Shown here: positions 1-10,401 of the stretch, piece by piece
Layout of the letters: each line of letters begins with the position of its first letter
Numbering within the stretch: the stretch's first letter is position 1
Virus record (IMG/VR): IMGVR_UViG_2671180770_000023
DNA length: 10,401 bases
Source: a virus
Lineage: Duplodnaviria > Heunggongvirae > Uroviricota > Caudoviricetes
Direction: 5' to 3' (one strand)
The notes under the pieces: generated by a model
What the model was told of the DNA's origin: nothing
The model's input: the letters and a program-made list of their open reading frames with translations, nothing else
Databases searched by the model: none
Made by a program: the position numbers and the translations under genes

Positions 1-183
1 TTACCGCCGCAACCGCTCCGGCTTCTTCCAGTGGTACGTAATTTTTTCCTTCTCCCGATACATCTCAACGCGGCGACGGTAGGCCAGCAACTCAAGAACT
101 CTGGTTCGTATGTTGCGCATATCCACGCCATTAAGCTGGATACCATCACGGCGGATTAATCCCAGTATTTCGGCTTCTGTCAT
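1..183 (-). CDS. Hypothetical small protein (60 aa), basic C-terminus
   Basis: Complete ORF with ATG at 183-181 and stop TAA at 3-1 (window edge). GGGGG SD-like run 4 nt upstream. No family recognised. Confidence 0.4.
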   Translation of the reverse strand: MTEAEILGLIRRDGIQLNGVDMRNIRTRVLELLAYRRRVEMYREKEKITYHWKKPERLRR

Positions 184-216
184 TGTGCCCCCATCGCTCT
201 GATAGTCTGGTGTCGT

Positions 217-430
217 CGGGTCCTTCCTGGAATTATGGCCCGTTACGGGGCGGCGACCTCGCGGTTTTTATCTGTTTATGAAAATTTTTCTGGAAAAAGC
301 ATGTCGGTACTTCTCGAACATAACTATTTGTTTTTAAATAGATACACAATAAAAAGAAACGACACGGTAATCATCTAAAATGGCGATTTATGACGCTTTC
401 ATGTCGTTTCTCAGTTTTGTTCAATAATTG
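217..430 (+). other. Lambda-type cos site, copy A (cosQ-like 217-230, cosN 248-259, cosB-like 260-430)
   Basis: Contains GGGCGGCGACCT followed by CGCGGTTTTT...GTTTATGAAAATTTTTCTGG, which matches my recollection of the lambda left end. The cosB-like part has inverted 8-mers AAACGACA (357-364) and TGTCGTTT (392-399) resembling Nu1 R sites. Upstream CGGGTCCTTCCTGG resembles cosQ. Confidence 0.7.
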
Positions 431-438
431 CGCGTCTG

Positions 439-981
439 TTACTCGCCTTTCTTCTGTAGCAACTTTTCCGGTACGTTTCCGGTTGTTTCTTTCAAGTAAT
501 CAGCCAGTATCTGTGGGAGGTTGTCGGCAACTCTGGCACTGGCATTACAGGCTTTAACCACTTCCCTTTTAAGCCTATCCAGCATGGCGGGGGTAATCTG
601 TGGGAAGCTCCTTTGCATAGTAAGCGGGAGGCTGTCCATGATTGATGAAATCTGACTCGCCAGCTTTGAAAGCGCGTACAGGCAAAACTCAGTATCAATC
701 ACGTCACCGCGATCGCGCTCGTTTTTAAGTTCCTGCGCCTCCGCCTGTGCTGTCAGTAATCTGATCCTGACTCGTAAGAGTTCATCATCATCAATATCGC
801 CTTTGTCGTTTGTAAGCTGGCTAATTGCATTGTTAACCCTATTGTCTATCACGCTGGCAACATCGTAAAACGCCTCACGGCCTTTACGTTCAACGGGAGT
901 CACTCCCCACTTGTCGAACGCTGTCGCACTTACACGGCAGCTTTTCGCCATGTTTTTTTTGTTCATCAGGTGCGATTTCAT
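439..981 (-). CDS. Terminase small subunit, lambda Nu1 family (180 aa)
   Basis: Central and C-terminal region (LLTAQAEAQELKNERDRGDVIDTEFC...MDSLPLTMQRSFP) aligns well with recalled lambda Nu1 (LTRAQADAQELKNARDSAEVVETAFC...LDGLPLSVQRRFP). N-terminal winged-HTH region is more diverged. True start is uncertain (ATG at 981, 966 or 951); none has a clear SD. Confidence 0.8.
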   Translation of the reverse strand: MKSHLMNKKNMAKSCRVSATAFDKWGVTPVERKGREAFYDVASVIDNRVNNAISQLTNDKGDIDDDELLRVRIRLLTAQAEAQELKNERDRGDVIDTEFCLYALSKLASQISSIMDSLPLTMQRSFPQITPAMLDRLKREVVKACNASARVADNLPQILADYLKETTGNVPEKLLQKKGE

Positions 982-982
982 T

Positions 983-1020
983 AATACACCAACTTAATTA
1001 CTGCTTCAGGTTGGTGTATT
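983..1020 (-). promoter_or_regulatory. 11-bp perfect inverted repeat (AATACACCAAC / GTTGGTGTATT, 16-nt loop) abutting the terS-like start codon
   Basis: Arms at 983-993 and 1010-1020. On the minus-strand mRNA the 3' arm ends 1 nt before the AUG at 981, so any SD would sit inside the stem. Confidence 0.4.
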
Positions 1021-1089
1021 GTTTGCATCTTTCCCTTTTCATTCATAAAGATAGAGCAAACAACAAAACCACCACCACCCCCCTGAAAA

Positions 1090-1158
1090 AGCTCATAAAT
1101 AGCGAAAAACCGCGAGGTCGCCGCCCCGTAACGGGTCCATATGCCGGAAAGGACCCGT
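1090..1158 (-). other. Lambda-type cos site, copy B, inverted (cosN on minus strand = 1126-1115; cosQ-like 1158-1144; cosB-equivalent is divergent)
   Basis: Reverse complement of 1105-1135 is identical over 31 bp to 239-269. The cosQ-like ACGGGTCCTTTCCGG lies outward. Sequence between cosN and the terS start has no R-site-like 8-mers and carries a GGT/G-rich run instead. Confidence 0.65.
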
Positions 1159-1182
1159 AAAAAAAAGCCGGATTTCTCCGGC
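1159..1182 (-). terminator. Rho-independent terminator after the capsid operon
   Basis: On the minus strand: GCCGGA-gaaa-TCCGGC hairpin (1182-1167) followed by T8 (1166-1159), 7 nt past the stop of the 137-aa ORF. Confidence 0.6.
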
Positions 1183-1188
1183 CTTGTC

Positions 1189-1602
1189 TCAGATGGTTTT
1201 CAGTATGCGATCGATGTCGCCGTCATCGCCCTGGTTTCTGCCATCGTATGCCATGCCAGCTGATACGGCTTGCGGGCTGTGCATGTCCATAAAGTTTTCA
1301 AAGGCTGCGGTAAGCTCTGGTGCAACCTTCTGGCGTTCCTGCTCTATGGTCATGCTAAGGATGCTTTTAGCCGTACCAACATCGATACAAGGCACGTTTG
1401 CCATTGCACGCAACAGCGGCTGATAGTCTTTATGCTCATGAAGCGCCATAATCGCATCAGCGCGCGGCTTGTCCTGCTCTTCCAGTTTGTTTAGTTGATA
1501 TACGGCCTCATAGGTTGATAAACCTCTGTCAGCCATTGCCCGCGCTTCGGCTTTAAATTTACTCGCCAGCGGTAGCGTCATGATGCTTTCATTCGTTGCC
1601 AT
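1189..1602 (-). CDS. Hypothetical head-module protein (137 aa), acidic C-terminus
   Basis: Tightly packed after the gpD-like gene. GGGGGA SD 3-4 nt upstream of ATG at 1602. No family recognised; any packaging or connector role is inferred from position only. Confidence 0.6.
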   Translation of the reverse strand: MATNESIMTLPLASKFKAEARAMADRGLSTYEAVYQLNKLEEQDKPRADAIMALHEHKDYQPLLRAMANVPCIDVGTAKSILSMTIEQERQKVAPELTAAFENFMDMHSPQAVSAGMAYDGRNQGDDGDIDRILKTI

Positions 1603-1614
1603 CGTTCCCCCTGC

Positions 1615-1950
1615 TTATCGGGCCAGCGGCTGAACGGATACGCCGGAACCCGCAAAGGCGGCGCATTTTTTCGCATCGGTGTCGACGCTCTCAGGCCAGT
1701 TAACGGCGGCAATATTGAATATCCCCGTCTTGTAACACTGTGCTGATTTCTGCTTTGACGTGTCCACAGGGTACGAGGTCAGATAAACAGCCTTGCCAGA
1801 TTCCTTACCATCCCACGGCTTAAACTCGCCATTGTCCGCCAGCATCAGCGGGGTAAATTCCTGAATAAAGCCAGCATCAGCGGCAAAATGTACCAGCGTC
1901 GTGGCGACCTGCTGACTGCCTGCAAATAACTCAATGTATGGAGTGTCCAT
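1615..1950 (-). CDS. Head decoration protein, lambda gpD family (111 aa)
   Basis: TPLMLADNGEFKPWDG...YKTGIFNIAAVNWPESVDTDAKKCAAFAGSGVSV aligns with recalled gpD (TPLMLDTSSRKLVAWDG...[35 protein letters not shown]). GGGGGA SD upstream. Confidence 0.8.
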   Translation of the reverse strand: MDTPYIELFAGSQQVATTLVHFAADAGFIQEFTPLMLADNGEFKPWDGKESGKAVYLTSYPVDTSKQKSAQCYKTGIFNIAAVNWPESVDTDAKKCAAFAGSGVSVQPLAR

Positions 1951-1961
1951 AGAATCCCCCG

Positions 1962-3017
1962 TTAACCAATTTTGACGGTAACAAATTTGCGAATATCTGC
2001 CGGTACCGGCTGCGGTGCACTGTGTGTCTGCACGTACTCAATCGCCGGATCTCCGTCCTCAATCCAGTTTTTCGGGTAGTACATGTTTTGCGTTGCCCCC
2101 GTTCTTACTGCGTCCTGATCCATAATCGCACCATAGGCCACCAGCCCTTTATTGTTGGTGTTGCCCAGGACAAGCAAATCAGGCTCAAGGAAATATTTTT
2201 CTCTGCCGTCACTGTCGGCGTATTTGCCGGAATAGACGATAAGGGCAATATCGCCCAGATAGCCTTTAAAGCTCACCACTTCGCCCAGGTTTTTACATGC
2301 CAGCTCTGCGGCGGACTCTGAACCACGGGAAAGATCGTACAGCTCACGGAATTTTTTAAAGCTGCGTAACGTTCGCCATACCTCAGCGCCCATAATCATG
2401 ACGTTGGCGGGGCAACCTGCCTGATCGGCGTATAGTTCGATATCATAGATTGGATCGTGGATTTCTTTGTCCTGCTCTGACCATTTTTTACCGTCGGCCT
2501 GCTCTATGATGTTTTTTTCCGGTATCTTCCAGTCGATTTCATAGCGCTCTATGCCTTCGCCCTCAATGATGTTTTTTCCGGTCGTTACCGCATTTACCGC
2601 CAGCCATTCCACGCGCGCTTTTATGGCGTTTATCTGGCGGCGCATATTGCCAGTAATCAGGCGCATACGGCGATAGGTAGGGTCGTTAAGCTGTGCCGGA
2701 TCTTCTCCAGCCATGCGCATGATGGTTTTCGTTGGATCGATTTCGTGCTTTGGCTTCATGTAGCCAGGTTTGATTGTGCTGGTTTCGTACCCTTTATCGC
2801 GCTGAACCTGGCTACCCACCATAGGCGAACAAAACGCCGACATGGTGACTTCTTCAATGTCCAGGGTATCCAGCATGATGTTTTGCGTGCTGAATGTCGC
2901 CACGTTCGGGAAAAACAGCGTGGTAAACAGCGGACTGAATTTAAATTCCGCAATATCCCCGCGATTCAGGTACGCAAAAAGCTGGTTAGTGTTAAGTGCC
3001 ATTGCTTTTACTGTCAT
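1962..3017 (-). CDS. Major capsid protein, lambda gpE family (351 aa)
   Basis: FKFSPLF..LFFP...TSTIKPGYMKPKHEIDP...DPTYRRMRL...YPKNW...GDPA matches recalled gpE (FKFDPLF..LFF...TSEFTPGYVKPKHEVNP...DPAYRRRRI...YPKNW...GDPA). ATG at 3017 lies 4 nt after a G10 run on the coding strand. Confidence 0.85.
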   Translation of the reverse strand: MTVKAMALNTNQLFAYLNRGDIAEFKFSPLFTTLFFPNVATFSTQNIMLDTLDIEEVTMSAFCSPMVGSQVQRDKGYETSTIKPGYMKPKHEIDPTKTIMRMAGEDPAQLNDPTYRRMRLITGNMRRQINAIKARVEWLAVNAVTTGKNIIEGEGIERYEIDWKIPEKNIIEQADGKKWSEQDKEIHDPIYDIELYADQAGCPANVMIMGAEVWRTLRSFKKFRELYDLSRGSESAAELACKNLGEVVSFKGYLGDIALIVYSGKYADSDGREKYFLEPDLLVLGNTNNKGLVAYGAIMDQDAVRTGATQNMYYPKNWIEDGDPAIEYVQTHSAPQPVPADIRKFVTVKIG

Positions 3018-3226
3018 TATTCCCCCCCCCCGTGAACCTGATTCATACCCAGCGCCGCGCGTAAATAGGCGCGTACCTGCCAGCCTGTTGACGGCTCAAC
3101 CATCGCCAGCGGGTCAAGTCCTGCCGCAATGCCTGCTTTTACGTTCTGCTGGTGGCGTTCCTTGAGCGCCTTCACGATGTCGGGGCTTATGTACACCGAA
3201 ACACCGCCTTTTTTCTCTTCAGCCAT
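3017..3226 (-). CDS. Hypothetical protein (69 aa) ending ...VHGGGE, encoded through the G10 tract
   Basis: ATG at 3226 with AGAGGA SD about 10 nt upstream. Its stop TAA (3019-3017) shares one base with the capsid ATG. No family recognised. Confidence 0.5.
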   Translation of the reverse strand: MAEEKKGGVSVYISPDIVKALKERHQQNVKAGIAAGLDPLAMVEPSTGWQVRAYLRAALGMNQVHGGGE

Positions 3227-3282
3227 AGTAAGAAATTCCTCTTTGACTTAAAAAATCATAACTGGATGTTCATCCAGTCCTG

Positions 3283-3310
3283 ATTATAATCAGGATTGCA
3301 TTTTGCGCAA
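3283..3310 (-). promoter_or_regulatory. Candidate sigma70 promoter for the 69-aa/capsid/decoration operon, embedded in palindromes
   Basis: Minus-strand TATAAT (forward 3288-3283) with TTGCGC 16 nt upstream (forward 3310-3305). The -10 sits at the centre of an 18-bp perfect palindrome TCCTGATTATAATCAGGA (3278-3295). A second palindrome ACTGGATG-tt-CATCCAGT (3261-3278) lies in the leader. Confidence 0.5.
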
Positions 3311-3385
3311 TGAAATTGAGTTACGTTGCAAATTATGAAATGATTTACGGCAACAGTAGTCACCATGCTGTTAACCTCGTAAGCA

Positions 3386-3427
3386 AAAGCCCGATAAGCT
3401 TCCTCCTGTACTTATCGGGCTTTTTTT
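3386..3427 (+). terminator. Strong hairpin with T7 tract (plus-strand terminator; weaker in minus orientation)
   Basis: GCCCGATAAG (3389-3398) pairs with CTTATCGGGC (3411-3420), loop 12 nt, then T7 (3421-3427). In the minus direction the hairpin is followed by UUUUGCUU. Confidence 0.5.
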
Positions 3428-3433
3428 GGATAC

Positions 3434-3455
3434 AAAAAGCCGGATTTTCTCCGGC
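3434..3455 (-). terminator. Rho-independent terminator after ssb
   Basis: On the minus strand: GCCGGA-gaaaa-TCCGGC hairpin (3455-3439) followed by TTTTT (3438-3434), 8 nt past the ssb stop. Near-identical to the 1159-1182 terminator. Confidence 0.55.
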
Positions 3456-3463
3456 CTGTGCGT

Positions 3464-3874
3464 TCAGAACGGAATATCATCACCGTAGGGGTCATCGTCT
3501 CCCGCTGGTGGCTGATTACCCTGTGTGCCTGTGGTTTTGCGTCTGTTCCCGCCAGGACGTGCCGCACGGGCACTGATTACGCTGTCTGCAATAACCTGAT
3601 AACCCTGCCGCGTTTCCCCGTTCTGTCCGGTCCACTGGCTGACCTGCATCGTGCCGGATACGCTGGCAACGTCGCCTTTTTGATGTTTAGCCAGGAAGTC
3701 GGCCTGCTTACCAAATGCGATGACCGATAGCCATAACGTCGCCTGCCCATCCTGCGCCTGACTACATGGCAACGATACCGCCATACGCGCCAGCGTCATT
3801 GGTGTGCCCTTGCTGGTCTGTTTTACCTGCGGGTCGTCCACTAGCCGCCCGTAAGCGGCTATCTGTGCTGTCAT
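3464..3874 (-). CDS. ssb: Single-stranded DNA-binding protein (136 aa)
   Basis: OB-fold-like N-terminus, Gly/Pro/Gln-rich linker and the canonical acidic tail ...DDDPYGDDIPF. Start ATG overlaps the upstream stop as ATGA (3871-3874). Confidence 0.85.
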   Translation of the reverse strand: MTAQIAAYGRLVDDPQVKQTSKGTPMTLARMAVSLPCSQAQDGQATLWLSVIAFGKQADFLAKHQKGDVASVSGTMQVSQWTGQNGETRQGYQVIADSVISARAARPGGNRRKTTGTQGNQPPAGDDDPYGDDIPF

Positions 3875-4149
3875 GATTCCACCTCTCCGGTTTTAACGTT
3901 GATGGTTGTTACCTGTTCCGCTTCGGCAATCTCCCGCTCTGTCAGCGTGGCAAAATTTGCCGCCGTCGTGGTCATGAATGCGCTTATCAGTTCGGGATGT
4001 GCTTTCGCGTATCCTTCCCCCGCGTGGCGGTCTATCGTTCTGATTGCCACCTTTAAAGCGTGCTCTGTCATGTCTAACGCGCGATATTTCGGTTCTGTTC
4101 TGTCTCTGCGTTTTTTGAGTGATGTATTAAATTTCCCTGAAGTGTGCAT
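3871..4149 (-). CDS. Hypothetical protein (92 aa)
   Basis: ORF immediately downstream of the iteron cluster. GAGGGGG SD about 11 nt upstream of ATG at 4149. Translationally coupled to ssb. No family recognised. Confidence 0.45.
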   Translation of the reverse strand: MHTSGKFNTSLKKRRDRTEPKYRALDMTEHALKVAIRTIDRHAGEGYAKAHPELISAFMTTTAANFATLTEREIAEAEQVTTINVKTGEVES

Positions 4150-4198
4150 ATTTATTTTTACCCCCTCGTTTAAAAAGTTTTGAGTTGTGCCTCCCCTT

Positions 4199-4344
4199 GT
4201 CTACCTTATCTACCTTAGTGGCCCTCATACCAGTAATGGCGCGGCTTTCAGCGGGGTAGAGTGCTTTTATCCAGTATCTACCCCGTGTCTACCTCCCTGT
4301 CTGATTCAGGTAAAATCAGGTAGAGAGGGTAGATAGTGGGTAGA
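4199..4344. repeat. Iteron cluster, putative replication origin
   Basis: Eight copies of a 6-bp core: TCTACC at 4200, 4209, 4277, 4288 and its complement GGTAGA at 4255, 4319, 4328, 4339. Adjacent copies are 9-11 bp apart. AT-rich flanks at 4141-4185 and 4345-4370. Lies directly 3' of the primase gene. Confidence 0.65.
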
Positions 4345-4360
4345 CAGCAATTACAAAAAA

Positions 4361-4855
4361 TTATAAAAACGCGTCGCACTCGTCTGTTGTTATTGCGTTA
4401 GTCTGCGTTACCCCCTTAACTTTCCGCGTAATATATTCATGTCCGTAAACTTTTGCGGCAGGCTTCATAGCCTTGCCAAAGTCATTTACGTTTAGCGGTT
4501 TGCTCCTGCCTGCGTATGCCATAAACGCCAGATAGACGCGGTAAAGGCTGTTCCTGGTCGTGTACTTCACTGAATCGCCACCGCCGCCCATCATCAGGCC
4601 GCGTGCTTCCTCCAGAAAATTCAGGAACTGGCAAAACTCAATAACCGGATCCGTCTGTTGCTTTATTGCCAGAGCTTCATCACCGTCACGCTGTTCCAGT
4701 AGTAAAGCCCGTGCCTTCTCAGGGTCGGTAAAGTTCGCCAGCAATCGGCGGATAATGACAGGGATTTCAGCCGCGATCTTTTCCGGTAGCTCCCTGTCTT
4801 TTTCGGCCTCACTGACGATATTGTCGAAACGGAAAATCACGCGACGACGTGCCAC
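4361..4855 (-). CDS. P4-family primase/helicase, C-terminal segment, out of frame with the upstream segment (164 aa)
   Basis: Begins at a GTG. Sequence (A)RRRVIFRFDNIV...DPVIEFCQFL continues the conserved post-NTPase region expected after ...GVW in this family. Overlaps the upstream ORF by 19 nt in a different frame. Confidence 0.7.
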   Translation of the reverse strand: MARRRVIFRFDNIVSEAEKDRELPEKIAAEIPVIIRRLLANFTDPEKARALLLEQRDGDEALAIKQQTDPVIEFCQFLNFLEEARGLMMGGGGDSVKYTTRNSLYRVYLAFMAYAGRSKPLNVNDFGKAMKPAAKVYGHEYITRKVKGVTQTNAITTDECDAFL

Positions 4856-6108
4856 ACCCCGGCCCGTTCGGTGAATATCATCGGGTTATTGTTGGTCGCC
4901 AGCACCACCGCCCTGATTACAGCCGTGAAACGCTTTTCGTATTTCGGGTTAATTTCCACGGGGTCACCGCCCGTGATTTTCTTGATGCCCGTTCCTTCGC
5001 CTGTATATTTCGGCTGGTCAGCCAGGACGATAAGACGACTCCCGACAACCTGCGCACGTCCACCAGCATCATCAAGCGATGTCATTTCAGCGCTTACCGT
5101 GTTCTGTTTCCCTGCCAGAAGGCTGGCTATGTGCGTGAATGTACTTTTACCGCTCCCGCCGTCTCCGGTGGCCTCAATAAACATCTGCCAGTCGTACCGG
5201 TTCGCCATAATCATGTACAGCGCGGCACATATACGCATCATCTTGCGCGGGTCTTTTCCGGCTGCGTGCTTAAGCCATTTATGAAAGTTTGGCGCGTTAT
5301 CGCGGATGTTCTCCCCTGGTGCTGGTGGCGTGTACTCAATGCCGTTGTGCGTGGTGATCCAGTTCTCCGGCGTGTGCGGGGAAAATTCCCCCGTTTTCAG
5401 GTCAAGCGCACCATTGGCGAACGGCAGCAAATCGCCGGACGGCTCGCCCATTGGTTCGGCAATAACTTTTAACGCTTCCACGGCGTTATTGATTACGCGC
5501 TTGCTGAAAGTGGCCCTGTGCTCTGAATAGATCGCCACCATTTCGCGGCTAAGTTCCATTGTGCTGACCGGACACCATACCCCGCCGCGCCATACGTGAA
5601 CGATTTCACTTTCCTGATGCACACAAACGCCATCAAAGCGCTCGGCAAGCAGCTGCGCGCGCTCACTGTCTGCCATTTGTGCCAGTTGCGTATTTTTCTG
5701 CTCCGGCATGGTAAGCCCTGCGGCAATATTTTCACGCTCAGCATTCAGATAGCGCCGCCAGTTTTCACACTTCTGGACGTGCATTCCTTCGTGGTAAAAA
5801 TTTGCGTCCTGAATATCTGCCGCCGCCAGCTTCTGACCAATCTTTTTGGTCTCCACCAAATCCAGTTCTCCGGCCTGGTACAGCCTTACGCGTTTTTTTC
5901 CATCCGGAACAATTTTCAGTGCATCAAGTTCGGCAAGCTGATTTGGCCCAAGCCACACAGGCGGCACATTATCGCCGGATGCGGGGCCGTCCTGCTCCTG
6001 CCACTGTTTTGCATGTGCCCACGCATCACTACCCGCGAAAATAATTACCTCTGTGTCTTTGTGTTTTATTCCGCGTGGTTGTTTTTTTACGTTCGGTGCC
6101 AGTTTCAT
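4837..6108 (-). CDS. P4-family (D5-like) primase/helicase, N-terminal domain plus P-loop NTPase segment (423 aa)
   Basis: Walker A GDGGSGKST, Walker B-like RLIVLAD and KKITGGDPVEINPKYEKRF motif typical of the phage/plasmid primase P4-family C-terminal domain. AGGGG SD 6 nt upstream. ATG overlaps the upstream stop as ATGA. Confidence 0.8.
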   Translation of the reverse strand: MKLAPNVKKQPRGIKHKDTEVIIFAGSDAWAHAKQWQEQDGPASGDNVPPVWLGPNQLAELDALKIVPDGKKRVRLYQAGELDLVETKKIGQKLAAADIQDANFYHEGMHVQKCENWRRYLNAERENIAAGLTMPEQKNTQLAQMADSERAQLLAERFDGVCVHQESEIVHVWRGGVWCPVSTMELSREMVAIYSEHRATFSKRVINNAVEALKVIAEPMGEPSGDLLPFANGALDLKTGEFSPHTPENWITTHNGIEYTPPAPGENIRDNAPNFHKWLKHAAGKDPRKMMRICAALYMIMANRYDWQMFIEATGDGGSGKSTFTHIASLLAGKQNTVSAEMTSLDDAGGRAQVVGSRLIVLADQPKYTGEGTGIKKITGGDPVEINPKYEKRFTAVIRAVVLATNNNPMIFTERAGVWHVVA

Positions 6109-6404
6109 TTTTTACCCCTGAATACGTTAAGCATCTTTTTTATTTCCTGAATATTGGCGCGTGCTTTCTCCCTGCTGGTTGGTTTACTGCGGGGCGCTGC
6201 CTGTACCAGAGAAAAATCACGCCGAAACTGATAAACAGGCATCACGCAATCATATTCGTAGCCTTCACGACGGTAGGTGATGCGCCGTTCCTCCACGCCC
6301 TTAATCATTACCGTGCCGCCGTACTGGTCGCGGTAAATATCACCGCGCATGAATTTAGTGCGAGTTTTGCCACTGGCAGTTAAGCCAGAATATTTAAGTT
6401 TCAT
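6105..6404 (-). CDS. Hypothetical protein (99 aa), translationally coupled to the primase
   Basis: ORF with GGAG about 10 nt upstream of ATG at 6404. Stop overlaps the primase ATG. No family recognised. Confidence 0.55.
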   Translation of the reverse strand: MKLKYSGLTASGKTRTKFMRGDIYRDQYGGTVMIKGVEERRITYRREGYEYDCVMPVYQFRRDFSLVQAAPRSKPTSREKARANIQEIKKMLNVFRGKK

Positions 6405-6409
6405 TATTT

Positions 6410-6637
6410 TTATTCTCCGGTGTGGGGCGCTTTATTATTCTCGTGAATTGCCATAGCCTTATTGAGTTCATCAATAACAGGTGTCAATAATGTCTGAACA
6501 GCGGCAAACATTAATGATGAATGATCTTCGCCACCTTCCGGCACTTCAATTAATTTAATTAACAACGCATTCATTTCGCGTGCTTTAATTAATGCGTTTT
6601 CAGAGTGGATTAATACTTCAAAATGGATTTTATGCAT
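6410..6637 (-). CDS. Hypothetical small protein (75 aa) in AT-rich patch
   Basis: ATG at 6637 (the track's first M is a GTG at 6640). GGGAG upstream. Overlaps the preceding gene by 8 nt. Confidence 0.45.
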   Translation of the reverse strand: MHKIHFEVLIHSENALIKAREMNALLIKLIEVPEGGEDHSSLMFAAVQTLLTPVIDELNKAMAIHENNKAPHTGE

Positions 6638-6860
6638 CACAAATTTTCTCCCTTATTCTTTTAATGTCCTCATTAAGGATGTCTGTAACTTTTATCAGCG
6701 AGTTTTTGGCAATTATTTTTATTGTTTTAAGTTTTCTTTTGTCGTGCTCCGACTGTGATTTTCTCTCCATAATCTCCACCATGTGGGTAACATCAACGAG
6801 CGCACGTATCAGTATTTGCATTGCTTCTTCTGCTGCGTCCGGTGTGGTTTTATTGCACAT
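6630..6860 (-). CDS. Hypothetical small protein (76 aa) in AT-rich patch
   Basis: Internal ATG at 6860 chosen over the ORF-track start at 6914 because GGAGGGG lies 5 nt upstream and it avoids a 65-nt out-of-frame overlap. Confidence 0.5.
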   Translation of the reverse strand: MCNKTTPDAAEEAMQILIRALVDVTHMVEIMERKSQSEHDKRKLKTIKIIAKNSLIKVTDILNEDIKRIREKICDA

Positions 6861-7080
6861 GTACCCCTCCGCATTTTTTTTCGTTAGAAATAAGCGTTCT
6901 TCTTTCCTGTTCATCGATCAGGAATACGCAGACCTCACCGCTAAGGCGTTTAAGTAAGCCGATGATTGCCCCTGATTCGCTGTCGGTCATCATGCCAGGG
7001 TAATCCTCTGCCAGTGCGCAAATAACTTCGATTTGGTGGGCGCGTTCTGCTGCCTGTTGTAGTGTGATTTCCTGGCTCAT
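6850..7080 (-). CDS. Hypothetical small protein (76 aa)
   Basis: ATG at 7080 overlaps the stop of the Icd-like gene as ATGA. The longer ORF-track version (start 7200) would overlap the Icd-like gene out of frame. Confidence 0.5.
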   Translation of the reverse strand: MSQEITLQQAAERAHQIEVICALAEDYPGMMTDSESGAIIGLLKRLSGEVCVFLIDEQERRTLISNEKKCGGVHVQ

Positions 7081-7244
7081 AAGCCTACCCCCTGACGAAT
7101 ACGGGCGACAAAAATCAGATGTGCGTGCGGCAGCTGGGCGCGGGCTTCGCGTTCTGTTGCTGCCGTGACGGTAAAGAGTGATGTTTGTTTTTCCTGGCAC
7201 TGCATAAAGCGCCAGACAAAGTAAGGGCGTGCGGATACAGCCAT
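7077..7244 (-). CDS. Icd-like / Ash-family-like small protein, copy 1 (55 aa)
   Basis: Motif VWRF...TEREAR...FVARIRQG. TAGGAGCC SD 8 nt upstream of ATG at 7244. Family call is from recalled motif, not a search. The frame stays open upstream to 7580 (see findings). Confidence 0.5.
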   Translation of the reverse strand: MAVSARPYFVWRFMQCQEKQTSLFTVTAATEREARAQLPHAHLIFVARIRQGVGL

Positions 7245-7530
7245 GTGAAAGGCTCCTACAGTAATTTTAAGGAGTCTCGCTACTACGCTGCTAAACGGGG
7301 TGGCGAGACGTAACAGGGTTAGCAGACTGGCACTGTAGGAACCAGCGAGCGCAAAGGCTCCCCCGTTACGCCCCGCCATAATGCGGGTATGGGTAGGCTT
7401 ACGGACACAAAAAAACCGCATATCGGAATATAAGCGGCTGTCCGCTACAGTATTCAGGCTGCTAAACCCGGTCGCCATGTGGGCGACGGGGGAAGCATAC
7501 AGCCCCGTTATAATTTTTTGCAAGCGGTTT

Positions 7531-7728
7531 TTACGCATGATGTGACCCCTGACGAATACGGGCGGCGAATACAGCAACACAACCGGACGGGCAACGGCTA
7601 CGCGCTTCGCGTTCCGTCCAGGCGGTTACGTGGATGATTTGAGATTCTCCGGCACTCAGTGCCAGAAAACGCCACACAAAGGCCGTTTGTGTGTGTACAA
7701 GGTGTGGTATATGATTTACAGCAACCAT
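7531..7728 (-). CDS. Icd-like / Ash-family-like small protein, copy 2 (65 aa)
   Basis: Motif VWRF...TEREAR...FAARIRQG, paralogous to copy 1. CTAGGAGCC SD 5 nt upstream of ATG at 7728. Confidence 0.5.
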   Translation of the reverse strand: MVAVNHIPHLVHTQTAFVWRFLALSAGESQIIHVTAWTEREARSRCPSGCVAVFAARIRQGSHHA

Positions 7729-7897
7729 AACGGCTCCTAGTTTACGTTGTTGGTTAGAAGCCCTGCGAGTGGTAACGACACTTGCGGGGCTTTGTCTTTT
7801 CATCGATTACCTTGATAAAGGTGTCAGCCACGTCAATAGTGTTTTTCCGTTTTCTTGTGTGTATACTGTCAGCCACCTAATAACGAGGAAATCAGAT
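7729..7897. promoter_or_regulatory. Divergent intergenic control region between the leftward early operon and the rightward small-gene pair
   Basis: Plus-strand -10-like TATACT (7862-7867) upstream of the RBS GAGGA (7884-7888). Direct 10-bp repeats TGTCAGCCAC at 7822-7831 and 7867-7876. I could not find a convincing -35/-10 pair for the leftward operon. Confidence 0.45.
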
Positions 7898-8077
7898 ATG
7901 GCAACAAAAGCAGTTAATGCAAAATCCAAAAAGCTTGAGGCTCGAGTACCTCACGCAATAGCTGATGCTGTAGAAAATTTAAAGGAAGATGGCGAAAGTA
8001 CAGGGCAATTTATCGTTTCGGCACTTGAAGGCGAGATCAAACGCCGCCAGCGCCGCAAGGCCAAAGAATCAGAATAA
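7898..8077 (+). CDS. Small DNA-binding protein, probable ribbon-helix-helix (Arc/CopG-like) regulator (59 aa)
   Basis: Internal ATG with GAGGA SD 9 nt upstream, preferred over the SD-less start at 7769. KLEARVPHAIADAVENLKEDGESTGQFIVSALE fits a strand-helix-helix pattern. Basic C-terminal tail. Confidence 0.55.
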   Translation: MATKAVNAKSKKLEARVPHAIADAVENLKEDGESTGQFIVSALEGEIKRRQRRKAKESE

Positions 8078-8134
8078 TCACTATCAGCGCCGTGGTGTGA
8101 GGTATTACGGCGCATTGCTATGCAGGACAACACA

Positions 8135-8308
8135 ATGACTGATAAAGAATTGACCAAAACATTATCACCGGCACGGAAAAGACGGCGCAGAAAGATAGAG
8201 CATGAATCAGAAAGATTCGCGCCATGTGCTTTTGCCCTTGAGCAATTCCTTAAAGAGTATAGGGAAAAGCGCTCATTGCAGGTATGGCAACGAACTGAAC
8301 CAGACTGA
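8135..8308 (+). CDS. Hypothetical small basic protein (57 aa)
   Basis: Second ATG chosen because AGGA lies 7 nt upstream. Contains an RKRRRRK stretch. Followed by a terminator at 8404-8430. Confidence 0.45.
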   Translation: MTDKELTKTLSPARKRRRRKIEHESERFAPCAFALEQFLKEYREKRSLQVWQRTEPD

Positions 8309-8403
8309 TTGCATTGCCCACCAGCCTGATAGCGGCTATCATCCCCGTGCTTATGTTTGGGATCACATACACATAAGGCGCAGCGGGTTAATTGTTCAGA
8401 AAG

Positions 8404-8430
8404 GCGGCTCCATATCGGGGCCGCTTTTTT
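8404..8430 (+). terminator. Rho-independent terminator closing the plus-strand gene pair
   Basis: GCGGCTCC (8404-8411) pairs with GGGGCCGC (8417-8424), one G-U pair, 5-nt loop, then T6 (8425-8430). Confidence 0.65.
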
Positions 8431-8456
8431 CGTGTTTGTCATATCTGTGATACCCG

Positions 8457-8663
8457 TTAAGCAGCCGTTCCGCGTGCTTCCTGTTCGCGTTCTTTCTGCC
8501 AGGCCAACACATCATCCTCATACCATCCGCGACGGCGTAAACCAACGCGAAAACCCTGCGGAAATTCTCCGGCGTTGATCATGCTTTGCAGCGTGCTGTC
8601 TGCCTTGCTGTGGATAATTTTTTTTACTTCCTGGCGAAAGATAATTTTTCTGATTGCTTCCAT
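8457..8663 (-). CDS. alpA: AlpA-family phage regulatory protein (68 aa)
   Basis: STLQSMINAGEFPQGFRVGLRRRGWYEDDVLAWQKER matches the AlpA / prophage CP4-57 regulator pattern (recalled AlpA: ATIYDWLNPKSPRYDATFPKKRMLGVKSVGWIEAEIDEWLSQR). AAGG 8 nt upstream of ATG at 8663. Confidence 0.8.
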   Translation of the reverse strand: MEAIRKIIFRQEVKKIIHSKADSTLQSMINAGEFPQGFRVGLRRRGWYEDDVLAWQKEREQEARGTAA

Positions 8664-8796
8664 CGTGATTTACCTTGTGAATCCGGTGTATTCCGGTGAC
8701 AAATACGGTAAATCATCGGATATGGGTAAAAACAGTTCCCACCGTTTTTAAACGGTATACACCGTTTTTTATATTGATGATTTGAAATGGAATTAT

Positions 8797-8819
8797 AAAA
8801 AAAGCGGCATTTCTGCCGC
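8797..8819 (-). terminator. Rho-independent terminator after the int-proximal 83-aa ORF
   Basis: On the minus strand: GCGGCA-gaaa-TGCCGC hairpin (8819-8804) followed by T7 (8803-8797), 12 nt past the ORF stop. Confidence 0.6.
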
Positions 8820-8830
8820 TTCCAGGATTG

Positions 8831-9082
8831 TTACCGCCATTTTTTGGGCCTGCCTCCGATCTTCATAGATGCCGGACGTACGACCTTATCAATACTTACC
8901 GCCAGATTTCTGGAAGCGCCACGGGATACCAGAAAATCTACTACCTGTTTTTTTGATGGGGCCGTCGTCCTGTCCTCCGGATCGTAGGTTGACCAAAATT
9001 CATGCTGAACCATCAGGGCCAGTTGCAGCCCGTCGCAATTGCATCTGATATTTTTTTGCATCTTAACGGTTTCATGTTTCAC
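8831..9082 (-). CDS. Hypothetical protein (83 aa from GTG at 9082; 76 aa if ATG at 9061)
   Basis: ORF between int and alpA on the same strand. Basic C-terminus ...GGRPKKWR. The position would suit an excisionase or regulator, but no family was recognised. Confidence 0.45.
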   Translation of the reverse strand: MKHETVKMQKNIRCNCDGLQLALMVQHEFWSTYDPEDRTTAPSKKQVVDFLVSRGASRNLAVSIDKVVRPASMKIGGRPKKWR

Positions 9083-9159
9083 GGCCTTGTCGTTAAATTT
9101 GATGCAATTATACGACGGTTTTACATGGTTTTCGTAGTTTTTACTGGTTTTCTGTACAG

Positions 9160-10401
9160 CTACACGGCTCGGATACCCCTTTTACCACTGGCGAGGGTTA
9201 CGCCCGTCGCCGCAGCCTCGACAAATTCGCCCCACCAGCGCATCAGCACGATGCGTTTTTCTATGTAGTTGCTCCGGTTGTATGCCCGTCTAACTTCGTT
9301 GGTGTCGACGTGGGCAAGTGCCGCCTCTATTACGTCCGGCTCGAATCCTTCCTCGTTCGCTGCTGTGCTGAATATGGCGCGTAATCCATGAGACACCAGC
9401 ACGCCAGCGAATCCCATACGCCGCAATGCTGCGTTAGCTGTCTGGCTGTTCATCGGCTGCTGTGGGTCTTTCAGACTTGGGAAAACGTAATTGCGGTGGT
9501 GGCTGATTGGTTTCATGGCCTCCAGCACCGCCATAGCCTGACCGGAAAGCGGGATAACGTGATCCCTGCGCATCTTCATGCGTCCGGCAGGTATCGTCCA
9601 TTGCTTCGCGTCCAGGTTGATTTCATCCCACCGCGTTGATGACGCTTCGGCGGGACGGGTTACGGTCAGTAACTGCCATTCAATCAGTAATCTGGTCTGC
9701 CGTTCTGTTGCCGATACTGATAAAGCCTGCATAAGCTCCGGCAGCTGTTCGGGGCGGATTGTTGGCATATGTTTTTTTACAGGTGAGGGAAACGCCTTAC
9801 GCACATTCATAGCCGGATTGGCATCAATCAGCCCACTGTTGGCGGCGTAATCCATTACCTCATTAACGCGCTGTAAAACCCGCTTGAGTGTTTCCAGGTT
9901 GCCGCGCTCCTTGATGGGGGTAAGCACTTCAACGAACCTTCGGGCGGTGAGGGTATCTATTGGCGTGTTGCCGATGAACGGGAATACATATTTATCCAGC
10001 GAACGCCAGATGTCTTTAATCGTGTTGGGGGCCAGATTCTGGCTGATTTTCACCTGGTACCATGCCGCCGCCACATTTTCGAACGTGTTCCCTTGTCTTC
10101 GGGCCTCTGTCTCTCTTTTTTGCCTCTCGTGGTCCTGCGGGTCAGTTCCGGCACTGATTAACGTCCTGTACTCGCTACGGCGTTTTCTGGCATCAGCCAG
10201 GGAAACATCTTCAAGCGATCCAAAACTCAGCAATATTCTTTTTTTGTCCGATGGTCGGTAGTAGGAAAATCTCCAGAGTTTTGATCCAGACGGTTTGACC
10301 AGGAGAAAAAGCCCTCCGCCGTCCTGCAGGGTGTACTCCTTTTGCGCTGGTCTGGCTGCTTTGATCTGCACTGTGGTTAATGGGTGTGTTTTTCTCGCCA
10401 T
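9160..10401 (-). CDS. int: Tyrosine recombinase, P4-type integrase (413 aa)
   Basis: N-terminal arm-binding-like region (GGGLFLLVKPSGSKLWRFSYY...) typical of P4-like integrases. Catalytic H-x-x-R (HGLRAIF) and C-terminal Tyr region (RAYNRSNYIEKR). ATG is the last three bases of the window. Confidence 0.9.
   Translation of the reverse strand: MARKTHPLTTVQIKAARPAQKEYTLQDGGGLFLLVKPSGSKLWRFSYYRPSDKKRILLSFGSLEDVSLADARKRRSEYRTLISAGTDPQDHERQKRETEARRQGNTFENVAAAWYQVKISQNLAPNTIKDIWRSLDKYVFPFIGNTPIDTLTARRFVEVLTPIKERGNLETLKRVLQRVNEVMDYAANSGLIDANPAMNVRKAFPSPVKKHMPTIRPEQLPELMQALSVSATERQTRLLIEWQLLTVTRPAEASSTRWDEINLDAKQWTIPAGRMKMRRDHVIPLSGQAMAVLEAMKPISHHRNYVFPSLKDPQQPMNSQTANAALRRMGFAGVLVSHGLRAIFSTAANEEGFEPDVIEAALAHVDTNEVRRAYNRSNYIEKRIVLMRWWGEFVEAAATGVTLASGKRGIRAV

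Follow-up and report, generated by a model that had tools for sequence, protein, structure and literature searches.

What is the use of two cos sites that face each other on one element, with only a small terminase gene between them? The question is raised by the beginning of the window (the whole 10,401-nucleotide stretch of DNA that was analysed), where two putative lambda-type cos sites, here called copy A and copy B, flank a terS gene (Table 1). A preliminary description of this DNA had offered three readings: packaging may start from either site, the pair may bound an invertible cassette, or a helper-type site may be combined with an island-specific one.

Island family and genomic setting

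The window was identified as an E. coli PICI of approximately 10.5 kb, the packaging module of which was 97% identical to that of the catalogued EcCIIHE3034. The first 1.5 kb matched inside this island (NC_017628 920272–930825) at 97.4%. EcCIIHE3034 is catalogued as a PICI in the supplement of PMC6092414, according to which it encodes a TerS; the only transfer result reported there is that induction of the resident prophages gave no transfer. The layout of the window was that of a PICI, with a terminal integrase (9160–10401), a primase/replication module encoding a D5-type primase and SSB, a size of about 10 kb and no tail or lysis genes. Its closest relative, the MS 21-1 island, sits at tRNA-Pro/yejM, where it adjoins tRNA-Pro and has 37-nt direct repeats (att repeats) 10,679 bp apart, whereas EcCIIHE3034 sits at cspD-clpS.

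The synteny was that of the EcCICFT073 family: MCP, Dec, the 137-aa gene, cos1, a packaging-specificity gene, the inverted cos2 and a 93-aa ORF. Relatives across species were sampled from IMG/VR (105 loci: 80 TerS-type, 25 Rpp-type). The gene order of the module was identical across the 80 TerS-type loci, and 477 of 5426 complete E. coli genomes carried the same module in one piece. A cross-species search of genome contigs with the 137-aa protein gave no confirmed locus. We consider it reasonably probable that this packaging module belongs to a PICI of the EcCICFT073/EcCIIHE3034 family that depends on lambda helpers, and that its two cos sites differ in specificity. The window represents a widespread sister type of the published Rpp-type islands, with its own small terminase and an N15-like site.

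Table 1. Features at the beginning of the window, in order of position
Feature	Position	Strand	Description
60-aa ORF	1–183	minus	PHROG 1561 (no assigned function), E 3e-28, profile positions 43–93
Copy A, inverted-repeat arm	217–288	plus	Orthologue of EcCICFT073 cos2; cosQ-like GGGTCCT 218–224, cosN 248–259, I2-like T-rich stretch to about 281
Copy A, phage-type cosB	289–438	plus	R3-like 297–312, I1 (IHF)-like 319–333, R2-like 354–369, R1-like 397–411
terS	439–981	minus	180-aa Nu1-family small terminase homologue; Pfam PF07471 2.3e-23; PHROG 57 3e-53
Conserved block AATACACCAACCTGAA	983–1021 (block 1006–1021, inverted partner 983–993)	minus	Just upstream of terS
N15-type R3-like element GGTGGTGGTGGTTTTGTTGTTTG	1057–1079	minus	bp ~47–69 from cosN of copy B; candidate TerS site
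Copy B	1086–1158	minus	Orthologue of EcCICFT073 cos1; cosQ-like ACGGGTCCTTTCCGG 1158–1144, cosN 1126–1115, then I2-like stretch
Terminator-like hairpin	1164–1185	minus	9-bp stem, 5 G-C pairs, T-run; between 137-aa gene and cosQ of copy B
137-aa protein gene	1189–1602	minus	PHROG 1999; conserved in Rpp-type and TerS-type islands; right outer flank of cassette
gpD-like head decoration gene	1615–1950	minus	Pfam HDPD 1e-16; c1500/c1499 homologue pair with gpE-like gene
gpE-like major capsid gene	1962–3017	minus	Pfam Phage_cap_E 8e-51; synteny with L002 (CFT073)

The outer neighbours of the cassette were shared within the family. The 60-aa ORF corresponded to the conserved 93-aa ORF after cos2, shortened by an in-frame 99-bp deletion, which appeared as a 99-bp gap against relatives in blastn; the full-length ORF is found at 3374–3655 of locus L002 (CFT073). 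The 137-aa protein had one accession common to MS 21-1 and CFT073. It weakly matched the C-terminal part of PHROG 53, a head maturation protease family (E 6e-9), and is possibly scaffold-like; an assignment as Rpp was rejected, a PDB sequence search having returned nothing relevant.

Anatomy of the two cos sites and the gene between them

The cosN 12-mer GGGCGGCGACCT, which is the lambda sequence, occurred exactly twice, at 248–259 on the plus strand and 1115–1126 on the minus strand. Positions 239–269 were the perfect reverse complement of 1105–1135 over 31 bp, and a repeat search extended the arms to 217–288 and 1086–1157 (72 nt, 82% complementarity). Outside both copies lay a cosQ-like GGGTCCT (217–230, plus strand; 1158–1144, minus strand), at the distance from cosN seen in lambda, 21 and PhiR5_1 (about 17–30 bp upstream), and the sequence of both copies held an R element at the expected place in cosB (about bp 48–65). 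The perfect repeat, the two cosN and the outside cosQ-like elements had all been noted in the preliminary description and were confirmed by sequence comparison. By cosQ, cosN and cosB, both copies are predicted to be lambda-type cos sites. Terminator-like matches centred on cosN were weak 5-bp stems that we regard as incidental.

The preliminary description had allowed for the inverted duplication being an assembly artefact. An origin by misassembly or chance can be practically dismissed, as the module was intact in the 477 complete genomes, both lambda-type cosN sites were present in 29 IMG/VR loci, the CFT073 island has been dissected experimentally, and two cosN matches arose in none of 200 dinucleotide shuffles. 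The opposed pair therefore stands, but calling it unusual overstates its novelty, since the arrangement has already been published as cos1 and cos2 of EcCICFT073. By order and identical outer flanks, copy B is the orthologue of cos1 and copy A that of cos2. The flank of copy B was the same as that of CFT073 cos1 (L002 2515–2570), likewise located between the 137-aa gene and the packaging-specificity gene. The outer flank of copy A was identical to the sequence that Fig. S5 of PMC6092414 gives as 'CFT073 cos.2'; the supplement uses the label cos.2 for the inverted site.

The R and I boxes of copy A were placed by alignment to the annotated boxes of phage 21 (M81255), plus PhiR5_1 and lambda. 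Its cosB was collinear with all three phages up to the phage Nu1 start codon (78% mean column identity), and it ends, as had been claimed, approximately 190 bp from cosN, where the stop codon of terS (439–441) is found. The R2/R1 inverted pair was also recovered by repeat search (346–364/402–420). Copy A matched PhiR5_1 at 82.9% and lambda at 75.4%, and its cosB had no match among sequenced phages above 83%. The term 'lambda-like' used earlier holds for R2 and R1, which resemble lambda and PhiR5_1, but not for R3 and I1, which are nearer to phage 21.

The cos2 slot of relatives held different phage cos modules, or was truncated or empty. The CFT073 cos2 was 93.3% identical to PhiR12 phages, and that of relative L086 was SerU-LTIIb/Gifsy-1-like. 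The cos2 of the L098-type Rpp island had been taken as satellite-type; this assignment was dropped after comparison with N15, and the site was re-read as N15-like and phage-type. The second slot receives interchangeable modules matching different lambdoid phages, which may set or widen the helper range.

Copy B matched phage cos sites only to about +40 beyond cosN, which bears out the divergent cosB of the preliminary description; the part described there as G-rich is an N15-type R3. The proper comparison for copy B is phage N15 and not lambda. The cos of N15 has a cosB with a single R3, as Murialdo and Feiss discuss (2022, PMC9026076); the R3-like element of copy B is similar in sequence to this R3 region (GGTTGTTGTTTAAT) and equally far from cosN. 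In N15, too, terS starts shortly after, although its cosN differs (GGGCGGCGTCCG), a second cos is lacking, and the spacer from cosN to terS is 88 bp, compared with 134 bp and an extra conserved block in the island. We had considered the cosB of copy B to be unique to islands, which was partly rejected given this N15-likeness, yet the collection contained no close phage TerS.

The R3-like element was nearly invariant in TerS-type islands (in 68 of the 69 loci its first position was bp 52), and the copy B-type cosB was conserved even in relatives with a different cosN. The cosB type of cos1 tracked the adjacent protein perfectly in the IMG/VR sample (80/80 TerS loci, 25/25 Rpp loci); the N15-type element was never found upstream of rpp in the 25 Rpp loci. 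This strict co-variation pinpoints the likely binding element, and we propose 1057–1079 as the putative binding site of the island TerS. Among 34 distinct cos1 sequences from TerS-type islands, the block AATACACCAACCTGAA never varied; it is a candidate for an operator or a further TerS site. A consensus scan between copy B and terS detected no sigma-70-like promoter.

The TerS protein aligned with lambda Nu1 over residues 3–180 (35% identity, E 2e-34), the similarity running through the C-terminus while the N-terminal winged-HTH region was divergent. An alternative start is possible at 966. The nearest phage TerS was N15 gp1 (46% identity), and none of 50,697 records contained a phage TerS relative above 60% identity. 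The protein between the cos sites is thus a Nu1 homologue and not the Rpp of an EcCICFT073-type module; an identity as Rpp was rejected by BLASTP against RppA (E 1.4) and by a PDB sequence search without a match to RppC.

Natural inversion of the cassette

The suggestion that the segment between the sites is invertible was borne out by complete E. coli genomes, in which the cassette bracketed by the inverted cos pair also occurs precisely inverted; the pair renders it invertible in nature. For the type of the window, inversion was rare (5 flipped versus 477 native genomes), and for the CFT073 type 31 genomes were flipped and 69 native. The inversions occurred in at least three island lineages, all breakpoints fell inside the 25–31 bp core around cosN, within the cos repeat, and a de-flipped junction had native relatives at 99.4% identity. 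Both orientations were established between strains.

We hypothesized that the packaging enzyme itself may flip the cassette. Terminase would cut both inverted cosN, releasing a 0.87-kb inner fragment whose 12-nt cohesive ends are both 'left' and identical, and leaving the remaining island with two identical 'right' ends; after re-annealing and ligation, both cos sites could be perfect again whichever way round the fragment lay. If true, this would be a terminase-driven, recombinase-free inversion that accompanies any helper activity, and it would also account for the exchange of foreign phage cos modules into the cos2 slot. We nevertheless consider it unlikely; the breakpoints in the 25–31 bp core fit terminase flipping and RecA- or Red-mediated repeat recombination equally well.

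A programmed switch, flipping often within a population and changing the packaging direction or the expression of terS or rpp, is less likely still. The precise inversions in several lineages, the near-identical native relatives and the share of flipped CFT073-type genomes would agree with it. However, the 31 flipped CFT073-type genomes shared one identity value among the matches listed and may represent one lineage, four independent CFT073 assemblies were all native, and flipped cassettes made up only 5 of about 482 genomes of the window's type and none of the 105 IMG/VR loci. Moreover, no invertase or recombinase was found in or adjoining the cassette, which contains only terS and is bordered by capsid-related genes and ORF93, and no on/off state is evident because both cos sites are intact whichever the orientation. 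The segments inverted by Hin, Gin, Cin and Fim are likewise short, bounded by inverted repeats and present either way round in natural genomes, whereas the present cassette is without a dedicated recombinase, has cos sites as its repeats and flips rarely, without an evident on/off effect.

Roles of the two sites and comparison with known systems

Our best reading is that a private cos site (copy B) is combined with a helper-type site (copy A), the shared cosQ-cosN-I2 allowing occasional inversion. Copy B, on the minus strand, would be the private packaging site. Since it shares cosQ and cosN with lambdoid helpers, the helper large terminase (TerL) should be able to cut it. Its N15-style single R3 would be read by the island's Nu1/N15-gp1-like TerS, encoded directly downstream, and the Nu1-like C-terminus of this protein would, by homology, recruit the helper TerL; packaging would run toward terS. 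Presumably, the island TerS replaces the helper TerS instead of forming a heterodimer with it, in contrast to EcCICFT073. Copy A, on the plus strand, would be a phage-type cos that the island has captured, its cosB having the order R3-I1-R2-R1, and would probably be used by the unmodified terminase of the helper as a second, oppositely directed entry that is independent of the island TerS. The 31–72 bp common to both copies (cosQ-cosN-I2) may be shared because one TerL has to act on both sites; as a side effect, they would occasionally allow the 0.87-kb cassette to invert. Some observations weigh against this reading: cos2 is dispensable in relatives, EcCIIHE3034 did not move on induction of its prophages, the cosB of copy A had no phage match above 83%, and terS had no predicted sigma-70-like promoter.

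Among the three readings offered at the outset, a helper-type site next to an island-specific one is the best supported, given that copy A is collinear with phages and copy B co-varies with the adjacent protein. Packaging from either site gains support from the orthologous pair of EcCICFT073. Both EcCICFT073 sites are functional (Fillol-Salom et al. 2018 ISME J, PMC6092414; 2019 Mol Cell, PMC6739421), and either alone on a plasmid confers phage-mediated transfer (PMC6092414). Without cos1, transfer is lower; without cos2, lambda-mediated transfer is higher; and with both sites deleted the island is no longer transferred (PMC6092414). RppA-TerS recognises the cosB of cos1 only (PMC6092414, PMC6739421).

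The rise in transfer after loss of cos2 would suit the view that copy A has no selected role, being a remnant, neutral or mildly harmful, of past recombination between island and helper phages, and that only copy B matters. This view, which we find doubtful, also agrees with the loss of cos2 from 22 of the 69 TerS-type loci and its truncation into cosN in another 9, and with Murialdo and Feiss (PMC9026076), who treat only the cos upstream of rpp and leave cos2 unmentioned. Against it, cos2 was a complete cosQ-cosN-cosB wherever present, and other islands had exchanged it for different, equally complete phage-type modules. It was kept in 20 of 21 informative Rpp-type loci, and L108 retained the same variant cosN in both copies. 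Since only the double deletion abolishes transfer of EcCICFT073, cos2 must support residual packaging in that island. Copy A might instead act mainly in interference, a helper-type cos on a multicopy replicon titrating or diverting the helper terminase and so reducing phage yield. Its phage-type cosB and the strong interference of EcCICFT073-family PICIs with lambda are in line with this, but interference by EcCICFT073 maps to rppA, deletion of which restores plaque formation, and cos2 is missing from many islands, which makes such a main role quite improbable.

The private and helper-type pair matters beyond this locus, as cos-type PICIs carry virulence and defence genes among enterobacteria and packaging specificity sets which phages mobilise them. 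The published model is that of Rpp-type islands with essentially one cos site; the present comparison extends current understanding and does not overturn it. EcCICFT073 and the window have in common the gene order, the outer flanks, an identical 137-aa protein, the cosN 12-mer, the inversion of the sites around a specificity gene, and a cos1 cosB unlike that of the helper. They differ in the gene between the sites (a 180-aa Nu1-family TerS in the window, a 144-aa Rpp without detectable similarity in EcCICFT073), in the cosB of cos1 (GGTGGTGG-TTTTGTT, N15-like, versus ACCACCACC) and in that of cos2 (phage 21/lambda-like versus PhiR12-like).

Copy A shares every element of the lambda and phage 21 cos (cosQ-cosN-I2-R3-I1-R2-R1), with their order, spacing and cosN, but its R boxes are mixed, and where these phages have a terminase gene after cos it runs into the 3' end of the island terS, which converges on it. 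Carrying the cos of the helper is also the strategy of SaPIbov5/SaPIbov4 and P4, and two putative cos sites have been ascribed to SaPIbov4. Copy B with terS parallels the SaPI TerS strategy of an own small terminase with its own site, although SaPI TerS uses pac (headful). In contrast to SaPIs and P4, the window holds both strategies side by side, inverted, in a Gram-negative cos system.

The inverted cos pair and its island

The lambda cohesive-end 12-mer GGGCGGCGACCT occurred exactly twice in the window, at 248–259 on the plus strand (copy A) and at 1115–1126 on the minus strand (copy B); two matches were found in 0 of 200 dinucleotide-preserving shuffles of the window. Positions 239–269 were identical to the reverse complement of 1105–1135 over 31 bp, and a repeat finder placed the inverted-repeat arms at 217–288 and 1086–1157 (72 nt, 82% complementarity). 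The cosQ sequence GGGTCCT lay on the outer side of both copies. The layout given in the preliminary description, with a cosN pair, a 31-bp repeat, outer cosQ elements and a terS-like gene in between, was recovered in every part. The concern raised there that the inverted duplication might be an assembly artefact was excluded: of 5426 complete E. coli genomes, 477 carried an uninterrupted match to the window's leading 1.5 kb, Nissle 1917, UM146 and IHE3034 among them. The IHE3034 match (928625–930224, 97.4%) was inside EcCIIHE3034 (920272–930825), a catalogued PICI that encodes TerS and was not mobilised by resident prophages (Fillol-Salom et al. 2018, PMC6092414).

Features of the window
Feature	Position	Strand	Basis or remark
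All genes		-	
Tyrosine integrase	9160-10401	-	
D5-type primase, SSB		-	gene calls/profile matches
gpE-like major capsid protein, gpD-like decoration protein		-	
137-aa protein	1189-1602	-	downstream of decoration gene; PHROG 1999 (unknown function)
terS homologue, 180-aa ORF	439-981	-	Pfam Phage_Nu1 2.3e-23; PHROG 57 'terminase small subunit' 3e-53
60-aa ORF	1-183	-	family 93-aa ORF (PHROG 1561, unknown function) with in-frame 99-bp internal deletion
Copy A R3-like	297-312	+	mapped from annotated phage 21 record
Copy A I1-like	319-333	+	mapped from annotated phage 21 record
Copy A R2-like	354-369	+	mapped from annotated phage 21 record
Copy A R1-like	397-411	+	mapped from annotated phage 21 record

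The best match of the window was an island of ~10.7 kb in E. coli MS 21-1 (locus L001), adjoining tRNA-Pro/yejM. It was flanked by 37-nt direct repeats (CCGTATAAC[C/T]AAACGTATAACTAAAA...; L001 13214–13250 and 23893–23929, 10,679 bp apart) resembling the att sequence given for a yejM-site PICI in the 2018 supplement (PMC6092414), so the island reaches ~790 bp past the left end of the window. The packaging modules of the two were 99% identical. Their replication modules differed, since MS 21-1 carried a RepA-type helicase in place of the D5-type primase. That helicase gene is closely followed by three copies of TTTT(A/T)(A/G)TGCCCACTTTTT with 82–85 bp spacing (L001 18422–18606), which look like replication-origin iterons.

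The window shared its gene order with EcCICFT073, the prototype Gram-negative cos PICI: capsid gene c1499, decoration gene c1500, the 137-aa protein (identical accession in both islands), cosN(+), rppA (144 aa) where the window has terS, cosN(-), the 93-aa ORF and, in EcCICFT073, the island end at phoQ. The outer flanks of both cos sites were identical in the two islands, and the inverted site of CFT073 is labelled 'cos.2' in Fig. S5 of PMC6092414. Copies A and B are thus orthologous to cos2 and cos1, respectively. The 137-aa protein had a weak match (E = 6e-9) to PHROG 53, a head maturation protease family, in the C-terminal region common with lambda-type scaffolds, which suggests that the island may encode capsid, decoration and scaffold-like proteins. 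Deletion of c1499 in EcCICFT073 had no reported phenotype. The 93-aa ORF was full-length in the CFT073 locus (L002 3374–3655), and the 60-aa ORF is annotated as a partial pseudogene in MS 21-1. ORF93 always came next after the cos2 slot, with cos2 present or absent. At the start of its homologues in L075, L076, L078 and L083, the number of ATGACC hexamers varied; the repeat is in-frame, giving Met-Thr repeats at the N-terminus, and the terS–ORF93 gap grew in 6-bp increments (251, 257, 263 and 269 bp).

The island TerS and cos1

Residues 3–180 of the window TerS aligned with lambda Nu1 (35% identity, E = 2e-34). The alignment included the C-terminal TerL-binding domain of Nu1, which is absent from Rpps (Murialdo and Feiss, PMC9026076). 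Assignment of the 180-aa protein as an Rpp was rejected (E = 1.4 against RppA, no PDB match to RppC). Its closest phage relative was N15 gp1 (46%), and no phage TerS with >60% identity was found among 50,697 phage records.

Copy B resembled phage cos sites only up to ~40 bp beyond cosN. It contained GGTGGTGGTGGTTTTGTTGTTTG at bp ~47–69 from cosN; in phage N15, the single R3 region (GGTTGTTGTTTAAT) lies equally far from cosN. The preliminary description was right that copy B diverges from lambda-type cosB, but what it had taken for a G-rich cosB equivalent is an N15-like R3 region. Among IMG/VR loci with window-type TerS (80) or RppA (25), the N15-like element was present in every TerS locus (start at bp 52 in 68/69 loci) and ACCAC[CA]ACCAC in every Rpp locus (start at bp 56), with no crossover in either direction. 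The N15-like element was kept even in islands with another cosN (GGGCGGAAGGCG, GGGCGTCAGGCG and others). That the two co-vary so strictly is the chief argument from sequence that the protein encoded beside cos1 reads the cosB of that site.

Non-lambda cohesive ends (GGGCGGAAGGCG, GGGCGTCAGGCG, GGGCGGCAGACG, GGGCGGCTGACG) occurred ~145 bp upstream of terS in L051, L053–L063, L072, L082 and L087. These TerS-type islands still had cosQ, I2 and the N15-like R3, which suggests an adaptation to helpers whose TerL prefers other cosN. The candidate R3 of Rpp-type islands, ACCACCACC (L002 2613–2625, plus strand relative to cos1), was the reverse complement of GGTGGTGGTGG of the TerS type (window 1069–1079), at almost equal distance from cosN; this may be a coincidence or a flipped binding site.

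Variation of cos2 and inversion of the cassette

Aligned with the cos regions of phage 21, PhiR5_1 and lambda, copy A matched the whole cosB up to the phage Nu1 start codon (78% mean column identity; top phage matches PhiR5_1, 82.9%, and lambda, 75.4%). The lambda-like cosB proposed for it beforehand was thus upheld, with R3 and I1 closer to phage 21 than to lambda and R2 and R1 lambda/PhiR5_1-like, and copy A is a phage-type cos. For CFT073 cos2, no phage cosB was identifiable according to the 2018 and 2019 papers (PMC6092414, PMC6739421). Its sequence from cosQ to ~+135 was 93.3% identical to the cos of PhiR12 phages, where it sits between Rz and Nu1. The cos2 of L086 resembled SerU-LTIIb and Gifsy-1, with a different cosN, and that of L098-type Rpp islands was N15-like. 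In the 69 TerS-type loci where terS and the 93-aa ORF were both present, the space between them held a full lambda-cosN cos2 (29), another cos-like module (9), a cos2 shortened by a deletion that starts at the terS stop and reaches into cosN (9) or nothing (22, 11-bp gap). Both cos sites were present in 20 of 21 informative Rpp-type loci. Of the two sites, cos1 is therefore fixed, and cos2 is a variable module that can be exchanged or dispensed with. In L023 (3700–4062), a cos2 module with AGATCC-type cosB was broken after R3 by unrelated coding-like sequence, possibly through an insertion or rearrangement that removed cosN and cosQ.

Inversion was searched for with synthetic junctions, built by reversing the stretch that the perfect cores enclose. 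The flipped left junction was matched from end to end in 5 complete E. coli genomes, against 477 genomes with the window's type in native orientation. In JNE181771 (yejO/tRNA-Pro site) and PM4-5 (mdtJ/tqsA site), terS was annotated on the opposite strand to the capsid genes, and blastn aligned window 217–1157 reversed with both flanks forward, which places the breakpoints inside the repeat. Their nearest native islands (93.9% and 95.8%) and cos2 cosB types differed, and the 'de-flipped' PM4-5 junction had native relatives at 99.4%. EcCICFT073-type junctions were flipped in 31 genomes and native in 69; the flipped genomes, with one identity value among the matches listed, may be one lineage. 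WP4-S17-ESBL-08 had the island at the same phoQ site with identical RppA and ORF93, rppA on the other strand and the inner 0.8 kb reversed (99.4% identical to CFT073). Together, these cases represent at least three independent inversions. The invertible cassette considered in the preliminary description therefore exists in both orientations between strains. Flipping is not frequent: none of the 105 IMG/VR loci had a flipped cassette, and every one of four independent CFT073 assemblies had the native orientation. Concerted evolution of the two copies is seen in L108, with one variant cosN GGGCGTCGACCT at both sites (2902(+) and 3669(-)), and in L008, with a cos2-type cosQ flank at cos1 (2826–2870, 3720–3765); both cases point to gene conversion within the inverted pair. 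The perfect repeat measured 21–48 bp across islands, most commonly 31 bp.

These data bear on what the second site is for. The frequent loss of cos2 would fit a relic, but in some islands intact modules of other phage types have taken its place, and nearly all Rpp-type islands carry it, which makes this unlikely. A decoy role is very improbable, given that interference in CFT073 maps to rppA. Natural inversions would favour a programmed switch, yet they are rare, and with no invertase and no evident on/off state we give this explanation hardly any credence.

A proposed packaging model and its relation to known islands

In EcCICFT073, cos1 and cos2 each allowed transfer by lambda and phi80 when cloned on a plasmid (PMC6092414). 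Deletion of cos1 lowered transfer of the island, deletion of cos2 raised lambda-mediated transfer and the double deletion abolished it (PMC6092414). The RppA–TerS heterodimer recognised the cosB of cos1, not that of cos2 (PMC6092414/PMC6739421).

We propose that two terminases share the pair. After induction, the island would replicate into concatemers, as established for the family. Judging from the sequence, island TerS would bind the N15-like R3 of copy B and bring helper TerL to the shared cosN. Packaging would then head toward terS and stop at the copy B that follows, whose cosQ it would encounter in the correct order; a cosQ-dependent end is established lambda biology, as summarised in the EcCICFT073 papers. 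The helper's own terminase would use copy A in the opposite direction, as shown for CFT073 cos2. A motor started at one cos would pass the other in the non-cutting orientation. If both sites were cut, the substrate would be broken, which could explain the raised transfer after cos2 deletion in one laboratory setting. Since one TerL would have to serve both sites, they would need the common cosQ–cosN–I2, with inversion and gene conversion as by-products.

Two opposed cos sites, previously described as unusual, are indeed present; since the EcCICFT073 pair is published, the arrangement is already documented in this island family, and the EcCICFT073 authors remarked on two putative cos sites in SaPIbov4. 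The dual inverted cos is thus known, and the island type of the window is already catalogued. Three points are new to the extent that the literature could be searched: TerS replaces Rpp together with an N15-like cos1, cos2 is modular and of phage identity, and the cassette is inverted in nature.

Follow-up and report, generated by a model that had tools for sequence, protein, structure and literature searches.

A Nu1-family small terminase with an N15-type DNA-binding domain in an EcCIIHE3034-type chromosomal island may direct helper large terminase to the island's own cos

Introduction

The published lists of satellite packaging strategies consulted here comprise use of a helper cos, SaPI TerS with Ppi, Rpp, and capsid-forming PICIs, and a cos-type satellite TerS is absent from these lists. 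In the SaPI TerS strategy, a satellite small terminase (TerS_S) is combined with the helper large terminase (TerL), and satellite DNA only is recognised (PMC6739421). In the Rpp strategy, the satellite protein (RppA, RppB or RppC; PMC6739421) acts by binding the helper TerS, and packaging of the helper is blocked. Rpp proteins comprise 139–154 aa and appear to be without the TerL-binding region, their C-terminus being ~30–40 residues shorter (PMC9026076), and they are thought to be derived from TerS (PMC6739421). The phage-inducible chromosomal island (PICI) EcCICFT073, which encodes RppA, carries two cos sites, both of which are functional (PMC6092414), and the reason for this arrangement was posed as a question (PMC6739421).

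Fillol-Salom et al. (2018) reported that the islands of Escherichia coli IHE3034 and 18098 encode TerS (PMC6092414). Unlike EcCICFT073, EcCIIHE3034 and EcCI18098 gave no transfer after mitomycin C induction of the native strains (PMC6092414). Beyond this 2018 annotation and the negative transfer test, literature searches turned up no work on how the TerS of a cos-type PICI functions, and we found no published description of the EcCIIHE3034 cosB, of its DNA-binding domain (DBD) type or of its C-terminal alleles. Here, we analyse a terS gene of this type (439–981, minus strand) and the two cos copies that flank it.

Results

The window is a PICI without a large terminase gene

The window, which is the whole stretch of 10,401 nucleotides that was analysed, is a PICI of ~10 kb with all listed genes on the minus strand. 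Specifically, it encodes an integrase (9160–10401), a D5-type primase (4361–6108) that is frameshifted in this island copy, SSB (3464–3874), a lambda-E-type capsid protein (1962–3017), a gpD-type decoration protein (1615–1950), a 137-aa ORF (1189–1602), terS, and a last island ORF of 60 aa (1–183) that is c1504-like with a 33-aa internal deletion (PHROG 1561, E = 3e-28). The ORFs and Pfam matches comprise the features that define Gram-negative PICIs, namely int, an alpA-type regulator, a D5-type primase and few late genes; the island contains neither lysis nor tail genes and is inserted at a non-prophage att site. It is syntenic with EcCICFT073 and EcCIIHE3034, with a DNA identity of 90–96% over the late and replication regions.

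The TerS protein is 100% identical to WP_000835278.1, the TerS of EcCIIHE3034, Nissle 1917 and MS 21-1. The island shares with EcCIIHE3034 (E. coli IHE3034, NC_017628.1 920272–930825; PMC6092414) not only this identical TerS but also the same architecture, and differs from it in its integration site and in its DNA, which is ~94–95% identical over the aligned late and replication regions and 84–93% identical in shorter blocks. The gene is the annotated terS of a published PICI and is in that sense already known.

Neither ORF calling nor Pfam detects a large terminase gene in the window, and neither a TerL gene nor a remnant of one follows the terS stop codon in any frame. In four complete genomes that encode the identical TerS, chromosomal yejO, phoQ or clpS lies directly past the last small ORF, which excludes a TerL gene just to the left of the window for this island family. 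The absence of TerL noted in the sequence-only reading is thus borne out, and the candidate explanation of an ordinary phage TerS whose TerL lies just outside the window is ruled out by these flanks.

The terS gene encodes a Nu1-family small terminase

The 180-aa terS product matches Pfam Phage_Nu1 (PF07471) with an E-value of 2.3e-23 and a score of 83 bits, against a cut-off of 30 bits, over residues 33–148, and matches PHROG 57 ('terminase small subunit') with an E-value of 3.1e-53 over residues 1–174. Furthermore, a profile built from 28 island homologues aligns in hhalign with a lambda/phi80/21/PhiR5_1 TerS profile over residues 6–166 (99.95%, E = 6.6e-38, 40% identity). Together, the three matches identify ORF 439–981 as a real gene for a full-length Nu1-family small terminase, in agreement with what had been proposed from the letters of the DNA. 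The protein can be divided into a predicted N15-type winged helix-turn-helix (residues ~5–56), a conserved helical core (63–127) and a variable C-terminal module (128–180). The C-terminal region of Nu1 is the large-terminase-binding part in lambda, and the corresponding region is present in the island TerS.

The island DBD aligns in hhalign with the helix-turn-helix and the wing of the lambda DBD. It is without 3, 3 and 11 residues (17 in total) that are found in the lambda DBD, that is, it differs from it by three deletions, and this compact DBD of another subclass accounts for the Pfam alignment starting only at residue 33 and for the outcome of a phmmer search of TerS against PDB sequences, which returned chance matches and, at E ≤ 10, neither a Nu1 nor an Rpp chain. 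AlphaFold2 models, each built from a 28-sequence alignment, are of low confidence (mean pLDDT 62.8 for the full protein and 62.2 for residues 1–62), the DBD-only model being poor, and were used for secondary-structure topology only. In the full model, a strand is followed by helix 8–15, helix 21–25, a two-strand wing (31–40) and helix 41–56, with a pLDDT of 70–81 in these elements. Foldseek against the PDB gave no match with E < 0.3 for the full model and none with E < 3.8 for the model of residues 1–62; the non-significant matches were weak ones to winged helix-turn-helix folds of the MerR, LysR and excisionase types.

A comparison in logic with Rpp had also been drawn; at the level of sequence, no relation to Rpp is found: BLASTP of TerS against RppA detects no similarity (E = 1.4), and no Rpp chain is among the phmmer matches. 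RppA itself matches PHROG 57 over residues 7–47 only, which correspond to its DBD.

The DNA-binding end is of the N15 type

The sequence-only reading held that the C-terminal two-thirds of the protein is well conserved against Nu1 and that the winged helix-turn-helix at the N-terminus is much more diverged. In a MAFFT alignment, the identity to lambda Nu1 is 38, 40 and 38% over residues 1–50, 51–90 and 91–167, respectively, and a second alignment gives 30, 40 and 38% for the same regions, with 28% over the last 40 residues. As judged by these alignments, the identity along the protein is flat. The conservation claimed for the C-terminal two-thirds does not hold, since the middle region reaches 40%, the C-terminal region 38% and its last 40 residues 28%, and no phage TerS among 50,697 records exceeds 58%. 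The claim of a diverged N-terminus survives in one respect: substitutions do not bear it out (30–38% identity, flat), but the DBD architecture does differ, by the three deletions of 3, 3 and 11 residues.

Residues 1–50 of the island TerS are 59% identical to N15 gp1 and 60% identical to the TerS of Pseudomonas phage Hali, while the C-terminal part is only 34–41% identical to these two proteins. In particular, the recognition helix reads SATAFDKWG in the island TerS, SVQAFDKWG in N15 and SIRTIQNWQ in lambda; the island helix is nearly the same as that of N15 and unlike that of lambda at most positions. On this comparison, the DNA-binding end of the island TerS is a well-conserved N15-type DBD, a known subclass, and not a drifted Nu1 end. 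Taken as a whole, the protein has its nearest phage relative in N15 gp1 (46% identity, and 59% within the DBD). The two proteins part at the C-terminus, which in N15 gp1 is of the lambda type (82% identity to lambda) and in the island is only 40–41% identical to that of N15.

Among 50,697 phage records, the best matches to the TerS C-terminus are PhiR5_1 (58%) and PhiR12 (53%), with lambda and N15 at 40–41%. When six island TerS alleles are compared with five phage classes over residues 128–167, the identity is 18–48% and never exceeds 50%. When the C-terminal 76 residues were used as a protein query for a prophage TerS sharing the module, the only returns were pieces of the island's own protein. 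The most conserved stretch common to all phage Nu1 homologues is the central RLxxAQAxAQELKN helix. Lambda and phage 21 have distinct TerL specificities, and their TerS proteins are 37% identical over the C region (residues 91–167). In phages, classes of TerS C-termini correspond to classes of TerL N-termini.

The linked cos copy carries a private cosB

The terS gene starts 145 bp downstream of the cosN of cosR, the cos copy equivalent to cos1 of EcCICFT073. On the minus strand, cosR consists of cosQ (core CGGGTCCTT, 1149–1157), a lambda-type cosN (GGGCGGCGACCT, 1115–1126), an I2-like block and then three related G/T-rich boxes. Specifically, an R3-like box (TGGTGGTGGTTTTGTTGTT, 1059–1077) occupies the canonical R3 position, bp 50–68 counted from where the cohesive end starts; an R2-like box (1008–1021), inverted with respect to R3 and read on the plus strand as GGTTGGTGTATTGTTTGC at 1009–1026, forms an 18-nt inverted repeat with 1056–1073 (78%); and an R1-like box (GTTGGTGTATT, 983–993), seen only in the E. 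coli 180-aa lineage, abuts the terS ATG and forms an exact 11-nt inverted repeat with 1010–1020. The three boxes run direct, inverted and direct, the layout of lambda R3-R2-R1.

The R3-like box resembles the R3 of N15 (GAGGTTGTTGTTT), which has been mapped to bp 48–60 (PMC9026076); island and phage have in common a G/T-rich R3 box at bp ~48–68. In Pseudomonas phage Hali, whose DBD is of this subclass, a GAGGTTGGTTGTTG box stands equally far from the genome end, and N15 and Hali together present a similar GGTTGTTG box at this distance. The cosB of N15 consists of R3 only and N15 has its own TerL, whereas the island cosB adds the inverted R2-like box and the R1-like box. The R3-like and inverted R2-like boxes are kept across the islands of E. 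coli, Enterobacter and Citrobacter while the cosB around them diverges, and the distance from cosN to the terS ATG is 142–150 bp in nearly all island lineages of these genera. The DBD and the R boxes, being jointly conserved across genera, are a candidate binding pair.

The cosB of cosR differs from those of lambda, 21 and phi80, in line with the earlier observation that the gene adjoins a cos with a divergent cosB, and no cosB like it was found among the 50,697 phage records. A scan for the IHF consensus, in which lambda I1 was recovered as a control, found no site in cosR. An intrinsic-terminator-like hairpin (1164–1185, minus strand) with a 9-bp stem, five G-C pairs and a T run lies between the 137-aa ORF and the cosQ of cosR, and no clear Shine-Dalgarno or promoter match was found before the terS ATG.

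The locus resembles that of lambda Nu1 in protein family, in domain order, in the cosQ-cosN-cosB-terS layout and in the R3, inverted R2 and R1 arrangement. It differs from it in an identity of 30–40% throughout, in a DBD that is 17 residues shorter, in the sequence of the R boxes and in a cosB without an IHF-consensus site; moreover, no TerL gene overlaps terS, and the island TerS has a C-terminal tail of 12–13 aa.

The second, inverted cos copy is of a phage type

On the other side of terS lies cosL (215–412, plus strand), which is equivalent to cos2, is inverted with respect to cosR and has a phage-21/PhiR5_1-type cosB. Its elements on the plus strand are cosQ (217–225), cosN (248–259), R3 (300–312), I1 (319–333), R2 (354–366, inverted) and R1 (400–412). 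Its R3, I1, R2 and R1 correspond in alignment to those annotated in phage 21, with which it shares the R3 core TGTCGGTACTT exactly, and an IHF-consensus site is present at the I1 position. The three box matches are confined to cosL, against 0.15 expected by chance. The best phage match is PhiR5_1 (83% across cosQ to R2), and 88 phage records match cosL.

The two cosN copies, both GGGCGGCGACCT, flank terS in inverted orientation inside a 72-nt inverted repeat (82%). With its complete helper-type cosQ-cosN-R3-I1-R2-R1, cosL recalls P4 and the cos SaPIs, which are satellites with a helper cos; unlike in those elements, it is a second site, it is inverted, and many related islands are without it. 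In particular, cosL/cos2 is missing from many TerS-bearing lineages (L013–L022) in which cosN-cosB-terS remains.

The terS cassette occupies the rppA slot of EcCICFT073

Gene order is shared with EcCICFT073 (L007, 7931–18655), where the 144-aa RppA is encoded at the position of TerS and cos1 and cos2 are likewise inverted. Homology to EcCICFT073 in blastn covers 3460–1085 of the window at 95.6% and 294–149 at 94.5%, with breakpoints inside the cos copies; it resumes on both sides within the inverted cosQ-cosN-I2 copies. The segment between the breakpoints, a specificity cassette of the form cosB-terS-cosB' (295–1084, 790 bp), replaces the 662-bp cosB1-rppA-cosB2 of EcCICFT073. These breakpoints bound both segments, indicating that TerS and Rpp are alternative occupants of one specificity slot. 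With terS in the exact rppA slot, a packaging-specificity role would be the natural reading for the island TerS.

As with Rpp, TerS is encoded downstream of a cos1-type site, between the same inverted cos copies and next to a non-phage cosB, the winged helix-turn-helix at its N-terminus is related to that of TerS proteins, and its purpose would be to serve a private island cosB. Unlike Rpp, it comprises 180 aa as against 139–154 aa, keeps the whole Nu1 C-terminal region (alignment to residue 166) and has no sequence similarity to the Rpp protein.

TerS islands are widespread and their C-terminal modules are exchanged

Of 5426 complete E. coli genomes, 768 contain the segment with terS and cosB, nearly always in intact form, while the RppA cassette, at 80% coverage, is present in only 53. 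Carriers of the TerS cassette include Nissle 1917 and strains of O157:H7 and O103:H2. Hundreds of genomes carry terS as an intact 180-aa gene, and truncated and fused forms also occur (P0086). Islands with this layout in Enterobacter and Citrobacter encode homologues at 58–60% identity, and across genera terS and the R boxes are conserved in a PICI context only.

Many of the Enterobacter and Citrobacter TerS islands have a lambdoid prophage capsid gene as their insertion site, and in an E. coli variant the insertion lies within the portal gene of a prophage; such insertions match the helper-embedded PICIs described previously (PMC10111431). In the E. coli helper-embedded case, the TerS of the surrounding prophage is identical to lambda Nu1, and the island TerS is 44% identical to it over residues 91–167, with 38% in the final 40 residues. 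The latter value led us to reject the possibility that the C-terminus of the island TerS is matched to the TerS of its embedding helper.

Within the island family, residues 1–50 and 63–127 are 92–93% identical among E. coli variants and 68–74% identical between genera, and residues 128–167 are 70% identical among E. coli variants and 30% identical between genera. The DBD retains 74% identity between genera, whereas the C-terminal module falls to 30%. On these comparisons, the DBD is the best conserved part of the island TerS family and the C-terminal ~50 residues are the most variable, the reverse of the direction of conservation that had been claimed.

The dN/dS of terS is ~0.2 in both parts of the gene, and dS is 4–9 times higher in codons 128–180, a combination which argues that C-terminal modules are swapped by recombination and that each allele is under purifying selection. 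Given the matching classes of TerS C-termini and TerL N-termini in phages, a C-terminal module that appears to recombine while being functionally kept fits a partner-matching surface.

Discussion

Our analysis points to a model in which the island TerS directs a helper TerL to the island's own cos, as the small terminase of an EcCIIHE3034-type PICI, and we put the probability of this reading at roughly 55%. According to this model, a lambdoid helper would induce the island, which would replicate as concatemers. The island TerS would then use its N15-type winged helix-turn-helix to bind the G/T-rich R boxes in the private cosB next to its gene and would bring a TerL of the gpA type from the helper to the shared cosN of the lambda type, and the island DNA would be cut and packaged in helper capsids independently of the TerS and cosB specificity of the helper. 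The second, inverted cos, cosL, with its phage-21-type cosB, would be a fallback open directly to the holo-terminase of a 21-type helper. Binding to the boxes, recruitment of TerL, the identity of the helper, expression of terS and mobilisation of the island are the steps that we infer. The precise replacement of cosB1-rppA-cosB2 implies an equivalent role for the cassette, and the fixed spacing between cosN and the ATG, the joint conservation of the DBD and the R boxes, the similar box beside the same type of DBD in N15 and Hali, the private cosB, the full-length Nu1 protein, the C-terminal modules that recombine under purifying selection and the wide distribution in intact form count in favour of a chimeric terminase. 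Counting against it are a C-terminus that is a poor match to any phage TerS, including that of the presumed helper, and the published negative transfer result, as well as the terminator upstream of terS, the lack of a clear ribosome-binding site, the low-confidence structure models and the frameshifted primase. The specificity of the island TerS may not be fully private, as N15 gp1 also accepts lambda cos (PMC9026076).

The proposal would be a cos-type equivalent of what SaPIs do with TerS; in SaPIs, packaging is by the headful (pac) mechanism, the host belongs to another phylum and Ppi is a partner. It also retains the packaging redirection envisaged in the sequence-only reading. The general idea, that an island TerS with a DNA specificity of its own uses a helper TerL, is reasonable: the gene is island-borne without TerL, the adjoining cosB and the recognition helix differ, and terS sits in the rppA slot. 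The C-terminal conservation offered in its favour fails, and that evidence was wrong in direction.

A wider form of the model, which we advance only tentatively and at rather less than even odds, would treat cosB-terS-cosB' between the inverted cosQ-cosN copies as a portable specificity cassette that is exchanged with the Rpp cassette. It would represent a third cos-hijack strategy, a chimeric terminase formed with helper TerL, in which the TerS C-terminal module recombines independently and thereby retunes the helper range. The helper-type second cos would again serve as a fallback.

The same slot between the same inverted cos flanks could also be occupied by a protein that works as Rpp does, the island TerS forming mixed oligomers with the helper TerS, through the DBD dimer surface or the helical core, and diverting the terminase to the island cosB, with TerL contacted via the helper TerS. 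The conserved RLxxAQAxAQELKN helix is a plausible hetero-oligomerisation surface, and both the poor match of the C-terminal region to the presumed helper's TerS in the embedded island and the view that Rpp is TerS-derived (PMC6739421) point the same way. We nevertheless regard this as unlikely, because the protein has no similarity to RppA (E = 1.4) and finds no Rpp or Nu1 chain among PDB sequences in phmmer, because it keeps under purifying selection (dN/dS ~0.2) a complete C-terminal module that is apparently absent from Rpp, and because an N15-type DBD 17 residues short of the lambda-type DBD makes mimicry of a dimer partner less obvious.

Two further readings assign TerS no part in packaging the island. 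If island DNA were packaged through cosL, whose full set of 21-type elements and IHF site a helper terminase could exploit without assistance, TerS might mainly interfere or regulate, titrating the helper TerL or binding both the R1 box over its own start site and the cos region, and so lowering the helper yield; the R1-like box at the start of terS and the functionality of both EcCICFT073 cos sites (PMC6092414) are compatible with this. It is improbable, given that many TerS-bearing lineages (L013–L022) keep cosN-cosB-terS but are without cosL/cos2 and that R3 and R2 stand at the canonical distance from cosN, a placement needed for cutting and not for regulation. It is more improbable still, to the point of being hardly credible, that terS is an inert remnant, an ordinary phage TerS from the left end of a captured or decayed prophage with no current role. 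The absence of transfer of TerS islands in the published test (PMC6092414), the broken primase of this copy and the truncated and fused variants (P0086) could be taken that way, but the 180-aa gene is intact in hundreds of genomes with a dN/dS of ~0.2, gene and R boxes are conserved together across genera in PICIs only, and no TerL remnant lies downstream.

As a discovery the result is modest, since a published island already has the gene in its annotation and SaPI TerS follows the same logic; what is added here is the N15-type specificity, the private cosB, the exact swap with the rppA cassette and the recombining C-terminal module. The TerS cassette is common (768/5426 genomes) in comparison with the well-studied RppA cassette (53 genomes), and the pairing of the DBD with the R boxes, together with the allelic C-terminal module, offers a natural system for mapping the rules of TerS-cosB and TerS-TerL specificity in lambda-like terminases. 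Once shown, the mechanism would reveal the helpers used by a large and silent class of islands in E. coli.

The island terS gene lies between two inverted cos sites

The island's small terminase gene, terS (439–981, − strand), is flanked by two cos sites that are mutually inverted, one downstream (cosL; 215–412, + strand) and one upstream (cosR; 979–1157, − strand). cosL is a full cos of the phage-21/PhiR5_1 type, in which R3, an IHF-type I1, R2 and R1 are all present. A search of 50,697 phage records yielded no counterpart of the cosB of cosR. The cos arrangement is the same in the published PICI EcCICFT073, where the two sites are cos1 and cos2. Some related island lineages (L020 and L021) carry a cosN variant, GGGCGTCGACCT, with a single change within the cohesive-end sequence, located 142–145 bp upstream of terS.

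Immediately upstream of the cosQ of cosR, a hairpin accompanied by a T run (1164–1185, − strand) resembles a terminator, and capsid-operon transcription may therefore end before terS. No σ70-like promoter was found between this hairpin and terS. A 137-aa ORF (1189–1602, − strand) is positioned between the decoration gene and cosR and matches PHROG 1999, a family of unknown function (E = 4e-66). A second match of this ORF is to the head maturation protease profile PHROG 53 (E = 6e-9) and covers the profile's C-terminal end (positions 495–567 of 583), a region that corresponds to the Nu3 scaffold in lambda, raising the possibility that the island carries homologues of capsid, decoration and scaffold proteins.

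Variation in TerS and other island genes

Island TerS bears a 12–13-aa C-terminal tail that is absent from phage TerS proteins. The stretch of terS coding for the tail contains an 11-nt tandem duplication (462–483; ACTTTTCCGGT / ACGTTTCCGGT, + strand). The last island ORF (1–183, − strand; 60 aa) is c1504-like (PHROG 1561); compared with the 93-aa form of CFT073 and Nissle, it lacks 33 internal residues through an in-frame deletion. In P0086, a 232-aa E. coli variant, TerS keeps its N-terminal ~133 residues, fused to the c1504-like protein, and has lost its C-terminus; presumably, cos2 is lost too.

Compared with EcCICFT073, one nucleotide is missing at ~4857 (CCGGAGG to CCGG-GG), which breaks the 584-aa primase into ORFs of 423 aa and 164 aa. 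This island copy may be replication-defective, or the missing base may be a sequencing error. Two neighbouring ORFs within 7077–7803 (− strand) have similar ends, …TEREARAQLPHAHLIFVARIRQG… and …TEREARSRCPSGCVAVFAARIRQG…; related islands have Icd-like cell-division inhibitor genes annotated in the equivalent region.

Helper-embedded islands and cassette exchange

TerS-type islands also occur within late genes of lambdoid prophages (8118–17998 of L027; L013–L016 and L022–L024). In E. coli, the insertion is in the portal gene, and in Enterobacter/Citrobacter-type contigs it is in capsid gene E. Such islands are helper-embedded PICIs, and they have no second cos.

Between TerS-type and RppA-type islands, the entire cosB–gene–cosB′ segment has been swapped (295–1084 in the window versus 17601–18262 of L007, the locus of EcCICFT073). 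The swap breakpoints fall within the inverted cosQ–cosN–I2 copies, suggesting that recombination in the cos repeats exchanges the cosB–gene–cosB′ cassette or possibly inverts it.

Follow-up and report, generated by a model that had tools for sequence, protein, structure and literature searches.

The Inverted Repeat Preceding terS in a PICI-Type Satellite Island as a Probable R2/R1 Pair of Candidate Small-Terminase Recognition Boxes

The perfect inverted repeat that lies immediately in front of terS in the DNA analyzed here (a stretch of 10,401 nucleotides from the IMG/VR virus record IMGVR_UViG_2671180770_000023, called the window below) is probably the R2/R1 pair of candidate TerS recognition boxes in the island's own cosB, as judged by comparison with cos sites of related phages and islands. 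A transcript crossing the repeat would fold into a hairpin because R2 and R1 are inverted copies of one another. The hairpin itself looks like a lineage-specific by-product of the cosB architecture, since the left arm of the repeat is invariant among relatives while the right arm drifts, and R2 persists without a partner in islands from Kosakonia and Superficieibacter.

The Island and Its terS Gene

Judging from its gene content, the window is a TerS-encoding Gram-negative PICI-type satellite of about 10 kb. It has genes for an integrase, a small HTH regulator, and capsid proteins as well as a primase/replication module and a cos site, but neither terL nor tail genes. The minus-strand genes follow each other in the order integrase, D5-type primase (two ORFs), SSB, lambda E-like major capsid protein, D-like decoration protein, scaffold-like protein, a terminator-like hairpin, and terS; no gene for a large terminase, a portal, or a tail was found among the window ORFs. 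A 99.7% identical copy of the segment belongs to an island of about 10 kb in E. coli MS 21-1 (L001), where it adjoins tRNA-Pro between yejM and yejO, and tRNA adjacency is a further PICI feature.

The D5-type primase gene (minus strand) is split into overlapping ORFs, 4837-6108 (423 aa) and 4361-4855 (164 aa), whose products match successive parts of one PHROG profile (positions 84-475 and 477-627); relatives have a single gene of about 600 aa. The split could be due to a frameshift or a sequencing error, or the gene may be a pseudogene. Shortly after the SSB gene, two tandem terminator-like hairpins occur on the minus strand, at 3385-3424 and 3432-3455. The first of them is built on a 14-bp perfect inverted repeat (3385-3398/3411-3424), and the stem of the second, GGCCGGAGAAAATCCGGC, is nearly identical to that of the terminator-like hairpin located upstream of cos.

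The terS product matches Pfam Phage_Nu1 (2e-23) and phrog_57, terminase small subunit (3e-53), and it can be aligned, starting at its first residue, with N15 gp1, lambda Nu1, and phage 21 gp1. Its identity is 49% to TerS of the E. coli prophage L005, 46% to N15 gp1, which is the nearest among the phage proteins compared, 35% to lambda Nu1, and 33% to phage 21 gp1. A PDB sequence search with the island TerS alone gave nothing meaningful. By homology, the island TerS belongs to the Nu1 family and presumably has a winged-helix DNA-binding domain at its N-terminus; its gene directly follows cosB.

The Inverted Repeat and the Layout of the cos Site

The arms 983-993 (AATACACCAAC) and 1010-1020 (GTTGGTGTATT) form 11 of 11 pairs (100% complementarity) around a spacer of 16 nt, and the strand that matters is the minus one. 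On this strand, the 3′ arm (993..983) stops 1 base short of the terS ATG (981) and includes GGTG (990..987), the sole SD-like element ahead of the first terS ATG. The earlier note had described exactly this arrangement, an 11-bp perfect stem with a 16-nt loop and GGUG, 1 nt from the first ATG, and both its coordinates and the pairing were confirmed.

When chance was estimated from dinucleotide shuffles, the expected number of perfect inverted repeats of at least 11 bp with a loop of 3-40 nt was 0.0016 for the intergenic region (982-1188, 207 bp) and 0.094 for the window as a whole. The low expectation (P about 0.001 in the intergenic region) indicates that the repeat is real and non-random. 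A second perfect 11-bp inverted repeat with a 34-nt spacer (2760-2770/2805-2815) is found within the major capsid gene. In RNA, the hairpin formed by both arms is the minimum-energy fold, with -14.5 kcal/mol and z = -4.1 (none of 200 shuffles was equally stable), and it is still present when folded in a 246-nt context. A role of the hairpin 983-1020 as a terminator was ruled out because it is not followed by a T-run.

The coordinates of the elements of the cos site, together with those of the sites used for comparison, are collected in Table 1. Counted in base pairs from the cohesive end, the arm 1010-1020 occupies bp 107-117 and the arm 983-993 occupies bp 134-144. Since it is situated between cosN and terS, the repeat sits where lambda-like phages have their cosB, and the lambda cohesive end and a Nu1-family terS flanking it on the two sides speak for its interpretation as R2 and R1. 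The suggestion in the earlier note that the site is an "island-type cosB" fits well with the presence of the lambda cohesive-end sequence. The segment with the cohesive end matches cos in 88 lambdoid phage records, and no other part of the query matches those records. The GGGTCCT heptamer occupies the same position relative to base 1 as the cosQ heptamer of lambda. The 7-bp cosQ is known to be highly conserved (PMC4669245).

Table 1. Elements of the island cos site and of the cos sites compared with it. Positions in cos are counted in bp from base 1 of the cohesive end.
Element	Window coordinates	Strand	Position in cos	Remarks
terS	439..981	minus	ATG at bp 146	Nu1-family small terminase, 180 aa
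21-codon ORF MNEKGKMQTIHQPEAVIKLVY	981..1046	minus		runs through both arms; stop overlaps terS ATG (TAATG)
R1-equivalent box AGTTGGTGTAT	983..994	minus	bp 133-143	R3 orientation
R2-equivalent box ATACACCAACC	1005..1020 with flank	minus	box at bp 108-118	inverted relative to R3 and R1
Candidate R3 box	1061..1079	minus	bp 48-66	degenerate G/T-rich tract; GGTGGTGGTTT at bp 51-61
cosN cohesive end GGGCGGCGACCT	1115..1126	minus	base 1 = 1126	12 nt, identical to lambda and phage 21
cosQ-like heptamer GGGTCCT	1150..1156	minus		begins 30 nt upstream of cohesive end
Intrinsic-terminator-like hairpin with T-run	1164..1185	minus		between scaffold-like gene (1602..1189) and cos
Island (window)			R3 51-61 (+), R2 108-118 (-), R1 133-143 (+), terS ATG 146	R3 a degenerate G/T tract
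Phage 21			R3 53-63 (+), R2 109-119 (-), R1 153-163 (+), terS ATG 189	boxes annotated in GenBank M81255
Lambda			R3 50-65, R2 109-124, R1 151-166, terS ATG 191
E. coli prophage L005			R3 51-61 (+), R2 108-118 (-), R1 188-198 (+), terS ATG 229

Correspondence with Known cosB Sites

The lambda-like cosB has the order R3-I1-R2-R1, in which R2 is oriented opposite to R3 and R1, and a TerS dimer has been modeled as docking on R3 and R2 across an IHF-induced bend (PMC9026076; PMC4669245). Lambda R1 is reported to be non-essential and to play an accessory role (PMC4669245). In N15, R3 has been mapped experimentally, with scrambling of bp 54-59 reducing the yield about 100-fold, and the "Monarch" group of prophages combines R sequences of the N15 type with a complex R3-I1-R2-R1 cosB (PMC4669245).

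Compared with phage 21, lambda, and L005 (Table 1), the arms of the repeat occupy the positions and orientations of R2 and R1. The Monarch-type locus L091 from E. albertii has its boxes where L005 does (R3 51-61, R2 108-118, R1 188-198), and R2 at bp 108-118 is found also in the Kosakonia and Superficieibacter islands considered below. That the boxes share the layout of phage 21, lambda, and the two Monarch-type loci is an argument for the R2/R1 reading. Another one is that the island cos can be aligned to that of L005 without gaps from bp 1 past the R2 box to about bp 126. Searches of a phage collection with the DNA of the island cos/terS and of the L005 cos returned matches to cosN only, and no phage there shares cosB at the nucleotide level.

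The sequence of the box points to the same relatives. The box GGTTGTTGT(T/A)T occurs three times each in L005 and in the E. albertii loci L091 and L092, and the island R2/R1 box can be written as (G/A)GTTGGTGTAT, with GGTTGGTGTAT being one base away from the Monarch R2/R1 box GGTTGTTGTAT. The latter belongs to the same box family as the N15 R3 box GGTTGTTGTTT (bp 50-60). The one-base difference, along with the fact that the island TerS is nearest to the L005/N15 group, supports the assignment of both arms. Assignment of the L005 cos to the phage 21 type was rejected, as the annotated boxes of phage 21 are of the CATGTCGG type and those of L005 are of the Monarch/N15 type.

The recognition-helix region, as defined by alignment to lambda, reads SVQAFDKWGV in N15 and L005 and SATAFDKWGV in the island. 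Across the three lineages available, which are the only ones on which the comparison is based, helix and box differ together: SVQAFDKWGV is found with ACAACAACC, SATAFDKWGV with ACACCAACC, and GVTAFDKWGI with ACACCCAC(C/T). Such joint differences are in line with recognition of the R2/R1 boxes by TerS.

The counterpart of R3 is less clear-cut. The tract at the R3 position aligns without gaps to R3 of L005 and agrees by hand count with 9 of the 11 bases of the N15/Monarch R3 box GGTTGTTGTTT; with the R2 box of the island itself it shares 7 of 11, the GGT repeats leaving the register ambiguous. The G-run/(GGT)n tract at 1066-1084 varies in length and composition among near-identical islands: L010 has one GGT fewer, L008 has a longer G-run, and L009 is also affected. 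Lambda is reported to be very sensitive to the spacing between cosN and R3.

No site with at most two mismatches to the IHF consensus WATCAANNNNTTR was found at bp 60-110 of the island cos by a consensus scan, which weak or non-consensus sites may escape; the same scan revealed a one-mismatch site at bp 74-86 in phage 21 and in L005/L091 and at bp 79-91 in lambda. Hence, the model of R3/R2 docking across an IHF bend may not apply to the island unchanged. Both the weak R3 match and the missing IHF consensus count against the R2/R1 reading. The centers of R2 and R1 are 27 bp apart in the island compared with 43-45 bp in lambda and phage 21, and as a result of this compression, R1 overlaps the GGTG SD candidate and ends 1 nt before the terS ATG. 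Given the short spacing, R1 may be a relic.

Taken as a whole, the island site resembles the complex cosB of the Monarch group in having the same cosQ and cosN, a candidate R3 box, another one in inverted orientation at bp 108-118, a direct box ahead of terS, and terS immediately downstream. It differs in lacking an IHF consensus between R3 and R2, in the compressed R2-R1 distance, and in the degenerate R3; besides, the window is a satellite island without terL. With the simple cosB of N15, which relies on a single critical R3 (bp 48-59), the island shares one R-box family (GGTTGTTGTTT in N15; GGTGGTGGTTT and GGTTGGTGTAT in the island), but in N15, gene 1 (ATG at bp 89) is not preceded by R2, R1, or I1, while the island has R2 and R1 and an ATG at bp 146.

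Unequal Conservation of the Two Arms

Relatives were represented by 80 IMG/VR loci encoding TerS 81-100% identical to that of the window, which gave 42 distinct sequences from cosN to the terS ATG. A single-protein scan of genome contigs yielded no confirmed relative, and a profile scan of them gave 58 loci, many of which are lambda DNA in unrelated assemblies. The R2 box with its flank, ACACCAACCTGAA (1017..1005), is invariant in all 42 distinct relatives, four third-codon positions of an overlapping small ORF included. The right arm, R1, exists in six versions (the L002-type arm reads GTGGGGATATT). Only 15 of the 42 distinct sequences, or 30 of 79 loci, can form all 11 pairs of the stem; the others form 7-8 of 11, with the mismatches falling mid-stem. 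Residues 6-45 of TerS are nearly invariant, and the R3-position tract is kept in 42 of 42 relatives save for variation in the G-run and in the number of GGT copies. The constancy of R2 and of the N-terminal part of TerS against a drifting R1 favors the interpretation of the arms as protein-binding boxes.

More distant islands lead to the same conclusion. In L089 (Kosakonia, TerS 56% identical) and L090 (Superficieibacter, 54%), the regulator, cos, terS, and the small ORF are arranged as in the window. Both retain ATACACCCAC(T/C) at bp 108-118 as well as the G/T tract at the R3 position, and no inverted partner (R1) for the R2 box was found in either. Consequently, it is not pairing with the 3′ arm that keeps the 5′ arm conserved, and retention of the R3-position tract and R2 without R1 also speaks for the R2/R1 reading. 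By analogy, the variability and occasional absence of R1 fit the accessory role reported for R1 of lambda.

The same pattern could be taken to mean that only R2 is functional and that the right arm, a copy in decay or restored by chance, is kept as a G-rich ribosome-binding site, its symmetry with the left arm having no function. This is consistent with the six forms of R1, all of them G-rich at -12 to -7 (GGTG, GGGGA, GGGA, GGGGG, TGGG, GTGG), with the lack of R1 in L089 and L090, and with the reported dispensability of R1 in lambda (PMC4669245). However, R1 of the window lineage copies the R2 box exactly, including the island-specific base, which would be unexpected under free drift, and we consider this explanation unlikely.

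Alternatively, given its perfect 11-bp symmetry and its place right in front of a gene, the palindrome might be the operator of a transcription factor, either an HTH regulator of the island or an autorepressing TerS, acting on a terS promoter; the terminator-like site at 1185..1164 suggests that terS may need a promoter of its own. Yet no sigma-70-like promoter was detected on either strand of 850-1350, the palindromic symmetry is not conserved, and a center-to-center distance of 27 bp would place the half-sites on different helical faces. This makes a transcription operator the least probable of the explanations weighed here. The earlier note had also allowed for a dimer-binding site within the island cosB. 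A protein-binding repeat in cosB is indeed what the comparisons support, but a palindrome for a single dimer is not, as the arms correspond to two separate boxes, R2 and R1.

The same cosB and TerS are combined with other cohesive ends (GGGCGTCAGGCG, GGGCGGAAGGCG, GGGCGGCTGACG, or GGGCGGCAGACG instead of GGGCGGCGACCT) in L050-L062, L071, L081, and L086, which suggests adaptation to helpers with different right halves of cosN.

The Hairpin and Translation of terS

The first terS ATG is conserved in all relatives and aligns with the start of terS in L090, which is preceded by an SD, and, with an offset of one residue, with the annotated start in the Monarch-type L005; terS is intact (180 aa) in 30 of 30 loci with the perfect stem. 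Judging from these alignments, the ATG at 981 appears to be the true terS start, and a downstream ATG, proposed in the earlier note as the possible real start, is disfavored. The A8 run in AACAAAAAAAACATG (terS codons 8-10; 952-959 in the window) is A7 in L040 and L041, which shifts the frame between the first and the third ATG and thus implies either a homopolymer sequencing error or a form starting at Met11.

The same note had supposed that the hairpin makes terS translation conditional on a helper signal. In such a case, the hairpin would be a selected translational operator, its stem hiding GGUG beside the AUG until a ribosome arriving from upstream, a change in temperature, or a helper-derived factor opened it. 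On physical grounds, such control is conceivable in the window lineage: the hairpin is stable (predicted energies from -14.5 to -17 kcal/mol), GGUG is buried, nothing else ahead of the conserved first ATG resembles an SD, and the predicted probability that the SD (positions -12 to -6) is unpaired is 0.00 compared with 0.2-0.5 in the other lineages. Moreover, the 21-codon ORF ending on the terS ATG could open the stem. It is open in 42 of 42 distinct relatives, with an overlap of TAATG, TGATG, or ATGA, and terS translation might be coupled through it. The small ORF has no SD of its own, and no coding constraint on it could be discerned: variable columns are distributed as 10, 9, and 10 over the three codon positions, and there is 1 synonymous versus 32 nonsynonymous codon variants.

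Comparison among relatives argues against selection for the stem. Among 18 distinct stem-region variants, pairing holds in 77.8% of cells, there are no compensatory changes, and 7 of the 11 pairs only break. The stem is perfect in only a minority of relatives, and other lineages fold at a mere -3 to -9 kcal/mol. L089 and L090 possess the 5′ arm without the 3′ arm and have an ordinary AGAGGT SD before terS. An Rfam scan of 700-1400 revealed no credible family, only chance-level matches on the other strand, and no trigger could be identified. As a control, the annotated R2/R1 region of phage 21, which consists of protein-binding boxes, was folded as if it were RNA; it gives the same kind of hairpin (-37.7 kcal/mol, z = -4.9), showing that such hairpins come with the cosB architecture, in further agreement with the R2/R1 reading. 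At the same time, perfect symmetry in the window lineage is also what would be expected if the RNA stem were under selection there, and this counts against the R2/R1 reading. On balance, a selected translational operator is quite improbable, and the data do not support the hairpin as a selected, helper-responsive switch. Nevertheless, since the hairpin buries the SD at the likely true start, an incidental effect on the TerS level is plausible, and folding predictions indicate that in the window lineage the hairpin may lower TerS translation as a side effect.

A Possible Mode of Action of the R2/R1 Pair

If the arms are R2 and R1, the following scheme can be envisaged. After replication, the winged-helix domain at the N-terminus of the island TerS would contact the R3-position box (bp about 51-61) as well as the inverted one at bp 108-118. 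The bound TerS would then anchor the large terminase of the helper phage, which would nick cosN and package the island DNA. R1 would be a third, accessory box, which now lies against the terS start codon; because of their inverted symmetry, R2 and R1 would make any transcript that spans them fold, and in this island the hairpin would happen to bury a weak SD. The repeat, its place and orientation with respect to the cohesive end, the one-base resemblance of its box to the N15/Monarch box, the pattern of conservation, and the homology of TerS have been observed; binding of TerS to the boxes, use of the R3 tract, and recruitment of the helper TerL are what we infer.

A more elaborate version, which we regard as tentative and rather doubtful, would ascribe to TerS-encoding enterobacterial PICIs a private packaging specificity that arose in very small steps from an N15/Monarch module. 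The box would have changed at a single base, from ACAACAACC through ACACCAACC to ACACCCACC alongside steps at the start of the helix from SVQ through SAT to GVT (two or three residues). The island TerS would thereby pick island DNA and ignore the helper cos while still using the helper TerL. In the E. coli lineage, R1 would have been pushed onto the terS ribosome-binding site, where it would double as a TerS site and as an mRNA brake relieved by the 21-codon ORF.

Related Satellites and Significance

The sibling island L004 was compared with the window over 176 bases, which extend to about bp 40 of cos, and proved 98.3% identical there (region 6001-6676 of L004 versus 981-1260 of the window). 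Beyond this point, it has a different cosB and, in place of terS, a gene for a 146-aa RppC-like protein (PDB 6HLK, 3e-31) with no sequence similarity to the island TerS (E = 1.3). The recombination boundary lies just to the right of cosN. As L004 shares the backbone and swaps cosB together with the adjacent gene, the cosB/terS and cosB/rpp units behave as exchangeable cassettes on one backbone.

Rpp-type PICIs such as EcCICFT073 (Fillol-Salom 2019, PMC6739421) likewise have this backbone and a private cosB beside a lambda-like cosN. In contrast to the full-length TerS of the island, Rpp is a truncated wHTH protein that heterodimerizes with the helper TerS, and only an equivalent of R3 has been proposed for these elements, whereas both R2 and R1 can be assigned in the island. 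TerS-encoding PICIs and SaPIs (E. coli IHE3034 and 18098; Fillol-Salom 2018, PMC6092414) resemble the island in that their own small terminase redirects the large terminase of the helper, but TerS of SaPIs acts on pac sites with headful packaging. TerS-encoding PICIs of E. coli have been noted before (PMC6092414); neither a helper nor a dissection of cosB was found for them in the literature searched. Matches covering at least 80% of the cos/terS segment are present in 495 of 5426 complete E. coli genomes.

R2/R1 boxes of the lambda type are well known, and the new element, an ordinary extension of that knowledge, is such a pair in a TerS-encoding PICI-type satellite. Thereby, likely recognition boxes can be named for a widespread, experimentally uncharacterized class of E. 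coli satellites, and the R-box and recognition-helix variants make up a natural three-step series for studying how small terminases read DNA. More generally, inverted repeats beside terS in cos elements should be read first as R2/R1 boxes and only second as an RNA switch.

Follow-up and report, generated by a model that had tools for sequence, protein, structure and literature searches.

The locus analysed here raises the question of why a phage satellite should encode shell proteins of the lambda capsid apart from the rest of the head machinery. In a window of 10,401 nucleotides (the whole stretch of DNA that was analysed, from a caudoviral record of IMG/VR), a minus-strand four-gene operon occupies positions 1189-3226 and consists of a 69-aa ORF, a major capsid gene, a decoration gene and a 137-aa ORF. 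An original prediction, made from the sequence alone, described this unit as a distinctive module by which a satellite might build small capsids. The observation of a capsid module is real, yet already described: capsid and decoration homologues were reported in the PICI EcCICFT073 in 2018 (PMC6092414), and a major capsid gene, unneeded for transfer, is present in 21 of the 29 reference Gram-negative PICIs (PMC10111431), so that the module is not new.

Identity and genomic setting of the island

The window holds an E. coli phage satellite that belongs to the EcCICFT073 family of classical Gram-negative cos-type PICIs. The window is 100% identical to one E. coli contig in which the island and both flanks are visible, with tRNA-Pro/yejM on one side and an autotransporter gene (AIDA)/narP on the other. 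Judged from 26-nt direct repeats in this contig, which are only a putative att site, the island is about 11.25 kb long, and it has the size (about 10-20 kb), chromosomal site and host-gene flanks of Gram-negative PICIs. The chromosomal genes on both sides and the match to the EcCICFT073 gene order bear out the earlier view of a satellite rather than a rearranged prophage, and no lambda-like head or tail module was found in the 10 kb of the contig outside the island. The reported absence of portal, protease, TerL and tail genes likewise held among the window ORFs scanned against Pfam and PHROG; connector and lysis families also gave no match among these ORFs, and none was called in the contig flanks.

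All major window ORFs lie on the minus strand with the integrase at one end, as is typical of Gram-negative PICIs, and their order is EcCICFT073-like: int, a putative alpA, primase, SSB, 68 aa, capsid, decoration, 137 aa, Rpp/TerS and 93 aa. The first island gene (9160-10401, minus strand) encodes a tyrosine integrase (Pfam Phage_integrase, 5.7e-29) with Arm-DNA-bind_3 and Phage_int_M domains. A 68-aa ORF at 8457-8663 scored 16.4 bits against Pfam Phage_AlpA (cut-off 21) and 1.9e-06 against PHROG excisionase/regulator families, and the gene in the same position in one relative matches Phage_AlpA. The replication module that is characteristic of such islands is represented by a P4/D5-type primase-helicase (4361-6108, minus strand) with the Pfam domains D5_N and DUF5906. 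It is split by a frameshift into pieces of 423 and 164 aa, which match the consecutive positions 84-475 and 477-627 of phrog_864, and is unbroken (582-584 aa) in islands 99.9% identical. Iteron-like short repeats are located downstream of the primase at 4195-4369. The module ends with an SSB gene (3464-3874, minus strand; Pfam SSB, 4.2e-17) upstream of the capsid operon, and terminator-like hairpins lie 3' of this gene at 3457-3437 and 3385-3424. The last island gene (1-183, minus strand; phrog_1561, 3e-28) encodes 60 aa here and 93 aa in relatives, and it holds the same position in three related islands.

Packaging genes and cos sites

Directly downstream of the capsid module, outside 1189-3226, a small terminase gene is flanked by two lambda-type cos sites. 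The gene (439-981, minus strand) encodes a Nu1-type TerS of 180 aa (Pfam Phage_Nu1, 2.3e-23; phrog_57, 3.1e-53) with 35% identity to lambda Nu1 over residues 6-166 of 180. The first cos site, a lambda-like cosQ/cosN block at 1086-1157 on the minus strand, contains the cosN 12-mer GGGCGGCGACCT at 1126-1115, just 5' of terS as in lambda, and this 12-mer is identical to positions 1-12 of the lambda genome. The site forms one arm of a 72-nt inverted repeat (82% complementary), and the second site, inverted relative to the first, lies at 217-288 on the plus strand with its cosN at 248-259. Two inverted cosN copies were present in every close relative that has an exact match. Two cosQ/cosN blocks together with a Nu1-type TerS constitute the packaging-hijack trait of Gram-negative PICIs. 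The TerS fills the slot of RppA in EcCICFT073; no sequence similarity was found between TerS and RppA, nor any sequence match of TerS in the PDB, RppC entries included.

Major capsid and decoration proteins

The claim that the operon contains lambda gpE-type and gpD-type genes was confirmed by Pfam, PHROG and pairwise identity to lambda. The major capsid protein of the lambda gpE family (351 aa; 1962-3017, minus strand; the c1499 equivalent) matches Pfam Phage_cap_E (PF03864) at 8.2e-51 and 173.4 bits (cut-off 22.9), with residues 26-349 covering profile positions 14-328 of 329, and phrog_29 at 6.2e-108. Its alignment with lambda gpE (43% identity, 342 columns) has only 6 gaps and no notable insertion or deletion, suggesting a complete lambda-type subunit. 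The CFT073 prophage at icd, the site named for the EcCICFT073 helper in a study of HE-PICIs (PMC10111431), encodes a capsid protein that is 45% identical to the window protein. The head decoration protein of the lambda gpD family (111 aa; 1615-1950, minus strand; the c1500 equivalent) matches Pfam HDPD (PF02924) at 1.1e-16 and 61.5 bits (cut-off 29.1; profile positions 6-112 of 116) and phrog_49 at 1e-26, and shares 36% identity with lambda gpD over 76 residues.

The order of the two genes, E then D, is indeed the reverse of that in lambda, where D (5747-6079) precedes E (6135-7160), and it is kept in islands of Escherichia, Salmonella and Serratia.

Layout and control signals of the capsid operon

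The operon is tightly packed: the capsid ATG and the stop codon of the 69-aa ORF share 1 base, and the following gaps are 11 and 12 nt. The 69-aa ORF (3017-3226, minus strand), the first operon gene, corresponds to the c1498 position; it matches phrog_3255, a family of unknown function, and no Pfam family. It had been grouped with the 137-aa ORF as unrecognised, a description that fits the 69-aa ORF and fails for the 137-aa ORF, by homology a Nu3-type scaffold fragment. NCBIfam contains no model for any of the module proteins.

Both a promoter and a terminator had been assigned to the unit. The terminator was recovered by a terminator scan as a 9-bp GC-rich hairpin followed by a T-run at 1185-1164 (minus strand), four bases past the stop codon of the 137-aa gene, where it would close the operon; the hairpin 3' of the SSB gene at 3457-3437 is a near-copy of it. 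For the promoter the result was mixed. A consensus scan of 3226-3437 detected no sigma-70 site, and inspection by eye located TTGCGC (3310-3305), a 16-nt spacer and TATAAT (3288-3283) on the minus strand, an element (3310-3283) that is conserved in five related islands. This element is considered only a candidate capsid-operon promoter because it falls below the threshold of the consensus scan. Its -10 hexamer forms the loop of the palindrome CCTGAT-TATAAT-ATCAGG, and about 150 nt 5' of the 69-aa ORF are almost invariant across the five related islands.

Between the candidate promoter and the start codon of the 69-aa ORF, the terminator scan also identified a leader hairpin (CTGGATGAACATCCAG followed by TTATGATTTTTT; 3251-3279, minus strand), which looks like a terminator. 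RNA folding of 3300-3225 gave z = -2.67 against shuffled sequences, and the hairpin is kept in the five islands. The leader shares a 14-nt identity (GCAAAATGCAATCC) with lambda sequence immediately 5' of a terminator-like hairpin that lies some 400 nt past gene Q, a site which we take to be the end of the 6S/tR' region; no convincing similarity was found between the leader and the late region of the CFT073 prophage. Q-type antitermination of the capsid operon might be considered as an unproven lead. The succession of a sub-consensus candidate promoter and a terminator-like hairpin is in itself a point against the functional interpretation preferred below.

A Nu3-type scaffold fragment

Judged by profile similarity, the 137-aa ORF (1189-1602, minus strand; the c1501 equivalent), here called mini-Nu3, is homologous to the C-terminal part of the gpC/Nu3 scaffold of lambdoid phages and is encoded as a protein in its own right. 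A relationship of this protein to scaffold proteins, raised as a possibility in the original prediction, was found to run to the C-terminal part of Nu3 via phrog_1999, which the protein matches at 3.8e-66; a second match, at 6.2e-09, is to the C-terminal end of phrog_53, a family of head maturation proteases. The phrog_1999 profile is also matched by residues 117-200 of lambda Nu3 (2.7e-26) and is spanned entirely by the C-terminal residues 365-501 of the S49 protease of the CFT073 prophage (1.5e-68). Pairwise, the protein shares 36% identity over 83 residues with the C-terminus of the latter protease and 37% identity with the annotated Nu3 of phage PhiR12_2_star, and alignment indicated that the N-terminal ~70 residues of Nu3 are missing from mini-Nu3. 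No match was obtained in Pfam or in a direct BLASTP comparison with lambda Nu3. The protein family is narrow: an exhaustive HMMER search with the 137-aa protein returned only 8 representatives, the informative ones being a 134-aa relative and a 195-aa Nu3-like protein. AlphaFold2 without an alignment gave an all-helical model with a pLDDT of 40.6, which is unusable.

The assignment of c1501 and its homologues as Nu3-type scaffold fragments is the small new point of this analysis, which also adds the satellite-only capsid clade, the spread of the E-then-D order across three genera and the purifying selection on the module genes. In the 2018 supplement, the entries for c1499 and c1501 are a capsid protein of 351 aa and a 137-aa protein (PMC6092414), the latter left without a name in the table; NCBI uses the name 'phage head-tail connector protein' for c1501 and its homologues.

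Selection, distribution and lineage of the module

All four ORFs are intact and the module genes are under purifying selection, with dN/dS values of 0.07-0.27 (capsid), 0.00-0.30 (decoration) and 0.20-0.63 (137-aa gene). Among 5,426 complete E. coli genomes, 598 carry the module, almost all of them (592) in nearly full-length form.

The capsid gene appears to belong to a satellite-only clade. By a protein-homologue search and retrieval of the encoding contigs, capsid relatives at 69, 65, 55 and 54% identity were found, all in int/alpA/primase islands (Salmonella, E. coli and Serratia) and always in the order E then D, while the closest phage capsid protein, the best of 401 phage records, shows 47% identity. 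A capsid-protein locus search of genome contigs yielded pattern matches and no confirmed relative. The more distant islands keep E and D and lack mini-Nu3; any argument from the three proteins as a set is therefore limited to E. coli lineages.

Comparison with known systems

The closest known system is EcCICFT073 (Fillol-Salom 2018 ISME J; 2019 Mol Cell), whose gene order is alike from int to the last gene and whose proteins are 97.1% (68/69-aa), 97.7% (capsid), 99.1% (decoration) and 97.1% (137-aa) identical to those of the window. Both islands have two inverted lambda-type cos sites around a packaging-specificity gene, which is the 180-aa Nu1-type TerS in the window island and a 144-aa RppA of unrelated sequence in EcCICFT073. 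They also differ in location (tRNA-Pro/yejM versus roxA/pepT), in a PerC-like gene that separates SSB from the capsid operon in EcCICFT073 only, and in the primase, frameshifted here. Another EcCICFT073-like element, the HE-PICI 11capE (Williams lab, PMC10111431), has a similar size and gene order and its own gpE-family capsid gene; it integrates in the capsid gene of a helper prophage, whereas the window island lies in the chromosome next to tRNA-Pro.

The cf-PICIs (prototype EcCIEDL933) resemble the window island in their int, alpA and rep modules and in having their own HK97-fold capsid lineage far from phage homologues. Only cf-PICIs, however, possess portal, protease, head-tail connectors, HNH and TerL and form small capsids of their own, while the prototype of the window family is packaged in phage-sized heads. 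Portal, maturation protease, adaptor/connector, TerL and HNH genes were absent from the window and from the contig island, and of a gpC-like protein only the C-terminal scaffold part was present, so that the island is not a cf-PICI. It is not a P4-like satellite either: there were no matches to sid, psu or delta in PHROG or Pfam, the cos sites are of lambda type, and only the primase is P4/D5-type.

The head genes of lambda belong to the same families (Phage_Nu1, Nu3 C-terminal domain, HDPD and Phage_cap_E), and the layout of cosQ/cosN followed by TerS is shared. The order differs, being E, D, mini-Nu3, cos, TerS in the window island and cos, Nu1, A, W, B, C/Nu3, D, E in lambda; identities are only 35-43%, and the window island lacks A, W, B, FI and FII as well as the protease part of C. 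SaPIbov5 Ccm and SaPI1 CpmB offer a parallel in that a satellite homologue of the helper capsid protein and a short scaffold-like protein are involved, but redirection of size or shape has been demonstrated for them and the equivalent test on EcCICFT073 was negative.

Published tests and the possible role of the module

Induction by a helper phage and high-frequency transfer have been shown experimentally only for the prototype EcCICFT073 (PMC6092414). In the same study, all packaged DNA was phage-sized with lambda as helper, by which the authors considered capsid size redirection ruled out; no PICI-monomer band appeared with the CFT073 prophages, and deletion of c1499 (capsid) or c1500 (decoration) left lambda interference and transfer unchanged. 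The authors have also stated that these islands are packaged into phage-sized capsids. Replacement of c1498-c1501, a site named the 'adaptable module' in a paper of the Penades lab, by cas9 or melA retained packaging and delivery from phi80 lysogens (PMC10530653, PMC10460865). The literature has thus shown the capsid and decoration genes to be dispensable for transfer and interference in the laboratory. It was also considered whether the published negatives came from a scaffold-null background (c1501::tetA); this idea was rejected, as the primers place the cassette immediately 3' of the c1501 stop codon, ahead of the terminator. With the tetA marker 3' of that stop codon, the module was intact in the prototype tests.

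Taken as a whole, the best explanation, which we hold tentatively and at somewhat less than even chances, is that of a conserved PICI module whose functional proteins form lambda-sized shells and provide a conditional shell supply, not a reduction in size. The island would excise, replicate and then be packaged via its own lambda-type cos by the helper large terminase, which the Nu1-type TerS of the satellite would recruit in place of Rpp. The operon products would represent the shell subunit (E), the trimeric cement (D) and a truncated Nu3-like scaffold, proteins that contact one another in a lambda-type head, and could assemble shells of lambda size (T=7-type) on the helper portal or become part of such shells. 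The module may be the satellite's own shell supply, one that is superfluous with lambda, phi80 or the CFT073 helper prophage and whose benefit may be limited to conditions or helpers outside those covered so far. Because the published tests found the genes and the module unnecessary for transfer and interference, we infer the structural role, including shell assembly by satellite proteins, their T number and a conditional benefit, from homology and selection. Lambda packages roughly 78-105% of 48.5 kb, so that four island copies (~45 kb) would fit a full-sized head. Docking of the satellite capsid on a foreign set of portal, protease and connector is not guaranteed, given its 43-45% identity to helper capsids.

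A bolder reading, which we regard as unlikely, is that these widespread classical PICIs make only the shell of a capsid and stand midway between ordinary PICIs and cf-PICIs. Under natural helpers, their transducing particles would then have a satellite E/D lattice (with a truncated Nu3 template in E. coli lineages) assembled on stolen portal, protease, connector and tail.

Selection combined with dispensability for transfer would also suit a role outside packaging, in which the shell subunit, the cement and the truncated scaffold would not form particles of the satellite but poison or titrate head assembly of competing, non-helper lambdoid phages, or serve as decoys or sensors for capsid-recognising defence. 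A scaffold fragment devoid of the Nu3 N-terminus could be dominant negative, and PICIs are known to carry anti-phage functions (PMC11364771). However, deletion of c1499 or c1500 did not restore lambda plaquing, although rppA (c1503), identified as the interference gene in the 2019 Mol Cell paper, was still present and might hide a smaller effect. The module genes have no reported interference phenotype, and full-length, strongly constrained E and D proteins across genera seem more than a poison needs, which leaves this explanation with roughly one chance in five in our judgement.

Less probable still, at about one chance in eight, is the redirection of capsid size by a Ccm-like capsid protein or a CpmB-like scaffold, with small capsids holding one or two island genomes and excluding the helper genome, under natural helpers beyond those tested. 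SaPI1 CpmB is an alternative internal scaffold, and a scaffold shortened to its conserved C-terminal part is what a competing scaffold would be expected to look like; an 11-kb genome would also suit a small icosahedron. In addition, SaPIbov5 Ccm, itself homologous to a capsid protein, gives rise to small capsids (PMC6092414), and PmCI172 is described with a capsid homologue and small heads (PMC8569155). Against this stand the experiments on the prototype, in which the intact module gave phage-sized DNA with lambda and no monomer band with the CFT073 prophages, and the deletions neither relieved interference nor altered transfer (PMC6092414), the authors' statement that these islands use phage-sized capsids, and the lack of a notable indel relative to gpE. 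The small-capsid remodelling proposed originally is accordingly unsupported for the tested helpers, with phage-sized DNA, deletions that have no phenotype and a module replaceable by cargo.

The view that the genes are non-functional leftovers of a lambdoid head module, or that the island is a rearranged defective prophage, could appeal to the absence of a laboratory phenotype and to the frameshifted primase of this island copy, but it is very improbable and largely refuted by the selection and distribution data, namely intact ORFs under purifying selection that are nearly full-length in almost all carrier genomes, an old and satellite-specific clade with a gene order kept across genera, and an 11-kb island bounded by chromosomal genes on both sides.

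Implications for satellite biology

In practical terms, engineered PICI delivery vehicles carry their cargo in place of the c1498-c1501 module, and the Nu3-type identity of c1501 offers a concrete handle for experiments. Shell-only capsid formation, if true, could widen the range of usable helpers, or protect the satellite where host defences or interference target the helper capsid protein. About one in nine complete E. coli genomes, together with islands of Salmonella and Serratia, keep a constrained, satellite-specific capsid/decoration pair that is dispensable in the laboratory. The reason for this retention, once found, would reveal whether a shell encoded by the satellite can be combined with a portal and tail taken from the helper, a point of relevance to the origin of cf-PICIs and to the helper range of these elements.

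Gene Content of the Island

The minus strand carries every substantial ORF of the window. A tyrosine integrase (10401-9160) comes first in the direction of transcription, followed by a small AlpA-like regulator (8663-8457; weak match), several small ORFs, a frameshifted P4/D5-type primase in two parts (6108-4837 and 4855-4361), a 92-aa ORF and SSB (3874-3464), which is followed by a terminator-like hairpin (3457-3437). The capsid operon comprises a 69-aa ORF (3226-3017), the major capsid gene (3017-1962; 351 aa, gpE family, PF03864, 8.2e-51), the decoration gene (1950-1615; 111 aa, gpD family, PF02924, 1.1e-16) and a 137-aa ORF (1602-1189), of which the first two overlap by one base and the next are separated by 11 and 12 nt. 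Downstream of the 137-aa ORF is a strong hairpin resembling a terminator, with a T-run (1185-1164, minus strand), and the last small gene of the island occupies 183-1. The ORF coordinates and Pfam matches thus bear out the original prediction of four ORFs with E before D, the reverse of the lambda order, and the terminator claimed for the unit is present. The capsid protein shares 43% identity with lambda gpE over 342 aligned columns with just six gaps, and the decoration protein shares 36% with lambda gpD; judged by sequence, both genes are bona fide members of these families.

Within the primase-helicase, the frameshift at 4837-4855 (minus strand) yields 423-aa and 164-aa pieces on consecutive positions of phrog_864, and an intact 582-aa protein is found in islands that are 99.9% identical. 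The same primase is split in the source assembly, implying that the gene was inactivated by a recent mutation or that the assembly is in error; a published pri-rep deletion lowered transfer about 100-fold. Short tandem repeats of 9-12 nt occur at 4195-4369, just downstream of the primase gene, which is the reported position of the PICI replication origin, and a related island is about 50-65 bases longer in this region. Elsewhere, adjacent 167-aa and 90-aa ORFs (7077-7803, minus strand) both match phrog_1743 and phrog_29966, suggesting a duplicated or partly decayed gene; these PHROG families are labeled "transcriptional repressor", and the RefSeq relatives of the ORFs are Icd-like. The segment at ~6450-8050 aligns to the Escherichia coli Nissle 1917 island just in patches and so represents the variable part of the element.

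Chromosomal Context and Relationship to EcCICFT073

In an E. coli assembly contig (GCA_001277695.1), positions 2617-13017 reproduce the window with 100% identity. On that contig the last island gene is followed by an AIDA-type autotransporter gene, narP and the ccm genes, and tRNA-Pro and yejM lie past the integrase; the annotation of E. coli Nissle 1917 shows the same flanks. The island measures ~11.25 kb from a 26-nt direct repeat, a candidate att site. To the left of the island in the source contig, where a lambda-like head and tail module would indicate a rearranged prophage, no further head machinery was found and chromosomal genes occur instead. The element is therefore a satellite, as had been proposed, and not a rearranged prophage. 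It shows the traits by which a classical Gram-negative PICI can be recognized from sequence, the AlpA-type regulator among them with a weak match, and the cf-PICI features portal, protease, connectors, TerL and HNH are absent from it.

The gene order is the same as in EcCICFT073, the experimentally characterized Gram-negative PICI prototype, whose island in CFT073 runs int, HTH regulator, Icd-like gene, small ORFs, DUF4222, primase, SSB and PerC, and then the module and following genes (68 aa, capsid, decoration, 137 aa, 144 aa and 93 aa). Across the four module proteins, the two islands share 97-99% identity. The one substantive difference in this part is the packaging-specificity gene, which is RppA (c1503, 144 aa) in EcCICFT073 and a Nu1 homologue in the window; no similarity was detected between the window TerS and RppA. 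In the 2018 study, c1499 was named capsid protein and c1500 head decoration protein, and its supplement lists c1499 with 351 aa and c1501 with 137 aa (PMC6092414). The finding is thus already known as a published and experimentally probed feature.

Packaging Sites and Regulatory Signals

A lambda-type cosQ/cosN block (1086-1157, minus strand) is located directly downstream of the capsid operon, which therefore adjoins the island packaging site; within it, GGGCGGCGACCT (1126-1115, minus strand) reads as in lambda. A second, inverted block (217-288, plus strand) forms with the first a 72-nt inverted repeat, 82% complementary, around a Nu1-type terS (981-439, minus strand; 180 aa, Pfam 2.3e-23), whose product shares 35% identity with lambda Nu1 along residues 6-166, nearly its whole length. 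Among relatives, the gene between the cos sites points the same way as the capsid operon in some and the opposite way in others: strain KGu016 has rppA inverted relative to CFT073 (locus L013 8190-8940), and terS is inverted in another related island (L018 11138-11722), from which the exact cosN 12-mer is absent. The segment between the cos sites thus appears to flip. The window TerS is 100% identical to that of the Nissle island, and the variant is also found in both Nissle 1917 and O157:H7. Moreover, it is 90% identical to the TerS of a further island (L019 10948-11490) whose capsid protein is just 55% identical, which indicates that TerS/Rpp genes move between islands separately from the capsid module. 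TerS is encoded by just some of the E. coli PICIs (PMC6092414).

Across five islands, almost no change is seen in the ~150 nt that precede the 69-aa ORF. This stretch contains a candidate promoter, TTGCGC-N16-TATAAT (3310-3283, minus strand), and, downstream of it, a conserved hairpin with a U-run (3279-3251, minus strand). The promoter originally predicted for the unit is partly backed by this conserved candidate, which fell below the threshold of a consensus scan. A candidate promoter followed by a candidate leader terminator would suggest conditional read-through. The 14-nt GCAAAATGCAATCC (3306-3293) equals a lambda sequence ~400 nt past gene Q that directly precedes a terminator-like hairpin; this identity hints that the operon may be under antitermination control, and no similarity matching the stretch was found in the CFT073 prophage late region. 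The hairpins after the capsid operon (1158-1184) and SSB (3431-3457) are near-copies (27 nt, 78% identical), so that similar hairpins stand on either side of the operon. A perfect 14-bp hairpin is also present at 3385-3424.

A Nu3-Type Scaffold Fragment

The 137-aa ORF, previously regarded as unrecognized, can be recognized by its membership in phrog_1999 (3.8e-66), its match to the C-terminal end of the head-maturation-protease family phrog_53, and its Nu3 relatives. Lambda Nu3 residues 117-200 match phrog_1999 (2.7e-26), and the entire profile is covered by the C-terminal residues 365-501 of a gpC homologue, the S49 protease encoded by the CFT073 prophage at icd (1.5e-68); icd is the integration site of the EcCICFT073 helper (PMC10111431). 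The 137-aa protein is 36% identical to this protease tail over 83 residues (E = 2e-9) and 37% identical to the annotated Nu3 of phage PhiR12_2_star, whose group also yields the best capsid-protein matches. Alignment revealed two Nu3-type repeat copies, each ending "...PGMTVE.A+.IL", and a C-terminal tail "...FE.FM..HSP..V..G...D..LL", with ~70 N-terminal Nu3 residues absent. Direct BLASTP of the protein against lambda Nu3 was negative, and the link thus rests on profiles and intermediate sequences. On this basis the gene is considered a Nu3-type scaffold fragment (mini-Nu3), a modest new annotation. The NCBI name of its homologues (P0002-P0034), "phage head-tail connector protein", looks wrong; no support for it was found, and the profiles place the family with the C-terminal gpC/Nu3 scaffold part. 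Mini-Nu3 was found only in E. coli lineages (one version, in L018, has 141 aa and is 28% identical), and in more distant islands the third-gene slot holds an AlpA-domain protein or nothing.

Evolution and Prevalence of the Module

Capsid homologues were detected in 401 of 50,697 phage records, none more than 47% identical, and a large protein collection contained graded relatives at 86, 83, 69, 65, 60 and 54-55% identity. All four relatives whose genomic context was looked up (Salmonella, 69%; E. coli, 65% and 55%; Serratia, 54%) reside in small int/alpA/primase or helicase islands with the order E, D and a variable third gene, three of them with a Nu1-type TerS. All these satellite capsid proteins share 42-45% identity with lambda gpE or the CFT073 icd prophage capsid protein, which are 62% identical to each other. 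These contexts and identities point to E-then-D as a hallmark of an old satellite clade and not a local rearrangement. One relative (P0104; Logan contig, 463 aa, capsid 55% identical) carries PF03864 and PF02924 in one polypeptide, an E-D fusion in the satellite order that could be real or a sequencing frameshift.

The module was found in 598 of 5,426 complete E. coli genomes, nearly full-length in 592 of them at 92-98% DNA identity. In E. coli A33 (NZ_CP028742.1 4257783-4277819), several family islands lie head to tail with five module copies; many genes there are marked frameshifted, making the assembly quality doubtful. All module ORFs are intact in the five islands compared, and pairwise dN/dS values were 0.07-0.27 (capsid), 0.00-0.30 (decoration), 0.20-0.63 (137-aa gene) and 0.10-0.76 (69-aa gene). 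Selection maintains these genes although they have no laboratory phenotype.

Possible Function of the Capsid Operon

As published for the family, the island would be induced by a helper, excise and replicate from its own primase and ori. Concatemers would be cut at the island cos site by helper TerL, recruited here by the Nu1-type TerS, and the DNA packaged into helper-type heads. The operon would add a working shell subunit, cement and, in E. coli lineages, a matched truncated scaffold, which would form or join lambda-sized shells on the helper portal; this supply would duplicate that of the helpers tested to date and pay off under other conditions only. Such a functional E/D/(mini-Nu3) set, conditionally useful, is a plausible reading that we hold tentatively. 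It is favored because no notable insertion or deletion interrupts the alignment of the capsid protein with gpE, because the retained proteins contact each other and not portal, terminase or tail, and because the genes are under purifying selection in a satellite-specific clade. Four island copies (~45 kb) would also fit a lambda-type head, lambda packaging about 78-105% of 48.5 kb.

Published tests bear on the alternatives. An interference or decoy role of the operon is rather unlikely, though the best of these; deletion of c1499 or c1500 did not restore lambda plaquing and left transfer unchanged (PMC6092414). The small-capsid remodeling originally proposed does not agree with these deletions, with the lack of a PICI-monomer band after induction of CFT073 prophages (PMC6092414), or with later papers stating phage-sized capsids as the packaging vessel of EcCICFT073-type islands; size redirection with helpers other than those tested is accordingly doubtful. 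Transfer does not require the major capsid gene, which 21 of 29 reference Gram-negative PICIs possess (PMC10111431), and islands with cas9 or melA in place of c1498-c1501, a site called the island's adaptable module, are still packaged and delivered from phi80 lysogens (PMC10530653, PMC10460865). Disruption of the 137-aa gene by the c1501::tetA marker was considered and rejected, as the homology arm of the primer reaches exactly to the stop codon of c1501; the ORF is intact in the marked island, so the published negative results stand. That these selected genes are functionless remnants is very improbable.

Preferring the conditional shell supply, we see the residual interest of this element in the function of its module and in the new Nu3-type annotation proposed for the 137-aa gene.

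Follow-up and report, generated by a model that had tools for sequence, protein, structure and literature searches.

The run of ten guanines that joins a small open reading frame (ORF) to a capsid gene in this phage satellite is probably a mutated ribosome-binding site. We favour, with a probability of roughly 0.8, an ordinary Shine-Dalgarno (SD) and translational-coupling junction in which the homopolymer arose incidentally by mutation, and not a programmed frameshift signal or a phase-variation device.

Island identity and gene content

The DNA analysed here, called the window throughout, is a stretch of 10,401 nt that is 100% identical to contig CYAV01000012.1 of the E. coli assembly GCA_001277695.1, and all of its genes lie on the minus strand. 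Judged by synteny and Pfam content, it is an EcCICFT073-type phage satellite (PICI) of E. coli, as had been guessed when the element was taken for a satellite island from its sequence alone. We place it in the EcCICFT073 PICI family because it is collinear with the island of CFT073 (NC_004431, 1377622-1393693), Nissle 1917 and O157:H7; a collinear island is found in approximately 600 of 5,426 complete E. coli genomes, these three included. The gene content is that of a PICI, with a tyrosine integrase at the boundary, a primase-type replication module, a packaging module that exploits the helper (capsid E-like, decoration D-like and Nu1-like TerS/Rpp genes) and EcCICFT073 synteny. The Pfam matches were D5_N/DUF5906 (primase), SSB, Phage_cap_E, HDPD (gpD-like decoration) and Phage_Nu1 (Nu1-like small terminase). 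Three genes are needed for orientation:

9160-10401, minus strand: integrase ORF, at the far end of the window
1962..3017, minus strand: homologue of the lambda gpE-like major capsid protein, 351 aa (PF03864, E = 8e-51), homologous to EcCICFT073 c1499
3017..3226, minus strand: 69-aa ORF (WP_054495078.1), homologous to the 68-aa gene just upstream of the EcCICFT073 capsid gene

Every E. coli relative has the capsid gene annotated as 'major capsid protein'. The window resembles EcCICFT073 in its gene order, with 92-97% nucleotide identity across the capsid module, and in having the same junction between the 68-aa ORF and the capsid gene. It differs at the junction itself, where EcCICFT073 has its own allele, G5TG, with a TGA in the capsid frame, whereas the window has G10 and one extra glycine; the window also has a different set of early genes and a primase gene frameshifted by a 1-nt deletion relative to its relatives (GGAGG to GGGG at about position 4858). 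Induction by a helper phage and high-frequency transfer have been shown for EcCICFT073 itself only (PMC6092414, PMC6739421).

Sequence anatomy of the junction

The coding strand reads ...CAG GTT CAC GGG GGG GGG GAA TAA TG ACA GTA... across the junction, and its elements are the following:

3031-3022, coding (minus) strand: G10 homopolymer (C10 on the plus strand), forming the 3' end of the 69-aa ORF and the probable SD element of the capsid gene
3015..3019, minus strand: TAATG, in which the stop of the small ORF overlaps the capsid start by 1 base, a translational-coupling arrangement
3096..3098, minus strand: TGA, the nearest upstream stop in the capsid frame of the G10 allele

The TAA of the small ORF (3019-3017) and the ATG of the capsid gene (3017-3015) share one base, and 4 nt (AATA) separate the 3' end of the tract from that ATG. 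The sequence-only reading had described the coding-strand G10, which ends 4 nt short of the capsid ATG, as the only SD-like element there, and the sequence bears this out. It was also right that the tract encodes Gly-Gly-Gly but mistook these residues for the C-terminus of the 69-aa ORF, which ends in Gly-Gly-Gly-Glu, the tenth G being the first base of the Glu codon. No other G or C run of at least 8 occurs in the 10.4-kb window, nor any other run of 10 of any base; 0.03 such runs are expected per window, and they appeared in 4 of 200 dinucleotide-preserving shuffles.

Changing the tract length in silico shows what is at stake. With G8, G11 or G14 the small ORF and the capsid ORF become fused, while G9 and G12 lengthen the small ORF to 77-78 aa. 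The earlier claim that a single additional G would yield an N-terminally extended capsid protein therefore holds as arithmetic: the G11 fusion has 421 aa and 47.0 kDa, compared with 39.6 kDa for the capsid protein alone, and would be recognised by the junction-spanning peptide ...QVHGGGGIMTVK.... Upstream of its ATG, the capsid frame of the G10 allele stays open for 27 codons, to the TGA at 3098, and those 27 codons contain no alternative start codon.

A conserved, probable Shine-Dalgarno element in related islands

Complete genomes, IMG/VR and metagenomes supplied 31 related loci in which we read the junction. The alleles found among them, and the junctions of three more distant homologue groups, were:

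27/31 loci: GGGGGTGA-ATA-ATG
3/31 loci: G7
1/31 loci: G6TG, on a metagenome contig
Pluralibacter: GGAGGTGAATAATG
Salmonella: GGAGGTGAATGATG
A further homologue group (L047, L048): GGGGGTGAGTAATG

In the last three groups the small protein is 60-66% identical, and the junctions were taken from the contigs that encode it; in all three the tract is interrupted. A search for related loci with the 69-aa protein among genome contigs gave no confirmed relative. Across Escherichia, Salmonella and Pluralibacter the junction follows the pattern GG(A/G)GGTGA(A/G)-T(A/G)A-TG, and TAATG or TGATG is present in all of the at least 37 junctions read, those of Salmonella and Pluralibacter included. Overlap of the upstream stop with the downstream start is thus a shared property of the homologues, as expected of a coupling arrangement.

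On this comparison the conserved object is GG(A/G)GGTGA, which departs very little from the canonical SD GGAGGUGA and is located 3 nt before the start; complementarity to the 3' end of 16S rRNA is conserved, and the G run is not. Complementarity to that 3' end is retained in G10, 4 nt before the ATG and so within the spacing of 4-9 nt expected of an SD. The predicted SD/anti-SD duplex energies were:

GGAGGUGA: -15.4 kcal/mol
G5UG (common allele): -14.5 kcal/mol
G7: -10.5 kcal/mol
G10: -11.5 kcal/mol

The SD of G7 and G10 is therefore predicted to be weaker by 3-4 kcal/mol. The junction region is not more structured than its shuffles (z = +1.38).

The common allele has a second property. Within its SD (GGGGGTGA), two codons ahead of the ATG, stands a TGA in the capsid frame; since the T of the SD forms this stop, an indel in the G run cannot fuse the two ORFs. 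The G6TG contig illustrates this, as its extra G runs into the TGA and no fusion results. In G7 and G10 this guard is gone, and its loss, together with the weaker SD, could have consequences.

According to these observations, the G-rich element would be the SD of the satellite capsid-homologue gene, placed within the last codons (Gly-Gly-Glu) of the 68-aa gene. Ribosomes that finish the small ORF, or that bind de novo at the strong SD, would start the capsid gene, and the small protein and the capsid homologue would be made separately but in a coupled way. Classic stop/start coupling with the SD inside the upstream ORF is known from the UGAUG overlaps of E. coli trpE-trpD and trpB-trpA and from many phage structural operons. 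The junction studied here is like them in its TAATG, in a strong SD, GG(A/G)GGUGA, placed 3-6 nt before the ATG in the last codons of the preceding gene, and in an arrangement conserved across genera. It differs in that the SD has mutated to a 10-nt homopolymer in one lineage, and in that we infer the coupling from its layout.

Origin and distribution of the G10 allele

G10 was found in none of the 5,426 complete E. coli genomes. When the window junction was used as query against them, the best of 290 matches was a single G7 genome (96.0% identity), which showed a 3-nt gap only and was the sole match free of substitutions. An IMG/VR scan with the pattern CACGGGGGGN{0,8}AATAATGACAGTAAAAGC gave two matches, both G7 and neither G10, and the same long-G pattern (at least 6 G's) was absent from metagenome contigs and from GTDB representative genomes. 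The exact 69-aa protein (WP_054495078.1) occurs on 7 draft contigs, whose islands are 99.9-100% identical. Five of these were read and all carry G10: GCA_002522165.1, GCA_001277695.1, GCA_012595785.1 and the Logan assemblies ERR134545 and SRR34931438, of which ERR134545 may be the read set of GCA_001277695.1. The G10 lineage consists of these 7 contigs, and its uniformity is partly built in, because retrieval used the exact 69-aa protein. Among 24 contigs with an identical capsid protein that were read, a 69-aa upstream ORF was shown only for the window's own contig, and the four other contigs shown have a 68-aa upstream ORF.

Near-identical islands carry the shorter alleles, G5TG in L038 and G7 in L039, L041 and L042. 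Apart from the GGG insertion, 2-7 substitutions over 3-4 kb separate them from the window, and the G7 islands are only 2-3 SNPs in 3-4 kb away from it. The allele history that best fits these differences runs from G5TG to G7 through a T>G substitution, synonymous for the small ORF, and from G7 to G10 by the addition of GGG; G10 would then be a private allele of one very recent E. coli clade. In terms of mechanism, the ancestral and widespread element GG(A/G)GGTGA would have become G7 in one recent E. coli lineage, which destroyed the capsid-frame TGA, and a 3-nt slippage would have produced G10, adding one glycine to a disordered tail while the tract still served as SD. Since then the G10 clade has acquired a few SNPs and two unrelated frameshifts (the 1-nt deletion in the window primase gene, and A6 to A5 in the capsid gene of L037), and the tract is still 10.

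It might be argued that the island really has the common 7-nt element and that G10 is a homopolymer or poly-G miscall, as the sequence-only reading suspected when it called the tract a likely place for sequencing error. Homopolymers are indeed error-prone, and the 1-nt deletion in the window primase (about 4858) could hint at base-calling problems. However, at least 4-5 assemblies produced independently of one another share G10, two of them Logan assemblies built from raw runs, and L033 has G10 without the primase deletion. The change is also a clean in-frame step of three on top of G7, itself attested in complete genomes, IMG/VR and drafts. As the same G10 stands in 7 contigs, it is not a one-off sequencing error, and we regard a miscall as very improbable.

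Length variation at the capsid junction

A G10 tract is a likely hotspot of replication slippage. This would be a side effect of the mutated SD, with +1 or -2 products fusing the ORFs, and by analogy the window's tract is probably such a hotspot, in which a +1 slip would cause fusion in the G10/G7 lineage alone. One may then ask whether the G7/G10 lineage holds a nascent contingency locus, in which frequent slippage switches sub-populations, heritably and reversibly, between separate proteins (G10), a fusion of the 69-aa ORF with the capsid (G11/G8), and a lengthened small ORF accompanied by altered translation of the capsid (G9/G12). The tract is uninterrupted and exceeds the approximately 7-8 nt, in or near a coding region, typical of such loci. 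G10 lies well above the length at which poly-G tracts cause phase variation in other bacteria, such as the G10 of Klebsiella rmpA (bioRxiv 10.1101/2025.09.12.675794), and the TGA guard was lost, making fusion possible in the G7/G10 lineage only.

The distribution of alleles points the other way. The tract is not conserved, G5TG or GGAGGTGA being present in 27/31 loci, while rmpA-type tracts keep a modal uninterrupted length across lineages (bioRxiv 10.1101/2025.09.12.675794). The alleles at this junction are G5TG, G7 and G10, all in frame, plus the one G6TG metagenome contig; no out-of-frame length is recorded in the G7 or the G10 lineage, and the sole expansion is in frame. Close isolates lack the length polymorphism of a switch, with only G7 and G10 in near-identical islands, and G10 remained unchanged while the islands gained several SNPs and the two unrelated frameshifts. 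All 58 complete genomes sampled evenly from the 610 with the junction were free of indels and annotated as two genes; these are consensus assemblies, which cannot show length heterogeneity within a population.

The predicted proteins agree. The exact products predicted for G5, G6, G8, G9, G11, G12 and G13 on the window's background are absent from approximately 15 billion proteins. A homology search with the 421-aa fusion gave 61 matches, which cover the capsid part only, with none reaching the N-terminal part; full-length capsid matches were 316-355 aa long, and one 463-aa match is an unrelated capsid-decoration read-through.

In comparison with the poly-G contingency loci of Klebsiella (rmpA G10), Neisseria and Campylobacter, the likeness is an uninterrupted coding G10 in which a change of one nucleotide alters the products. 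The differences are that the tract is neither conserved across lineages nor polymorphic in length, and that it lies at the extreme 3' end of its ORF, where the small protein is barely affected. Apart from the G6TG contig, the comparison across related islands that had been proposed earlier revealed only in-frame lengths at this junction. Functional homologous islands in which the tract is interrupted had also been named beforehand as evidence against switching; the sequence half of this applies, EcCICFT073, the experimentally mobilised prototype, being G5TG. Given an interrupted tract in 27/31 related loci and no out-of-frame lengths in the genomes sampled, the proposal of a phase-variable fusion site is not supported, and we consider a contingency locus unlikely.

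Frame-breaking products at the capsid junction appear to be selected against. Since only frame-preserving changes survived there, selection would keep a separate small protein and a separate capsid homologue. This argument rests mainly on the absence of other variants, because the in-frame step of three is a single event.

A second poly-G junction in the island family

In related islands, but not in the window, the sequence ...GAAAAT-G(n)-TTATGCGTGA... joins two small early ORFs, with n = 7, 8, 9, 10 or 11. Among complete genomes sampled evenly, 17 rows aligned over 87 nt, 14 over 88 nt, 11 over 89 nt and 2 over 90 nt, and G7, G9 and G10 were verified directly in the sequence. Annotation follows the length: G8 and G11 appear as two ORFs, G7 and G10 as a fused ORF of 152-154 aa, and G9 as a 'frameshifted' pseudogene. 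The 153-aa early ORF of the window (7077-7538) was considered as a fused homologue of this second site and rejected, the proteins being unrelated.

As the same data reveal poly-G length variants at this second site, the negative results at the capsid junction are informative. That another poly-G junction of the island family varies from G7 to G11 counts in favour of a contingency locus at the capsid gene as well; against it, the second-site lengths are fixed within the clones sampled, all O157:H7 rows being G7 and all Nissle-type rows G8, which suggests that switching there is slow rather than rapid in E. coli.

A related proposal is a contingency locus at its birth, in which loss of the TGA and expansion to G10 accidentally made an evolvable switch. 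It gains some plausibility because the second junction (G7-G11) fuses and splits two early ORFs, and we still think it quite unlikely. If true, a G11/G8 sub-population would make the fusion of the 69-aa ORF with the capsid, for example as a dominant-negative or scaffold-like capsid variant, and the fusion would alter interference with the helper phage or packaging of the satellite.

Frameshifting and transcriptional slippage

Phages offer precedents for capsid proteins with alternative ends. T7 gene 10A/10B products are made by -1 frameshifting, and HK97 gp5 carries an N-terminal delta scaffolding domain. The hypothetical G11 capsid with its N-terminal extension formally resembles a delta-domain fusion. 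It differs from both precedents in that an efficient slippery site, a stimulator and conservation are missing, the upstream ORF has no scaffold similarity, and the homologues contain no natural fusion.

Programmed recoding would act in a fixed fraction of ribosomes, by a -1 shift on G_GGG_GGG, or through insertion of a G by RNA polymerase, and would yield a minor, N-terminally extended capsid protein acting in assembly or interference. An X_XXZ_ZZN heptamer, G_GGG_GGG, does lie in the zero frame at 3029-3023 and is the only zero-frame heptamer; the -1 frame runs directly into the capsid ORF, and the zero-frame stop follows one codon later. The heptamer and the open -1 frame are, however, the only features of a programmed site that we found, efficiency, stimulator and conservation being lacking. 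The heptamer is absent from all relatives. In E. coli, GGGGGGG without a stimulator gave 0.030 +/- 0.002% -1 frameshifting in a sequence context other than the G10 junction, at or below the no-motif background of 0.055%; the IS911 stimulators raised it to 0.088%, and the IS3 pseudoknot to 1.07% (Sharma et al. 2014, PMC4066793). Downstream of the tract, 92 nt have a predicted folding energy of -14.9 kcal/mol, no better than shuffles (z = +0.37), and no SD-like motif occurs in the 12 nt (TGAATCAGGTTC) that lie 6-17 nt before the heptamer.

As for the polymerase, a transcriptional slippage site would be a conserved A or T run of at least about 9 nt, and the tract is a G run that is not conserved. 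Homopolymer insertions in E. coli transcripts fall outside G/C runs, 100% of them occurring in A/T runs and 0 in G/C (Traverse and Ochman 2017, PMC5574713). This survey bears on G10 indirectly, as the G/C runs native to E. coli do not reach a length of 10. Lack of conservation at the site makes programmed recoding very unlikely. The earlier idea of a programmed scaffold-capsid fusion fares poorly against the 0.030% frameshifting, the missing stimulator and the lack of transcriptional insertions in G/C runs.

The small ORF upstream of the capsid gene

The 69-aa protein has one glycine more than all its relatives. It belongs to phrog_3255 (unknown function; E = 3e-36), and no match was obtained for it in Pfam or, by tblastn, in 50,697 phage records. 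Its AF2 model (pLDDT 76) consists of a beta-hairpin, two helices and a disordered C-terminal tail, with residues 65-69 at pLDDT < 50, and structural comparison of the model gave no fold match. The low confidence of the tail is consistent with an extra glycine being tolerated there. With neither its phrog, Pfam, fold comparison nor the phage records offering any similarity to a scaffold, the role of scaffold that had been suggested for this ORF finds no backing. A ribbon-helix-helix identity was also considered for the small protein and is unsupported. The sole scaffold-like hint in the module comes from a 137-aa ORF (1189-1602) whose match is to the C-terminal portion of the head maturation protease phrog_53 (E = 6e-9).

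In homologues of 60-99% identity the next gene is always the capsid gene. Their alignment shows an invariant C-terminus, (H/Y)-G-G-E, which fits a constraint at the DNA level because the SD lies in those codons. As both the pairing and the overlap are constant, the small gene seems to be functionally linked to the capsid homologue, which the conserved neighbourhood suggests.

Biological implications

On the reading that we prefer, an ordinary coupled junction, a conspicuous homopolymer is accounted for by mutation of a ribosome-binding site, and one candidate signal for recoding or phase variation falls away; as the result stands, its importance is small. G-rich SDs at overlapping gene junctions of these islands would be seeds for poly-G tracts. 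The second poly-G site could be a real polymorphic switch and is a more promising lead than the capsid junction.

The comparison also draws attention to the 68-aa gene, which would be satellite-specific, always precedes the EcCICFT073-type capsid-homologue gene and is probably coupled to capsid translation. The EcCICFT073 homologues of the capsid and decoration proteins are c1499 and c1500 (PMC6092414). Interference with lambda persists when either c1499 or c1500 is deleted, and the capsids that package the island are of phage size (PMC6092414, PMC6739421). Studies of the role of c1499 and c1500 should thus take in the 68-aa gene.

Inactivating indels in islands of the G10 lineage

The D5-type primase of the window is split in two by a 1-nt deletion (GGAGG to GGGG) compared with its relatives, in which the primase is one gene of 582-584 aa. 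It is intact in L033, an otherwise near-identical island of the G10 lineage, the few islands that share the run of ten G on the minus strand (3031-3022). Judging from the sequence, this island copy is probably replication-defective, unless the primase deletion is a base-calling error. In L037, also a G10 island, a deletion (A6 to A5) breaks the capsid gene.

4837-6108 and 4361-4855, minus strand: split D5-type primase, ORFs of 423 aa and 164 aa, break at 4855-4860
L037 (Logan SRR34931438) 820-1874, window equivalent about 2489: capsid gene split into ORFs of 206 aa and 145 aa

These two inactivating indels are independent and occur among five nearly identical islands, reflecting either relaxed selection in the G10 lineage or assembly error.

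Organization of the capsid module

The 69-aa ORF (3226-3017, minus strand), directly upstream of the capsid gene, is preceded by a 240-nt gap that contains hairpins and a palindrome.

3457-3437, minus strand: terminator-like hairpin, after SSB
within 3260-3292, minus strand: 18-bp perfect palindrome TCCTGATTATAATCAGGA, upstream of the 69-aa ORF
3279-3260, minus strand: second hairpin and T-run, directly 3' of the palindrome, just before the RBS of the 69-aa ORF

No sigma-70-like promoter was found in this gap. The capsid module may rely on an activator or on antitermination.

Another small gene follows the decoration gene.

1189-1602, minus strand: 137-aa ORF

Its PGAP annotation is 'hypothetical' in some cases and 'phage head-tail connector protein' in others, and it matches the C-terminal part of phrog_53 (head maturation protease; positions 495-567 of 583, E = 6e-9). 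If the capsid module has a scaffold-like gene at all, it would be this 137-aa ORF and not the 69-aa ORF, which had earlier been labelled scaffold.

On one related Logan contig outside the window, the capsid and decoration proteins are fused, PF03864 and PF02924 lying in a single 463-aa product (P0031), presumably a variant produced by read-through or by an indel where the capsid and decoration genes meet.

A second poly-G tract in related islands

EcCICFT073-type relatives, not the window, carry another poly-G tract, in the context ...GCTGATTGTGAAAAT-G(n)-TTATGCGTGATGATCG..., where two small early ORFs overlap (C_RS06965 and C_RS06970 of CFT073).

L006 (CFT073, NC_004431) 3852-3859, outside the window: second poly-G tract
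L005 2917-2924, outside the window: second poly-G tract
L007 3483-3493, outside the window: second poly-G tract
L009, L021, L022, L024 and L049-L051, outside the window: second poly-G tract

Its length in these related islands ranges from n = 7 to 11. G8 or G11 gives two ORFs overlapping by ATGCGTGA, G7 or G10 gives a single fused ORF of 152-154 aa, as seen in sampled O157:H7 genomes, and G9 is annotated as 'frameshifted'. When the 973 complete genomes were sampled evenly, the aligned span was equivalent to G7 in 17 rows, to G8 in 14, to G9 in 11 and to G10 in 2. Tract length looks constant within clones, and this second tract may be a genuine polymorphic switch between fused and split forms.

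Follow-up and report, generated by a model that had tools for sequence, protein, structure and literature searches.

Island and capsid operon

The window, by which we mean the whole stretch of DNA analysed (10,401 nucleotides), is a phage-inducible chromosomal island (PICI) of the EcCICFT073 type, an E. coli phage satellite. Pfam matches identify an integrase, an AlpA-like regulator, a D5_N primase, an SSB, a Phage_cap_E capsid protein, an HDPD decoration protein and a Nu1-like protein, and lambda cosN is present as two exact 12-mer sites. The assignment follows from the fit of this gene content and of the two exact cosN sites to EcCICFT073 as published, with its integrase, alpA, pri-rep, gpE-like capsid and gpD-like decoration genes, Nu1-like Rpp and two cos sites. 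About a fifth of complete E. coli genomes (1058 of 5426) carry a relative of the island. Scans of genome contigs with the alignment of the first operon protein (69 aa) and with the capsid protein gave zero confirmed relatives, while scans of viral contigs with capsid queries returned almost exclusively the known E. coli contigs, L171 being the sole new one.

The capsid operon lies on the minus strand and includes the following features:

3236..3243, minus strand: Shine-Dalgarno sequence AAGAGGAA of the 69-aa gene, nearly invariant in all relatives (divergence 0.03)
3017..3226, minus strand: 69-aa gene, first of the operon (phrog_3255; start codon 3226..3224)
1962-3017, minus strand: lambda gpE-like capsid gene (Pfam Phage_cap_E, 8e-51)
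1615-1950, minus strand: gpD-like decoration gene (Pfam HDPD, 1e-16)
1189-1602, minus strand: 137-aa scaffold-like gene, last of the operon
1159-1184, minus strand: operon-end terminator, from sequence and fold

The remainder of the operon after the first gene (1189..3017, minus strand) gives a C-terminal match to phrog_53. Published work on these islands found no phenotype for the capsid and decoration genes and is silent on the control of their operon. It attributes island induction to helper-dependent expression of AlpA, with alpA induction depending on the helper and not on SOS. In the searchable literature on these islands LexA appears in reference lists only.

The region between ssb and the operon carries a dense set of signals:

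3437..3457, minus strand: T1, intrinsic terminator of the ssb transcription unit (terminator scan; -13.1 kcal/mol and U5)
3385..3431, no strand assigned: T2, 14-bp perfect hairpin (arms 3385-3398 and 3411-3424, 100% complementary)
3316..3344, plus strand: P_as, conserved divergent promoter (-35 TTGAGT at 3316-3321, 17-nt spacer, TGn at 3336-3338, -10 AATGAT at 3339-3344)
3296-3310 and 3326-3340, no strand assigned: O1 and O2, related 15-bp dyads 30 bp apart
3305..3310, minus strand: -35 of the capsid promoter P_cap, TTGCGC (TTG and three variable bases, 16 nt upstream of the -10 in 91/91 loci)
3283..3288, minus strand: -10 of P_cap, TATAAT (TATAAT in 87/91 loci, TAAAAT in 3/91, TATAAC in 1/91)
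3278..3295, no strand assigned: perfect 18-bp palindrome TCCTGATTATAATCAGGA, read directly from the sequence (conserved part, the 12-bp core 3281-3292)
3260..3279, no strand assigned: candidate LexA box AACTGGATGTTCATCCAGTC (core CTG-N10-CAG at 3262-3277, coinciding with the second inverted repeat)
3250..3285, minus strand: long hairpin and U run (arms 3285..3271 and 3268..3254; U run 3255..3250) with the shape of an intrinsic terminator

A well-supported promoter dedicated to the capsid operon

A sigma-70 promoter dedicated to the capsid operon, with a start predicted near G3275, is well supported by comparison of 91 related loci, which represent E. coli, Salmonella and Pluralibacter lineages and thereby three genera. 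The arrangement TTGnnn-16-TA[T/A]AA[T/C] precedes the 69-aa/capsid/decoration operon in every one of these loci, in agreement with the preliminary description, which had proposed such a promoter. The same geometry is found in Salmonella, in Pluralibacter and in the L063/L171 group although neighbouring bases change. A consensus scan missed P_cap because its -35 matches the consensus at only three of six positions; its spacer is 16 nt. An upstream alternative at CATAAT (3337..3332) was rejected, having no -35 and lying in sequence that is not conserved upstream. To look for a phage source of P_cap, 3227-3345 was compared by sensitive blastn (distant mode) with 50,697 phage records, and only chance-level matches came up.

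The preliminary description also placed two tandem terminators after ssb. T1 fits this description; T2 does not do so as a minus-strand terminator, its U run lying mainly on the plus strand (U7 at 3425-3431, against UUUUGC on the minus strand), and it is better described as bidirectional or plus-strand-directed. The sequence of the T2 hairpin differs in every lineage, but most lineages retain ahead of it a stretch of 7-8 A, which reads as U on the plus strand (AAAGAAAAA in Salmonella). The promoter is, as had been proposed, insulated from ssb by the terminators that lie between them, and these leave the operon in need of a promoter of its own. That packaging modules of such islands do have one can be concluded from EDL933, in which an unrelated cf-PICI occupies the same chromosomal site (phoQ/roxA) and a start was mapped by Cappable-seq between its accessory genes and capsid gene in 8 of 9 conditions (PMC10469882). 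The EDL933 packaging promoter is unrelated to P_cap, so these start sites are not applicable to P_cap itself.

The geometry of P_as is present in 87 of the 91 loci, with variation confined to weakly constrained hexamer positions; its RNA would be about 80 nt long and would end at T2. The dyads O1 and O2, which coincide in part with the P_cap -35 and the P_as -10, keep their 30-bp spacing in all four lineages. O1 exhibits no covariation, and the two may simply be the promoters' own elements. Likenesses to a Fur box and an IHF site in the upstream block, judged by eye, were weak and were set aside. At curated thresholds the intergenic region belongs to no Rfam family (AgvB, AgrB and ctRNA give 17-19 bits, far under the cut-offs).

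The TATAAT palindrome

Direct reading of the sequence places both inverted repeats of the preliminary description where it had them, the 18-bp palindrome at 3278-3295 and the second repeat at 3261-3278; they have T3278 in common, and a repeat search gives both as longer imperfect versions (I4 and I5). The minus-strand TATAAT (3288..3283) does lie in the palindrome, one base off the exact centre assigned to it, which reads TTATAA. As the sequence is palindromic, the plus strand also has TATAAT (3285-3290). At 18 bp this is the longest perfect palindrome of the window (the next reaches 12 bp), and first-order Markov shuffles of the window give one of at least 18 bp in 5% of trials. Taken alone it is only marginally significant, and its position on a -10 adds weight.

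Conservation is confined to the centre. The 12-bp core TGATTATAATCA has a pairwise divergence of 0.016, compared with 0.19 at third codon (synonymous) positions, whereas the outer three bases on each side, at 0.34 and 0.42, are the most variable positions of the region. Among 44 distinct sequences, pair 38-53 is unpaired in 34, and the bases at ±7 co-vary, being A..T in 19, C..G in 13 and mismatched in 12. Salmonella has lost the upstream arm (GTGGTT) and retains the TATAAT -10 despite this loss, and there is no second copy of the palindrome elsewhere in the island. The proposal that the 18-bp palindrome is the operator of the promoter is not borne out by these observations. It is, rather, a locally perfected form of a conserved, symmetric -10 region of 12-14 bp; the palindrome itself may act as a second operator or as a bidirectional -10. 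E. coli relatives show no variation in the TGAT that precedes the -10, a constancy that LexA does not explain. Compared by eye, without a weight matrix, the core TGAT-TATA-ATCA matches the FNR motif TTGAT-N4-ATCAA at 8 of 10 positions, with the outermost T..A replaced by C..G or A..T; the likeness is lost in Salmonella. The palindrome was rejected as a LexA box on its spacing (CTG-N8-CAG) and its absence from the low-HI sites (HI, heterology index).

Of the two proteins proposed to bind the palindrome, neither finds support. The RHH candidate, the 69-aa protein, has no Pfam family, a PDB sequence search gave no match to a DNA-binding protein, and its AlphaFold2 model (pLDDT 74) gave no significant fold match, RHH proteins included; since the model is a monomer at this pLDDT, the protein may still form a domain-swapped RHH dimer. 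Islands that have the same promoter carry strongly different AlpA alleles (44% identity over 27 aa), while one and the same allele adjoins the unrelated packaging promoter of EDL933. AlpA was also rejected because the alpA promoter has ACGGT-type repeats and neither the palindrome nor the TTGCA dyads.

A candidate LexA box in the second inverted repeat

The second repeat is a perfect 8+8 inverted repeat, ACTGGATG at 3261-3268 and CATCCAGT at 3271-3278 on either side of tt (3269-3270). Its core CTGGATGTTCATCCAG (3262-3277) has CTG-N10-CAG geometry and resembles the SOS boxes of ruvA and cho, TTCGCTGGATATCTATCCAGCATTT and TACACTGGATAGATAACCAGCATTC respectively (PMC3009722 Table 4). The HI of the candidate box is 8.57, within the 2.0-17.0 obtained for the 18 known E. 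coli boxes that served as reference, scored leave-one-out. No other site of the 10.4-kb window scores better, and 300,000 random positions included none that equalled it. CTGG-class boxes rank among the weaker SOS boxes.

Comparison of 88 upstream regions of relatives indicates that the box is kept in 85 (HI 6.4-10.2) and starts 3 nt past the -10 in 83; relative to the predicted start it covers roughly -4 to +16. The Salmonella box, CTGGATAAATATCCAG, has an HI of 8.8. Pluralibacter keeps the box sequence (HI 9.1) in a position 12 nt further downstream, and the L063/L064/L171 lineage keeps the promoter and has no LexA-like box (HI 24-30). A second LexA-like box is present in the int-alpA spacer of several island types. 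The second repeat is a better candidate for the operator than the TATAAT palindrome, with LexA as its predicted ligand. A perfect 8+8 repeat also suits an RNA hairpin, and part of the conservation could be structural.

A terminator-shaped hairpin over the box

The minus-strand hairpin begins in the last three nucleotides of the -10, has a stem of 14-15 bp and is flagged by the terminator scan; its U run comprises six U, two of them within the stem. The window version folds at -13.8 kcal/mol (minimum free energy) and that of the commonest relative at -17.7 kcal/mol; among relatives the hairpin is also the predicted optimal fold, with z-scores from -2.8 to -5.9. In the relatives 95.6% of cells are paired and three pairs (50-75, 52-73 and 53-72) change in a compensatory way; none of 500 shuffles reaches the count observed. 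The three pairs all belong to the lower stem, outside the 20-bp LexA box, and their changes were seen in four lineages or more. These changes and the G-U pairs of the stem fit the minus-strand RNA only. The hairpin and U run occur in all four lineages, despite a different sequence in the L063 group and a shifted position in Pluralibacter.

In the upper stem, no pair changes in a compensatory way among the E. coli sequences. The only variants of this stem (CCAG to ACAG in five loci, which takes HI from 7.3 to 6.4, and G to A beside the loop) break the RNA pair yet improve the LexA box or leave it unharmed. RNA from the predicted start G3275 forms only a 4-bp hairpin (-3.2 kcal/mol). Beginning inside the -10, the hairpin lies mostly upstream of the likely 5′ end and not in the leader, to which the preliminary description had assigned the second repeat. 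A long-range UGAUU/AGUCA helix in the predicted fold was dismissed as fortuitous, UGAUU being upstream of the predicted start.

A proposed mechanism and its alternatives

We propose that P_cap is an insulated, LexA-repressed and SOS-inducible capsid promoter, and give this reading, in which LexA binding, SOS induction and termination are all predictions, a probability of about 0.6. A LexA dimer on the box at 3262-3277 would block RNA polymerase at P_cap. DNA damage would remove LexA while inducing lambdoid helper prophages, so that capsid expression would be switched on together with the helper. Complementarity runs six base pairs past the box on each side, reaching the final three bases of the -10, and is followed by the U run; RNA coming in from ssb would then form the 14-15-bp terminator hairpin and stop, while those of P_cap would start inside the 5′ arm and escape termination. 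The promoter would in this way be insulated as well as repressed. Escape by a start inside the stem fails in Pluralibacter, in which the hairpin and its U6 lie entirely downstream of the predicted start and would attenuate P_cap's own transcripts. More tentative, and rather doubtful as a whole, is the fuller proposal that a single 45-bp stretch combines the -10, the LexA operator and a terminator whose stem consists of the LexA box and extends into the -10, that Gram-negative PICIs evolved LexA control of their capsid operon independently, and that, with the second LexA-like box in the int-alpA spacer, SOS is a direct input to E. coli PICIs alongside helper-dependent AlpA.

Several other readings deserve consideration. 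That the TATAAT palindrome is itself the operator, an island- or host-encoded dimeric regulator on the 12-18-bp dyad occluding the -10 with or without LexA, we regard as unlikely, even though the most conserved block of the region is its core, which includes a TGAT needed by neither the -10 nor the hairpin and reads, by inspection, TGA-N6-TCA, a pattern common to CRP/FNR-family sites. The covariation at ±7 leaves a 14-bp palindrome in 32 of the 44 distinct sequences, and no palindrome in the window is longer. However, the covariation possibly reflects a single linked event, the sites being 13 bp apart; the outer 3 bp of each side vary above synonymous sites and pair 38-53 is mostly unpaired; the L063 group has a central mismatch; Salmonella keeps the promoter minus the upstream arm; and the island holds a single copy. 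The candidate regulators fare no better, the 69-aa protein having no RHH or other DNA-binding signature and AlpA differing under the same promoter while one allele is found beside the unrelated EDL933 promoter. A somewhat lower probability is given to an element acting in RNA only, whether an insulating intrinsic terminator or a stem-loop at the 5′ end, with a U-rich enhancer, that lends stability to the capsid mRNA; the likeness to a LexA box would then be fortuitous. The scan-flagged hairpin and U run, their presence in four lineages with differing sequence or position, and long-stem changes and G-U pairs that make sense only in minus-strand RNA all speak for such an element. The upper stem does not behave accordingly: it has no compensatory change in the E. 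coli set, and its variants sacrifice pairing and spare or improve the LexA score. Moreover, it is the box sequence, and not its pairing alone, that is kept across three genera, its score is unmatched among the random positions, and the short hairpin from G3275 is too weak for a 5′ stabiliser.

Divergent transcription from the symmetric -10 (3283-3290), with a plus-strand RNA running from about 3297 to T2, is improbable. TATAAT is present on both strands, the predicted starts here would be about 21 bp apart, promoters with a shared -10 are common (PMC12825309), and in most lineages T2 has U7 on the plus strand compared with U4 on the minus. The shared -10, present in the window and in Pluralibacter, is however not conserved in Salmonella or the L063 group, whose plus-strand versions are TATAAA and ATTTTA/TTTAAT respectively, the latter having lost A2/T6, whereas every lineage preserves the -10 of the minus strand; CTGGAT makes a poor plus-strand -35, and the better conserved P_as (3316-3344) already accounts for T2. 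Least credible, and very improbable, is that there is no promoter at all, the conserved block being a structured leader and the capsid genes being fed by read-through or antitermination from the ssb/replication operon. The weak -35, the failure of the consensus scan to call a promoter and the resemblance of the hairpin and U run to the terminator in leaders under antitermination control, lambda PR'-tR' for instance, would agree with this. Against it stand three serial terminator-shaped hairpins between ssb and the operon, a -35/16-nt/-10 geometry conserved with hexamer-specific constraint, and a block that is unaltered when accessory genes, a cos-like insert or different replication modules are swapped in upstream; nor has the region any similarity to phage late-promoter regions.

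Comparison with known systems

In several respects a LexA-repressed P_cap would resemble operon I of the staphylococcal SaPIs, the packaging operon of these PICIs, which is given as LexA-controlled in papers citing Ubeda et al. 2007, Mol Microbiol 65:41 (PMC6092414 and PMC6739421). Both would be separate packaging/capsid-morphogenesis promoters of a PICI placed under host LexA and tied to prophage induction. They differ in the host, which is Gram-positive in the one case (Staphylococcus aureus) and has another LexA consensus, and in the genes controlled, terS, cpm and pti compared with the lambda gpE/gpD homologues of the E. coli island. There is no sequence homology with P_cap, so the resemblance would be convergent, and LexA control is demonstrated for operon I and predicted for P_cap.

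Among chromosomal boxes, those of ruvAB and cho/ydjQ share the CTG-N10-CAG geometry, with an HI of 8.6 here, 8.6 for ruvA and 8.0 for cho, and the ruvA box is identical save for the four central bases (CTGGAT....ATCCAG; PMC3009722 Table 4). In contrast to these, which adjoin repair genes of the chromosome, the island box is carried by a mobile element; it has a less AT-rich centre and is contained within a longer inverted repeat followed by a U run. LexA boxes that overlap the start site have been described (PMC8072944).

For P_cap the operator would likewise lie over the start site, directly past a strong -10, as in promoters of the colicin type. In colicin and other SOS promoters the LexA box is just downstream of the -10. 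Colicin promoters have two overlapping LexA boxes, whereas P_cap has a single candidate box.

The bidirectional promoters with a symmetric -10 (Warman et al. 2021; PMC12825309) are similar in carrying TATAAT on both strands and in occurring in horizontally acquired AT-rich DNA. The symmetry of P_cap differs in not being conserved in Salmonella or the L063 lineage; the predicted spacing of about 21 bp is not one of the 18, 10 or 23 bp described for divergent starts (PMC12825309), and there is no adjoining divergent gene. Lambda PR'-tR', the site of Q antitermination, also has a good -10 closely followed by a terminator-shaped hairpin upstream of head genes. In the E. coli relatives, unlike in lambda, the 5′ arm of the hairpin is upstream of the predicted start, so that the hairpin is not expected in transcripts of P_cap; neither similarity in sequence to late regions of phages nor a Q-binding or pause element was identified.

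Implications for satellite biology

With a helper-dependent alpA and capsid and decoration genes of no reported phenotype, the biological pay-off of SOS control is at present a prediction. If the three-signal reading is true, a single inverted repeat would serve both to halt read-through out of the replication module and to control initiation at the capsid promoter. If the box is functional, it would be a compact case of promoter, operator and terminator occupying the same bases, and lexA alleles together with box mutations would provide a simple handle on capsid and decoration genes that have so far been without phenotype. Host DNA damage would then directly license the expression of satellite capsid genes, a convergent parallel to the staphylococcal islands.

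Genetic context and relatives

The genes flanking the capsid-operon promoter region all lie on the minus strand.

Genes and spacer in the window
9160-10401, minus: integrase
8457-8663, minus: AlpA-like regulator
4837-6108, minus: D5_N/DUF5906 primase
3464-3874, minus: SSB
237 nt between the SSB gene and the 69-aa gene: spacer holding the elements studied here
3017-3226, minus: 69-aa gene
1962-3017, minus: lambda gpE-like capsid gene
1615-1950, minus: gpD-like decoration gene
1189-1602, minus: 137-aa gene
439-981, minus: Nu1-like gene (Rpp-like)

By sequence, this gene content, together with the lambda cosN 12-mer GGGCGGCGACCT present in two exact copies, at 1115-1126 (minus) and 248-259 (plus), both with lambda-like flanks, matches the published description of EcCICFT073. 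That island encodes homologues of the capsid (c1499) and decoration (c1500) proteins, has two cos sites and produces Rpp, which redirects packaging of helper-phage DNA to the island (PMC6092414, PMC6739421). The two copies are in inverted orientation, flank the Nu1-like gene on both sides and fit the reported cos1 and cos2. The 137-aa protein aligns with the last 70 residues of a head maturation protease family (phrog_53, 6e-9), and the sequence suggests a scaffold-like (lambda Nu3-like) member of the capsid operon. The primase/replication region (4361-6108, minus) carries a 423-aa ORF (D5_N and DUF5906) and a 164-aa ORF (Pox_D5) overlapping by 19 nt, whereas the primase of relatives is a single protein of ~605 aa; the split may be a frameshift, in which case the island is possibly defective or the sequence in error. 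An iteron-like cluster of GGTAGA(C/T)A and its complements (4150-4360, minus), just downstream of the primase gene, occupies the position expected for a PICI replication origin. A C4 antisense RNA (Rfam RF01695) is matched at 7296-7383 (minus) with 71.5 bits, above the gathering score of 45; Icd-like ORFs overlap one another here, in the interval from alpA to the replication genes.

Of 5426 complete E. coli genomes, 1058 carry a relative of 2950-3900. The 69-aa protein has relatives only in E. coli, Salmonella and Pluralibacter, and scans of a one-genome-per-species collection returned none. The islands diverge upstream of the conserved block, with perC-family or other small genes in some and a cos-like insert in others, and their replication proteins vary (RepA helicase, DUF927, primase). 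The insert (~170 bp, L005-L007, alignment columns 40-220) lies between T1 and T2, the two hairpins separating ssb from the promoter, and carries a cosN-like ACGGGGCGGGAGGCGCG, giving an extra cos-like site directly upstream of the capsid promoter block. The islands of EDL933 (L251, 1680500-1693500) and of O157 strain 180-PT54 (L252) occupy one attachment site, flanked by phoQ and roxA, and share an int/alpA/ssb/perC left arm; the packaging module at this site differs by strain, being either of the capsid-forming PICI type (HK97 capsid, portal, terminase) or of the gpE/gpD type, with the exchange boundary at the T1/T2 terminators. For comparison, 80 IMG/VR loci, seven RefSeq loci and the window were reduced to 56 distinct 150-nt upstream sequences, and Salmonella (L088), Pluralibacter (L090) and a divergent group (L063, L064, L171) served for deeper comparisons.

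A predicted dedicated promoter for the capsid operon

The minus-strand TATAAT lies at 3288..3283 and the best -35, TTGCGC (3310..3305, minus), matches the consensus at three of six positions with a 16-nt spacer. A consensus promoter scan of the window made no call here because such a -35 is under its threshold. The geometry is nevertheless invariant: TTG and three variable bases stand exactly 16 nt upstream of the -10 in 91/91 loci, and the -10 is TATAAT except for TAAAAT in three and TATAAC in one. Salmonella keeps it though the six bases preceding the -10 are GTGGTT rather than CCTGAT. In pairwise comparison the third codon positions of the 69-aa gene diverge by 0.19, the ribosome-binding region by 0.03 and the 12-bp core by 0.016. 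We infer from the sequence a sigma-70 promoter, P_cap, probably starting near G3275, as predicted from purine/pyrimidine context 8 nt past the -10. T1 (3457..3437, minus; -13.1 kcal/mol with U5) terminates the ssb unit, and the operon has its own terminator at 1159-1184, ahead of cos and the Nu1-like gene. The dedicated, insulated capsid-operon promoter proposed in the preliminary description is supported, by the geometry and by the terminators. The only usable start-site data, Cappable-seq of EDL933, concern a capsid-forming PICI (cf-PICI) with an unrelated packaging promoter; the start mapped there between the accessory genes and the capsid gene (8/9 conditions) bears on P_cap as analogy only.

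The palindrome and the second repeat

Both repeats previously read from the sequence are present: 3278-3295 (plus strand, TCCTGATTATAATCAGGA) is a perfect 18-bp palindrome, and 3261-3278 (ACTGGATG-tt-CATCCAGT) is an inverted repeat with perfect 8+8 arms, T3278 being common to the two. The -10, placed earlier at the exact centre of the palindrome, is one base off, and the symmetry creates a second TATAAT on the plus strand (3285-3290). The palindrome is the window's longest; at least 18 bp is reached in 5% of first-order Markov shuffles. Its conserved part is TGATTATAATCA only, and it extends to 18 bp through the outer three bases of each side, the region's most variable positions (divergence 0.34 and 0.42). 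Among 44 distinct sequences, the pair at alignment columns 38-53 is unpaired in 34. Pair 39-52 co-varies: it is A..T in 19 and C..G in 13, which makes a 14-bp palindrome in 32, and a mismatch in 12. Because its sites are only 13 bp apart, the covariation may reflect one linked event. The upstream arm is missing in Salmonella, the centre is mismatched in the L063 group, and no second copy was found in the island with up to two mismatches allowed. The AlpA proteins of the window and of an O157 island, which has the same promoter, show only 44% identity over 27 residues, and the O157 allele also accompanies the unrelated packaging promoter in EDL933. The preliminary description probably chose the wrong repeat as operator, and the wrong binding protein; the 12-14-bp core could possibly act as an operator, with its conservation as the argument.

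The second repeat, CTGGATGTTCATCCAG, has the CTG-N10-CAG geometry of a candidate LexA box. A published set of 18 LexA boxes that precede UV-induced E. coli genes, ruvA TTCGCTGGATATCTATCCAGCATTT and cho TACACTGGATAGATAACCAGCATTC among them (PMC3009722), was turned into a symmetrised count matrix, and sites were scored against it by the heterology index (HI) of Berg-von Hippel/Lewis. At 3260-3279 the 20-mer has an HI of 8.57 (known boxes, leave-one-out, 2.0-17.0; ruvA 8.6, lexA 8.1, cho 8.0); it is the top-scoring site of the window, and 0/300,000 Markov-random positions scored as well. Relatives' boxes have an HI of 6.4-10.2 in 85/88, starting 3 nt past the -10 in 83. The box is kept in Salmonella (CTGGATAAATATCCAG, HI 8.8) and in Pluralibacter (CTGGATGTTTGTCCAG, HI 9.1), where it sits 12 nt further downstream, its sequence thus being preserved even without preserved position. 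The candidate box covers about -4 to +16 relative to the predicted start; SOS genes under strong repression typically have theirs at such a position (PMC8072944). The L063 group has no LexA-like box (HI 24-30). Operon I of the staphylococcal SaPIs is reportedly under LexA control (a finding attributed to Ubeda, 2007) and provides a precedent for the P_cap candidate; in searchable E. coli PICI papers LexA appeared in reference lists only. Another LexA-like box, TACTGGTTTTCTGTACAGCT (9142-9161, HI 9.6), is situated at int's 3′ end and precedes an 83-aa ORF and alpA, and comparable boxes occur in the int-alpA spacers of the EDL933 cf-PICI (L251:1199, HI 8.2) and the O157 island (L252:15002, HI 8.2); published work reports alpA induction as SOS-independent.

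An extended hairpin

Complementarity runs six bp past the 20-bp box on each side.

3285..3271 and 3268..3254, minus: arms of the extended hairpin, then U3253-3250

Across the 44 distinct sequences 95.6% of hairpin cells are paired, and the compensatory count is matched by 0/500 shuffles. All three doubly changed pairs (50-75, 52-73, 53-72) are at the box edge or past it, two of them fully outside. No compensatory changes were found in the upper stem of the E. coli set, where variants (CCAG to ACAG, HI 7.3 to 6.4; G to A near the centre) all break the RNA pair yet better or spare the box. The G-U pairs are sensible solely for a minus-strand RNA. Minimum-free-energy folding gives this hairpin for most relatives (-15.5 to -24.9 kcal/mol, z-scores -2.8 to -5.9). 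In the window, the stem base has a competitor in the perfected palindrome. Incoming transcripts would fold the complete terminator, while one from ~3275 retains only a 4-bp hairpin (-3.2 kcal/mol) because the 5′ arm begins in the last three -10 bases, which fits an insulator evaded by P_cap's own transcripts. In Pluralibacter, however, the predicted start precedes the whole of the hairpin and its U6, which would attenuate transcripts from P_cap too.

A putative divergent promoter upstream

All lineages keep a stretch of about 75 bp preceding the -10, and within it lie two related dyads at a spacing of 30 bp. By sequence, both features are better explained by a divergent promoter, P_as.

TTGAGT 3316-3321, 17 nt, TGn, AATGAT 3339-3344, plus: P_as, conserved geometry

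This geometry occurs in 87/91 loci and four lineages, varying solely at weakly constrained hexamer positions. T2 differs in sequence in every lineage; most have 7-8 U after the hairpin on the plus strand and 3-4 on the minus (the Salmonella run is interrupted), and the window has U7 on the plus strand. P_as and T2 suggest an unannotated ~80-nt plus-strand RNA (about 3350-3431) heading away from the capsid operon; an Rfam search with it gave no family matches, AgvB scoring only 17.9 bits. Of the two tandem terminators described after ssb, T1 stands as the end of the ssb unit, and T2 probably serves the other strand.

Probable regulation of the capsid operon

From sequence, conservation and precedent, the most likely mechanism, to which we give a probability of about 0.6, is that LexA bound at the second repeat would repress P_cap and that the same repeat would form the core of a terminator against read-through. 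The element would then belong to a familiar class of regulatory sites, in a setting without earlier description.

Follow-up and report, generated by a model that had tools for sequence, protein, structure and literature searches.

The iteron array 3′ of the primase gene in a relative of EcCICFT073 is very probably part of a PICI replication origin that has decayed by deletion and frameshift

Gene content of the island

The window, by which we mean the whole 10.4-kb stretch of DNA that was analysed, carries genes for an integrase (9160-10401), an AlpA-like protein (8457-8663), a DUF4222 protein (6105-6404), a primase, a single-stranded DNA-binding protein (SSB, 3464-3874), a capsid-E protein (1962-3017) and a Nu1-like protein (439-981), all of which are encoded on the minus strand, as in the layout of a PICI. 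The SSB is encoded by the island itself, ends in a DDIPF tail and forms part of the context of the replication module. Next to its gene is an ORF of 92 aa to which no function is assigned (3871-4149, minus strand); it lies immediately downstream of the origin described below, which is bordered by the conserved leader and ribosome-binding site (GAGGGGG) of this ORF (4150-4181, minus strand). The 211 bp at 4150-4360, between the 92-aa ORF and the primase gene, form the repeat-bearing intergenic region.

This region was matched in 507 of 5,426 complete Escherichia coli genomes, with up to 3 copies per genome. The matches include CFT073, where the island adjoins phoQ and has the gene order of the window, and where the repeat region is 93% identical over query positions 21-321. 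Judged by its sequence and gene order, the window is closely related to the prototype Gram-negative PICI, EcCICFT073. It is identical to contig CYAV01000012.1 of GCA_001277695.1, and an identical piece is present in the Logan assembly of ERR134545.

Some further features of the island were observed outside the replication module. Two exact copies of the lambda cosN 12-mer, GGGCGGCGACCT, located at 248-259 on the plus strand and 1115-1126 on the minus strand and thus in opposite orientation, bracket the Nu1-like gene. Two cos sites have been reported for EcCICFT073 (PMC6739421), and the copies in the window probably correspond to its cos1 and cos2. Two adjacent minus-strand ORFs at 7077-7803 have similar C-termini (…FVWRF…TEREAR…ARIRQG…) and look like tandem paralogues; homologues have Icd-like cell-division inhibitor genes annotated at this place. 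Finally, the segment at 6400-6900 (34-40% GC) contains several small minus-strand ORFs without a family match and holds the two least stable 30-mers of the window.

Eight iterons are clustered next to the primase stop codon

Counting both strands, the hexamer GGTAGA occurs eight times in the whole 10.4-kb window, as compared with a chance expectation of about 2.6 copies, and all eight copies lie inside 4200-4344. Read on the plus strand, four of them are TCTACC (positions 4200, 4209, 4277 and 4288) and four are GGTAGA (4255, 4319, 4328 and 4339), in agreement with an earlier reading of this DNA made from its letters alone (hereafter the sequence-only reading), which had counted eight copies, four per orientation. 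In 300 dinucleotide-preserving shuffles, the densest hexamer cluster never exceeded five copies per 145-bp span, while eight were observed, so that a chance origin of the array is excluded. The array of eight TCTACC/GGTAGA cores was delimited to 4200-4344 on the basis of these counts, the shuffles and the finding, described below, that diverged homologues have the cores at unchanged places and in unchanged orientation.

The orientation of the copies follows the string <<><<>>>, with start-to-start spacings of 9, 46, 22, 11, 31, 9 and 11 bp. A spacing of about one helical turn, which had been claimed for the array, is therefore valid for the four tandem pairs only, and does not describe the distances of 46, 22 and 31 bp. 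Similarly, the proposed extension of the core to GGGTAGA was found in four of the eight copies, while the other four read AGGTAGA; T-N-TCTACC-Y is a more consistent extension, with the T at -2 present in seven of the eight copies.

The last iteron is separated by 16 bp from the primase stop codon (4361-4363), and the array does lie directly 3′ of the primase gene, provided that the gene is read on the minus strand. The right flank of the array is the 3′ end of the primase ORF. AT content is 62% at 4150-4199 and 71% at 4345-4375, as compared with 50% for the whole window; the flanks are thus moderately AT-rich, as had been noticed, but the canonical AT-rich region of this type of origin is an internal one, located between iterons.

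The array comprises a primase-distal origin unit (4200-4293), intact in the window, in which two iterons are followed by a 40-bp spacer that is not AT-rich, one inverted iteron, a 16-bp gap and two more iterons. A three-iteron arm (three GGTAGA copies, 4319-4344, plus strand) is the sole remnant of the primase-proximal unit. A residual AT-rich tract (4340-4369, 80% AT) spans the primase stop codon and has the lowest stability of all 30-mers within 4100-4420.

Other kinds of element were also considered at the array. A DnaA-box-like motif, TTATCCAGT, is located at 4266-4274, between two inverted iterons, and close homologues read TTATCCACT at the same site (8/9 consensus positions). It was rejected as a DnaA box, since the motif is absent from diverged homologues and is therefore probably fortuitous. 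An RNA family was likewise rejected: the Rfam scan gave only a spurious miRNA-like hairpin generated by the inverted iterons, with 19 bits as compared with a gathering score of 76.

The intact origin of homologues is a dyad, of which the window has lost 77 bp

We compared the window with eight homologues from E. coli and Shigella, the intergenic DNA of which is in part too diverged for megablast; the primases of seven of the eight are 82-99% identical. The intact origin of these homologues has 11 copies of TCTACC/GGTAGA in the 288 bp that separate the primase stop codon from the next gene, with the orientation <<><<>>><>> and spacings of 9, 46, 22, 11, 31, 9, 11, 22, 46 and 9 bp. It is a dyad of two mirror-image units, each consisting of two iterons, a spacer of ~40 bp, one inverted iteron and two to three more iterons. 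Across the diverged homologues the hexamer cores hold their position and orientation while the spacers drift, and invariant columns among the eight homologues are more frequent in iterons (50/66) than elsewhere in the region (72/224; Fisher p = 3e-10).

In all eight homologues an internal AT-rich region has iterons to either side, an arrangement absent from the window. This AT-rich spacer, which belongs to the primase-proximal unit, is the least stable 30-mer of the region in the intact homologues, or is tied for it, and is presumed to be the melting site. The fact that the full architecture, including the AT-rich spacer, is kept in every homologue examined argues for selection on the architecture. 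The distal spacer also contains a conserved element that is not an iteron, a GC-rich block of 21 bp, CAGTAATGGCGCGGCTTTCAG (4231-4251), which every E. coli or Shigella homologue carries with 0-3 substitutions. Two copies of the block, each with 3 substitutions, are also found in an Aeromonas tecta relative, in an array built of different iterons.

The window lacks 77 bp that the homologues have. This segment holds an inverted iteron and two further iterons together with a 40-bp spacer that is 77.5% AT, so that 8 of the 11 iterons are retained and 3 are lost. The missing segment follows window position 4347, reads TAAAAAAAGGTTATCTACCTAACTTAATGCACTGAATTAAATGTATTTTTCTTTACTCAGGTAGACAGGGTAGACAG and is bounded by GGTAGACAG direct repeats; the comparison with homologues places the deletion junction, GGTAGACAG, at 4339-4347 on the plus strand. 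Among the matches listed, all E. coli matches at 94-100% query coverage span 76-77 bp more than the query, and the junction was not found as a one-piece match in the 5,426 complete E. coli genomes, nor in an exact-pattern search of GTDB species representatives. As both the AT-rich spacer and the iteron set beyond it have been deleted, the window represents a deletion derivative of an EcCICFT073-type origin and not an intact member. Recombination or slippage between the two GGTAGACAG repeats probably removed the AT-rich spacer along with the inverted iteron and the arm of two iterons.

A frameshift separates the origin-binding domain from the helicase

In the homologues the primase-helicase is a single protein of 584 aa, while in the window it is encoded in two pieces. 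The N-terminal fragment (423 aa, 4837-6108, minus strand) includes D5_N, DUF5906, the Walker A and B motifs and motif C, and is ended by a 1-nt deletion near 4859, where the window has GGCCGG-GGTG as compared with GGCCGGAGGTG. The C-terminal fragment, an ORF of 164 aa (4361-4855, minus strand), contains the Pox_D5 region (Pfam PF03288) and an origin-binding winged-helix domain. Residues 68-159 of this ORF match PDB 1KA8, the origin-binding domain of P4 alpha (E = 1.3e-7), which places the predicted domain of the window at 4379-4654 on the minus strand, with coordinates derived from the ORF start at 4855.

When the missing A was restored, a protein of 583 aa was obtained, residues 201-584 of which are 99-100% identical to an intact homologue. 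The frameshift lies after helicase motif C (VVLATNN) and ahead of the arginine-rich segment, and it detaches the origin-binding domain from the helicase core. Like the deletion, it is present in both assemblies containing the sequence, GCA_001277695.1 and the Logan assembly of ERR134545, which may derive from the same reads. The non-homopolymer context of the frameshift, and a repeat of only 9-10 bp at the deletion, make an assembly artefact unlikely for either lesion. Two independent lesions in one module, the deletion and the frameshift, suggest decay of the replicon or relaxed selection on it.

Apart from these lesions, primase residues 1-200 share only 71-77% identity with the homologue of locus L001 (6339-8093), as compared with 99-100% for residues 201-584, and this step in identity at residue ~200 points to a recombination breakpoint inside the gene.

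The repeat type changes with the initiator

The DNA just after the initiator gene was also inspected in more distant relatives. Those from Morganella, Pectobacterium and Serratia (loci L011, L012 and L015), which have P4-like origin-binding domains, carry TGTTCAT, TGTTCACC and TGTTCAC repeats after the gene: TGTTCAT is present 11 times just after the primase gene of Morganella (L011, 3863-4282), and the exact P4 octamer TGTTCACC is found at the same place in Pectobacterium (L012, 4271-4690). An Aeromonas relative (L013, 3845-4264) has CAGTGCC repeats just after its primase gene. Islands that have an AAA_25 replicase, together with the identical integrase (413 aa) and the yejM-side attachment site, carry 7-9 copies of AAAGTGGGGA directly after the replicase gene, arrayed around an AT-rich centre (L045, 15540-15800; L046, 15640-15900), which looks like a swapped rep-ori cassette. 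In many primase relatives from Pantoea and Erwinia, the 420 bp after the gene contained no obvious repeat cluster. That the repeat type changes with the initiator indirectly supports initiator-specific recognition. From this co-variation, and from homology, we infer that the C-terminal domain of the PICI primase binds the GGTAGA/TCTACC repeats.

The intergenic region is orthologous to the published ori of EcCICFT073

The ori of Gram-negative PICIs has been located directly 3′ of the gene for the replication initiator, where two iteron sets flank an AT-rich region (Fillol-Salom et al. 2018, ISME J, PMC6092414). In that work the pri-ori segment of EcCICFT073 was cloned in a temperature-sensitive plasmid; the Δrep derivative gave no colonies at 44 °C, and for the Δori plasmid the number of colonies was significantly below that of the wild type, its maintenance being reduced and not abolished (PMC6092414). 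It was also stated that no other known bacterial replicon shares the organisation of the PICI ori (PMC6092414).

We mapped the primers listed in the supplement of that paper onto the CFT073 locus (L002). The pri-ori clone extends to the start codon of the small ORF that follows, while the Δori clone ends at the primase stop codon; primer rep-3c matches window positions 4357-4377 with one mismatch. Since the primer ends fall on both gene borders, the fragment deleted as 'ori' coincides exactly with the intergenic region of 288 bp (L002, 6030-6317), orthologous to 4150-4360 of the window. The test of primase-dependent replication that the sequence-only reading had proposed is thus already published for the orthologue, as pri-ori versus pri-Δori.

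The array is the already-described EcCICFT073-type PICI origin. Its class, that of an island or satellite iteron origin placed beside the initiator gene, had been recognized correctly, but the origin is not an intact one, as 77 bp are gone and the primase is split. A genuine origin could therefore be recovered from sequence alone, and its biology is not new, having been published for the orthologous island.

Function of this copy and alternative explanations

We consider it very likely that the array is the iteron part of an EcCICFT073-type PICI replication origin, decayed in this genome through the deletion and the frameshift. In an intact island the P4-alpha-like primase/SF3 helicase would bind the iterons through its C-terminal winged-helix origin-binding domain, and helicase hexamers assembled to either side of the AT-rich spacer would melt it; upon induction of the island, the primase-helicase would then unwind the DNA and prime its own synthesis. 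The eight iterons that remain are probably still binding sites. With the AT-rich core lost and the primase split, the replicon is probably defective. We are confident that the island of this genome would be unable to replicate itself, and lean, with less assurance, towards an origin that would be defective in cis even if an intact primase were supplied. Since one complete unit, the three-iteron arm and the 80% AT tract at 4340-4369 remain, a residual activity driven in trans by a related primase is possible.

Several other explanations were weighed against this one. The array might still be a working origin that tolerates the loss of 77 bp, driven either by the intact primase, of the same specificity, that a co-resident island supplies or by joint action of the two fragments, and this would agree with the complete distal unit (4200-4293), with the three proximal iterons and the AT tract that remain, and with the finding of up to 3 copies of the region in one E. 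coli genome. We regard it as unlikely, given that every homologue examined keeps the full architecture with its AT-rich spacer, that the frameshift parts motif C from the arginine-rich segment and the DNA-binding domain, and that two lesions in one module point to relaxed selection. Far less probable is a role of the repeats as transcription-factor operators for the downstream genes (the 92-aa ORF, ssb and the capsid genes) instead of an origin. The array is indeed upstream of the 92-aa ORF and contains inverted pairs such as CGGGGTAGA/TCTACCCCG at 4252-4285, but a scan of 3800-4700 revealed neither a sigma-70-like promoter nor a terminator, deletion of the orthologous region impairs primase-dependent plasmid maintenance (PMC6092414), the identity of the repeats tracks the replication initiator, and their layout equals that of P4 ori1. 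A secondary, autoregulatory role of the repeats is possible. As for a packaging site, a recombination site or a chance cluster, which we find scarcely credible, nothing speaks for them beyond the presence of the repeats: chance is ruled out by the shuffles, and a packaging site at the array was rejected because exact lambda cosN 12-mers are present in other parts of the window (248-259 and 1115-1126), in keeping with the report of two cos sites in EcCICFT073 (PMC6739421).

A more speculative reading, which seems to us quite improbable, takes the intact PICI origin as a head-to-head dyad of two P4-ori1-like units, of which one has the AT-rich spacer for melting and the other the GC-rich block CAGTAATGGCGCGGCTTTCAG, conserved as far as Aeromonas, as a second cis element that might serve in priming or loading. 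In this reading the window is a naturally occurring 'half origin' which, together with the detached origin-binding domain possibly translated from 4361-4855, might titrate or block the primase of co-resident related islands. If this were true, the locus of the window would be an incompatibility or interference determinant and not an origin.

With decay of an EcCICFT073-type origin as the preferred reading, the window provides a natural allele with two lesions in its replication module, which might be used as a ready-made test of the parts that the origin needs. The additions of this work to the published biology are modest, namely the double-lesion allele, the parallel with the layout of P4 ori1 and the conserved non-iteron block inside the origin.

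Comparison with known replication origins

The window resembles the EcCICFT073-type origin in the location of the locus 3′ of pri-rep, in its gene order, and in the retained 211 bp, which are 93-99% identical and carry co-located GGTAGA iterons. It differs in the absence of the 77 bp, which hold the AT-rich spacer and 3 of the 11 iterons, and in its frameshifted primase.

Iteron plasmids such as pSC101, RK2, R6K, P1 and F also have repeated initiator sites beside an AT-rich unwinding element. Their origins are built of iterons of 17-22 bp, mostly direct repeats, and rely on DnaA boxes and DnaB loading. In contrast, the PICI repeats are 6-8 bp long and occur in both orientations, and the PICI initiator is itself a primase-helicase; the window has no 17-22-bp direct iterons with conserved DnaA boxes and does not belong to this classical type. 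In the SaPI origins, six to twelve short iterons are located directly downstream of rep, on both sides of an AT-rich region, and are bound by a self-loading helicase with a C-terminal winged helix (PMC9371898). SaPI Rep binds its iterons through this domain and melts the origin without ATP (PMC9371898). However, SaPI Rep belongs to another lineage and its iterons have other sequences; no sequence relationship is expected.

With P4 the PICI shares a homologous initiator, including the origin-binding domain, and short iterons in both orientations with a 9-11-bp spacing. We take the P4 type 1 repeats to be the sites bound by alpha, following the annotation of NC_001609, the entry name of 1KA8 and general background. 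In the P4 record (NC_001609) crr lies directly 3′ of alpha, and repeat clusters are located at 4291-4590 and 9310-9413, the latter being ori1; the PICI array, 3′ of the primase gene, thus sits where P4 has crr. The type 1 repeats of ori1 are annotated in the pattern >>><>> with spacings of 10, 11, 22, 43 and 10 bp (NC_001609), and each half of the intact PICI origin, with spacings of 9, 11, 22, 46 and 9 bp, has this ori1 layout, in which three iterons are followed after 22 bp by one inverted iteron and, 43-46 bp further across the spacer, by two more iterons. The layout is therefore present twice, as a dyad, in the intact homologues, while the window keeps the distal unit only, with a spacer that, unlike the one in ori1, is not AT-rich. 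The spacings of this unit (9, 46, 22 and 11 bp) correspond to those of P4 (10, 43, 22 and 11 bp) on the opposite strand. The distal half was also tried as a P4 crr repeat, an assignment that was rejected because 3 of 5 elements fit crr, as compared with 5 of 5 for an inverted ori1 unit.

At the level of the repeats themselves, the P4 type 1 iteron TGTTCACC is not present as an iteron of the window, where the consensus is T-N-TCTACC and the best copies read TGTCTACC; the PICI octamer TGTCTACC agrees with TGTTCACC at 6 of 8 positions. Besides this difference in core sequence, the PICI origin is a dyad of two units and forms a single compact cluster, which spans 145 bp in the window, whereas ori and crr of P4 are ~4.7 kb apart, and the N-terminal primase region is longer in P4 (777 aa, as compared with 584 aa). 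Local alignment of the P4 ori and the PICI ori gave a score of 58, equal to the best of 200 shuffles, by which sequence homology is not established; since the layout is shared and the alignment is no better than the best shuffle, the resemblance between the two origins is architectural. At this level of architecture, the iterons of the PICI origin are laid out like those of P4 ori1, contrary to the 2018 statement of its uniqueness (PMC6092414).

What the first reader, a model, noticed from the sequence alone, without database searches (positions are those of the whole stretch)
4837..4855. P4-family primase/helicase is split by a frameshift at the conserved GVW|RRR junction
The upstream ORF ends ...TERAGVWHVVA-stop. 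The next ORF, in another frame, begins (V)ARRRVIFRFDNIV.... Joined, these give ...GVW(A)RRRVIFRF..., the contiguous motif expected after the NTPase core in this family. A single missing base next to the GG of the Trp codon would restore a full-length protein of about 587 aa. No obvious slippery heptamer is present, so this looks like a mutation or a sequencing error rather than programmed frameshifting. If real, the replicase may be inactive or expressed as a separate NTPase and a C-terminal DNA-binding fragment.
Basis: partly seen in the sequence, partly recalled or inferred. Interest (0 to 1): 0.55.

Follow-up and report, generated by a model that had tools for sequence, protein, structure and literature searches.

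The report
Frameshift-broken replication gene in phage satellite
A real, inherited one-base deletion has split the replication-initiator helicase gene of a phage-satellite island in one E. coli clone and almost certainly inactivated it; this is an ordinary pseudogene, not a recoding signal.

Summary
The two overlapping minus-strand ORFs are there as described: 6108..4837 (423 aa) and 4855..4361. They are halves of one gene. Hundreds of E. coli genomes carry a single 582-aa "DNA primase family protein" at this locus. The window lacks one base, the A of GCC-GGA-GGT-GTG-GCA (AGGVARRR), between window 4859 and 4858. "VWHVVA*" is an out-of-frame tail, so the native motif is ERAGGVARRRVIFRF, not GVW|RRR. 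The repaired protein is 582 aa and 100% identical to a widespread intact allele. The deletion is real: an independent assembly (GCA_012595785.1) and a Logan re-assembly of run ERR134545 both carry it. No complete E. coli genome does. There is no slippery heptamer, long homopolymer or downstream RNA structure, and no natural two-gene relatives were found. The break lies inside the SF3 ATPase domain. It comes after Walker A, Walker B and motif C, and just before an RRR triplet as conserved as the Walker lysine. It also removes the P4-alpha-type origin-binding winged helix. A milder truncation kills the closest solved homologue, SaPI5 PriRep5. The host element is a PICI-type satellite. In this clone its origin has also lost a 77-nt AT-rich core, and sister islands carry other independent knock-outs. 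Verdict: genuine loss-of-function mutation, low novelty.

The parts
4837..6108 (-). ORF1: 417 native residues of the initiator-helicase, then a 6-residue out-of-frame tail and a stop. Contains an N-terminal domain of unknown function (about 1-135), D5_N (151-280) and most of the SF3 ATPase core (DUF5906, 314-408).
4858..4859 (-). Site of the lesion. One A is missing between these two bases: GCC GGA GGT GTG in relatives becomes GCC GGG GTG TGG here.
   Evidence: alignment A1; pairwise differences
4837..4857 (-). Out-of-frame tail VWHVVA (4857..4840) and the premature TGA (4839..4837).
4361..4855 (-). ORF2 reading frame, equal to native residues 419-582 (VARRRVIFRF...DAFL). The possible starts, GTG 4855 and GTG 4840 (GTGA overlap with the ORF1 stop), have no good Shine-Dalgarno sequence.
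5143..5166 (-). Walker A, GDGGSGKS (residues 315-322). K321 is conserved in 99 of 101 family sequences.
5014..5037 (-). Walker B region, RLIVLADQ (358-365). D364 is conserved in 85 of 101.
4888..4908 (-). Motif C / sensor-1, VVLATNN (401-407). N407 is conserved in 98 of 101. It is the last catalytic motif still in ORF1.
4841..4849 (-). RRR codons (native R421-R423), the inferred arginine finger. They are now out of frame with the ATPase core. Conservation is 96, 97 and 91 of 101.
   Evidence: The assignment as arginine finger is an inference from spacing after motif C.
4379..4654 (-). C-terminal winged-helix domain, homologous to the origin-binding domain of P4 alpha (PDB 1KA8) and to Pfam Pox_D5.
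4198..4346 (.). Putative replication origin. All 8 TCTACC/GGTAGA hexamers of the window sit here, immediately 3' of the gene. This is a short variant that lacks 77 nt found in most relatives.

Best explanation
A genuine, vertically inherited single-base deletion (loss of the A in GGAGG, codon G417/G418) has turned the island's 582-aa replication initiator-helicase gene into a pseudogene. The protein belongs to the P4-alpha/D5 family and has the architecture D5_N, SF3 ATPase, C-terminal origin-binding winged helix. Translation now ends after 417 native residues plus VWHVVA. The product keeps Walker A, Walker B and motif C. It loses the invariant RRR (inferred arginine finger), the last part of the ATPase fold, the connecting helix and the origin-binding domain. 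It should therefore neither hydrolyse ATP, nor unwind DNA, nor recognise the iterons just downstream. The satellite island should no longer replicate autonomously after induction. Shown here: the lesion, its inheritance, its position in the domain, and the conservation of what is lost. Inferred: loss of activity and of island replication.
For: One missing base against intact 1749-nt genes. The repaired protein is 100% identical to P0016, which is indexed in 82 blocks of the collection; 24 contigs were read. TIGR01613 is contiguous across the break, and neither fragment alone reaches the cut-off: 80.4 and 16.2 bits against 108.7. None of 347 complete E. coli genomes holding this 101-nt stretch has the deletion. 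The deletion is present in the source assembly GCA_001277695.1, in a Logan re-assembly of ERR134545 that is identical over 3138 nt, and in the independent assembly GCA_012595785.1. That assembly shares the window's two private SNPs and differs by 1 SNP in 9086 nt. Against its six nearest relatives the window has no other private indel. R421, R422 and R423 are conserved in 96, 97 and 91 of 101 diverse family members, comparable to K321 (99) and N407 (98). The break aligns to about residue 626-627 of SaPI5 PriRep5 (7OLA), inside its ATPase domain (468-659). PriRep5 lacking only residues 676-790 already loses ori binding, ATPase, helicase and in vivo replication (PMC9371898). A rep deletion abolishes the EcCICFT073 PICI replicon (PMC6092414).
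Against: No raw reads were examined and no expression or replication data exist for this allele. The two NCBI assemblies could in principle be the same strain sequenced twice, although that would still be independent sequencing. The arginine-finger assignment rests on conservation and spacing, not on a structure of this protein. A second compatible initiator elsewhere in the genome could complement in trans; this was not checked because the genome is not available here.
Confidence: 0.85

Rival explanations
1. Sequencing or assembly artefact: the real genome has the A and an intact gene.
For: Only a few assemblies carry the deletion and reads were not inspected. The closest islands differ from the window by only 3-7 SNPs, so a single error would be enough.
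Against: The deletion is reproduced by a different assembler on run ERR134545. It is also present in an independent NCBI assembly, GCA_012595785.1, which shares the window's private SNPs and adds one of its own. The lost base is a lone A between GG and GG, not a homopolymer-length miscall. There is no other private indel in 10.4 kb.
Confidence: 0.03
2. Programmed recoding: -1 ribosomal frameshifting or transcriptional slippage restores a full-length protein.
For: The two frames overlap for 49 nt (4885..4837), so a -1 shift in that stretch would give a near-native protein.
Against: The overlap holds no X XXY YYZ heptamer and no A or T run. Its only run is GGGG, where a perfect re-pairing shifts +1, which is the wrong frame and stops within a few codons. 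The downstream RNA folds no better than shuffled sequence (z = +0.72). The arrangement is not conserved. Every relative examined is in one frame, and the identical protein is encoded uninterrupted elsewhere.
Confidence: 0.02
3. Functional split: ORF1 and ORF2 are both made and either reassemble or act separately, for example a truncated hexamer as a dominant-negative and a free origin-binding fragment as a repressor of the origin.
For: ORF2 has GTG starts, one of them in a GTGA stop-start overlap that could allow re-initiation. PriRep5-deltaCTD still forms hexamers. The ORF2 protein sequence is still identical to the intact allele.
Against: The cut is inside the ATPase domain and separates motif C from the invariant RRR, so it is not at a domain boundary. 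There is no Shine-Dalgarno sequence at a workable spacing and no promoter on this strand. The split is private to one recent lineage, so ORF2 being unchanged reflects youth rather than selection. No natural two-gene relatives were found. Short database proteins that start near residue 410 are fragments called from the internal Met410 or carry frameshift junk.
Confidence: 0.05

Closest known systems
Bacteriophage/satellite P4 gp-alpha (primase, helicase and origin-binding protein); NCBIfam TIGR01613 'phage/plasmid primase, P4 family, C-terminal domain'
   Same: The D5_N, SF3 ATPase (DUF5906) and Pox_D5 architecture is shared. The C-terminal winged helix matches the solved P4 alpha origin-binding domain 1KA8 (E = 7e-7). 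The intact allele passes the TIGR01613 cut-off (109.2 against 108.7 bits). P4-alpha-like representatives align at 43-50% identity from residue about 124-140 to the end. Short iterons lie next to the gene; from memory, the P4 octamer is TGTTCACC, compared with TRTCTACC here.
   Different: There is no Zn-ribbon or Toprim primase domain. P0139 and P0151 have one and this protein does not. Residues 1-135 are instead a domain with no Pfam or PDB match. The gene sits in a PICI-type island, not in a P4-like satellite. In the window the gene is broken.
SaPI5 PriRep5 self-loading initiator-helicase (PDB 7OLA/7OM0; Qiao et al. 2022, PMC9371898)
   Same: It is the closest solved structure (E = 3e-15). 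The GG-x-x-RR motif aligns: ERAGGVARRR against DKTGGTLRR. Both are satellite-encoded SF3 helicases with a C-terminal winged helix that reads origin iterons. The experimental CTD truncation is dead, which models the consequence here.
   Different: The match is distant and covers only query residues 186-430. PriRep5 is from a Gram-positive host and has a different N-terminal primase domain. The natural truncation here is deeper, inside the ATPase domain.
Gram-negative PICI replicon, for example EcCICFT073 pri-rep-ori (Fillol-Salom et al. 2018, PMC6092414)
   Same: The island runs from int to a regulator to pri/rep, with an iteron origin immediately 3' of the initiator gene. It is transcribed in one direction, is about 10-12 kb, and sits at a tRNA gene. 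Rep is required for replicon function.
   Different: This island also carries lambda-type E (major capsid), D (decoration) and Nu1-like terS homologues. Induction and transfer were not tested. Its origin is a 77-nt-deleted variant.

Membership tests
P4-family primase C-terminal domain (TIGR01613) | Whole-protein score above the curated cut-off of 108.7 bits | tested here: met
   The intact allele (L001 protein) scores 109.2 bits, only marginally above the cut-off. The window fragments score 80.4 and 16.2 bits, so each fails alone, but together they tile profile positions 2-193 and 192-266.
P4 gp-alpha-type primase-helicase | N-terminal Zn-ribbon plus Toprim primase domain | tested here: not met
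   Pfam finds Zn_Ribbon_Prim and Toprim_3 in relatives P0139 and P0151 but nothing in residues 1-150 of this protein. A PDB sequence search of residues 1-187 gives only noise. A structure-based search was not done.
P4 gp-alpha-type primase-helicase | C-terminal origin-binding winged helix | tested here: met
   Residues 486-577 match 1KA8 with E = 7e-7. Pfam Pox_D5 also matches. In the window this domain lies in ORF2.
SF3 (AAA+) helicase | Walker A, Walker B, motif C (sensor-1 Asn) and a following arginine finger in one polypeptide | tested here: not met
In the window the RRR is in a different frame from the other three. The gene is a member by descent, but the encoded ORF1 product lacks a defining motif.
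Phage-inducible chromosomal island (Gram-negative PICI) | int at one end, AlpA-like regulator, pri/rep followed by an iteron origin, one transcription direction, small size, specific att site | tested here: met
   int is at 9160-10401. An excisionase/regulator-like HTH protein is at 8457-8663 (phrog_66). The initiator and its iterons at 4198-4346 follow. All genes but one are on the minus strand. The island lies beside tRNA-Pro(GGG) and yejM.
Phage-inducible chromosomal island (Gram-negative PICI) | Induction, replication and high-frequency transfer by a helper phage | not testable with these tools
   This needs experiments.
Programmed -1 ribosomal frameshift site | Slippery heptamer in the overlap, downstream stimulatory structure, and conservation of the two-frame arrangement | tested here: not met
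   No heptamer in the 49-nt overlap. Downstream fold z = +0.72. Relatives are in one frame.

The most novel reading that the evidence does not exclude
The frameshift may not be an isolated accident. It could be one step in the erosion, or selected immobilisation, of a satellite island that is now inherited vertically in one E. coli clone. All five distinct islands fetched here that share a 77-nt deletion of the origin's AT-rich core carry a different further lesion. The window and GCA_012595785.1 carry the primase frameshift, and GCA_012595785.1 also has a start-codon loss. Another island has int Q89*. Another has a capsid frameshift. Another has a 438-nt deletion. Five long-origin islands with the identical primase allele have int, primase and capsid intact wherever those genes lie within the fetched stretch. 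If the origin deletion came first and abolished replication, this clade would be a natural time series of satellite decay or domestication.
Probability: 0.3. Interest if true: 0.35.

Novelty: already known. Interest (0 to 1): 0.13.

Why it matters
It matters little beyond annotation. The two ORFs should be annotated as one pseudogene (GenBank currently gives ORF1 a protein record, CTS64386.1). The island should be scored as probably replication-defective in satellite surveys. The result is a clean example of telling a real inherited frameshift from an assembly error or a recoding site using public assemblies alone. The clade-level pattern of an origin core deletion plus independent knock-outs could be a small natural model for how phage satellites decay once they are immobilised.

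Tried and rejected
1. Programmed -1 frameshifting or transcriptional slippage. Rejected: no heptamer, no A/T run, no downstream structure, not conserved.
2. Natural two-gene system. Rejected: intact single genes everywhere.
3. Other 'partial' members of the 90% cluster (P0002-P0015) as further frameshift alleles. They are contig-edge fragments with native ends.
4. The 159-aa C-terminal fragment called as its own gene elsewhere. L007 is a metagenome scaffold with a duplication of about 100 nt and an intact site. L008 is a contig edge.
5. An exact-pattern scan of GTDB species genomes for the deleted site found nothing. Scans of IMG/VR and JGI metagenomes for the short-origin junction also found nothing.
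6. A look-up of the K9T 92-aa protein to count further carriers found only the source genome.
7. A PDB sequence search of the N-terminal 187 residues gave only noise.
8. Literature searches for ERR134545 and for the P4 iteron octamer found nothing useful. One search call was rejected for a too-short term.
9. Structure prediction was not run. The only sequences admissible to that tool were 98% or more identical, and the verdict does not depend on it.

Full report
**Observation.** The genes in this window run on the minus strand. ORF1 (6108..4837, 423 aa) ends ...PMIFTERAGVWHVVA*. ORF2 (4855..4361, GTG start) begins VARRRVIFRFDNIV.... They overlap by 19 nt in different frames. Pfam finds D5_N and DUF5906 in ORF1 and Pox_D5 in ORF2. 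NCBIfam TIGR01613 ('phage/plasmid primase, P4 family') tiles across the junction: ORF1 227-419 matches profile 2-193 and ORF2 1-75 matches profile 192-266.

**The lesion.** A megablast of 4361-6108 against 5,426 complete E. coli genomes finds the locus in 722 of them, with 485 covering at least 80%. The listed hits span 1749 nt against 1748 nt in the window and are annotated as one CDS, mostly 'DNA primase family protein'. The alignment shows one missing base. Relatives read GCC GGA GGT GTG GCA CGT (A-G-G-V-A-R) and the window reads GCC GG- GGT GTG. The lost A lies between window 4859 and 4858.

- The native motif is ...FTERAGGVARRRVIFRF....
- The intact protein is 582 aa.
- The window sequence with the base restored is 100% identical to P0016, an intact protein indexed in 82 blocks of the public collection.

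**What the gene is.** The closest solved relatives are the SaPI5 initiator-helicase PriRep5 (7OLA, E = 3e-15, query 186-430) and the origin-binding winged helix of P4 alpha (1KA8, E = 7e-7, query 486-577). A search of 1.84 billion cluster representatives returns 2,137 relatives at E <= 1e-10. Long ones of 770-830 aa align only from about residue 124-140 onward. They carry Zn_Ribbon_Prim plus Toprim_3 in front, as expected of P4-alpha-type primase-helicases. The window's protein has no such domain. Its first 135 or so residues match nothing in Pfam or the PDB. It is thus a P4-alpha/D5-family SF3 helicase with an origin-binding C-terminal domain. 'Primase' is a family name here, not a demonstrated domain.

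**Where the cut falls.** ORF1 retains three catalytic motifs:

- Walker A, GDGGSGKS (315-322)
- the Walker B region, RLIVLADQ (358-365)
- motif C, VVLATNN (401-407)

The next conserved element, R421-R422-R423, is in ORF2. In an alignment of P0016 with 100 diverse representatives of 440 aa or more, these arginines are conserved in 96, 97 and 91 of 101 sequences. That is the same level as the Walker lysine (99) and the motif C asparagine (98). All long representatives are contiguous across the site.

The spacing of 14-16 residues after the sensor-1 Asn is what I recall for the arginine finger of SF3 helicases such as papillomavirus E1. That comparison is from memory and the assignment is an inference.

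The site aligns to chain position about 626-627 of PriRep5. This is inside the ATPase domain (468-659) and well before the CTD (676-790). The deposited chain is 797 residues against 790 in the paper, so numbering may shift by a few residues. Experimentally, PriRep5 lacking only residues 676-790 still forms hexamers but loses ori binding, ATPase, helicase and in vivo replication (PMC9371898). Deleting rep abolishes the EcCICFT073 PICI replicon (PMC6092414). The 423-aa product is therefore predicted to be dead. This step is an inference.

**Mutation or artefact.** The window is part of GCA_001277695.1, contig CYAV01000012.1.

- A Logan re-assembly of run ERR134545 is identical over 3138 nt, including the deletion.
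- Against its six nearest relatives the window has only three private states in 10.4 kb: the deletion, a K9T change at 4124, and a synonymous change at 3800. There is no other private indel.
- An independent NCBI assembly, GCA_012595785.1 (L017), carries the same deletion and both private SNPs. It differs by one further SNP in 9,086 nt, an ATG-to-ATT change in the start codon of the 92-aa ORF at 4147. No protein is on record there for the primase stretch, which explains why the exact-protein look-up missed it.

The deletion is therefore heritable and real. It is also rare: none of 347 complete genomes with this 101-nt stretch has it, and one GTDB-wide exact scan found nothing.

**Not recoding, not a natural split.** Restoring the frame needs a -1 shift within a 49-nt overlap (4885..4837).

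- The overlap has no X XXY YYZ heptamer and no A or T run. Its only run is GGGG, where perfect re-pairing would shift +1, into the wrong frame.
- The downstream RNA is no more structured than shuffled sequence (z = +0.72).
- No promoter-like site lies on this strand.
- The two candidate GTG starts of ORF2 lack a usable Shine-Dalgarno sequence. The GTGA stop-start overlap could at most allow weak re-initiation.
- Short database proteins starting near residue 410 are fragments called from the internal Met410 or contain frameshift junk.
- Other 'partial' cluster members are contig-edge pieces.

**Context.** The element is a PICI-type satellite beside tRNA-Pro(GGG) and yejM. Its gene order, with supporting, is:

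- int
- an AlpA/excisionase-like HTH protein
- Icd-like and repressor-like small ORFs
- a DUF4222 protein
- the initiator-helicase
- the origin
- a 92-aa ORF
- SSB
- a 69-aa ORF
- a lambda E-like major capsid protein
- a D-like decoration protein
- a 137-aa protein
- a Nu1-like TerS

All eight TCTACC/GGTAGA hexamers of the window lie in 4198-4346, immediately 3' of the gene (8 observed against 2.4 expected). This matches the PICI origin layout described in PMC6092414.

Most relatives have a 288-nt origin with 11 hexamers around a 39-nt core that is 77% AT. The window, L011, L012, L016 and L017 lack 77 nt between CTGTCTACCC repeats. The deletion removes that core and three hexamers. The short junction is absent from complete E. 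coli genomes.

Four of these five short-origin islands (window, L012, L016, L017) share an identical chromosomal flank. The flank of L011 did not match exactly and was not compared further. Each short-origin island carries a further, different lesion:

- primase frameshift (window and L017, with L017 also losing the ORF92 start codon)
- int Q89* (L011)
- capsid A6-to-A5 frameshift (L012)
- a 438-nt deletion (L016)

Five long-origin islands with the same primase allele have these genes intact wherever they lie within the fetched stretch. This suggests erosion of an already immobilised island. However, the sample is small, and the look-up tool preferentially displays places whose neighbouring proteins differ, so broken islands are over-shown.

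**Comparison and verdict.** This is a frameshift pseudogene of a well-known family in a well-known kind of element. The question it left open, mutation or sequencing error, is resolved in favour of a genuine mutation. Interest is low. The only mildly interesting extension is the clade-wide decay pattern.

Noticed in passing
window 4198-4346 (origin); compare L009 8250-8537: The iteron origin 3' of the initiator gene is a rare short variant. A 77-nt deletion between CTGTCTACCC repeats removes a 39-nt core that is 77% AT, plus 3 of 11 hexamers. The variant is shared by L011, L012, L016 and L017. It is absent from 5,426 complete E. coli genomes, IMG/VR and JGI metagenomes.
   Followed up: partly
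window 3022-3031 (minus-strand G10, directly 5' of the capsid ATG at 3017): This is a length-variable poly-G tract: G10 in the window, L012, L016 and L017; G7 in L007, L011 and L015; G8 in L009, L013 and L014; G5TG in L010. With G8 the 69-aa ORF is fused in frame to the major capsid protein, giving a 420-aa product. With G7 or G10 it stops at a TAA that overlaps the ATG. It could be a hypermutable or phase-variable tract, or sequencing noise at a homopolymer.
   Followed up: partly
L011 (= window 10137), L012 (= window about 2484-2489), L016 (= window 7108-7545), L017 (= window 4147): Sister islands in the same clone carry other independent lesions: int Q89* (L011), a capsid A6-to-A5 frameshift with a stop at codon 207 (L012), a 438-nt deletion between GCCCGTATTCGTCAGGGG repeats that removes the 153-aa ORF (L016), and an ATG-to-ATT start loss of the 92-aa ORF (L017).
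   Followed up: partly
window 5704-6108 (minus strand; residues 1-135 of the initiator): This N-terminal domain has no Pfam or PDB match. It takes the place of the Zn-ribbon/Toprim primase domain of P4-alpha-like relatives and is shared with relatives of about 580-620 aa (for example P0136). Its function is unknown.
   Followed up: partly
window 1189-1602 (minus strand, 137 aa): This small protein lies between the decoration-protein and terS genes. It matches only the C-terminal part (positions 495-567 of 583) of a head-maturation-protease PHROG. It may be a scaffold-like remnant analogous to lambda Nu3.
   Followed up: no
window 7951-8442 (minus strand, 163 aa) and 7898-8077 (plus strand, 59 aa): A long ORF with no PHROG hit overlaps the only plus-strand gene (YlcI/YnfO family) on the opposite strand. 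RefSeq marks the corresponding stretch in relatives as an incomplete BRO-N or icd-like pseudogene.
   Followed up: no
P0245 (431 aa, 27% identical family member): This unrelated family member ends ...LIFTDRNGGD, at the same GG as the break in the window. It could be an independent truncation at the G-rich GG codons or merely a contig-edge fragment. No DNA was available to check.
   Followed up: no

Follow-up and report, generated by a model that had tools for sequence, protein, structure and literature searches.

Three overlapping small ORFs (A, B and C) on the minus strand of a 10,401-nt stretch of viral DNA (IMG/VR record IMGVR_UViG_2671180770_000023; the window hereafter) belong, by gene content and gene order, to the early (replication) operon of an EcCICFT073-type phage-inducible chromosomal island (PICI). 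The explanation that we favor as a whole, with a probability of roughly 45%, is that A, B and C are coding genes within a translationally coupled chain gated by a C4-type antisense RNA, and that they encode binding proteins directed at the host or the helper phage with a specificity set by the B–C haplotype.

Island Identity and Position of the Three ORFs

The window is a PICI of the EcCICFT073 family, a phage satellite of Escherichia coli. ORF and Pfam analysis identified an integrase, an AlpA-type regulator, a primase, capsid and decoration genes of the lambda type and an Rpp-like gene in the order typical of EcCICFT073-type islands, the definition of which includes a size of about 10–12 kb, and the window was matched gene by gene to the CFT073 locus and to a further island locus, L002. 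The ORF at 439–981 was called Rpp by position alone. The first-pass annotation placed the three ORFs within an early operon between the regulatory genes and the replicase. This position was confirmed, and the content of the slot between the regulatory module and the replicase proved variable, with one to five small ORFs across related E. coli islands. The genes of the slot and its borders are as follows.

7077 to 7244, minus strand: Icd-like ORF, 55 aa, ATG at 7244, Shine-Dalgarno sequence AGGAG (NCBIfam NF033153, E = 2.4e-15)
7080 to 6850, minus strand: ORF A, 76 aa, acidic (pI 4.8), GC 0.481, first gene behind the Icd-like ORF
6860 to 6630, minus strand: ORF B, 76 aa, AT-rich allele (GC 0.377), basic (pI 8.6)
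6637 to 6410, minus strand: ORF C, 75 aa from its ATG, AT-rich allele (GC 0.368), acidic (pI 5.6)
6105 to 6404, minus strand: DUF4222 gene, 99 aa (Pfam PF13973, E = 6e-24), conserved downstream border of the slot
4361 to 6108, minus strand: D5-type primase (Pfam D5_N, DUF5906 and Pox_D5), last link of the coupled chain

The chain runs in the order Icd-like ORF, A, B, C, DUF4222 and primase. Every start abuts or overlaps the preceding stop, and each is preceded by a G-rich Shine-Dalgarno sequence lying within the last codons of the preceding gene. The ATG of ORF A (7080) overlaps the TGA of the Icd-like ORF (7079–7077) as ATGA, ORF B is preceded by the Shine-Dalgarno sequence GGAGGGG and shares 11 nt with ORF A (ATGTGCAATAA), and ORF C overlaps ORF B by 8 nt (ATGCATAA). 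The Shine-Dalgarno sequence of DUF4222 sits in the final codons of ORF C (HTGE), and the DUF4222 stop overlaps the primase start, again as ATGA. These junctions, together with the annotation of the same three CDS at near-identical loci in RefSeq, bear out the earlier description of three 75–76-aa ORFs with Shine-Dalgarno sequences and overlapping stops and starts. A GTG at 6640 is a possible alternative start for ORF C. Alignment with the intact gene of L002 revealed that the primase of the window is broken by a 1-nt deletion near 4859.

Nei-Gojobori dN/dS was 0.16–0.27 among ORF C alleles (one near-identical pair excepted; dS up to 0.95) and 0.35–0.39 among ORF B alleles. By this signature of purifying selection on the minus-strand frames, ORFs B and C are protein-coding. 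Alleles of ORF A were too similar, with few differences, for dN/dS, and the support for ORF A as protein-coding is its wide conservation. A plus-strand ORF of 121 aa (6592–6957) overlaps B and C. It is interpreted as a by-product of AT richness on the opposite strand, given that selection tracks the minus-strand frames.

The AT-Rich Patch as a B–C Allele Block

The three ORFs had been described as lying together in an AT-rich patch at about 6400–6960, with a windowed GC calculation proposed as a check. This calculation upheld the patch for 6410–6860, which covers B and C and has a GC content of 0.375, the minimum of the window and about 3.7 sd under the mean (all non-overlapping 451-bp windows: mean 0.504, sd 0.035, minimum 0.424). 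GC3 was 0.40 in ORF B and 0.33 in ORF C. The GC content of ORF A is ordinary for the window, and the compositionally distinct patch therefore holds only B and C rather than all three genes. The commoner alternative allele of C is likewise fairly AT-rich (0.40–0.41).

The window was compared by blastn with four islands carrying alternative B and C alleles (L003, L006, L007 and L009), which delimited one further feature.

6435 to 6830, unstranded: core of the allele block

DNA similarity to the alternative-allele islands ends at about 6435 and is back at about 6830, with the breakpoints falling just within the start of B and the end of C. The AT-rich allele of B (B-AT) occurred together with the AT-rich allele of C (C-AT), and never with a fourth small ORF, D, in 11/11 loci. 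Read from these alignments, the AT-rich patch is one haplotype (B-AT plus C-AT) of two polymorphic gene families, and this haplotype would be swapped as a unit via recombination in the conserved gene junctions. B-AT, the rarer allele, was found in 43 of 5426 complete E. coli genomes. Perfect linkage between B and C alleles may merely reflect their adjacency.

The patch was also considered as the site of a replication origin and this was ruled out. It contains no iteron arrays; clear GTCTACC iterons lie at 4190–4345, downstream of the primase, and PICI origins have been described downstream of the primase (PMC6092414).

Families, Distribution and Gene Order

The first-pass annotation recognized none of the three proteins, and database searches agreed: A, B and C had no match in Pfam, NCBIfam or PADLOC, and in PHROGs they matched families of unknown function only (A, phrog_1478, E = 8e-29; B, phrog_5146, E = 4.5e-8; C, phrog_2196, E = 5.5e-10). 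None of A, B, C, DUF4222 and the Icd-like ORFs had a PADLOC match at E ≤ 0.1; this database covers defence systems and not counter-defence proteins. The profile and structure searches that had been proposed for each protein yielded nothing informative about function. Searches of PDB profiles with the A, B and C families returned chance or designed-protein matches only. AlphaFold2 modeled ORF B with helices at residues 7–34 and 38–75 and ORF C with helices at residues 2–31 and 38–69 (pLDDT 85 for each), and both are predicted to be two-helix hairpins. Foldseek found no match at E ≤ 0.001 for the B and C models against the PDB or for the C model against BFVD, the top matches being generic hairpins (encapsulated ferritins, fusion cores and designed bundles). 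In the literature searched, no function is given for these genes of the best-studied Gram-negative PICI.

ORF A was present in 261 of 5426 complete E. coli genomes (~5%), including CFT073 and Nissle 1917, with 260 of the 261 at ≥95% identity, and the conserved flanks of the slot were present in 1316 of the same 5426 (about a quarter). Relatives of ORF A, at 34–54% identity, were found in Serratia, Erwinia, Salmonella, Pantoea, Yersinia and Pseudomonas as well as in phage Fels-1 and phages of Klebsiella; in Salmonella they are common. The B family comprises 264 clusters, of which the named sources are nearly all Escherichia and Shigella, and has a conserved N-terminus with the remainder mosaic. 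The C family comprises 668 clusters, and C-type genes in other genera and in Fels-1 were recovered with an iterated profile. A tblastn search of 50,697 phage records gave no match for B or C; only A had phage relatives there.

Gene order was surveyed across E. coli PICI and capsid-forming PICI (cf-PICI) loci, the model island EcCICFT073 included. The order Icd-like ORF, A, B, (D), C, DUF4222 and replicase was found at every surveyed locus with A, the replicase after DUF4222 being a primase of the D5 type at some loci and a RepA helicase at others. Relatives of A, C and D are also present in satellites from other Enterobacterales and from one Pseudomonas, and in other genera these relatives adjoin P4-alpha-type primases. 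Some loci lack A (L005, L010 and L023) and others lack both A and B (L004 and L024), and therefore no single member is indispensable. The fixed order at A-bearing loci, and the relatives in other genera and temperate phages, run against the suggestion in the first-pass annotation that the three genes are compositionally marked cargo. In order and recurrence they come close to the ordinary conserved satellite genes that it had named as the contrary outcome, although A, B and C are functionally uncharacterized.

Comparison of the A, B, C and D families by hhalign gave nothing significant with the first alignments. With wider alignments, A against C reached a local P of 8e-4 at only 24% probability, in register, and B against D a P of 1.4e-3 at only 18% probability, and three ORFs were matched by both the iterated A profile and the iterated C profile. 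Tandem paralogy of A, B and C was unsupported with the first alignments and is no more than suggestive after widening.

C4 Antisense RNA and Proposed Translational Coupling

Rfam searches and base complementarity identified a C4-type RNA and its target at and upstream of the Icd-like ORF, along with two candidate elements that scored below their gathering scores.

7254 to 7262, minus strand: target of the C4 loop (ACUGUAGGA), overlapping the Shine-Dalgarno sequence of the Icd-like ORF
7296 to 7383, minus strand: C4-type antisense RNA (RF01695, 71.5 bits, gathering score 45, full length 1–87)
7409 to 7487: candidate isrK-like terminator hairpin (RF01394 at 35.7 bits against a gathering score of 50), overlapping the a1/b1-type target
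7451 to 7500, minus strand: putative upstream C4 target of the a1/b1 type (RF03163 at 45.5 bits, narrowly short of its gathering score, 46.7)

The C4 RNA is equivalent to the CI RNA of P4 and the C4 of P1. Its loop (7340–7332; UCCUACAGU) is complementary at 9/9 nt to 7262–7254, and loop and target covary as six different pairs (the window, L003, L007, L014, L020/L021 and P4). RF03163 passes its gathering score in L003, L020 and L021, and in related loci both RF01394 and RF03163 reach theirs. The A-B-C chain lies downstream of this immunity module of the P4/P1 type, and translation of the chain would be entered at the Icd-like ORF. While the island is resident, the C4 RNA would block the Icd-like ORF and, with coupling lost, the downstream ORFs would not be expressed, so that the A, B and C proteins would be made only on induction of the island.

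We infer the C4 block and the translational coupling from the sequence and from P1, P4 and Gifsy-1. The ATGA junction between the Icd-like ORF and A matches the pattern of both P1 and Gifsy-1. The immI region of P1 (c4-icd-ant) has the same arrangement of RNA, short ORF and AUGA, expression of the next gene requires translation of the short ORF, and this next gene is an anti-repressor. In the isrK-orf45-anrP region of Gifsy-1, a C4/IsrK-type RNA governs whether a short ORF is translated. This ORF is coupled to the next gene by a stop overlapping the next start (AUGA), and its translation is required for expression of the next gene (PMC4825925). The downstream gene in P1 and Gifsy-1 encodes a large anti-repressor, whereas in the window it is followed through as a chain of 75–76-residue proteins (B and C being predicted hairpins) and then the replicase.

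Proposed Function of A, B and C

Two-helix hairpins of ~75 residues without catalytic features most likely act, for that reason, by binding proteins, and we infer that A, B and C are small binding proteins acting on host or helper targets. Because relatives are found beside three unrelated replicases and in ordinary temperate phages, targets in the host or the helper phage were thought likelier than a partnership with the island's own replicase. During the induced cycle the hairpin proteins would act on the host or helper together with Icd, an inhibitor of cell division, and exchanging the alleles of B and C would alter target specificity.

An extended version of this explanation, which we hold to be doubtful, joins the Icd-like ORF with A, B, D and C into one effector module that the C4 switch releases upon a phage trigger and that arrests growth or captures helper functions, with the B/C swap retargeting it. 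In this version B and C might join in a four-helix bundle, and the small ORFs would take part in the growth arrest of E. coli ECOR61, a published case that is also a lead for the favored explanation. In that strain, Tn5 insertions suppressed a growth arrest triggered by a phage gene, the suppressor insertions lay in an Icd-like gene and two small overlapping ORFs right behind it, and the effect was rebuilt only with six linked genes including a primase (bioRxiv 10.1101/2023.04.06.535777). The small ORFs of ECOR61 may, however, belong to families other than those described here, and the Tn5 insertions could act by polarity on the downstream primase.

Comparison with P4 and EcCICFT073

The left operon of P4 contains vis (orf88), the CI RNA inside the 'cI' ORF, epsilon, orf151, orf106 and the alpha primase, and has in common with the window an AlpA/Vis-type helix-turn-helix gene, a C4-family RNA with an Ash/Icd-like ORF, small genes and a primase. 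RF01695 scores 74.9 bits in P4 (within the 'cI' ORF) and 71.5 bits in the window, the 'cI' ORF and the Icd-like ORF share phrog_1743, and the RNA loop and target covary in the same register in both. Epsilon (8175–7888) overlaps the end of the 'cI' ORF (8168) as A overlaps the stop of the Icd-like ORF. The slot is syntenic with the P4 region holding the helper-derepression gene epsilon, a positional parallel for the helper derepression suggested in the first-pass annotation. The small genes themselves are unrelated in sequence: A, B and C fall outside epsilon (PF25738), orf151 and DUF5375, and none of the slot proteins had a significant BLASTP match to epsilon, orf151, orf106 or the cI ORF of P4. 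The two elements also differ in replicase (D5-type primase in the window, alpha in P4) and in packaging (lambda-type capsid and Rpp module in the window; sid, delta and psu in P4).

It is rather improbable that the slot proteins, A above all, are anti-repressors that bind and induce a resident helper prophage as P4 epsilon does on P2 C. ORF A begins at the ATGA of the Icd-like ORF, which is the position of epsilon, and the gene starting at the stop of the small ORF behind a C4/IsrK-type RNA is an anti-repressor in P4 and Gifsy-1 (PMC4825925); the high allelic diversity of B would also fit a specificity determinant. However, the Pfam model 'Derepression' (PF25738) recovered P4 epsilon at 9.2e-51 but left A, B and C unmatched at E ≤ 0.1, and the best BLASTP match of A, B or C to epsilon was only E = 0.68. 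In some islands B or C, not A, lies directly behind Icd, and A itself is near-invariant in E. coli, unlike a protein that tracks diverse repressors, and has relatives in ordinary temperate phages that need no helper. Gram-negative PICIs have moreover been described as helper-induced and not helper-inducing (PMC6092414, PMC11773190).

The P4 operon offers a second model, in which the hairpin proteins would modulate the island replicase or origin as Cnr does in P4. Cnr, the product of P4 orf106, is encoded immediately ahead of the alpha primase and restrains copy number. The junctions of the window place A-B-C directly upstream of, and translationally chained to, DUF4222 and the primase, P4 has its small genes orf151 and orf106 in the same place, and the N-terminus of orf151 is weakly similar to DUF4222 (E = 0.014 in a five-protein database). 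This reading is nevertheless quite unlikely. These families are found with three replicases that are unrelated to one another (D5-type primase, RepA helicase and P4-alpha primase). In Fels-1 and Klebsiella phages they lie in early-left operons at a distance from any replicase of these types, and they do not resemble DUF5375, to which the P4 orf106 protein belongs.

The nearest relative among studied islands is EcCICFT073 of E. coli CFT073, which belongs to the same island family, has the same layout and carries an ORF A that is 99.6% identical in DNA. The CFT073 slot contains A, an alternative B, D and an alternative C in the same order, whereas the window has the rarer AT-rich B and C without D. 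Published tests of EcCICFT073 concern the genes after the origin (Rpp), not the slot genes (PMC6739421).

Relatives in Temperate Phages

In the Salmonella phage Fels-1, relatives of A and C stand side by side in a leftward early operon, after the repressor gene and one further ORF, and Klebsiella phages carry A relatives in the same early-left place. A distant blastn search of E. coli genomes with the A and C region of Fels-1 gave no match. The characterized early-left (pL) genes of lambda have no sequence link to A or C, and the likeness is purely positional.

Lambda ral and gam lie in this early-left accessory region, and the presence of A and C relatives there raises an anti-defence role, in which the proteins would inhibit host immunity as anti-CRISPR or anti-restriction proteins of small, acidic, helical build do, and so shield the incoming or replicating island and its helper. 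Their small size, presumed early expression and mostly acidic character (pI 4.4–5.6 for A, C, D and alternative B), and the rapid, mosaic allelic turnover of B, would suit such inhibitors. We nevertheless give this role little credence, as no known inhibitor was matched by sequence or fold, the B allele of the window is basic (pI 8.6) and A is almost invariant across E. coli.

Finally, that the AT-rich patch is a non-coding element (an origin, an H-NS silencing site or an internal promoter) with incidental ORFs is highly implausible: it has a low GC content, a few short palindromes such as TTAATTAA and two weak plus-strand promoter-like matches within 6367–6491, but its minus-strand frames are under purifying selection, the ORFs and junctions are kept across divergent alleles, and the promoter-like matches (5 found) are as many as expected in shuffled sequence (4.7 ± 2.6).

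Significance

This work reveals no new kind of system. Its output is the definition of the families A, B, C and D, a two-haplotype system and a regulatory model. Judged by synteny, the A-B-C families recur at the same operon position and are not one-off cargo, and the three proteins are probably produced along with Icd and the replicase under the control of an RNA switch. If the host- or helper-directed role is true, these small proteins would be part of how satellites take over the cell.

Gene order of the island

The layout of the window matches EcCICFT073, the model Gram-negative phage-inducible chromosomal island (PICI), gene for gene, and strain 300033 has an island near-identical to the window with the same layout. 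The principal features are as follows.

9160-10401, minus strand: tyrosine integrase
8457-8663, minus strand: AlpA-type helix-turn-helix gene
7531-7803, minus strand: first Icd-like ORF of a tandem pair
7244-7077, minus strand: second Icd-like ORF, inside a longer ORF (7580-7077)
7080-6850, minus strand: ORF A, 76 aa
6860-6630, minus strand: ORF B, 76 aa
6637-6410, minus strand: ORF C, 75 aa
6404-6105, minus strand: DUF4222 gene
6108-4361, minus strand: D5-type primase
After the primase, in order, minus strand: SSB gene, lambda-E-type major capsid gene, decoration gene, Nu1-like ORF

On the plus strand, opposite to the early operon, the gap from the AlpA-type gene to the Icd-like ORFs holds a YlcI/YnfO-family gene (7895-8077), which has a weak match to an Arc-like repressor (E 0.092) and may be part of the island switch. 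After the decoration gene, a 137-aa ORF (1189-1602, minus strand) has a strong match to phrog_1999 and a weak match to the C-terminal end of the head maturation protease family (phrog_53, 6e-9). It may be a remnant within the capsid module, scaffold-like or derived from a protease.

Near 4859 the primase gene is one A short, at CGGGCCGG[A]GGTG, compared to the intact 584-aa primase of L002, a 96%-identical island. This 1-nt loss splits it into two ORFs, 423 and 164 aa long; either the island is defective or the base was lost through a sequencing error. In the non-coding stretch 4190-4345, downstream of the primase, a GTCTACC / TATCTACC motif recurs in direct and inverted orientation, probably marking the island's iteron-type replication origin.

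Coding evidence and composition of ORFs A, B and C

The ATG of A and the TGA of the Icd-like ORF overlap as ATGA, A and B overlap by 11 nt and B and C by 8 nt; every start is preceded by a G-rich Shine-Dalgarno that sits in the final codons of the gene before it. The first-pass annotation, which described three 75-76-aa ORFs with good Shine-Dalgarno sequences and overlapping stops and starts in an AT-rich patch at 6410-7080, was mostly correct. GC was 0.375 over 6410-6860, below the minimum (0.424) of the other 451-bp windows (mean 0.504, sd 0.035), so the patch is real, but it is limited to B and C, ORF A having a GC of 0.48. Values of dN/dS were 0.16-0.27 between C alleles (dS up to 0.95; one near-identical pair excepted) and 0.35-0.39 for B, with too few differences in A for the calculation.

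The first-pass annotation recognised none of the three, and our searches agreed: there were zero matches in Pfam, NCBIfam or PADLOC, and each fell in a PHROGs family of unknown function. AlphaFold2 modelled B and C as two long antiparallel helices (pLDDT 85), for which searches of solved and viral structures by fold and sequence returned generic hairpins alone; no function was obtained for A, B or C from any of these searches. A and C are acidic and the window's B allele is basic. Profile alignment is suggestive only of a possible distant kinship of A and C (hhalign P 8e-4).

A C4 RNA predicted to control entry into the operon

A C4 antisense RNA was identified at 7383-7296 (Rfam, 71.5 bits). 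Upstream of it lie a putative a1/b1 target and a putative isrK-like hairpin, both just under the Rfam threshold. The loop of the C4 RNA, UCCUACAGU (7340-7332), is complementary at every position to ACUGUAGGA (7262-7254, minus strand), the Shine-Dalgarno of the Icd-like ORF with its ATG at 7244. Loop and site differ among six elements comprising PICIs, P4 and islands of other genera (window, L003, L007, P4, L014, L020/L021), yet remain complementary in an unchanged register. These pairs look like a set of immunity specificities, by analogy with P1 versus P7; no description of such covariation in PICIs was found in the papers searched. RefSeq gives the second Icd-like ORF as a long protein of ~153 aa, and this ORF (7077-7580) includes the C4 RNA gene; the 55-aa form, which starts at 7244 behind a Shine-Dalgarno of its own, seems likelier to be the protein made.

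The CI RNA of P4 also scores as C4 and lies inside the 'cI' ORF, which belongs to phrog_1743 as do the window's Icd-like ORFs, and epsilon begins at the 'cI' stop as A begins at the Icd-like stop. ORF A occupies the position of the epsilon gene, but failed the epsilon-family test. The c4-icd-ant operon of P1 follows the same regulatory logic. So does Gifsy-1 isrK-orf45-anrP, where the AUGA-coupled downstream gene requires translation of the short ORF (PMC4825925). By this logic A, B, C, DUF4222 and the primase would be silent in the resident island and made together on induction.

A position-fixed slot in E. coli islands

The Icd-like and DUF4222 flanks were present in 1316 of 5426 complete E. 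coli genomes, with most of the 1.6-kb query in just 5 of the 1316. Related islands have 1 to 5 small ORFs between these flanks (the slot), which an all-against-all comparison resolved into families A, B, C and D and an occasional 121-aa gene. We surveyed 79 loci with profiles built in this analysis. The order Icd, A, B, optional D, C, DUF4222 was found in every A-carrying E. coli locus surveyed, followed by a D5-type primase or RepA helicase; in a few islands Icd directly precedes B or C because A, or A and B, are missing. In the published EcCICFT073 work consulted, the genes examined were those past the origin and not these slot genes (PMC6739421).

Both a PICI of the lambda-capsid kind and a capsid-forming one with HK97-type head genes contain the window's trio. 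The Icd, A, B, C, DUF4222 block is ~94% identical between E. coli E110019 and both L002 and the window, and of the two islands sharing it one combines a RepA helicase with HK97-type head genes and the other a D5-type primase with lambda-type capsid genes, indicating that the early regulatory block is transferred as a unit from one satellite type to another.

The AT-rich patch represents a variant haplotype of B and C. Against islands that carry the other alleles, DNA similarity is lost at ~6435 and regained at ~6830, inside the last codons of C and the first ten codons of B. The AT-rich B allele occurred with the 75-aa AT-rich C allele and without D in 11/11 loci; alternative B alleles were each paired with a 77-aa C allele (GC 0.38-0.42). 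Among the complete genomes, A was found in 261, AT-rich B in 43, AT-rich-like C in 195 and the full trio in 3. A is near invariant within E. coli. B is highly polymorphic and mosaic (264 clusters, N-terminus conserved), nearly all clusters with a named source being from Escherichia and Shigella.

Slot genes are gained and lost exactly at junctions (6640/7087 and 6855/7088), all alike in having a G-rich Shine-Dalgarno followed by an ATG and overlapping stop. Two chimeras were also observed: P0211 joins the first 22 residues of A to the body of B, and a 145-aa ORF of L007 (2061-2498) is a B-D fusion. Their sequences are consistent with recombination between short slot genes.

Relatives beyond E. 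coli and possible roles

An exhaustive profile-free search found relatives of A (34-54% identity) in small-ORF arrays of Erwinia, Serratia, Pluralibacter, Yersinia, Pantoea and one Pseudomonas, commonly upstream of P4-alpha-type primases. C4 RNAs were found at three of these loci, and among the loci as a whole iterated profiles placed C-type and D-type genes beside A. Relatives of A also occur in true temperate phages: in Salmonella phage Fels-1 (L025 3495-3871), with a C-type gene immediately behind, and in phages of Klebsiella (one of them at L026 3495-3683). There they belong to the leftward early operon and come just behind the repressor gene and one more ORF. The families are therefore not satellite-specific.

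A preprint reports that in E. coli ECOR61 a phage accessory gene triggers growth arrest that is suppressed by Tn5 insertions in an Icd-like gene and two small overlapping ORFs just behind it, and the effect was rebuilt with six linked genes, a primase among them (10.1101/2023.04.06.535777). Compared by layout, this locus fits the window's early operon. Alternatively, the suppression could reflect polarity of the insertions on the primase.

The earlier proposal that the patch carries cargo was only in part right, as the A, B and C families are recurrent, position-fixed early genes. As a kind of system, an early operon with coupled small genes behind an RNA gate of the P4/P1 type is already known. 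Their presence beside three unrelated replicases and in ordinary phages argues against a dedicated replicase partner and favours A, B and C as candidate host-directed or helper-directed binding proteins.

Follow-up and report, generated by a model that had tools for sequence, protein, structure and literature searches.

The window, that is, the whole stretch of 10,401 nt analysed here (IMGVR_UViG_2671180770_000023), is a Gram-negative phage-inducible chromosomal island (PICI) of E. coli and a relative of the EcCICFT073 type. It carries an integrase, an AlpA-like gene, the Icd zone, DUF4222, a P4-type primase, SSB, and capsid and small-terminase genes, and comparison with the EcCICFT073/Nissle 1917 island gives 86% coverage at 95% identity; a scan for tRNA and tmRNA genes returned no match. 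All genes and RNA features of the Icd zone are on the minus strand, and the coordinates of the short repeats are read on the plus strand (Table 1). Two small Icd-like genes, icd1 and icd2, which have the Shine-Dalgarno sequence AGGAGCC in common, are separated in this zone by a spacer that holds a leader, an antisense RNA gene, and several pairing sites. The first-pass annotation had taken the two genes for Icd-like duplicates and recommended a profile search, and this kinship is borne out: judged by profile scores, both are members of NF033153 (NCBIfam, 'host cell division inhibitor Icd-like protein'), exceeding its curated cut-off on a model where P4 Kil and P7 Icd reach 76.1 and 52.7 bits, respectively, and inhibition of cell division remains a putative function. 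In Pfam, neither small ORF finds a family. The stop codon of icd2 overlaps the start codon of the next ORF (ATG at 7080), and from this arrangement the 76-aa ORF appears to be translationally coupled to icd2 and to lead into the DUF4222-primase replication operon. A 901-bp region of the locus was matched in 1161 of 5426 complete E. coli genomes. In RefSeq, the homolog is annotated solely as a 153-aa 'Icd-like protein' CDS (PGAP), with the RNA left out.

Table 1. Coordinates of genes, RNA elements, pairing sites, and repeats in the Icd zone of the window
Feature	Position	Strand	Remarks
icd1	7728..7531	-	65 aa, Icd-like; NF033153 64.7 bits (cut-off 25)
eta-like 153-aa ORF (462 nt)	7077..7538	-	ATG 7538 overlaps the icd1 stop (AUGCGUAA, 7538..7531)
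icd2	7244..7077	-	55 aa, Icd-like, Kil/Icd equivalent; NF033153 56.2 bits (cut-off 25)
First ORF downstream of icd2	6850..7080	-	76 aa, phrog_1478; AUGA overlap with icd2 (7080..7077)
Predicted internal sigma-70 promoter	7494..7523	-	TTGCAA 7523..7518, 18-nt spacer, TATGCT 7499..7494
Leader (c4-a1b1 / IsrK / P4 seqA equivalent)	7409..7500	-	RF03163 and RF01394 matches
Leader hairpin	7487..7471	-	5' hairpin
Terminator-like CCGC..GCGG-U7	7437..7409	-	End of the isrK match
C4/CI-type antisense RNA	7296..7383	-	88 nt; RF01695 71.5 bits against gathering 45, E 9.6e-13
b1 (upstream target) GUUUAGCAGC	7467..7458	-	In leader
a1 (upstream target) UACUGUAG	7452..7445	-	In leader
a' (C4 apical loop) UCCUACAGU	7340..7332	-	Read from sequence
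b' (C4 junction) CUGCUAAC	7325..7318	-	Read from sequence
b2 (downstream target) GUUUAGCAGC	7296..7287	-	Part of the downstream operator 7253..7296
a2 (downstream target) ACUGUAGGA	7262..7254	-	Overlaps the icd2 Shine-Dalgarno GGAG 7256..7253
Repeat GCTGCTAAAC	7287-7296, 7458-7467	+	Inverted partner GTTAGCAG at 7318-7325
Repeat CTACAGTA	7256-7263, 7445-7452	+	
Repeat AAAGGCTCC	7248-7256, 7353-7361	+	
Repeat CCCCGTTA	7361-7368, 7503-7510	+	
Hairpin GTCGCC-atgtg-GGCGAC	7471-7487	+	First hairpin of both the c4-a1b1 and isrK models

A C4 antisense RNA and its targets

In an Rfam scan of the whole window, C4 (RF01695) was the sole match above its gathering score, and it is full length (model positions 1-87 of 87). 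The covariance-model search proposed by the first-pass annotation, which had named the CI immunity RNA of P4 as a possible precedent, thereby places a complete C4 antisense RNA in the spacer, and the precedent turns out to be genuine homology, since the P4 CI RNA matches the same model with 74.9 bits; P7 c4 also matches, with 69.6 bits. By blastn, positions 7286-7475, covering leader and C4, match the c4 region of P1, P7, and their relatives with about 80% identity; in P7, this region is annotated as an antisense RNA acting on icd and ant. Folded as a single sequence, the C4 element reaches -45.4 kcal/mol (z = -4.9) and adopts the three-way junction of the family, a long closing stem with two hairpins; RNAalifold with P4 and P7 gives 28 pairs, 9 of them compensatory, and the minimum-free-energy fold is identical. 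On these comparisons, the spacer RNA is a C4-family member with homologs in P1, P7, and P4, by analogy with which, and with Gifsy-1, it would be processed to a stable species. In the family, this product is an RNA of about 77 nt that RNase P releases from a longer transcript and that acts as a repressor in trans.

Two further Rfam models, each below its gathering score and seen only at looser thresholds, match the leader that precedes the C4 gene. The c4-a1b1 model (RF03163), whose gathering score is 46.7, reaches 45.5 bits (E 4e-10, positions 1-53 of 53) at 7500..7451, in the position where such an element is expected and with a b1 that covaries with b'. The isrK model (RF01394) aligns in full at 7487..7409 with only 35.7 bits against 50 (E 7e-6), unlike Gifsy-1, and is also matched by P4 seqA; by these scores, the leader resembles the isrK family and is not a member of it at the curated score. 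The fold of the leader has a z of -1.6, and its terminator is weak and was not called by a generic promoter/terminator scan. The same scan reported no minus-strand promoter, and the internal promoter listed in Table 1, which matches only 8 of 12 consensus positions, is a candidate predicted purely by positional homology: its -10 element TATGCT aligns with TATAGT/TATGAT upstream of P4 seqA, of P7 a1b1, and of the upstream module of a relative that carries two modules (L021). Transcription is predicted to start at about 7487, where the isrK model begins as well; this lies downstream of ATG 7538, and a transcript of this kind would be unable to encode the 153-aa form.

The short repeats and the hairpin that had been listed in the spacer at first pass were each found again on the plus strand at the position given or within 1 nt of it. 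Two of the repeats, AAAGGCTCC and CCCCGTTA, for which covariation was sought in relatives and none seen, may be due to chance; the others, from the comparisons described below, are functional sites, namely the C4 loops a' and b' and the two target sets. The composite motif TTAGCAG-N(3-30)-ACTGTAG occurs three times in the window, always in the spacer, with 0 occurrences expected from shuffles, and the three correspond to the two targets and the complementary C4 itself.

Evidence that these sites pair comes from related loci, 132 of which were gathered from IMG/VR and genomes and searched with a C4 model built here. A C4 precedes an Icd-like gene at 31 of them (28 close icd2 relatives and 3 P1-like loci), with the 3' end of C4 consistently 51-52 nt ahead of the Icd-like start. 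Across 16 distinct sequences, all cells are paired both between a1/b1 and a'/b' (192/192, with 6 pairs changed on both sides) and between a'/b' and a2/b2 (224/224, with 8 pairs changed on both sides); when the partners were slid by 1-3 columns as a control, 15-50% of cells were paired and few pairs changed on both sides. The alignment contains at least seven a' loops and two b' junctions, and each change is mirrored in both targets. This constitutes direct comparative evidence that the C4 RNA recognises both target sets.

The repeats could instead be regarded as chance or as debris of the duplication between tandem genes, with no RNA regulator present, an account to which the lack of covariation in AAAGGCTCC and CCCCGTTA would lend itself, as would the fact that 8-9-mer repeats within 300 nt are not rare by chance. 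It is left with practically no probability, however, by an RF01695 score 26 bits above gathering, compensatory covariation at three sites with 100% pairing, a target motif with 0 chance occurrences expected, and the homology of the spacer to the experimentally defined c4 gene of P1/P7; the RF01695 match and the loop-target covariation refute it. The spacer is very likely a module for RNA-based immunity, of the P1 immI / P4 type, residing on an E. coli phage-inducible chromosomal island.

The reading frame across the RNA gene

The 153-aa ORF crosses leader, C4, and target sites before ending as icd2. The first-pass annotation had noticed that this frame stays open through the whole spacer up to ATG 7538, and the observation holds: in the frame of icd2, there are 0 stops in the 98 codons from ATG 7538 to ATG 7244, against 7 and 6 in the two remaining frames. 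The frame is stop-free in 111 of 20000 dinucleotide-preserving shuffles (P≈0.006). The choice that had been derived from it, between a larger Ash-like protein with a low-complexity N-terminus and a structured RNA, is a false one, given that the RNA is nested in the ORF in the manner of P4 eta/kil, the interval 7538..7077 containing leader, C4, and icd2 together. What had looked like a low-complexity N-terminus is the conceptual translation of leader and C4 over these 98 codons. The label 'Ash-like' does not survive either, since neither the 153-aa nor the 167-aa ORF has a match at E<=1 in Pfam, including PF10554 Phage_ASH. BLASTP of the 153-aa ORF against P4 Eta likewise gives no significant alignment, and the relation between the two is visible only via shared profiles and RNA models. 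Phage_ASH is matched by P4 Eta (82.4 bits) and by the upstream ORF of L021 (41.9 bits), and in both the match covers exactly the translated seqA-CI-seqC RNA stretch.

These observations bear on the possibility that the 462 nt encode a genuine 153-aa protein of the Icd/Ash family, whose N-terminal 98 residues are functional and in which the RNA signals are secondary. The PGAP call of the homolog, the openness and conservation of the frame, a phrog_29966 alignment over residues 4-151, and the Phage_ASH matches of P4 Eta and the L021 upstream ORF could all be read in this way. Nevertheless, this appears quite improbable: the searches of Pfam and of P4 Eta are empty, and the coincidence of the Phage_ASH matches with seqA-CI-seqC means that constraints on the RNA can explain the conservation of the family. 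Moreover, the L028 and L035 haplotypes shift about 30 codons into a different frame without acquiring a stop, so the peptide is not conserved, and orf45, the equivalent in Gifsy-1, is conserved in nucleotides and not in amino-acid sequence (PMC4825925).

Conservation of the frame itself is extensive. Of 28 close relatives, 27 keep it free of stops through C4, and only L033 has a frameshift, from a 1-nt deletion in a T-run; two independent indel patterns are frame-compensated (+1/-1), and the ATG of the long ORF, together with its overlap with the icd1 stop, is kept in all haplotypes. The corresponding frame is open at 7 of 7 loci in the paralogous upstream module (P=0.04) and also in P4 (P=0.02-0.04). 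In P1/P7 and the P1-like loci L046, L049, and L050, the Icd frame is closed in the presence of the same RNA module, which indicates that read-through translation is not needed for module function. In addition, nucleotide conservation of the spacer is high, the mean column identity of the alignment being 92%, so that part of the frame conservation reflects shared ancestry.

The open frame might be a passive by-product of recent ancestry and of nucleotide constraints imposed by promoter, leader, C4, and targets, with 7538-7245 never translated. Besides the nucleotide identity just given and the P1/P7-type modules that work with the frame closed, the frameshift tolerated in L033 and an alternative frame across C4 that is also open for about 41 codons speak for such a reading. 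It is nonetheless somewhat unlikely, as it must accommodate the shuffling result for zero stops, the restoration of frame by independent +1/-1 indel pairs, and an ATG overlapping the icd1 stop in every haplotype. It must further accommodate open frames in three diverged lineages, namely the window type, the upstream paralog, and P4, the upstream paralog reaching only 49 bits where the window type obtains about 100 on the same model. Experimental precedent for translation exists as well, in P4 eta (PMC10111431) and Gifsy-1 orf45 (PMC4825925). The RNA therefore lies inside an ORF that is probably translated for regulatory reasons. A more specific version, in which the stop-free frame is selected as a 'translation override', with ribosomes handed over from icd1 at AUGCGUAA, transcripts made at induction evading the immunity RNA of the island, and the peptide irrelevant, is put forward tentatively, as a possibility rated a little short of even.

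Comparison with known systems and a proposed mechanism

Modules of this kind have already been described as P1 immI, the P4 immunity region, Gifsy-1 isrK, and the 'Bro zones' of PICIs. In P1/P7, immI is arranged as a1b1 - c4 antisense RNA - b2a2 - icd - ant1/2, and the window shares with it RF01695, the DNA identity over leader and C4 noted above, and the same order with target sets on both sides. The distance from the end of C4 to the Icd-like start is 51 nt in the window and 50 nt in P7; in both systems, a2 lies on the ribosome-binding site of icd, and a stop/start overlap couples the Icd-like gene to its downstream neighbour. The cargo differs, being the antirepressor Ant in P1/P7 and a satellite replication operon (DUF4222, P4-type primase) in the window. 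Unlike P1/P7, the window has no evident C1 operator and possesses an extra upstream Icd-like gene, and the Icd frame, which is open back through C4 in the window, is closed in P7 by 3 in-frame stops.

The P4 immunity region (PLE - seqA - CI RNA/seqB - seqC; eta/kil) resembles the window in other respects, in addition to the match of its CI RNA to the C4 model. P4 Kil consists of the 65 codons that close a longer ORF through seqA, CI, and seqC, and is thus, like icd2, the Icd-like tail of a long ORF spanning the RNA gene. The frame of that ORF relative to the RNA is the same in both (AUG-GNN at the 5' stem), as is the position of a candidate promoter inside it; in both, its start overlaps an upstream gene, and replication genes, including a P4-type primase, follow downstream. 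Sequence identity between P4 and the window is below detection by blastn or BLASTP, however, and the upstream coupling partner is icd1 in the window and an AlpA homolog in P4. A Phage_ASH match is found for P4 Eta and is undetectable for the window ORF, and the pairing of the window a2 with the Shine-Dalgarno sequence follows P1 and differs from P4. In P4, a constitutive promoter lies inside eta, and production of Kil depends on read-through; translation of eta, which prevents termination, requires an upstream promoter and is coupled to the upstream gene (PMC10111431).

A third comparison is offered by Gifsy-1 isrK - orf45 (STnc1160) - anrP, in which the leader, like that of the window, has two 5' hairpins and a Rho-independent terminator (PMC4825925). 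There, a species of about 80 nt is processed from read-through transcripts, and orf45, which lies over this RNA, is translated and AUGA-coupled to anrP (PMC4825925). What may set Gifsy-1 apart from the window is that translation is activated there in trans by the short leader RNA and that the output is an antirepressor/AntQ cascade (PMC4825925). Finally, C4 and isrK Rfam matches have been reported inside 'Bro zone' genes of Gram-negative PICIs and helper-embedded PICIs, for which a role in immunity was proposed (PMC10111431). Those islands share int, alpA, the icd/Bro zone, primase, and capsid genes with the window, and the report gives no per-locus anatomy (PMC10111431).

From these parallels, a mode of action can be sketched. 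In the resident state, transcription would start near 7487 from the internal promoter (about 7523-7494), and the leader would carry b1, a1, and the terminator-like hairpin, with read-through transcripts carrying the 88-nt three-way-junction C4. Its a' and b' would pair with b1/a1 and also with b2/a2, which cover the icd2 Shine-Dalgarno sequence. Such pairing would block translation of icd2 and of the AUGA-coupled ORF, and polarity or termination would silence the replication operon further downstream (DUF4222, P4-type primase), an output suggested by analogy with P1, P4, and Gifsy-1. On transcripts arriving from upstream of icd1, ribosomes would traverse the leader, C4, and the operator, and RNA immunity would be overridden; here, the act of translation would matter and the amino-acid sequence would not, with the 153-aa ORF presumably acting like P4 eta or Gifsy-1 orf45. 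The RNA itself is secure, and the chances that the ORF has the override role are about even.

Current understanding is unchanged by this locus: studies of P1, P4, and Gifsy-1 have already established the mechanism, and its occurrence in PICIs is on record. Publications likewise cover the RNA family and its targets, the link between Icd and Kil, the nested ORF of the eta type, and the C4/isrK matches in PICIs. Modest additions are the detailed anatomy for this type of island, covariation at three sites across many specificities, the orthogonal modules that relatives carry in tandem, and the coincidence of Phage_ASH matches with the translated RNA region, from which the conservation of that family may be seen as stemming from RNA constraints. 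Recognition of the module offers an explanation for the silencing of the replication operon in such satellite islands. Should translation override be true, the Pfam family Phage_ASH would amount largely to an RNA gene in conceptual translation, the PICI family would carry a combinatorial RNA specificity code with at least seven a and two b types, and the tandem orthogonal modules of some members would allow several satellites to be co-resident without cross-repression.

Origin of the tandem genes and distribution of the module

The two Icd-like genes are explained by comparison with L021. Positions 7800-7645 of the window align to 1588-1740 of L021 and positions 7702-7087 to 2043-2658, and the interval of about 300 bp between these segments of L021 is occupied by a complete second module, with a promoter of its own, both target sets (b1/a1 and b2/a2), a strong terminator, and a C4 that differs in a'/b'. 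Judged from this alignment, icd1 is a hybrid, which in relatives is split into two Icd repeats flanking the second C4 module; the window therefore retains one intact module next to an Icd gene that recombination between the Icd repeats, or the reverse event, has left behind. A remnant C4 upstream of icd1 was also considered and rejected, since Rfam models match nothing in 7729-7950 at E<=5 and L021 shows a clean deletion between the Icd repeats.

The module is not a constant companion of Icd-like genes. A search of genome contigs with icd2 yielded only 4 distant loci, which are without C4, and Rfam searches of 20 icd1-only or distant loci detected no C4, implying that most Icd-like genes lack this RNA and that the module behaves as a cassette. 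The EcCICFT073/Nissle copy, which has a single icd and lacks the C4 module where the window has one module and the hybrid icd1, points to the same cassette-like behaviour. Some relatives, on the other hand, carry two orthogonal modules, and with their compensatory changes at three sites, the loop and its two targets, the relatives provide a natural data set for the specificity of RNA-RNA recognition.

Possible alternative pairings in the leader and the C4 precursor

Two sets of potentially competing pairings emerge in the spacer between the Icd-like genes icd1 and icd2. In the leader, AAAAACCGC (window 7524-7532) is a perfect 9-nt complement of GCGGUUUUU (7411-7419), which forms the 3' arm of the leader terminator. 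Transcription from the predicted internal start site would begin downstream of AAAAACCGC, leaving this element to long transcripts only; speculatively, it could act as an antiterminator confined to upstream-initiated transcripts. In the C4 precursor (window 7274-7309), the 3' arm of the closing stem, GUCUCGCCAC, has a possible alternative partner downstream, GUAGCGAGAC; this pairing also appears in the computed fold and puts the target b2 into a hairpin loop of the unprocessed precursor. In the same fold (z -3.7), a' and b' of C4 are paired in cis with their upstream targets a1 and b1.

C4 modules and the Phage_ASH family in related loci

Some relatives carry an additional, diverged C4 upstream of icd1, scoring 47-60 bits with our C4 model R1. 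Read by eye, this second module in the related locus L021 has its own promoter, targets, and strong terminator, and it differs in specificity, with CUUCAGU as a' and GGCUAA as b'; the two therefore constitute orthogonal RNA immunity modules in tandem. Phage_ASH (PF10554) matches residues 21-145 of P4 Eta and residues 74-167 of the upstream ORF of L021, and in both cases the match coincides exactly with the translated seqA/a1b1, CI/C4, and seqC elements. RNA constraints may be the main cause of the conservation of the 'Ash protein family'. At a Pectobacterium locus with a distant Icd-like gene (L007), where no C4 was found, an int-alpA RNA (RF02996) is detected at 60.9 bits.

Coordinates of features in the window and in related loci
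Feature	Locus	Position	Strand	Remark
163-aa ORF	window	7951-8442	-	without family match
YlcI/YnfO-family gene	window	7898-8077	+	NF041551, E 1e-16
P4-type primase, part 1	window	6108..4837	-	423-aa ORF
P4-type primase, part 2	window	4855..4361	-	164-aa ORF
Second C4 region	L021	1741-2042		also L014, L022, L024, L025, L028, L032, L035, L135 at about 1884-1971
Phage_ASH match, P4 Eta	L003 (P4)	8330-8704
Phage_ASH match, upstream ORF	L021	1774-2055
int-alpA RNA	L007	4375-4441

The region upstream of icd1 and the primase gene

Upstream of icd1, the 163-aa ORF runs antisense to the YlcI/YnfO-family gene. Its homolog in Nissle is labeled by PGAP as an 'icd-like protein' pseudogene with the C-terminus missing, and in the related locus L063, one unbroken 356-aa ORF spans the corresponding region and continues into icd1. 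Possibly, the 163-aa ORF is what remains of an eta-like long ORF, or extends one. The icd1 leader also contains a hairpin with a 15-bp stem (window 7757-7793), for which no Rfam match was found; the scan scored it as a plus-strand terminator, yet no plus-strand gene stops there.

The P4-type primase of the window (4361-6108, minus strand) is made up of two ORFs, whereas Nissle 1917 and JNEC-KY179 each encode the homolog as a single CDS of ~584 aa. The frameshift near 4837-4855 points to a pseudogene or a sequencing error.

Follow-up and report, generated by a model that had tools for sequence, protein, structure and literature searches.

A small YlcI/YnfO-family protein and repeated putative operator sites in a divergent regulatory switch of an Escherichia coli phage-satellite island, present here in a deletion form

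The window, by which we mean the whole stretch of 10,401 nucleotides analysed here, is part of a phage-satellite island and carries a P4-type integrase gene at 9160-10401 on the minus strand. The island also encodes a DUF4222 protein, a primase, an SSB, a lambda-E-like capsid protein and a Nu1-type small terminase, and this is the gene content of capsid-forming and classical Gram-negative PICIs (PMC6092414, PMC10111431), in which C4/isrK immunity RNAs are present as well (PMC10111431). The master regulator published for Gram-negative PICIs is the activator AlpA, a role that was established experimentally (PMC6092414), and antiterminator activity has been described for a Pseudomonas AlpA (PMC9371919). 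The region considered below is the regulatory switch of a P4-integrase-type satellite of E. coli that resembles the capsid-forming PICIs, and its genes are arranged as follows.

7077-7244, minus strand: second Icd-like gene, with the primase gene downstream.
7531-7728, minus strand: first Icd-like gene and first gene of the leftward operon (NCBIfam NF033153, 64.7 bits).
7898-8077, plus strand: ylcI-like gene, 59 amino acids, for a predicted ribbon-helix-helix (RHH) DNA-binding protein and presumed repressor.
8135-8308, plus strand: ORF B, 57 amino acids, basic and helical, matched by phrog_21027 only; variable cargo of the ylcI unit.
8398-8430, plus strand: intrinsic terminator of the rightward unit, a 14-bp stem followed by TTTTTT, facing the end of the alpA-like gene.
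8457-8663, minus strand: AlpA-like gene, convergent with the rightward unit.

The ylcI-like gene and ORF B form the sole rightward unit, and all other listed island genes are leftward. The first-pass annotation of this DNA had described a divergent switch region with genes for a 59-aa and a 57-aa protein opposite an Icd/primase operon. Both ORFs have these sizes, and the rightward unit is indeed opposed to the minus-strand Icd-like genes, which are followed by the primase gene.

The same annotation had proposed HMM searches on both small proteins. When these were run, the 57-aa protein was matched by phrog_21027 only, and the 59-aa protein was assigned to the NCBIfam family NF041551 (YlcI/YnfO; formerly DUF3950) with 60.6 bits against a cutoff of 30, its residues 9-50 aligning with positions 1-42 of the 42-position profile. 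The identical RefSeq protein WP_000201456.1 bears the name YlcI/YnfO, and PHROGs places the protein in phrog_949, function unknown. The identical 59-aa protein occurs on more than 1000 contigs. The family is narrow: the 90% library has 88 clusters of it, Enterobacterales throughout, and in a set of 1.84 billion 95 representatives reach E ≤ 1e-3. The AF2 model (34 homologs, pLDDT 89) has an extended N-terminus followed by helices at residues 19-28 and 35-58, so that the order of beta-strand, helix and helix that marks the RHH superfamily (Arc/MetJ/CopG) is present in the prediction, and the earlier description of the protein as RHH-like is borne out at the level of the predicted fold. Pfam contained no family at E ≤ 1 for the 59-aa protein and no match for the 57-aa protein either, and matches of the 59-aa protein to Arc-like PHROGs reached E values of only 0.09-0.3. 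Since a Foldseek search of the model against the PDB returned only matches at E > 5 and a PDB sequence profile search returned no chain at E ≤ 10, the RHH assignment stays a prediction, albeit a well-supported one. A tblastn search of the 59-aa protein against 50,697 phage records gave no match. A literature search on YlcI/YnfO/DUF3950 and on PICIs combined with RHH proteins found no functional study; YlcI/YnfO appears in papers as an unexplained accessory gene only (PMC13612085). The 57-aa protein may alternatively start at 8120, which would give 62 amino acids, and its AF2 model, a two-helix hairpin with a pLDDT of 70, was too weak for a structure search.

The intergenic region between the two divergent units holds the following elements.

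7821-7831, plus strand: putative left operator site GTGTCAGCCAC, an O1/O2 hybrid left by a 25-bp deletion, adjoining the leftward -35.
7831-7836, minus strand: -35 hexamer TTGACG of the leftward early promoter, whose partner -10 is deleted in the window.
7862-7867, plus strand: -10 hexamer TATACT of the rightward (ylcI) promoter, at a fixed position in relatives.
7866-7876, plus strand: putative operator O3, overlapping the final 2 nt of the rightward -10 and the predicted ylcI transcription start.

The first-pass annotation had reported a 10-bp direct repeat whose second copy overlaps the TATACT hexamer. The 10-mer TGTCAGCCAC is found exactly at 7822-7831 and 7867-7876, at a spacing of 45 bp, and the overlap with TATACT (7862-7867) is seen. 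Both copies extend to 11-mers, GTGTCAGCCAC at 7821-7831 and cTGTCAGCCAC at 7866-7876. The -35 region of the rightward promoter, GTGTTT (7839-7844), is weak. Within the window the signal is modest: with up to one mismatch the pattern has 3 matches against 0.6 expected, and 5 of 200 shuffles reach 3. By our estimate some 0.6 repeats of 10 bp within 60 bp should turn up in 10 kb, but only about 0.01 in this 170-bp intergenic region. The real support for a regulatory reading of the repeats is to be sought in the comparison of related loci rather than in these window-only statistics.

A scan of one genome per species yielded 70 loci with a ylcI-like gene, spanning Escherichia, Pectobacterium, Xenorhabdus, Yersinia, Serratia, Proteus, Klebsiella, Enterobacter, Edwardsiella and others. 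In nearly all loci (L001-L081) the gene lies ~170-200 bp from a divergent Icd-like/primase operon, and in nearly all an integrase gene lies downstream on the opposite strand. About 60 loci have a common scaffold in the 140 bp 5' of the gene, which runs in the order O1, ~14 nt (more where O1 is inverted), O2, NTCAA, ~28 T-rich nt, TATACT, O3, ribosome-binding site and ATG. The sites O1 to O3 are 11-bp sequences of the form GTG-N5-CAC, and normally there are three per locus. At least three copies of a locus-specific 9-mer were present in 62 of 73 distinct upstream regions (shuffled mean, 1.8), at stereotyped positions of about -102 to -115, -77 and -32 from the ATG. In nearly all loci the first base of O3 is exactly 32 nt 5' of the ATG, and O3 shares the core of O2; O2 lies, again in nearly all loci, directly before NTCAA, in which TCAA is the leftward -35 TTGA of the minus strand. 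A leftward promoter TTGAnn-N16-18-TAnnnT was recognizable on the minus strand in 64 of the 73 upstream regions and is absent from the window and other deletion forms, and the rightward -10 hexamer, [TC]AnnnT, occupied positions -36 to -31 in 65 of the 73 (TATACT in 52). O1 is thus found at the start of the leftward promoter, O2 fills its spacer and O3 sits on the rightward -10/+1, as would be required of a repressor acting on both promoters.

The identical 59-aa protein was also found in ten further E. coli contexts. Protein and sites are combined there with three unrelated replicases (DUF927, AAA_25 and DUF5906), with two integrase types and with two AlpA types, and the switch is therefore a mobile module in itself. 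It is also an optional insert, because the ylcI position is empty in an O157:H7 PICI whose Icd operon is the same; the earlier statement that islands usually place their repressor here is contradicted by this PICI. In E. coli K-12 the name-giving ylcI lies in a lambdoid prophage context beside a lambda-type cos and nohD and is without the GTG-N5-CAC triplet. The window protein does not share this context and therefore represents a satellite-borne subfamily.

The N5 core is identical among the copies within a locus, and 15 core types are distinguished between loci. Each type goes with a particular sequence of the predicted N-terminal beta-strand of the protein, as in the following pairs of strand and core (further pairs exist).

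KKLEA with TCAGC
KRFDV with TCGGA or TCCGA
QQLNA with AATCG
QMTTV with AAATA or ACATA
LQVSV with AACAC
QS[VI]T[AV] with TCTTA
QT[LIV]AA with TTGAA
QSLKS with TGGCC

The pair KKLEA/TCAGC recurs in Escherichia, Xenorhabdus and Pectobacterium despite diverged spacers and helices. Residues 14 and 12 are the protein columns most informative on operator type and Arg16 is invariant, so that residues 12, 14 and 16 present the alternate-residue pattern of a presumptive RHH recognition strand. The partial Mantel correlation between operator and strand, with the rest of the protein held, was 0.44 (p ≤ 0.0005), but the covariation is not independent proof of contact, since the rest of the protein has an equally high partial correlation with operator type (0.44) and since protein and sites, 30 bp apart, are co-inherited. 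In 9 of 11 genomes having at least two modules, the modules were all of different types, as orthogonal immunity types would predict. The comparative evidence supports the view that the repeats are operators of the 59-aa protein.

Set against these relatives, the window is incomplete. In all ten other E. coli contexts the region reads ...AAAGGTGTCAGCCAC TATATTAGTAAC[GA]G GTGTCAGCCAC GTCAA... and has three sites, with the Icd and ylcI starts 194 bp apart; in the window they are 169 bp apart and a single left site is present. E. coli 042 (NC_017626.1, around 1,840,783) and RM10466 are examples of the three-site form. The 25 bp lost amount to one repeat unit plus a spacer. The leftward -10 (minus-strand TAATAT) is part of this spacer, and in the window no TAnnnT is left 16-18 bp from TTGACG. 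Since the leftward -10 is deleted, the early promoter of the window is probably inactive, and the repressor would for the same reason control little besides itself, probably serving mainly to autoregulate ylcI and its cargo gene. A master role cannot apply in the window, because the promoter to be controlled is broken. The two-repeat description of the first-pass annotation was therefore right in that both copies are real, but it missed the three-site normal form, from which the window derives by a 25-bp deletion. The sole match of a consensus promoter scan, TTGATA-17-AATAGT on the plus strand (7812-7840), is regarded as a chance match, since it owes its existence to the deletion junction and is unconserved.

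The leftward operon carries, in addition, two RNA elements with their presumed targets.

7297-7251: b2/a2 targets of the C4 RNA, read from the sequence by eye.
7296-7383, minus strand: C4-type antisense immunity RNA (Rfam RF01695, 71.5 bits, gathering score 45).
7451-7500: a1/b1 targets of the C4 RNA (RF03163, 45.5 bits, just under the gathering score of 46.7).
7687-7715, plus strand: candidate antisense promoter TTGTGT-17-TATGAT within the first Icd codons, with a weak -35.
7722-7803, plus strand: predicted cis-antisense RNA of ~80 nt, covering the Shine-Dalgarno sequence, start codon and 5' UTR of the first Icd-like gene (Icd1).

The elements b2 (GUUUAGCAGC) and a2 (ACUGUAGGAGCC) precede the second Icd-like gene (Icd2), and a2 covers the Shine-Dalgarno sequence of that gene and is complementary to the C4 loop GGUUCCUACAGU. 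Judged from its sequence, the C4 cassette is complete and has the c4-icd arrangement of P1/P7. The predicted antisense RNA consists of a 5' stem GCCA/UGGU, a hairpin A, a conserved UUGUGGUUAGA linker and a GC-rich hairpin B (7757-7793), which together with a U-rich tail is a predicted terminator. The loop of hairpin A is the complement of the Icd1 Shine-Dalgarno sequence (anti-SD). Across 25 loci the RNAalifold consensus was -22.8 kcal/mol on the plus strand vs -7.3 on the minus strand, with 76 G.U pairs on the former vs 2 on the latter, and the single-sequence fold gave z = -4.97 vs -1.76. Compensatory change was seen in 14 of 23 pairs; none of 500 shuffles was as good, and slid controls were 34-49% paired. 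The reading of the 7757-7793 hairpin as the leader of the leftward mRNA was rejected, since the structure is far better on the plus strand. A covariance model of the motif had 87 matches, all on this strand, and one of them lies in the O157:H7 PICI without ylcI (L084); the antisense RNA therefore belongs to the Icd start, not to the repressor. No Rfam family matches the motif. In all 25 representative loci a TAnnnT precedes the complement of the Icd start codon by exactly 10 nt, despite divergent Icd N-termini, which suggests a promoter with a transcript start at the 5' stem. We infer, by analogy with sar in P22 immI, that an RNA of ~80 nt may act in cis as an antisense RNA and block Icd1 translation. 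Elsewhere, a hairpin in the gap between ylcI and ORF B (8087-8113) is conserved in relatives, yet with z = -1.3 it is not thermodynamically unusual and was set aside. The first-pass annotation had placed the small RHH protein in the position of a master regulator. What stands of this is a divergent switch with a presumed repressor; as a description of control it falls short, since the C4 cassette and the predicted antisense RNA would add further control and some related PICIs are without the module.

We consider it probable that the locus as a whole is best explained by an RHH repressor acting on a three-site divergent switch, supplemented by RNA layers, with the window as a deletion form. The anatomy of the switch, its conservation, its covariation and the fold predicted for its protein are the observations from which this reading starts, and DNA binding, repression, RNA expression and the lifting of repression by a helper phage would be its steps. 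A dimer of the 59-aa protein would read the 11-bp GTG-N5-CAC site with its N-terminal beta-strand, through residues 12, 14 and Arg16. An intact leftward early promoter (TTGACG-17-TAATAT) would drive the Icd genes, the C4 RNA and the primase gene; RHH dimers on O1 and O2 would exclude RNA polymerase from it and so shut the early/replication operon, and a dimer on O3 would limit ylcI transcription, that is, exert autorepression. The antisense RNA and the C4 RNA would block the Icd genes and the replicase gene, either in translation or by stopping read-through into them, the C4-type RNA by masking the Icd2 ribosome-binding site. Protein and sites would have diversified jointly into at least 15 specificities that act like immunity types. 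Induction might be brought about by an anti-repressor from the helper, or else by AlpA-dependent read-through from the alpA promoter over the 8398-8430 terminator, and such read-through would run antisense to ylcI and on into the early operon.

Other accounts of the repeats and of the rightward genes have to be weighed against this reading. Repeats of this kind could be non-functional products of duplication or slippage that have nothing to do with the small protein, and the facts that the repeat is only modestly unexpected within the window and that repeats themselves promote deletions would fit; but the sites keep their positions from genus to genus, each locus has a single core, with 15 types between loci, and the sites are conserved where spacers have diverged, all of which makes this account very unlikely. 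Direct repeats that adjoin a primase operon also recall replication-origin iterons, which P4 has, or they might be sites for AlpA or the integrase. The same sites, however, accompany three unrelated replicases (DUF927, AAA_25, DUF5906), two integrases and two AlpA types and vary only with YlcI, and on this ground iterons, AlpA sites and integrase sites were ruled out, the chance that we assign to them being minimal. As for the two rightward genes, a type II toxin-antitoxin pair of an RHH antitoxin and a small toxin is brought to mind by a single relative (L031) with a BrnT-like gene downstream. Against it, the ORF that comes next differs between loci in family, in size (35-262 aa) and in distance (-16 to +584 nt), and often there is none; most downstream ORFs form clusters of one, and many loci lack such an ORF in the vicinity. 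ORF B itself is limited to Escherichia/Shigella, where its 36 homologs are all hypothetical proteins with a core SPARKRRRRK..EHESERFAPCAFALEQFLKEY, a conserved ...ERFAPCAFALEQFLKEY and variable tails; neither L001 nor any of the 70 loci of other species has it, and E. coli relatives carry other small genes in its place. By this distribution the 57-aa gene is Escherichia-only variable cargo and not a conserved part of the switch. The gap between ylcI and ORF B is 57 nt, PADLOC gave no match in the window, and no toxin match was found in PADLOC, Pfam or NCBIfam. Since the downstream partner is not conserved and the 57-aa gene is variable cargo, a toxin-antitoxin pair is extremely improbable, in line with the first-pass annotation, which had thought it the less likely reading.

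A closer competitor accepts that YlcI binds the sites and takes it as only a local autoregulator of its own cargo unit, with the early operon under the control of the C4 RNA, the antisense RNA and AlpA. The C4 cassette is complete, the antisense motif accompanies the Icd start also in the PICI that lacks ylcI (L084), activation by AlpA is proven (PMC6092414, PMC11773190), ylcI is followed by variable cargo genes and the leftward -10 is missing in the window, all as such a division of labour would have it. In the 64 of 73 regions with a leftward promoter, however, one of the three sites falls exactly within the spacer of that promoter and another on its start, and since autoregulation needs O3 alone, the placement of O1 and O2 would be purposeless for pure autoregulation. 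We thus regard local autoregulation as the sole function of YlcI as rather unlikely, and repression of both promoters remains our preferred reading. Two observations sit uneasily with the latter: the rightward -35 is weak, and related PICIs function without the module.

The arrangement resembles several known systems in part. In P22 immI (Mnt, Arc), too, a small RHH repressor is divergent from the operon that it represses, the operator overlaps back-to-back promoters and a short antisense RNA (sar) covers a ribosome-binding site in the repressed operon. P22 is a phage and the present element a satellite, there is no detectable sequence homology with the 59-aa protein, and the P22 repressors have one operator each, in contrast to three 11-bp sites here; the operon repressed in P22 leads to an antirepressor (ant), that of the satellite to Icd, C4 RNA and replicase. 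The P1/P7 immI (c4-icd-ant) and the P4 CI RNA share with the satellite the C4 RNA, the a1/b1 and a2/b2 targets and an icd-like Shine-Dalgarno sequence within a2. In P1 and P4 the corresponding promoter has neither a repressor protein nor an operator, whereas the satellite has an extra Icd-like gene, the RHH switch and the predicted cis-antisense RNA upstream of its C4 cassette. The tripartite operator, with two sites on the lytic side and one on the promoter of the repressor, recalls lambda OR (OR1-OR2-OR3, PR/PRM), but this likeness is formal and limited to layout: the satellite spacings are 25 and 45 bp, and the lambda repressor is an HTH protein with a cleavable domain, unlike a 59-aa RHH protein. 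A replication operon under a tiny repressor and a cis-antisense RNA is also known from pMV158 (CopG and RNAII) and R1 (CopB and CopA), although copG and repB share a transcript and the site bound by CopG is a 13-bp pseudo-palindrome, whereas ylcI is divergent and its element integrative. SaPI Stl and the Rpr of Gram-positive PICIs are likewise encoded divergently from an excision/replication operon. Stl, however, is a large HTH protein, co-directional with int and inactivated by helper proteins; the ylcI gene encodes a 59-aa RHH-type protein, is convergent with alpA/int and is optional among islands, unlike Stl/Rpr, and by architecture the 59-aa protein is not an Stl-type repressor.

Gram-negative PICIs had so far been regarded as having no repressor. 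That YlcI-type RHH proteins are the missing quiescence repressors of many Gram-negative satellites, with at least 15 immunity types allowing several satellites to coexist in one cell, induction by a helper or by AlpA read-through, and a three-layer lock on satellite replication completed by a new class of cis-antisense RNA and by the C4 RNA, is a wider proposal that we make tentatively and consider doubtful as it stands. If the proposed function is true, a subset of satellites in Enterobacterales (PICIs, capsid-forming PICIs and P4-integrase islands) would have a protein repressor with swappable specificity, a named but functionally blank E. coli protein family would gain a role, and orthogonal pairs of a 59-aa repressor and an 11-bp operator would be usable as synthetic-biology parts. 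The conserved antisense motif over the Icd start, absent from Rfam, would be a new RNA family.

Deletions like that of the window also occur in other loci. Similar between-repeat deletions were found in Xenorhabdus, where two sites are left in L006 and one each in L016 and L068. Among 134 complete E. coli genomes with the operator type of the window, a junction-specific query found the deletion junction in one, O22:H8 RM10809-3, in which it lies in a different island. In the window itself the primase gene is frameshifted by a 1-nt deletion relative to L001, and this defect, together with the loss of the early promoter, makes the island look disabled or in decay. In the O22:H8 genome the RepA helicase is annotated as frameshifted; the co-occurrence of promoter loss and replicase loss (n = 2) is noted as a remark only.

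A second switch module lies in tandem behind the first in some islands, namely the comparison loci L072 (4548-4864), L076, L001 (10743-11059) and L083 (9638-9953), as well as L080 (4548-4921). These second modules are of two kinds. In one, the 59-aa RHH-like protein is a different one (VSTHKNERRG...) and the module has a palindrome of its own, TGTGTAATGTGTATATACACATAAACACATTA; the other encodes a YlcI paralog with another specificity and three sites of its own. The RNA motif lies ahead of every second module, and an ORF-B-like gene comes after it.

The RNA motif over the Icd start was also found at 5177-5258 of L084, a PICI of E. coli O157:H7 strain 8368 that lacks a ylcI gene, where it overlaps the end of a co-directional 247-aa gene upstream. 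Therefore, the predicted antisense RNA is a general feature of Icd-like genes. Between ylcI and ORF B, a hairpin (GCGCCGTGG...ACGGCGC, 8087-8113) is present that was also found ahead of ORF-B-like genes located behind RHH genes of either kind. This hairpin lacks a U-tract, and its folding energy is ordinary (z = -1.3).

ORF B is overlapped in another frame by an 82-aa ORF (8202-8450, plus strand), and in some relatives (L073 and L078; 108 aa) the gene call falls on this frame rather than on ORF B. Since distant homologs retain the motif P..FALE.F of the ORF B frame, the sequence comparison favours ORF B over the 82-aa frame.

Loss of sequence between the direct repeats of the operator has occurred on several occasions, in L006, L016, L068 (Xenorhabdus) and L083 (E. 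coli), and leaves either two sites or one. The repeats are evidently a hotspot of recombination or slippage that would be able to silence the early promoter. A lone operator copy with one mismatch, TGTCAGCCAT, was noticed at 1527-1536 within an ORF of the leftward structural region; this single match is no more than expected by chance.

The E. coli K-12 YlcI that gave the family its name (L082, 6252-6446) also has an RHH-like sequence pattern. Its gene adjoins a lambda-type cos site and nohD, and GTG-N5-CAC sites are absent there, therefore the YlcI family appears in at least two genomic contexts.

In the leftward operon, 7251-7500 (minus strand) holds a C4-type antisense RNA immunity cassette with all parts present:

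7451-7500, minus strand, a1/b1
7409-7445, minus strand, isrK-like terminator hairpin
7296-7383, minus strand, C4 RNA
7297-7251, minus strand, b2/a2

Icd-like gene 2, which starts with the ATG at 7244, has its Shine-Dalgarno sequence inside a2, and another Icd-like gene is located upstream of the cassette.

The primase region (4361-6108, minus strand) contains two ORFs of 423 aa and 164 aa, split at about 4855. Compared with the 582-aa gene of L001, one nucleotide is missing here, which causes the split, so the primase is probably a pseudogene. Among the other E. coli islands, only L083, from strain O22:H8 RM10809-3, shares the window's 25-bp deletion in the operator, and its RepA helicase is frameshifted.
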